A stretch of DNA of 26,858 bases from Chiloscyllium plagiosum (taxonomy: Eukaryota), in assembly GCF_004010195.1 (NCBI RefSeq), contig NC_057717.1, positions 107,095,474-107,122,331 on the forward strand, written 5' to 3'. A model generated the notes under the pieces. The model was not told the DNA's origin. It saw nothing but the letters and a program-made list of their open reading frames with translations, and searched no databases. The stretch's first letter is position 1, and each line of letters starts with the position of its first letter. Below, one piece after another: positions 1-26,858 of this stretch. The position numbers were made by a program, and so were the translations under genes.

Positions 1-542
1 AATCCCACTAACCTGCTCTCTTCCCATACCCCTGTTTTCATCTTGCAGTTTGCTCCATTCTGTTCAATTTGAGTTGGTAAAAAAGAAGCAGCCCTTCAGA
101 AATCAAAAAAAAGTTTCTTTAAAGCTAACCAGTTATTTAACATTTTCTCTCAGTGATCCGACCGACTTCCCGTGAGTTTAAAGTAAATGTGGAGCATGAA
201 CCACTGGGTAGAGAGCTCCTTCAGAAACTCCAAAACCAAAGGATAGTCCCAAACATCTTCCAAACCTTAAACTCTCATCAAGTATACCTTATGTAAGATG
301 TCACTCAGCTGATTTTTAAAATGATTCTTGTCTTTAAGGTATAAGGAACTTGTGACATTATGGAAAATGTGAGAAACTGTACAATTTTTCAGGAAGTCTA
401 AAAAATGTTCAGCATCCACATTTGAGTAAGTCCCATTATAAATATGGACTTCAAATTAAACCAGGAGAACAGAATGTGAAATATGTGCTTGGAATGTTCA
501 GATTACAAATGCAAGACAAGAATTTTATTTCTGGAGACAATT

Positions 543-690
543 TGCACAGGTTAAATGGATTGGCCAAGGGAAATGTGGGGTTACAGAGATAGGGTAGAGG
601 AGTGGATCTGGGTGGGATGTTCTTTGGAGAGGTGGCATGGAGGGATGGGCTGAATGGCCTACTTCCACACTGTAGGGATTCTACGATTCA
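543..690 (+). mobile_element. 3' half of an HE1-like shark SINE (5'-truncated, diverged)
   Basis: Resembles the reverse complement of the 3' half of the full element at 1838-2151: GGTTAAATGGATTGGCCA...GGGCTGAATGGCCTACTTCCACACTGTAGGGATTCTACGATTC, ending in a CR1-type tail. Confidence 0.7.
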
Positions 691-1204
691 GAGTTATGAT
701 GGGGGGGTGGTGGTGGGGGGGGGGGGTCAGAGGGGAAAGTTGGAGCTAACATTTGGTTCAATATATGAACATTCCTGAGTTGATGAGCCTGACATGTTGT
801 AACTTAGACAGAAGGCAACTTTAATTAAGAAAGATTTGAATACCATTCTAAAAGGGCAGTGATTAAATGTCATCTTTTTAACTGTCTATTGTTCTCATCC
901 AACTATCTTGTCTGTTAAATGAGGTTTTTATCCAGTCACATAATGACATTTTACTCAGTCATACCACAAATGTCACAAAAGCAGCCAGAGGATGATAAAG
1001 AACTGGGGCACTATATGCTCACTTGCTGCTTGGAAGGGTTATGCTATTTACATTGTTAGCCCTTCACACCTTCCCAACCAGTCATAGCAGCTGTTCAGAA
1101 ATTCACTTCAGATGACCAGCCAACTCTACACTTGGAAAGTTGGGGAAATAGAGCAATTAACTGCACCTCAGTGGTTCCTGCCTTTCAGTAGAGGGGGGAT
1201 ACTA

Positions 1205-1837
1205 ATGTGGTGAGTCCAGTTGAGTTTCTGGTCCATGGTAACCCCAAGAATGTTGATCGTGGGGATTCAGTGATGGTAACACTATTGAATGTCAAGAGTC
1301 GATAGATTGTCTCTTATTAAAGATAATACTTGCCTGACATTTGTGTGCCGTGAATATTACTTAAATGTTTTCACATTTGTGACTACTCTGAGATTACTGA
1401 GGCTTGATTTCCATGGCACTATCTCTGTGCAGAAATACCTGTGCAATTTTCCACATTGCTGGTTAGATACCAGTTTTGTCGCTATACTGGAACAGCCTGG
1501 CTAGGGGTTCAGTTAGTTCTGTAGAGCAAACCTTCAGTACTCTGAAGACACCCATTACCTTTGCAGCATTCAATATCTTCAGCTGTTTCTTGATACAATA
1601 TAAAGTGAATCAAGTTGGCTGAAGACTGGCCTCTGTGCTGCTGGGGACTGCTGAGACGGATTACCCACTGGCACTTCTGGCTGAGATCATTATGAATGTT
1701 TTAACCTTTTGCACTGACGTGCAGGGGCTCCCCATCATTAAGAATGTTTGTGGAGCCTTCTCCAATGAGTTGTTTAATTGTCCACTACCATTCACTGGAT
1801 GTGGGTTTGACTGGAGAACTTAGATCCAATATGTTGG
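1205..1837 (-). mobile_element. Decayed, internally deleted non-LTR retrotransposon (CR1/L2-group LINE) fragment
   Basis: Minus-strand translation gives LTFNSVTITESPTINILGVTMDQKLNWTH (~1208-1297; RT C-terminal LGV-x-x-D-x-x-L-x-W motif) and VLKVCSTELTEPLARLFQYS (~1481-1540; segment preceding the RT core). The RT core between them is missing and the frames are broken. Confidence 0.7.
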
Positions 1838-2151
1838 TTAGATTACTTACAGTGTGGAAACAGGCCCTTCGGCCCAACAAGTCCACATCGACCCACCGAA
1901 GCGTAATCCACCCAGACCCATTCCCCTACATTTACCCCTTCACCTAACATTACTGGCAATTTAGCATGGCTAATTCACCTAACCTGCACATCTTTGGATT
2001 GTGGGAGGAAACCGGAGCACCCGGAGGAAACCCACGCAGACACGGGGAGAACGTGCAAACTCCACACAGTCAGTCGCCTGAGGCGGGAATTAAACCCGGG
2101 TGTTTGGCGCTGTGAGGCAGCAGGGCTATCCACTGGGCCACCGTGCCACCC
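1838..2151 (-). mobile_element. Full-length tRNA-derived SINE, HE1/V-SINE type of elasmobranchs
   Basis: Minus strand starts GGGTGGCACGGTGGCCCAGTGG (A box), then GGTTTAATTCC (degenerate B box), the V-domain core TGTGGAGTTTGCACGTTCTCCCCGTGTCTGCGTGGGTTTCCTCCGGGTGCTCCGGTTTCCTCCCACA, and a CR1-like 3' tail GGGCCGAAGGGCCTGTTTCCACACTGTAAGTAATCTAA. Confidence 0.88.
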
Positions 2152-3128
2152 ATGGTTGATTGTGGGATCTCTGATTGTGACATTACAGCACAGGGAGACA
2201 ATGTTGGTGCCCATGGTGCTCAGCACAACAGCAGCTCAAAGAAATATACACATAATGTCCTGAGATATTAAATCTGTTTCTTTTTCCATGCATGCAGCTT
2301 GACTCTGACCTGAATAATTCACATCAGTTTTGTTTTCCTCTCTTGATATTGTCCTGATATCCTCAACCTGCCTAGGACATAAATACAGATTTAGGCTTTC
2401 TTCACAATTTATTACTCTAATCAGCATTTACACTGTGTTAGTTTAGTCTGACATCCTGCTCAAAAACTCAGAGTTGAGCAGCGACTGATATTGTTCCCCT
2501 AAAATGCAGTTTTCCTTTCAAGTCTACAGCAAACCCCTCTCTTCCTCTCTCTTTCACACACACACTCCCTGATTTTCTCTCTATCTGTTGAACTTTCCTT
2601 CATTCTTTCTCTTCCAATCCTTCTCTCGGGCTGCCTGCCACTCCTTGGCTCTACTGAGGAACTCAGTTCCTCTTTATTGATTGTCTGTTTTGCTCTAAAC
2701 TTTTACCTTAGTCTAATTCTCGGTTTTTGACTATCCATCTTTTTCATTGCTTGTTCTATCTATGTTATTTTCACAATGAGCTTTTGAGATTGCATGGCCT
2801 AGTGAAACTATGGGTTACATAATGAACCTAAAATCAGTGCCCTTTGGGCAAGCAATCTTGTGAATCCTGAACCCAGCGAATGAGTCAGGAGGGCACAGTG
2901 ATTGTCTGAATATGAACCGAATGGAAATTGATCCAGAAAACTCAGTGTTTGATGCCATTCCTGCAACTCAGAGCATTTCTGACAGAGGTAATGGTTACTA
3001 TGGATGTAATGGAAATTCAGACTGATACTGACTGAAACATACCAGGAATCCAACTCCATGCAGACTGAGCCGATCTCAGAAAAAAGGTAGTTAATTCTGG
3101 CTGATTTGTAATGGACTGAGAAAACATA

Positions 3129-4015
3129 ACACTGTTGGAGGGTCAGTGCTGAGGGAGTGCCGCACTGTCAGATAGTCAGTGCTGAGGGAGTGTGCTGCAC
3201 TGTCAGAGGGTTAGTGCTGAGGGAGTGCCGCACTGTCAGAGAGTCAGTGCTGAGGGAGTGCCGCACTGTCAGAGAGTCAGTGCTGAGGGAATGGGCACTG
3301 TCAGAGGGTCAGTGCTGAGGGAGTGCCGCACTGTCAGAGGGTCAGTGCTGAGGGAGTGCTGCACTGTCAGAGGGTCAGTGCTGAGGGAGTGCCGCACTGT
3401 CAGAGGGTCAGTGCTGGGGGAGTGCTGCACTGTCAGAGGGTCAGTGCTGGGGGAGTGCTGCACTGTCATAGAGTCAGTGCTGAGGGAGTGCTGCACTGTC
3501 AGAGGGTCAGTGCTGAGAGAGTGCTGCATGTCAGAGGGTCAGTACTGAGGGAACGCAACACTTACAGAGAGTCAGCACTGAGGGAACACTGCACTGTCAG
3601 AGGGTCAATACTGAAGGAGTGCTATACTGTCAAAGAGTCAGTGCTGACGAGTGCCACATTGTTAGAGAGTTAGTTCTGAGGGAGTGCCGCACTGTTGGAG
3701 AGTCAGTGCTGAGGCAGTGCCACACTGTTGGAGGGTCAGTGTGGAGGGAGTGCCTCACTGTTGGAGAGTCAGTGCTGAGGGCGTGCCGCACTGTTGGAGA
3801 GTCAATGCTGAGGGAATGCCTCACTGTTGGAGAGTCAGTGCTGAGCGAGTGCCGCGCTTTTGGAGGGCCAGTGTGGAGGGAGTGCCTCACTGTTGGAGAG
3901 TCAGTGCTAAGGGAATACTGCACTGTCAGAGGGTCAGTACTGAGTAGGTGCTGCACTCTCAGGTGGTCAGTACAGACATTGTGCCACACTGTCGGGGCAT
4001 CTGTGCTGAGGGATC
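3129..4015. repeat. 33-bp minisatellite (CACTGTCAGAGGGTCAGTGCTGAGGGAGTGCYG)n, ~26 copies, degenerating toward the 3' end
   Basis: Head-to-tail repeats visible directly; 11-aa periodicity (HCQRVSAEGVP) in the overlapping ORFs. Confidence 0.95.
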
Positions 4016-4627
4016 ACTGCAATTTTGGAGATGTTACCTGATCACCCTTTGTGAGTGATGAGGGGGTTTTCTGAAAGCCCTGTCCTATTAGTGGGATGGG
4101 GAGGTGTGACCTTTCCTCTGTGAGTATTTCTCCCACTCTGTTTTCCTTCCAATGGAATAGTTCTCATCCCCAGGATCCAGGATCCTGGTGCCTGTCACAG
4201 GAATGCAGTTTGCTTCAGCAATGGAACTGTGTGTGTGGTTTTCGATAACACGAAGGACTGGATGTTTCAGTGAAGTCTCCACTGGAAACTGAAGAAATAA
4301 CCCTCCTAAGAAGAGCTTCAGAGTGTACAGGATAAAAATAGGCAATCATTTTAAACAAAGATTTATGATTATAAATATGACATCAGCTGTCAGGTCTTGA
4401 CATTTGCAATAATAGCAACTCATTGCTTGGCTCTCTAATTTTTAAAGACTTTTCCTTTGAATGCCTTTGATGTACATAATTACTATCTGCTTTGATAATG
4501 TACAACAGAGCTGTGCAGATTTTATTAAACATTTAGTGTGTCTGTCTCCTCACAGGCAGAGACCTTTACGCAGGTTCTGATGCTGATAATAAACCATGAG
4601 CTCCTGCTGTGTATTATGACAGCTCAG

Positions 4628-4670
4628 TAATTACATCTGTTTATCAGATGTGAACAAGGGTTTAAATAGA
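4628..4670 (+). promoter_or_regulatory. Candidate RLN3 proximal promoter: TAATTA, paired E-boxes and TATA-like TTTAAATA
   Basis: TAATTA 4628-4633, CATCTG 4634-4639, CAGATG 4645-4650, TTTAAATAGA 4661-4670 about 155 nt upstream of the ATG. There is no upstream ATG between the TATA-like box and 4823. Motif evidence only. Confidence 0.45.
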
Positions 4671-4822
4671 GTGGACTTCAAGCAAGGCAAGCACAGGCTG
4701 TAACCTCATCCCTGGCATTGGGACTCCTCATTCCTGCTCCTCAATCTCTCTTCTTTAGCTCTCAATTCTCCCCTCACTCCTGCATCCTCAGTATCTCAGG
4801 AATAAGAAGGAAAGTCCACGTC

Positions 4823-4997
4823 ATGCTGAGGTTTTGGTTTACTCTGACCCTCTGGCTGGTCATCTCACAGTTTCAACTGGAGGCTGATGCTCGTAAACCT
4901 GTTCTTGGACTGAAACTGTGTGGGAGAGAGTTTATCCGGGCTGTCATTTTCACCTGTGGAGGCTCCAGATGGAAAAGGACAGGAATAAAGACAGCAG
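4823..4997 (+). CDS. RLN3: Relaxin-3-like preprohormone, coding exon 1 (signal peptide, B-chain, start of C-peptide)
   Basis: MLRFWFTLTLWLVISQFQLEADA (hydrophobic signal), RKPVLGLKLCGREFIRAVIFTCGGSRW (B-chain 4892-4972; LCGREFIRAVIFTCGGSRW is the relaxin-3 signature including RxxxRxxI), KR cleavage site; ends at donor CAG|GTAAGA, phase 1. Confidence 0.95.
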
Positions 4998-5060
4998 GTA
5001 AGAGCTGCCAGGCAAGCCTGTGACACTTAGACCCGCGATAGCACATAGCACTGAGTGGAC

Positions 5061-6378
5061 ATACCAGCAGAGGGTTACCTGCTGGTTACCAGACCCGAGA
5101 GGGTTACCTGCTGGTTACCAGATCCTAGTGGGTTACCTGCTGGTTACCATACCCTAGAGGGTTACCTACTGGTTACCAGACCCGAGAGGGTTAACTGCTG
5201 GTTACCCGATCCTAGTGAGTTACCTGCTGGTTACCAGACCCCAGAGGATATCTGCTGGTTACCATATCCTAGTGGGTTACCTGCTGGTTACTATACCCTA
5301 GAAGGTTACCTGCTGGTTACCAGATCCTAGTGGGTTACCTACTGGTTACCAGACCCGAGAGGGTTAACTGCTGGTTACCTGATCCTAGTGAGTTACCTGC
5401 TGGTTACCAGACCCCAGAGGATTATCTGCTGGTTACCAGATCCTAGTGAGTTACCTGCTGGTTACCAGATCCTAGTGGGTTACCTGCTGGTTATCAGATC
5501 CTAGTGAGTTACCTGCTGGATACCAGACCCCAGAGGGTTATCTGCTGGTTACCAGATCCTAGTGAGTTACCTGCTGGTTACCAGACCCCAGAGGATTATC
5601 TGCTGGTTACCAGATCCTAGTGAGTTACCTGCTGGTTACCAGATCCTAGTGGGTTACCTACTGGTTACCAGACCCGAGAGGGTTAACTGCTGGTTACCCG
5701 ATCCTAGTGAGTTACCTGCTGGTTACCAGATCCTAGTGGGTTACCTACTGGTTACCAGACCCGAGAGGGTTAACTGCTGGTTACCCGATCCTAGTGAGTT
5801 ACCTGCTAGTTACCAGACCCCAGAGGATTATCTGCTGGTTACCAGATCCTAGTGAGTTACCTGCTGGTTACCAAATCCTAGTGGGTTACCTGCTGGTTAC
5901 CATACCCTAGAGGGTTACCTGCTGGTTATCAGATCCTAGTGAGTTACCTGCTGGTTACTATACCCTAGAGGGTTACCTGCTGGTTACCAGATCCTAGTTG
6001 GTTACCTACTGGTTACCAGACCCGAGAGGGTTAACTGCTGGTTACCCGATCCTAGTGAGTTACCTGCTGGTTACCAGACCCCAGAGGACTATCTGCTGGT
6101 TACCAGATCCTAGTGAGTTACCTGCTGGTTACCAGATCCTAGTGGGTTACCTGCTGGATACCAGACCCGAAAGGGTTACCTGCTGGTTACCAGATCCTAG
6201 TGAGTTACCTGCTGGATACCAGACCCCATAGGATTATCTAATGGTTACCAGATCCTAGTGGGTTACCTGCTGGTTACCATACCCTAGAGGGTTACCTGCT
6301 GGTTATCAGATCCTAGTGAGTTACCTGCTGGTTACCATACCCCAGAGGATTATCTGCTGGTTATCAGATCCTAGTGGG
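5061..6378. repeat. 29-bp intronic minisatellite (TTACCTGCTGGTTACCAGATCCTAGTGGG)n, ~45 copies with interspersed variant units
   Basis: Direct tandem repeats; 29-aa (3 x 29 nt) periodicity in the overlapping ORFs. Confidence 0.95.
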
Positions 6379-6633
6379 AAGAATGGAAAGGAGAAGTCAG
6401 CAGGATTCCTAAAGGAGCTGTGATCCTCTCACGCTCTGCCTAGCTGCCTGATGCTTATGTTTGTGTGGGCAGAGTGAAATCTCTGCTGACATGAGAGAGA
6501 AATCAAATGTCCAGTGCTCCCTGCAGCTGAATCCAGAGCCCAGGTGGTTCTCAGTCTGTGCTGTTCCAATGAAGGGAACCAACTGGCACTGCTGGGGGGC
6601 TCAGGGTCTGGATGGGACAGTCAAAGTACATTC

Positions 6634-7000
6634 TTTTTCATTCATTCACTCATTCATTCACAGGATGAGGGCATCGCTGGTTGGACCAGCACTACTGCCC
6701 ATCCCTAATTGCCCATAGAGCAGTTAAGCATCAACCTGATTGCTGTGGGTCTGGAGTCACATGTAGGCCAGACCAGGTAAGGATCAAAGTTTCCTTCCCT
6801 GAAGGACAAAAATGAAGCAGATGGGTTTTTCCATCAATCAGCAATGGTTTTGTGGTCATCATTAGATTCCTGAATCCAGGAATCCAGGAATTTTTATTGA
6901 ATTCAAATGTCACAATCTGCCATGGTGGGATTCTATGCAGGTCCCCAGGACATTACCAGGCTCTCTCTATTAACAGTCCAGTGATAAGCCATCACCTCCC
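6634..7000 (-). mobile_element. tRNA-derived SINE with (TGAA)n tail (second shark SINE family; family name not assigned)
   Basis: Minus strand begins GGGAGGTGATGGC... with a partly deleted A box and decayed B box (TAGAATCCCACCATGGCAG), has a body with GGGAAGGAAAC...CCTTACCTGGTCTGGCCTACATGTGACTCCAGACCCACAGCAAT, and ends in an L2-like (TGAA)n tail seen as TTCATTCATTCACTCATTCATTCA on +. Confidence 0.72.
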
Positions 7001-7700
7001 CGAAATCAGGCAGCACTGCCTCAGAATTGTCAATGTTCAATTGCACACTCACTCCAGGCCCGACAATTGTCAATTCTGCTGTGTCAGGACTGATAGCTGC
7101 AATTGAATTAGGGCTCAAGCCCTCTTCACTGGTCTTTGTGAGTCTGTTATTACAAGTTTCCCACGCTGGGTTTTGTGGGGAGATGAGAGGCTGAGCACTG
7201 AAGTCAGTTCATTGCTGTTTTTGAGACCACACATATTTGATATGGGGTCCATGGAGCAGCACTAATGTTTGTAAATAATCCAAAGAGATTCTCAAATGCC
7301 ACTAGAGGAGAAGAACTGGCTGAACAGAACATCTGAATTAAATTATTGTTCGCTGATCCTGTCTGGAACAAGTACAAATGCCATAGAGTTTTTCTCAAAA
7401 CTCCGGCATAACGAGCAGTAAATTTAGCTGGAGGCCCCTCTCCAAATCATTAGCCAGTGATAAAGCCTGTAGAGAAGAGTCTGTGTATATGTTGAGAAGG
7501 TAAAGTCACCTGTGGTTGAACATTCTATCAGCTCTCACTGTCTGGAATCCTCGATGAATAGCAAGCTCAGCTGAGAGGACGAGTGGTTAGGAATCTGTCA
7601 CTGAGGGTGCGGTGTAGCAAATACATTCCTGCATCTCCCGCTGTTCTCCATACTGATTAAGTTGAGACAAATATCAGCCACGATCTAGGTAGAAGTGGCT

Positions 7701-7818
7701 ACTGCGGATGCTGGAGATTAGAGTCAAGATTAGAGTGGTGCTGGAAAAGACAGCAAGTCAGGAAGCATCCGAGGTCCTGCTCCTCAGATGCTGCCTGACC
7801 TGCTGTGCTTTTCTTAGC
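7701..7818. repeat. Short palindromic interspersed repeat (fold-back element, internally deleted)
   Basis: Arms 7740-7774 (GCTGGAAAAGACAGCAAGTCAGGAAGCATCCGAGG) and 7782-7818 (CCTCAGATGCTGCCTGACCTGCTGTGCTTTTCTTAGC) are imperfect reverse complements around a 7-nt loop. Resembles an abundant shark repeat (recall). Confidence 0.65.
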
Positions 7819-7995
7819 TGAAACAGGCTCAATTCGACATGATCTATTGTCAGAGGTCTTCTGGATGTAGTGGAGATAATTTGAGATCCTAAAGACAGAA
7901 ATTCACTGCAAACCAGTATTTAGTTGATTGGAATGTTTGGACAAGATTTAATGATAAGTTTCTGCTTTGTGGGTTATGGTGTGTTTATCTTCTAG

Positions 7996-8270
7996 ATACC
8001 TCTGGGAACTCCGGCTACTTGGAGAAGATGATGAAAGACACCAATTTCAATGGCTGGGCTCTTTCAGAGGATGTCACCATCTCTGAACCAGAGAGTTGGA
8101 GAGTGCTGGTGGGACTGGGGGGAGAGAGCCGAAGTCGGAGAAGCATTTCTGATGATGTACTGGAGACTTTGAGGAGCACCGTTAGGAAGGGGAGGGATGT
8201 GGTGGTAGGCCTGTCCAGTGCTTGTTGTAAATGGGGTTGCACCAAGAGTGAGATCAGCTCACTCTGTTAG
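7996..8270 (+). CDS. RLN3: Relaxin-3-like preprohormone, coding exon 2 (rest of C-peptide, A-chain)
   Basis: (D)TSGNSGYLEKMMK...RSRRSISDDVLETLRSTVRKGR, then DVVVGLSSACCKWGCTKSEISSLC* (A-chain 8196-8267, CC-x3-C-x8-C insulin-family pattern; human RLN3 A-chain is DVLAGLSSSCCKWGCSKSEISSLC); TAG at 8268-8270. Confidence 0.95.
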
Positions 8271-8435
8271 AGTACACCTCGGCATCATCACCAACCTTCT
8301 GTTCACCTCGACGTACAACAGGAACCTGAAGACTGGGTCGAAATGTGCAAATAGTTCTCCTGCCAAGATCTTAGCCCTCACAAATCTCGAAAGCACAGCA
8401 TAAATATCTGTGCATGATACAAGCACAGTGATCAA

Positions 8436-8441
8436 AATAAA
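8436..8441 (+). terminator. Candidate polyadenylation signal of RLN3
   Basis: First AATAAA after the stop codon (165 nt downstream), followed by GT/T-rich sequence (GGATGTTTTG at ~8463). Confidence 0.55.
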
Positions 8442-8750
8442 GACCAGCAATTTGCAGGAAGCGGATGTTTTGCGAGACAGACATTTATTGAAATGTTTAA
8501 TGCTTTGACTCTAGATTAGCTTTTTTTATTAATTTGCCATCAAACATTCATTGTTTTTATTTAAGGTTTCAGTCATAATCTTAATATGTTCACATCGTGT
8601 TTGTACAGTCTGCGTTTCATAAAAAAAAGCTACAGCATCACTACAACTCAAGTCTTATTTGTCAGTGTTCAGGTGGGAGTAATTTGTTCAGTTTCCACTG
8701 TAATGAAAGAATTATTAACCAGTCTCACTGTTCTGTAGTGCAACAGGATT

Positions 8751-9771
8751 GACACACTGCCTCACACTGGGGTACAGTCCTGCACACACTGCCTCACACT
8801 GGGGTACAGCCCTGCACACACTGACTCTCACTGGGGTACAGTCCTGCACACACTGCCTCACACTGGGGTACAGTCCTGCACACACTGCCTCACACTGGGG
8901 TACAGTCCTGCACACACTGCCTCACACTGGGGTACAGTCCTGCACACACTGCCTCACACTGGGGTACAGTCCTGCACACACTGCCTCACACTGGGGTACA
9001 GTCCTGCACACACTGCCTCACACTGGGGTACAGTCCTGCACACACTGCCTCACACTGGGGTACAGTCCTGCACACACTGCCTCACACTGGGGTACAGTCC
9101 TGCACACACTGCCTCACACTGGGGTACAGTCCTGCACACACTGCCTCACACTGGGGTACAGTCCTGCACACACTGCCTCACACTGGGGTACAGTCCTGCA
9201 CACACTGCCTCACACTGGGGTACAGTCCTGCACACACTGCCTCACACTGGGGTACAGTCCTGCACACACTGCCTCACACTGGGGTACAGTCCTGCACACA
9301 CTGCCTCACACTGGGGTACAGTCCTGCACACACTGCCTCACACTGGGGTACAGTCCTGCACACACTGCCTCACACTGGGGTACAGTCCTGCACACACTGC
9401 CTCACACTGGGGTACAGTCCTGCACACACTGCCTCACACTGGGGTACAGTCCTGCACACACTGCCTCACACTGGGGTACAGTCCTGCACACACTGCCTCA
9501 CACTGGGGTACAGTCCTGCACACACTGCCTCACACTGGGGTACAGTCCTGCACACACTGCCTCACACTGGGGTACAGTCCTGCACACACTGCCTCACACT
9601 GGGGTACAGTCCTGCACACACTGCCTCACACTGGGGTACAGTCCTGCACACACTGCCTCACACTGGGGTACAGTCCTGCACACACTGCCTCACACTGGGG
9701 TACAGTCCTGCACACACTGCCTCACACTGGGGTACAGTCCTGCACACACTGCCTCACACTGGGGTACAGCC
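8751..9771. repeat. Near-perfect 32-bp minisatellite (CACTGCCTCACACTGGGGTACAGTCCTGCACA)n, ~32 copies
   Basis: Sequence lines recur exactly every 480 nt (15 x 32); variants only in the first few and last units. Confidence 0.97.
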
Positions 9772-10082
9772 CACTGACTCTCACTGGGGGATGGATCCCA
9801 TAACACTGACTCTCACTGGGGGATGGATCCCATAACAATGACTCTCACTGGGGGATGGACCCCATAACAATGACTCTCACTGGGGGATGGATCCCATAAC
9901 ACTGACTCTCACTGGGGGACGGACCCCATAACACTGACTCTCACTGGGGGATGGGCCCCATAACACACTGACTCTCACTGGGGGATGGATCCCATAACAT
10001 TGGCTTTCATTGGGGGATGGATCCCATAACATTGACTCTCACTGGGGGATGGATCCCATAACAATGACTCTCACTGGGGTAC
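9772..10082. repeat. 32-bp minisatellite variant (CACTGACTCTCACTGGGGGATGGATCCCATAA)n, ~9-10 copies
   Basis: Direct repeats sharing the CTGACTCTCACTGGGG core with the neighbouring arrays; each contains the GGGAT-GG-ATCCC palindrome. Confidence 0.92.
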
Positions 10083-10129
10083 ATTGAACAAGTCGTGGAT
10101 TAGCGTGTACTGTGAGGTGGTTACTCCAC

Positions 10130-13100
10130 AGGTGAACACTGAAAAGGAAGAAAGGGTATGGGTGAAACCCAGATAGAGTAGAGAATGCTAGATAGTGCAG
10201 GAATCCCCTGTAGCTATCTCCCCTCTCCTTTCTAACAGATAGCATGTTATGGATATTGTTGGGGAGGATGTCTATGCAAGGAATGCAGTTGGCAGCCAGC
10301 TTCCTGGCACCATGGGTGAGTCTGCTATGTAGGACAGGAGGAAGAAGAATGGCAGAGCTGCAGTGGTAGGGGATTCAATTGGAAGGAGAACAGGTAAGTG
10401 TTTCTGTGACCGCAAAAGAGATTCCTGGATGGTATTTTGCCTAAAATGTCACTGAATGCTCACAGGGCCAAGGCAAACAGATGATGGTGCATTTCAGTAA
10501 CAATGACATAGGTAGAAAAGTGGGACGAGATCCTGAAAGCTGAATTTAGGGAGCTAGGAAGTAAATTAAAGAACAGGACGCAAAAGCTAGTAATCTCTGG
10601 ATTATTCCCAGTGCCACGTGCAAGTGACTGTCAAAATGAGAAGTTAATCCAGATGAATGCGTAGCTGGAGAGATGGTGCAGGATTTCTGGAACATCAGAA
10701 CTGTTTTAAAGGTTGTTGGGACCTGTACAAGGTGGACAAGTTGTGTTTGAGACAGAACGGGACTAGTGTCCTTGCAGGTAGGTTTGCTTGTGCTGTTGGG
10801 GAGGATTTAAACTAATTTAGTTTGGTTGGTTTGTTGCTTTTCAAAGAGAAGGTTCAGTGGAGGAGCTGATTAGCCAAATTAGAAGAGACAGCAATGATAT
10901 GTTACTTAAGGCACAAGGGAGTTAGGCCGGGTTGAATGGTATTTAATTTAATGCCAGGTGTCTAGCAAATAAAGAGATTAGTTGAGGGCACAAATTTAAA
11001 AATGGGAGTATGATGTCTACACGTTGGGAGAGATCAGCTCCCACAACAGTTTCAGAGAAATAGATGAAGAGCTATGTAGGCAAAGTTTAGGTATTAAAGT
11101 AATAGGGTGAGAATAGGGCATTTCAACTTGCCCAACATTAACTGGCATAGTCAGTGTGTGAAAGGTTTATAACGAAGGGAATTCTTAAAAGGCATCTAGC
11201 AGAGCTGTTTAAGCCAGTGTGTAGAAGGCCGTACATGAGAGAGGGCAGTCCTGGGCTTGGTTTTAGGTGATGAAGGTGGGAAACTGGGTATCAGTGATGA
11301 AGTATTTCACAAACAGCTTTCACAACTCCATTAGACTCAATTGTAACGGACAAGGTCAAGGATGGGCCTGAAATCAAAGTTCTCAACTGGGAGAAAGCTG
11401 ATTTTAATAAGATCAGATATGGTTTGGCCAAAGGGGAATGGGAGCAGATACTACCAGGTAAAGTTGTCTAAGAACATTCAAATTAGGACATCGGGAGAAT
11501 AGAAGGCCATCATGCTACAATAAAGGCAAAGGGTGGAATCATCAAATCCAGTCAACTCTGGATATTGAGGGATGCACAGCATTAGGTTAAGGCAAGGCTC
11601 AAAGTTACTTAAGTCCCAGAGGAGTACAGAATGTGCAAGGGGGAACTTAAAAAGATTAGGAGAGCTAAAAGGGAATATGAAAGGATATTGGGCAGATAAA
11701 ATAAAGAAAAATCCTATACTGTTTTACAGGTACCTTAAGAATAAAAGGATAACAAGGGCAAGAGTCAGGACATTAAGAACTACAGTAGTAATTTCCTGTG
11801 GACGCAGAGGATGTAGGTTCAATTCTAAATGGATACTTTTTGTAAGTGTTCACTAGTGAGAGGAACAATATGGGAATAGAAATCAGGGAGGGAGGTTTGT
11901 GATACAATTAAAGAAATTAGGATATAGAGGAAATTCTCAGTGGTCTGACAGACCTAAAAGTAGATGAACATCCAGGAGCAGATAAAATATATCCCAGGTT
12001 GTTGACTGGGACAAGAGAGGAAACAGCAGGGACACTTGTAAAAGTTTCTATTTCCTCTCAGGCCACAGGAGAAGTGCCAGAGAAGTGAAGGACAGTCAAT
12101 GTGGTACCATAATTCAAGAAGTGAGCAAGGGATTATTGTGATTGCAATGAGGCCAGGCAGGTGGATATCATAGATTGTGAATTCCCTGTTTGGGGCTGAC
12201 AGATAATAAGCAGGAATGTGAGAGGTTCTGTTCACTCTGAGAGCTGGCTCTGAGGGAGCTGGATCAGTGTCAAGGTCTCTCCATGTGTAAATAAAGGGGG
12301 ACATGATGATGGGATTACAGCTTCTCTAGAGTTATTTCAGGAATAAACCAGGAAACCAAAGACTAGTCAGTCTAATTTCAGTAGTGGGGAAACTATTGGA
12401 AGCAATTCTGAGAGACAGAATTCATTTGCATTTGGAGAACAGAGATTAATCAAGAACAGTCATCATGTTTTTTTAAGGGGAGGCCAAGTCTGACCAACCT
12501 GATTAGGTTTTTCAAAGAGGTGACCAGGGCAATGCTTCAGGTATGGTTTACTTGCACTTTAGCAAGGGTTTTGATAAGGTCCCATATGGGAGACGGATAG
12601 CAAAGATAAGAGCTCATGGGATCCAAGGAAATTTGTCCAATGGGATCCAAACTCGGCTGAGTGACAGGAAGCAGAGGATGATGGTTGAGGGATATTTTTC
12701 CGACTGGAAGTTGTGTCCAGTGAAGTCCCACAAGCAGTTAGTATTGGGGTCCTTGTTGTTTGTGGTTGAGATAAGTGACTTAGACTTGAATGCAGGAGGG
12801 TTATCAGTAAGTTTGCATATGATACAAAAATTGGGGGGAGGGTTGGTAAATAGTGAGGAAGATAGCCTTAGACTACATGGGGAGGTAAATGAGCTGGTTA
12901 GATGAGCTGATAAGTAGGAAATGGAGTTTGATCCGTATAAATATGAAGAGATGCACTTGGGCAGGACAAATTACACAAGGGAATGCATGATGAACAGTTG
13001 GACCATGAGAAGCACCGAGAATCTGAGCAAACCTTGATATGGATATACACACCAGTCCCTTAAGATATCAGGACAGTTAGGTAAAGTGGTTAAAGAAGGG

Positions 13101-13200
13101 ATGCTTGCCTTTATTAGCCAAGGAATAGGGTTGAAGAGCAGGTTATGCTGGAATTGTATAAACTGCTGGTTAGGCCACAGTGAGGGCACTACACGCAGTT
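10130..13200 (+). mobile_element. Degenerate CR1-clade LINE with ORF1 (SGNH/GDSL esterase-like) and ORF2 (APE endonuclease, reverse transcriptase) remnants
   Basis: ORF1 remnants: AVVGDSIG (~10357-10383), SNNDIG (~10496-10513), VISGLFPVPRA (~10589-10621). ORF2 remnants: FNARCLANK (~10947), HFNLPNINW (GDFN-like, ~11119), YLHFSKGFDKVPY (RT motif D-F-x-K-A-F-D, ~12549), KFAYDTKIG (FADD-like, ~12809). Many stops, frameshifts and deletions; 3' end lost at the satellite. Confidence 0.9.
12137..12339 (+). mobile_element. Probable solo LTR (~200 bp) inserted into the CR1 ORF2
   Basis: TG...CA termini (TGTGATTG...TTATTTCA) and internal AATAAA (~12290). It interrupts the CR1 FKK...(D/N)KPGN-x-R-x-VSL motif, which resumes at GGAATAAACCAGGAAAC. 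The TSD is not clean (GGATTA/GGAATA). Confidence 0.6.
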
Positions 13201-13247
13201 CCAGAATCCATATCAGAGGAGTTAAGGGGTTATATATGAGTGGCAAA

Positions 13248-15863
13248 AACACACATAGACTTTCACTGGGAAACAGTCTCATATACACTGTCTCCCACAA
13301 GGGTACAGTCTCACACACACTGACTCTCACTGGGGCACAGTCTCTCACACACTGTCTCTCACAGGGGTACAGTCTCAAACACACTGACTCCCACTGGGGT
13401 ATAGTCTCACACACACTGTCTCTCACACAGGGGTACAGTCTCACACACTGACTCTCACTGTGGTACAGTCCCCACACACGCTGACTCTCACTGGGGTACA
13501 GTCACACACACTGACTCTCACAGGGGTACAGTCTCACACACACTGACTCTCACAGGGATACAGTCTCACACACGCTGACTCTCACTGGGGTACAGTCTCT
13601 CACACACTGACCCTCACTGGGGCACTGCTCCCACACACACTGACTCTCACTGGGAAACAGTCTCACACACATTGACTCTCACTGGGATTCAGTTCCACAC
13701 ACACTGATTCTCTCTGGGATACAGACCCCACACACCGACTCTCACTGGGTTACAGTCTCATACACACTGGTTCTCTCTGGGATACAGACCTCACACACCA
13801 ACTCTCACTGGGATACATTCTCAAAAACACCGACTCTCACTGGGATACAATCCCACACACACTGACACTCACTGGGATACAGTCCGCTACATACTCACTC
13901 TCAGTGCGATATAGTCACTCACACACTGACTCTCAGTGGGATTCAGTTCCACACACACTGACTCTCACTGGGATACAGTCTCGTACACACTTACTCTCAC
14001 TGGGATACAGTCTCACACACACTGACTCTCACTGGGATACAGCTCCCACACATACTCTCTCTCACTGGGGTACATTCCCACACACACGGACTCTCACTGG
14101 GGTACAGCTCCCACACACACTGACTCTCACTGGGGTACAGCTCCCACACACACTAACTCTCCGTGGGATACAGTCCTGCATACACTGACTCTCACTGGGA
14201 TACAGTCACACACACGCTGACTCTCACTGGGGTAAAGTCTCTCACACACTGACTCTCACTGGGGTACAGCTCCCTCATACACTGATTCTCATTGGGATAC
14301 AGTCGCACGCACACTGTCTCTCGCTGTGGTACAGTCCCACACACGCTGACTCTCACTGAGATACAGTCACACACAATGACTTTCACTGTGGTACAGTCCC
14401 CACACACACTGACTCTCACTGGGGTACAGTCTCTCAGACACTGTCTCTCACAGGGGTACAGTCTCACACACTGACTCTCACAGGGGTACAGTCTCACACA
14501 CACTGACTCTCACTGTGATACAGTCACACACACTGACTCTCACTGTGGTACAGTCCCCACACACACTGACTCTCACTGGGGGACAGTCTCTCACACACTG
14601 ACTCTCACTGGGGTACAGACTCTCACACACTGACTCTCACTGGGCTACAGTTCCCACACAGACATTGACTCTCACTGGGGCACTACTCCCACACACACTA
14701 ACTCTCACTGGGGTACAGCTCCCACACAGACAGACTCTCACTGGGGCACTGCTCCCACACACATTGACTCTCACTGGGATACAGTCTCATACACACTGAC
14801 TCTCACTGGGAAACAGTCTCACACACACTCACTTTCACAGGGATACAGCTCCCACACACACTCTCTCTCACTGGGGTACACTCCCACAGACACTGCCTCC
14901 CACTGGGGTACACCTCCAACACACAAGGAATCTCACTGGGGTACAGCTCCCACACACACACTGACTCTCACTGTGTTACAGCTCCCACACACACTAACCT
15001 CAGTTGGATACAGTCCCGCATACACTGACTCTCACTGGGATACATCAAACACATTGACTCCCACTGGGGTACAGCTCCCTCATACACTGACTCTCATTGG
15101 GATACAGTCGCACGCACACTGTCTCTCACTGTGGTACAGTCCCACACACGCTGACTCTCACTGAGAGACAGTCACACACACTGACTCTCACTGGGTTACA
15201 GTCACACACACCAATTCTCACAGGGATACAGTCGCACACACACACTGACTCTCTCTGGGATACAGTCCCACACACACTGACTCTCACTGGGATACAGTTC
15301 CACACACACTGTCTCTCACGGGGATACAGCTCCCACACACACTGTCTCTCACTGGGGTACACATCCCACACACATTGACTCTCACTGGGGTATACCCCCA
15401 CACACACTGACTCTCTCTGGGATACAGTCCCACACACACTGACTCTCACTGGGATACAGTTCCACACACACTAACTCTCACTGGGATACAGTTCTACACA
15501 CACTAACTCTCACTGGGATACAGTTCTACATACACTGATTCTCACTGGGATACAGCTCCCACACACACTGACTCTCACTGGGGTACACAATCCCACACAC
15601 ACTGACTCTCACTAGGGTACACTTTGACACACACTGACTCTCACTGGGGTACACTCCCACACACACTGACTCTCACTGGGATACAGTCCCATACTCACTG
15701 ACTCTCACTGGGGTACACAATCCCACACACACTGACTCTCACTAGGGTACACTTTGACACACACTGACTCTCACTGGGAAACAGTCTCACACACATTGAC
15801 TCTCACTGGGATTCAGTTCCACACACTTTCACTCTCACTGGGATACAGTCTCATACACACTGA
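13248..15863. repeat. Heterogeneous ~31-35-bp minisatellite (CACACACTGACTCTCACTGGGRTACAGTCYC)n, ~80 copies, running into the gap
   Basis: Direct repeats with variable (CA)n tract length and many point variants. Confidence 0.95.
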
Positions 15864-16363
15864 NNNNNNNNNNNNNNNNNNNNNNNNNNNNNNNNNNNNN
15901 NNNNNNNNNNNNNNNNNNNNNNNNNNNNNNNNNNNNNNNNNNNNNNNNNNNNNNNNNNNNNNNNNNNNNNNNNNNNNNNNNNNNNNNNNNNNNNNNNNNN
16001 NNNNNNNNNNNNNNNNNNNNNNNNNNNNNNNNNNNNNNNNNNNNNNNNNNNNNNNNNNNNNNNNNNNNNNNNNNNNNNNNNNNNNNNNNNNNNNNNNNNN
16101 NNNNNNNNNNNNNNNNNNNNNNNNNNNNNNNNNNNNNNNNNNNNNNNNNNNNNNNNNNNNNNNNNNNNNNNNNNNNNNNNNNNNNNNNNNNNNNNNNNNN
16201 NNNNNNNNNNNNNNNNNNNNNNNNNNNNNNNNNNNNNNNNNNNNNNNNNNNNNNNNNNNNNNNNNNNNNNNNNNNNNNNNNNNNNNNNNNNNNNNNNNNN
16301 NNNNNNNNNNNNNNNNNNNNNNNNNNNNNNNNNNNNNNNNNNNNNNNNNNNNNNNNNNNNNNN
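15864..16363. other. Assembly gap (exactly 500 N)
   Basis: Run of N; the round length implies a placeholder of unknown true size. Confidence 0.99.
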
Positions 16364-19300
16364 CACTGATCCTGTACTGTACACGGGGCAGTGTTATCAG
16401 GGTTCGGGGGAATATACTGATCCTGTACTGTACACAGCACAGTGTTATCAGGGTAAAGGGGAAATACACTGATCCTGTACTGTACACAGGGCAGTGTTAT
16501 CAGGGTAAAGGGGGAATACACTGATCCTCATCAGGGTAAAGGGGGAATTATACTGTTCCTTTACTGTGCAGGGCAGTGTTATCAGGGTAAAGGGGAATAT
16601 ACAGATCCTATACTGTTCATAGGGCAATGTTATCAGGGTAAAGATGGAATATACTGATCCTGTACTGTACACAGGGCAGCGTTATCTGGGTGAAGGGGAA
16701 TATACGAATCCTGTAAAATACACAGAGCAGTGTTATTGGCCAGTAAAGGGGGAATATACTGATCATGTACTATAAACAGGACAATGTTATCAGGGTAAAG
16801 GGGGAATTTACTGATCCTTTACTGTATAGAGGGTAGTGTTATCAGGGTTAAGGGGAATATACTGATCCTGTACTGTACACAGAGCAGTGTTATCAGGGTA
16901 AAGGGGAATATACTGATCTTGTACTGTACACAAGCAATGTCATCAGGGTAAAGGGGGAATATACTGTTCCTTTACTGTGCAGGGCAGTGTTATCAGGGTA
17001 AAGGGGATTATACTGATCCTGTACTGTACACAGGGCAATGTTATCAGGGTAAAGTGGAATATACTGATGCTGTACTGTACACGGTGCAGTGTTATCTGGG
17101 TAAGGGGGAATATACTGATCCTGAATTGTACACAGGGCTGTGTTATCAGGGTAAAGGGGAATATTCTGACCTATATTGTAGACAGGGCAATGTTTTCAGG
17201 GTAAAGTGGGAATATACTGATCCTGTATTTTACGCAGGACAATGCTATCAGGGAAACGGGTGAATATACTGATTCTGCACTATACAGAGGCAACGTCATC
17301 AGGGTAAAGCGGGATATACTGATCCTGCACTGTACACAGGGTCGTGTTATCAGGGTAAAGGGGAATATACAGATCCTATACTGTTCATAGGGCAATGTTA
17401 TCAGGGTAAAGCTGGAATATACTGATCCTGTACTGCACACAGGGCAGTATTATCAGGATAAAGGGGGAATATACTGATCCTATACTGTACACCATACAGT
17501 GTTATCAGGGAGTAAAGGGAGAAAAAACTGACACTGTACTGTACACAGGGCAGTGTTATCAGGATAAAGCTGGAATATACTGATCCTGTACTGTACACAG
17601 GGCAGTGTTATCAGGGAGTAAAGAGAGAATATACTGATCCTGTACTGTACACAGGGTAGTGTTATCAGCATAAAGGAGAAATATACAGATTTTGTACTGT
17701 ACACAGCACGTGTTATCAGGGTAAAGAGAGTATACACTAATCCTGTACTGTACACAGCGCCGTGTTATCAGGATAAAGAGGGTATACACTGATCCTGTAC
17801 TGTACACAGGGCAGTGTTACCAGGGTAAAGCGGGATATGCTGATCCTGCACTGTACACAGGGCAGTGTTATCAGGGAGTAAAAAGGAATATACTGATCCT
17901 GTACTGTACACAGAGCAATGTTATCAGGGTAAAGGGGGAATATACTGATCCTGCACTGTACACAGGGCAGTGTTATCAGGGAGTAAAGGGGGAATATACT
18001 GATCCTGTACTGGACACAGGGCAGTGTTACCAGGATAAAGAGAGGATATACTGATCCTGCCCTGTACACAGGGCAATGTTATCAGGGTAAAGGGGGAATA
18101 TACTGCTCTTGTACTGTACACAGTGCAGTGTTATCAGTGCAAAGCGGGAATATACTGATCCTGCCCTGTACACACGGCAGTGTTATCAGGGTAAAGTGGG
18201 AATATACTGATCCTGTACTGTACACAGGGCAATGTTACCTGGATAAAGAGGGGACATACTGATCCTGCACTGTACACAGGGCAATGTTATCAGGGTAAAG
18301 GGGGAGTATACTGATCCTGTACTGTACACAGGGCAGTGTTATCAGGGTAAAGGGGGGATATACTGATCCTGTACTGTACAAAGCGCAGTGTTATCAGGGT
18401 TCAGGGGGAATATTCTGATCCTGTACTGTACACAGGGTAGTGTTATCAGGGTAAAGGGGGAATATACTGATTGTACTGTGCACAGAGCAATGTTATCACG
18501 GTAAAAGGGGAATATACTGATCCTGTACTGTACACAGGGCAATGTTATCAGGGTAAAGGCGGAATATACTGATCCTGTACTGTACACAGGGTAGTGTTAT
18601 CAGGATAAAGGGGGAATATACTGATCCTGCACTGTACACAGGAAAATGTTATCAGGGTAAAGTGGAATATACTGATCCTGTACTGTACACAGGGCAAAGT
18701 TATCAGGGTATAGAGGGAATATACTCATCCTGTACTGTACACAGGGCAGTGATATCAGTGTAAAGCGGGAATATACTGATCCAGCCCTGTATACAGGGCA
18801 ATGTTATCAGGGTAAAGGGGGAATATACCGATCCTGTACTGTACACAGGGCAGTGTTATCAGGATAAAGGGGGAATATACTGATCCTGCACTGTACACAG
18901 GGCAGTGTTATCTGGGTGACGGGGAATATACTGATCCTGTACTGTACACAGGGCAATGTTATCAGGGTATAGAGGGAATATACTGATCCTGCACTGTACA
19001 CAGGGCAGTGTTATCAGGGTAAAGCGGGAATATACTGATCCTGTACTGGACACAGGGCCGTGTTATCAGGGTAAAGGGGAATATACTGATCCTGTACTGT
19101 ACACAGGGCAGTGTTATCAGTGTAAAGGTGGAATATACTGATCTTGCACTGCACACAGGGCAGTGCTTTCCGGGAGTAAAGGGGGAATATACTGATCCTG
19201 TACTGTACACAGGGCAGTGTTATCAGGGTAAAGTGGAATATACAGTTCCTGTACAGTACACAGGGCAGTATTATCAGGATAAAGGGGGAATATACTGATT

Positions 19301-22300
19301 CTGTACTGTACACACGGCAGTGTTAACAGGGTAAAGTGGGAATATACTGATCCTGTACTGTAGACAGGGCAGTGTTATCAGATTAAAGAGGGAATATACT
19401 GATACTGTACTGTATGCAGAGCAGTGTTATCAGGGTTAAGAGGGAATATACTGATCCTGTTCTGTACACAGGGCCGTGTTATCAGGGTAAAGGGGAATAT
19501 ACTGATCCTGTACTGTACTCAGGGCAATTTTATCAGGGTAAAGCGCGAATATACAGATCTTGCACTGTACACAGGGCAATGTTATCAGGGTACAGGGGGA
19601 ATATACTTATCCTGCACTGTACACAGAGCAATGTTATCAGGGTAAAGAGGGAATATACTGATCCTGTACTGTACACAGGGCAGTGTTATCAGGGTAAACA
19701 GGGAATATACTGATCCTGTACTGTACACAGGGCAGTGTTATCAGGGTAAAGGGGGGATATACTGATCCTGCACTGTACACAGGGCAATGTTATCCGGGTA
19801 AAGGGGAATATACTGATCCTGTACTGTACACAGGGCAGTGTTATCTGGGTGAAGGGGAATATACTGATCCTGTACTGCATACAGGGCAATGTTATCAGGG
19901 TAAAGGGGGAATATACTGATCCTGTACTGTACACAGGACAATGTTACCAGGATAAAGAGGGGATATACTGATCCTGCACTGTACACAAGGCAATGTTATC
20001 AGGGTAAAGGGGGAGTATACTGATCCTCTCCTGTACACAGGGCAGTGTTATCAGGGTAAAGGGGGAATATACTGATCCTGTACTGTGCACAGAGCAATGT
20101 TATCAGGGTAAAAGGGGAATATGCTGATCCTGTACTGTACACAGGGCAGTGTTATCAGTTTAAACCGGGAATATACTGATCCAGCCCTGTATACAGGGCA
20201 ATGTTATCAGGGTAAAGGAGGAATATACTGATCCTGTACTGTACACAGGGCAGTGTTATCAGGATAAAGGGGGAATATACTGATCCTGCACTGTACACAG
20301 GACAATGTTATCAGGGTAAAGGGGGAATACACTGATCCTTACTGTACCCAGGGCAGTGTTATCAGGGTAAAGGAGGAATATACTGATCCTGTACTGTACA
20401 CAGCGCAGTGCTATCAGGGTTCAGGGGGAATATCCTGATCCTGTACTGAAAACAGAGAAATGTTATCAGGGTAAAGGGGGAATATACTGATCCTGTACTG
20501 TACACAGCATAGTGTTATCAGTGTAAAGCGGGAATATACTGATCCTGTACTGTACACACGGCAGTGTTATCTGGGTGAAGGGGAATATACGAATCCTGTA
20601 CTGTACACAGGGCAGTGATATTAGTGTAAAGCGGGAATATACTGATCCTGCACTGTACACAGGGCAATGTTATCAGGGTAAAGGGGGAATATACTGATCC
20701 TGAAATGTACACAGGGCAGTGTTATCAGGGTAAAGGGGAATATACTGACCTGTAGTGTACACAGGGCAATGTTATCAGGGTAAAGGGGGAATCTACTGAT
20801 CCTGTAATGTACACATGGCAGTGTCATCAGGGTAAAGAGGGAATATACTTATCCTGTAATGTACACAGGGCAGTGTTATCAGGGTAAAGGGGAATATACT
20901 GATCCTGTATTGTACACAGGGCAGTGTTATCAGCGTAAAGGGAATATACTGATCCTGTACTGTACACCGTACAGTGTTATCAGGGAGTAAAGGGGGAATA
21001 TACTGATCCTGTACTGTACACAGGGCAGTCTTATGAGGGTAAAGGGGAATATAGTGTTCCTGTACTGTACACAGGGCAATGTTACCAGGGTAAAGGGGGA
21101 ATTCACTGATCCTCTCCTGTACACAGGGCAGTGTTATCACGGTCAAGGTGGAATATTCTAATCCTGTACTGTACACAGGGCAGTGTTATCAGGGTAAAGG
21201 GGAAATATACAGATCCTGTTCTGTACGCAGGGCCGTGTTATCAGGGTAAAGGTGAATATACTGATCCTGTATTGTACACAGGGCAGTGTTATCAGGGTAA
21301 AGGTGGAATATACTGATTTTGTACTGTACACAGGGCAGTGTTATCAGGGAGTAAAGGGGGAATATACTGATCCTATACTGCACACAGGGCAGTATTATCA
21401 GGATAAAGGGGGAATATACTGATCCTGTACTGTACACATGGCAGTATTATCAGGATAAAGGGGGAATATACTGATCCTGTACTGTACACATGGCAGTGTT
21501 ATCAGGGTAAAGAGGGAATATACTGATCCTGTACTGTACACAGGGCAGTGTTATCAGGGTAAAGAGGGAATATACTGATCCTGTACTGTCCACAGGGCCG
21601 TGTTATCAGGGTAAAGGGGAATATACTGATCCTGTACTGTACACAGGGCAATGTTATCAAGGTAAAGGGGGAATATACTGATCCTGTACTGTACACAGGG
21701 CAGTGTTATCAGGATAAAGCTGCAATATACTGATCCTGCACTGTACACAGGACAATATTATCAGGGTAAAGTGGAATATACTGATCCTGTAATGTACACA
21801 GGGCAGTGTTATCTGGGTGACGGGGAATATACTGATCCTGTACTGTACACAGGGCAAAGTTATCAGGGTATAGAGGGAATATACTGATCCTGTACTGTAC
21901 ACAGGGCAGTGTTATCTGGGTGACGGGGAATATACTGATCCTGCACTGTACACAGGGCTGTGTTATCAGTGTAAAGCGGGAATATACTGATCCTGTACTG
22001 TACACAGGGCAGTGTTATCAGGATAAAGGGGGTATATACTGATCCTCTACTGTACACAGGGCAATGTTATCTGGGTGAAGGGGAATATACGAATCCTGTA
22101 CTGTACACAGGGCAGTGATATCAGTGTAAAGCAGGAATATACTGATCCTGCACTGTACACAGGGCAATGTTATCAGGGTAAAGGGGGAATATACTGATCC
22201 TGCACTGTACACAGGGCAGTGTTATCAGGGTAAAGAGGGAATATACTGATCCTGTACTGTATGCAGAGCAGTGTTATCAGGGTAAAGAGGGATTATACTG

Positions 22301-25300
22301 ATCCTGTACTGTCCACAGGGCCGTGTTATCAGGGTAAAGGGGAATATACTGATCCTGTACTGTACACAGGGCAATGTTATCAGGTTAAACGGGGAATATA
22401 CTGATCCTATACTGTATACAGGGCAGTGTTATCAGGATAAAGGGGGAATATACTGATCCTGTACTGTACACAGGACAATGTTATCAGGGTAAAGTGGAAT
22501 ATACTGATCCTGTACTGTACACAGGGCAGTGTTATCAGGGTTCAGGGGGAATATACTGATCCTGTACTGTACACAGGGCCGTGTTATCTGGGTGACGGGG
22601 AATATACTGATCCTGTACTGTACACAGGGCAAAGTTATCAGAGTATAGAGGGAATATACTGATCCTGTACTGTAAACAGGGCAGCGTTATCTGGGTGAAG
22701 GGGAATATACTCATCCTGTACTGTACACAGGGCAGTGATATCAGTGTAAAGCAGGAATATACTGATCCTGCCCTGTATACAGAGCAATGTTATCAGGGTA
22801 AAGGGGGAATATACTGATCCTATACTGTACACAGGGCAGCGTTATCTGGGTGAAGCGGAATATACGAATCCTGTACTGTACACAGGGCAGTGATATCAGT
22901 GTAAAGCAGGAATATACTGATCCTGCACTGTACACAGGGCAATGTTATCAGGGTAAAGGGGGAATATACTGATCCTGAAATGTACACAGGGCAGTGTAAT
23001 CAGGGTAAAGCGGGAATAAACTGATCCTGCCCTGTGTACAGAGCAATGTTATCAGAATAAAGGGGGAATATACTGATCCTATACTGTACACAGGGCAGTG
23101 TAATCAGTGTAAAGAGGAAATATACTCATCCTGTACTGTACATTGGGCAGTGTTATCAGTGTAAAGCGGGAATATACTGATCCTGCCCTGTACACAGGGC
23201 AATGTTATCAGGGTAAAGGGGCAGTCTCCTGATCCTGTACTGTACACTGGGCAATTTTATCAAGGTAAAGGGGGCATATACAGATCCTGAAATGTACACA
23301 GGGCAGTGATATCAGTGTAAAGCGGGAATATACTGATCCTGCACTGTACACAGAGCAATGTTATCAGGGTAAAGGGGGAATATACTGATCCTGTACTGTA
23401 CACAGTGCAGTGTTATCAGGGTAAAGCGGGATATACTGATCCTGCCCTGTATACAGAGCAATGTTATCAGGGTAAAGGGGGAATATACTGATCCTATACT
23501 GTACACAGGTCAATGTTATCAGGATAAAGAGGGGATATACTGATCCTGCACTGTACACAGGGCAATGTTATCAGGGTAAAGGGGCATATACTGATCCTGT
23601 ACTGTACACAGCGCATTGTTATCAGGGTTCAGGGGGAATATACTTATCCTGTACTGTGCACAGTGCAGTGTTATCTGGGTGAAGGGGAACATACTGATCC
23701 TGTACAGTACACAGGGCAATGTTATCTGGGTAAAGGGGGAATATACTAATCCTGTACTGTAAACAGGGCAAAGTTATCAGGGTAAAGGGGGAATATACTG
23801 ATCCTGTACTGTACACAGGGCAGTGTTATCTGGGTGATGGGGAATATACTGATCCTGTACTGTACACAGGGCAATGTTATCAGGATACAGAGGGAATATA
23901 CTGATCCTGTACTGTACACAGGGCAGAGTTATCAGGATAAAGGGGGTATATACTTATCCTGCACTTTACAGAGGGCAATGTTATCAGGGTAAAGGGGGAA
24001 TATACTAATCCTGTACTGTAAACAGGGCAGCGTTATCTGGGTGAAGGGGAATATACGAATCCTGTACTGTACACAGGGCAGTGATATCAGTGTAAAACGG
24101 GAATATACTGATCCTGCACTGTACACAGGGCAATGTTATCAGGGTAAAGGTGGAATATACTGATATTGTACTGTACACAGGGCAGTGTTATCAGGGAGTA
24201 AAGGCAGAATATACTGATCCTGTACTGTAGACAGGGCAGTGTTATGAGGGTAAAGGGGAATATAGTGTTCTTGTACTGTACACAGGGCAGTGTTACCAGG
24301 GTAATGGGGGAATTCACTGATCCTCTCCTGTACACAGGGCAGTTTTATCACGGTCAAGGGGGAATATACTAATCCTGTACTGTACACAGGGCAGTGTTAT
24401 CAGGGTCAAGGGGGAATATACTAACCCTGTACTGTACACAGGGCAGTGTTATCAGGGTAAAGGGGAAATATACAGATGCTGTTCTGTACGCAGGGCCGTG
24501 TTATCAGGGTGAAGGGGAATATACTGATCCTGTACTGTACACCGGGCAGTGTTATCAGGGTAAAGGTGGAATATACTGATCCTGTAATGTACACACGGCA
24601 GTGTTATCAGGGAGTAAAGGGGGAATATACTGATCCTGTACTGTACACAGGGCAGTGTTATCAGGGTAAAGAGGGAATATACTGATCCTGTACTGTACAC
24701 AGGGCAGTGGTATCAGGGTAAAGGAGAATATACTGATCCTGTACTGTACACAGGGCAATGTTTTCAGGTTAAAGGGGGAATATACTGATCCTGCACTGTA
24801 CATCGGCAATGTCATCAGGGTAAAGGGGCAAAAAAGTGATCCTGTACTGTACACAGGGCAGTGTTATCAGGGTAAAGGTGGAATATCCTGATCCTGTACT
24901 GTAAACAGGGCAGTGTTATCGGGGGGTAAAGGGGAATATACTGATCCTGTACTGCACACAGCGCAGTATTATCAGGGTAAAGGGGAATATACTGATCCCG
25001 TACTGTACACACGGCAGTGTTATCAGGGTAAAGGGGAATATACTGATCCTGTACTGAACACAGCGCAGTATTATCAGGGTAAAGGGGAATATACTGATCC
25101 TGTACTGTACACAGGGCAGTGTTATCAGGTAAAGGGGGAATATACTGATCCTGTACTGTACAGAGAGCAGTATTATCAGGCCAAAGGCATATGTACTAAT
25201 CCTGTATTGTACACCAGGCAGTGTCATCAGGGTAAAGGGGGAATATACTGATCCTGTACTGTACACAGGGCAGTGTTATCAGGGGGTAAAGGGGGAATAT

Positions 25301-25620
25301 ACTGATGGTGTACCATACACAGGGCAGTGGTATCAGGGTAAATGGGAATATAATGATCCTGTATTGTACACAGGGCAATGTTTTCAGGGTAAAGGGGGAA
25401 TATACTGATCCTACACTGTTCACAGGCAATGTCATCAGGGTAAAGGGGAATATACAGATCCTATATTGTACATAGGGCAATGTCATCAGGGTAAAGGGGG
25501 AATATACTAATCCTGTACTGTACACAGGGCAGTGTTATCGGGGAGGTAAAGGGGAATATACTGATCCTGTACTGTACGCAGGGCAGTGTTATCAGGGGGA
25601 AAGGGAAATATACTGATCGT
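16364..25620. repeat. ~52-bp (51-54) satellite (GGGAATATACTGATCCTGTACTGTACACAGGGCAGTGTTATCAGGGTAAAGG)n, ~175-180 copies
   Basis: Continuous head-to-tail array of ~9.25 kb; unit length varies in the G-run; recurrent diagnostic variants. Confidence 0.97.
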
Positions 25621-25637
25621 ATATCCCGTATGCAATT

Positions 25638-26858
25638 TGACAGACAACGCACACACTGCGCACTGTGCGACTGACGGTGCCTACACTGTATGCTGTGTGA
25701 CAGACATACAGTGCCCACACTGTGCGCTGTGTGACAGACAGTGCCCACACTGTACGCTGTGTGACAGACAATGTATGCTGTGTGACCGACAGACAGTGCC
25801 CACACTGTGTGCTGTGAGACAGGCAGTGCCCATACTGTACGCTGTGTGACAGACAGACAGTGCCTACACTATACGCTGTGTGACAGACAGTGCCCACACT
25901 GAGCGCTATGTGACAGACAGTGCCCACACTCAGCGCTGTGTGACAGGCAGTGCCCATACTGTACGCTGTGTGACAGACAGACAGTGCCTACACTGTGTGC
26001 TGTGTGACAGACAGTGCCCACACTGTACGCTTTGTAACAGACAGACAGTGCCCACACTGTACTCTGTGTGACAGACATACAGTGCCCACACTGTGCGCTG
26101 CGTGACAGACAGCCAATGCCCACACTGTATGCTGTGTGACAGACAGTGCCTACACTGTGTGCTGTGTGACAGACAGTGCCCACACTGTGCGCTGTGTGAC
26201 AGACAGCCAATGCCCACACTGTACGCTGTGTGACAGACAGTTCCCACACTGTACGCTGTGTTACAGACAGTGCCCACACTGTAAGCTTTATGACAGACAG
26301 TGTCCAAACTGTACCCTGTGACAGACAGTGCCCACACTGTGCAATGTGTGACAGACAATGCCCACGTTGTGTGCTATGTGAAGACAGACAGTGCCCCCAG
26401 TGTGTGCAGTGTGATGGACAGACAGTGTCCACACTGTGCGCTGTGTGACAGACAGTGCCCCCAGTGTAATGGACAGACAGTGCCCACACTGTGCGCTGTG
26501 ATAGACAGTGTCCACACTGTGCGCTGTGTGGCAATCAGTGCCCACACTGTGCACTGTGTGACAGACAATGCCCACGTTGTGTGCTATGTGAAGACAGACA
26601 GTGCCCCCAGTGTGTGCAGTGTGATGGACAGACAGTGCCCACACTGTACGCTGTGTGACAGACAGTGCCCACACTGATTGCTGTGTGACAGACAGTGCCC
26701 CCAGTGTGTGCAGTGTGATGGACAGACAGTGCCCACACTGTGCGCTGTGATAGACAGTATCCACACTGCGCGCTGTGTGACAGACAGTGCCCACACTGAT
26801 CGCTGTGTGACAGACAGTGCCCACACTGTACGCTGTGTGACAGACAGTGCCCACACTG
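25638..26858. repeat. 30/34-bp minisatellite (CAGACAGTGCCCACACTGTRCGCTGTGTGA)n, ~38 copies, continues past the window end
   Basis: Direct repeats with an optional extra GACA; internal inverted repeat ACAGTG-CCCA-CACTGT. Confidence 0.95.

Follow-up and report, generated by a model that had tools for sequence, protein, structure and literature searches.

The relaxin-3 gene (RLN3) of the shark Chiloscyllium plagiosum raises the question of whether a tandem repeat can govern the splicing of the intron in which it lies. In the window analyzed here, the whole stretch of 26,858 bases, the single intron of RLN3 carries a 29-bp minisatellite whose units are antisense to that intron's own 5′ splice site, and the original prediction was that the array could act as a cis repressor of splicing, tunable by copy number. 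We found that the sequence facts behind this idea are right and that pairing between donor and array is physically plausible. The tests on conservation within the array, on dependence upon copy number, on the effect over controls and on the state of the RNA were each neutral or spoke against a purpose. The reading that we prefer, at a probability of roughly 65%, is that the minisatellite is private and neutral, lies close to the end of a scaffold, owes the match of its unit with the donor to chance, and affects splicing slightly at most. The strongest competitor, which we regard as unlikely but still a serious candidate, is a mask in cis: on the nascent RNA, units of the array would pair with the donor, hold up binding of the U1 snRNP and thereby slow or lower the removal of the intron; RLN3 output would then be trimmed, or some intron-retaining RNA would be made, whether or not this is under selection.

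The gene in the window is a two-exon relaxin-3 on the plus strand, with both chain types in a single precursor. The coding part of exon 1 (4823–4997, plus strand), whose frame opens with the ATG at 4823, encodes the signal peptide, the B chain and the start of the C-peptide, and its final codon is split after one base. The sole intron (4998–7995, plus strand; 2,998 nt, phase 1) begins with GT at 4998 and ends with AG at 7994–7995, the split codon G/AT specifying Asp, and the coding part of exon 2 (7996–8270, plus strand) supplies the remainder of the C-peptide, the A chain and a TAG stop codon at 8268–8270. Genes of the relaxin-3 family have two coding exons and a single phase-1 intron within the C peptide, and the structure found here fits that pattern. 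The best PDB matches were the relaxin-3 B chain for exon 1 (2fhw_B, E 5e-10) and the relaxin-3 A chain for exon 2 (2fhw_A, E 3.6e-8). In addition, a public 149-aa protein, named relaxin-3-like from Chiloscyllium plagiosum, is 100% identical to the exon-1 piece, a D at the junction and the exon-2 piece joined in that order (exon 1 being residues 1–58 and exon 2 residues 60–149), and orthologues named relaxin-3 or relaxin-3a from nine other sharks and rays align with the RLN3 precursor over its full length. The naming rests on these PDB and protein searches, since Pfam, run on the separate exon pieces, gave nothing that passed its cut-off (no match for exon 1, and the Insulin family at E 0.067 for exon 2). 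The chain matches and the public protein confirm that CAGCAG/GTAA, originally taken to be the RLN3 donor, is the exon/intron junction, and because the public gene model has the same junction, this donor is the one used in that model. Were the intron retained, the exon-1 frame would read on to a stop at 5021–5023, giving the B chain plus eight residues. An Rfam search of the 26,858-base window returned no matches.

The donor 10-mer, CAGCAGGTAA, occupies 4992–5001 on the plus strand, with the exon/intron break after 4997. The full donor, CAG/GTAAGA, has eight contiguous matches with the 5′ end of U1 and a mismatch at position +6, and its duplex with the 9-nt U1 end has a computed energy of −11.2 kcal/mol; in cells, this pairing should be stronger still, owing to the proteins of the U1 snRNP and to the cap-proximal position. 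The reverse complement of the donor 10-mer, TTACCTGCTG, is present 26 times in the window, and all 26 copies fall inside the array. The first exact copy lies at 5075–5084 (plus strand), 77 nt past the first intron base, close to the distance of about 75 nt given originally, and an exact count showed the 10-mer to be intact in 26 of the 45 full units, where a hand count had put it in about 25 of some 45. The repeat and the quoted U1 5′ end also have UUACCUG in common. The remaining 19 units carry TTACCTACTG, TTAACTGCTG or TTATCTGCTG, which are the variants named originally, in five units each, or one of four single forms. The exact form yields a 10-bp helix with the donor of −17.3 to −18.2 kcal/mol (−17.3 kcal/mol as a duplex with the donor piece), and the claim that variant units pair less well was borne out for TTAACTGCTG (−10.9 kcal/mol) and TTACCTACTG (−10.6 kcal/mol); units with TTATCTGCTG keep all ten pairs with the donor, one of them a G·U (−14.7 kcal/mol). 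The complementarity is therefore as originally described, and had even been slightly understated. These figures favor a masked donor: 26 perfect units and five with one G·U, among 45, offer a duplex stronger than that of the U1 9-mer, and the strength of this helix is also evidence against a mere chance match.

The array itself (5072–6378, plus strand) begins 74 nt into the intron and makes up 44% of it. TRF reported a period of 29, 45.1 copies, 81% matches and the consensus GGGTTACCTGCTGGTTACCAGATCCTAGT; the units run head to tail and their length is within the 10–100 bp of a minisatellite, and the 45 full units occur in 25 distinct forms. Searches of the 3.56-Gb assembly placed every match within this one array, namely all five of an exact 20-mer of the unit, all 27 of the 29-mer with at most three mismatches and all eight of a 229-base DNA query, the pattern scans being exhaustive for the pattern asked and the DNA search giving lower bounds. 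The satellite was found nowhere else in the 3.56-Gb assembly and had no match on the reverse strand, and a backwards control pattern gave none. The satellite is private to the RLN3 intron in this assembly.

The surroundings are rich in other arrays. Seven arrays span 61.2% of the window, and beyond the window its scaffold, 107,641,581 bases long, continues for 519 kb. Two neighboring 10-kb pieces contained one array (113 nt) and three arrays (693 nt), as against none (period 10–200, at least four copies) in a genome sample made up of one 10-kb piece from the 20-Mb position of each of the 20 longest scaffolds, which amounted to 187,609 non-N bases. The gene thus sits in a local, minisatellite-prone stretch that is probably subterminal, and the richness in minisatellites is a property of the region that is not aimed at RLN3. 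A minisatellite-rich genome was considered as the cause of the coincidence and was rejected, given that the 20 scaffold interiors of 10 kb were free of arrays and the richness is local. The rarity of minisatellites in the sampled interiors also implies that fewer introns genome-wide contain an array than at first assumed, a point that weighs against a chance match.

We next consider how much chance alone would deliver. The array, variants included, offers 272 distinct antisense 10-mers, and over the 9,686 sites of the window that lie outside repeats a single antisense match to the array was seen, that of the donor, compared to 2.5 expected. Some 10-nt match is therefore to be expected somewhere in the window, and only its position at the donor is odd. 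The probability of a match spanning the donor junction is 9 × 42 / 4^10 = 3.6e-4 if only the 42 common 10-mers are counted and 2.3e-3 if any variant is allowed; these nominal odds are low, which argues against coincidence, but they are post hoc, as they concern one finding from a scan of very many windows, and they are further diluted because a shorter match, or one to the acceptor, would likewise have drawn a report. The consensus core of a donor supplies seven of the ten letters of the match. The match stops at 10 nt on both sides, with no 11-nt antisense match (k = 11), and CAGGTAA, 7 nt of the donor, is present in either orientation in a 52-bp array, another of the seven in the window. Coincidence, which the original prediction had entered as a caveat, has become the leading reading.

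If pairing with the donor had been selected, the 10-mer might be better kept than the rest of the unit. Of the 29 10-mer registers that the circularized consensus offers, the donor-antisense register, with its 26 exact copies, ranked only sixth to seventh, the best-kept register being CTGCTGGTTA with 35 exact copies. Two columns of the unit that fall within the donor-antisense 10-mer, 7 and 10, retained the consensus in 32 and 39 of the 45 units, respectively. The two variants that pair worst are always adjacent, and the three-unit block that contains them is present five times, indicating that units without complementarity were copied freely as the array expanded. There is no preferential conservation of the 10-mer and no sign of selection for pairing, which counts against a masking function.

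Folding predictions place the donor in a helix with the array. This was the case in the fold of 4950–5300, in line with the pairing originally proposed, with a predicted minimum free energy (MFE) at z −2.06 relative to shuffles; the partition function paired 4993–4999 with the array at a probability of 0.8–1.0 for RNA ends from 5090 to 5500, and the MFE structure of 4700–5090 paired 5075–5084 with 4993–5001. The predicted pairing probability favors masking and counts against a chance match. Since a perfect 10-bp complement inevitably pairs in folding, we compared the cost that the array adds to opening the U1 site (4995–5003) with a control in which the array was read backwards. Even an RNA that lacks the array is predicted to have its donor mostly paired, as 4994–4999 then pair with a local partner at 5031–5036 (plus strand; MFE of 4700–5060), and before any unit has been made the opening energy of the U1 site is 4.23 kcal/mol. 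With the real array it was 8.01 kcal/mol at an RNA end of 5120, 8.43 at 5300, 5.91 at 5500, 7.14 at 6000 and 7.09 at 6500, compared to 5.12, 4.80, 5.73, 5.41 and 5.37 kcal/mol, respectively, with the array backwards, and 5.49 kcal/mol at 6500 with the array deleted.

The extra opening cost over the backwards control thus ranged from 0.2 to 3.6 kcal/mol and varied with the length folded. It was greatest at 2–8 units (2.9–3.6 kcal/mol) and not with the full array, fell to 0.2 kcal/mol at 15 units and was not monotonic. The upper end of this range favors masking and is a point against coincidence; the cost is, on the other hand, sensitive to context and largest with few units, so that the folding model does not predict tuning by copy number. 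In local folding with span limits of 60–600 nt, the accessibility of the donor decreased by 1.0–2.7-fold. Taken by itself, the array folds well too, at −0.38 to −0.41 kcal/mol per nt. The local pairing that already covers the donor and the lack of a monotonic effect both argue against masking by the array.

Four public runs (tissues unspecified) were compared over 6379–8500, on the 3′ side of the intron, as contigs for X1 and X2 and as reads for X6 and X7. Among the runs listed for the stretch, none was registered as RNA. A contig of 201 letters from X1 fits 7994–8124 with 0 differences, its 70 further letters lying off the stretch, and a contig of 1,758 letters from X2 fits 7994–8500 with 0 differences and beyond that is unlike the intron. 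The fit starts at 7994, two letters before exon 2, because exon 1 and the intron both end in AG. Both contigs part from the genomic sequence precisely at the predicted acceptor, as spliced cDNA must. By contig depth, a rough and poor measure of RNA level, the unique intron contigs of X2 had mean word depths of 10.1, 6.7, 4.4 and 6.26, compared to 95.6 for the exon-2 contig (5–11%), and X1 had depth on exon 2 only and zero on the unique intron bins. The spliced product is therefore present in two runs, and unspliced RNA or DNA carry-over amounts to roughly one tenth of it or less in X2. The two single-cell RNA runs do not bear on RLN3, since in X6 (about 2% read) reads fell on two high-copy repeats only and in X7 (about 6% read) zero reads were placed on 6379–8500. 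A polyadenylation-type signal, AATAAA, occurs in the sequence at 8436–8441 (plus strand), and an X1 contig terminates at 8461, 20 nt 3′ of it, although contigs show neither strand nor ends.

The role of a cis repressor tunable by copy number is thus not supported: the added opening cost is small and unstable (0.2–3.6 kcal/mol) and largest at 2–8 units, the 10-mer is not preferentially conserved, and spliced contigs are found in two runs. The fact that RLN3 is still spliced makes the match look like chance in an ordinary repeat, and it is both the neutrality of the array and the coincidence of its match that we infer. Under the chance reading, slippage and unequal exchange would probably have grown the 29-bp array in a stretch dense in minisatellites, 0.5 Mb short of the scaffold end, and its unit would by chance hold a U1-like heptamer and three more bases complementary to the RLN3 donor. 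The nascent RNA should in principle be able to form the predicted 10-bp helix between donor and array. This helix would add little to the local structure already present over the donor, would gain nothing with copy number and would not prevent removal of the intron. Besides the points already raised, the contig evidence tempers this reading, as the depths are rough, cover the 3′ side of the intron only and come from unspecified tissues.

A delay of U1 by donor masking, without tuning by copy number, draws on timing and on the nature of the donor. Pol II speeds are given as 1–4.6 kb per minute (PMC7404189), at which the first unit would be made about 1–4.5 s after the donor. In murine leukaemia virus, a leader stem-loop is described as restricting the access of U1 to the 5′ splice site, a mismatch at +6 being what makes the site susceptible to attenuation by structure (PMC2794156); the shark donor, CAG/GTAAGA, has the same +6 mismatch, which keeps the masking idea alive and tells against pure coincidence. 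The unique intron contigs of X2, at 5–11% of exon depth, and the stop that the exon-1 frame meets at 5021–5023 would also suit some retention of the intron. Set against these points are the dominance of the spliced form in X2, its being the only form seen in X1, again by contigs, and the lack of a precedent in the literature searched.

A stronger version strikes us as improbable: selection would have made the array a multivalent anti-donor, its dozens of U1-like decoys in cis keeping the RLN3 donor bound in a helix. If it were true, splicing and the share of B-chain-only product would be set by the availability of helicase and U1 and by the units of the allele, and the array would be the first VNTR to act on splicing through base pairing with its own splice site.

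We consider it somewhat more improbable that the array acts otherwise than by pairing with the donor, either as a multivalent platform for RNA-binding proteins or as a DNA-level element in recombination, chromatin or transcription near the promoter-proximal intron. Each unit carries CUGCUGG, which has inside it a YGCY word of the kind bound by MBNL proteins; MBNL binding to the array is a candidate role only. The best-kept register of the unit, CTGCTGGTTA, would be compatible with such a role. Intronic tandem repeats are described as altering splicing through bound proteins or spacing (PMC10078293; PMC5954066). The array is nevertheless private, and the six other arrays around it are unrelated, a pattern that points to a mutational process of the region and not to a device specific to the gene. 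Finally, the unit could share descent with the exon 1/intron junction through an inverted duplication, to which an exact 10-nt inverted match 77 nt away might point; this is very improbable and was rejected, as the similarity is confined to the 10-mer: an 11-nt match is absent, and the flanks of the reverse complement of 4985–5010 agree with the unit, by eye, at 0 of 9 positions on the 5′ side and 1 of 7 on the 3′ side.

Several known systems resemble parts of this arrangement. A closer parallel from cells is the donor of hnRNP A1 exon 7B, which reportedly pairs with a downstream intronic element, CE6, in work from 1997 attributed to Blanchette and Chabot; CE6 has been termed an intronic silencer. 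This and the viral stem-loop (PMC2794156) are what the shark locus most resembles among 5′ splice sites attenuated by structure, with a segment complementary in cis to the donor and, as in the virus, a donor with a +6 mismatch. As described, however, these are single conserved helices with functional proof, whereas the shark partner is 26-fold redundant, private and unconserved, pairs in silico and accompanies a spliced product.

Among repeats, the 37-bp VNTR in intron 7 of human F7 has its first unit across the exon/intron boundary, and its sense units are described as silent pseudo-sites (PMC1557585). Both are minisatellites just past a donor with units related to the 5′ splice site, but the F7 units are sense repeats of the donor, whereas those of the shark are antisense and U1-like and start 74 nt into the intron. 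The 25-bp VNTR in intron 18 of human ABCA7 is likewise an intronic VNTR beside a donor, and its length is reported to correlate with skipping of exon 19 and lower expression (PMC5954066), an effect of length that corresponds to the copy-number-tunable idea. It differs in being a sense array that starts at the donor GT, for which the account given proposes splicing-factor motifs and not base pairing, and in that length polymorphism and its effect were shown for ABCA7, whereas the shark array was read from one assembly. More broadly, intronic tandem repeats near splice junctions, termed spl-TRs, can change splicing in cis, through mechanisms that include TARDBP on TG repeats and branch-site spacing; in the main text of the genome-wide catalogue of these repeats the phrase 'secondary structure' occurs 0 times (PMC10078293). 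The mechanisms given there are protein binding and spacing, whereas the shark array is a candidate for base pairing in silico only.

No repeat antisense to its own splice site was found in the literature searched, and a search for a tandem repeat in a relaxin-3 intron gave only unrelated work. For splicing-active repeats the explanations given so far are protein binding, spacing and additional pseudo-sites, not the masking of the gene's own donor. Should the pairing matter in vivo, a fast-mutating tandem repeat would set the output of a gene by a new route, and repeat alleles would become a heritable control on the level of a neuropeptide. On present evidence the locus serves mainly as a caution: chance can produce an antisense match of 10 nt to a donor close to consensus, RNA folding will always appear to 'confirm' such a match, and conservation or RNA data are needed to give it meaning.

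Two further elements lie in the RLN3 intron downstream of the array, both fragments of high-copy interspersed repeats with no strand assigned. At the first (6663–7017), the summed contig depth in X2 reached up to 2.3 million, with many mismatching reads, and at the second (7657–7869) it reached up to 3.0 million.

The 29-bp array in the intron of RLN3 (relaxin-3) is preceded by a sequence that could itself pair with the first repeat unit. Directly 5′ of the array, ACCAGCAG (5063-5070) is the inverted complement of CTGCTGGT (5079-5086) within unit 1, and the two could form an 8-bp hairpin with an 8-nt loop. By this pairing, ACCAGCAG is predicted to be a local competitor of the splice donor (CAGCAG|GTAA, 4992-5001) for unit 1, and in the folding ensemble of 4700-5090 we found no displacement by this hairpin of the helix between the donor and the antisense 10-mer of the array units.

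The contig that spans the RLN3 splice junction in the public sequencing run X2 (record 16) is 1,758 letters long and fits the window from 7994 to 8500. Its 970 letters beyond the acceptor far exceed the approximately 300 nt expected for exon 1, which hints that the RLN3 transcript extends further at its 5′ end or includes another exon upstream. A candidate TATA-like word, TTTAAATA, lies at 4664-4671, approximately 150 nt upstream of the start codon. At the other end of the contig, 281 letters would extend to approximately 8781, past the AATAAA at 8436-8441, and thus hint that RLN3 transcription reads through beyond its first poly(A) signal. This end point, well 3′ of the AATAAA, falls just within the downstream 32-bp array.

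That array (8752-9769; 31.8 copies) begins approximately 290 nt 3′ of the RLN3 poly(A) signal. Since its units are far more homogeneous than those of the neighbouring arrays (99% identity vs 81-92%), it is probably the product of a very recent expansion. Between the 32-bp and the 52-bp arrays lies an assembly gap, a run of 500 Ns at 15864-16363, and the assembled sizes of both arrays may therefore differ from the true ones.

The window ends only 519 kb short of the end of its 107.6-Mb scaffold, and for this reason the region looks like a subterminal minisatellite zone. In a 188-kb sample of scaffold interiors, no minisatellite arrays were found. Seven arrays with periods of 29-94, unrelated or only loosely related to one another, make up 61.2% of the window (1-26858).

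Two interspersed-repeat fragments also lie inside the RLN3 intron (6663-7017 and 7657-7869), where the summed contig depths reached 10^5-10^6 with many diverged reads in the runs X1, X2 and X6. A search of the window against Rfam found neither a hammerhead nor any other RNA family. Further downstream, the open frames on the plus strand at 11300-12910 read like a putative reverse-transcriptase fragment of a LINE-type element.
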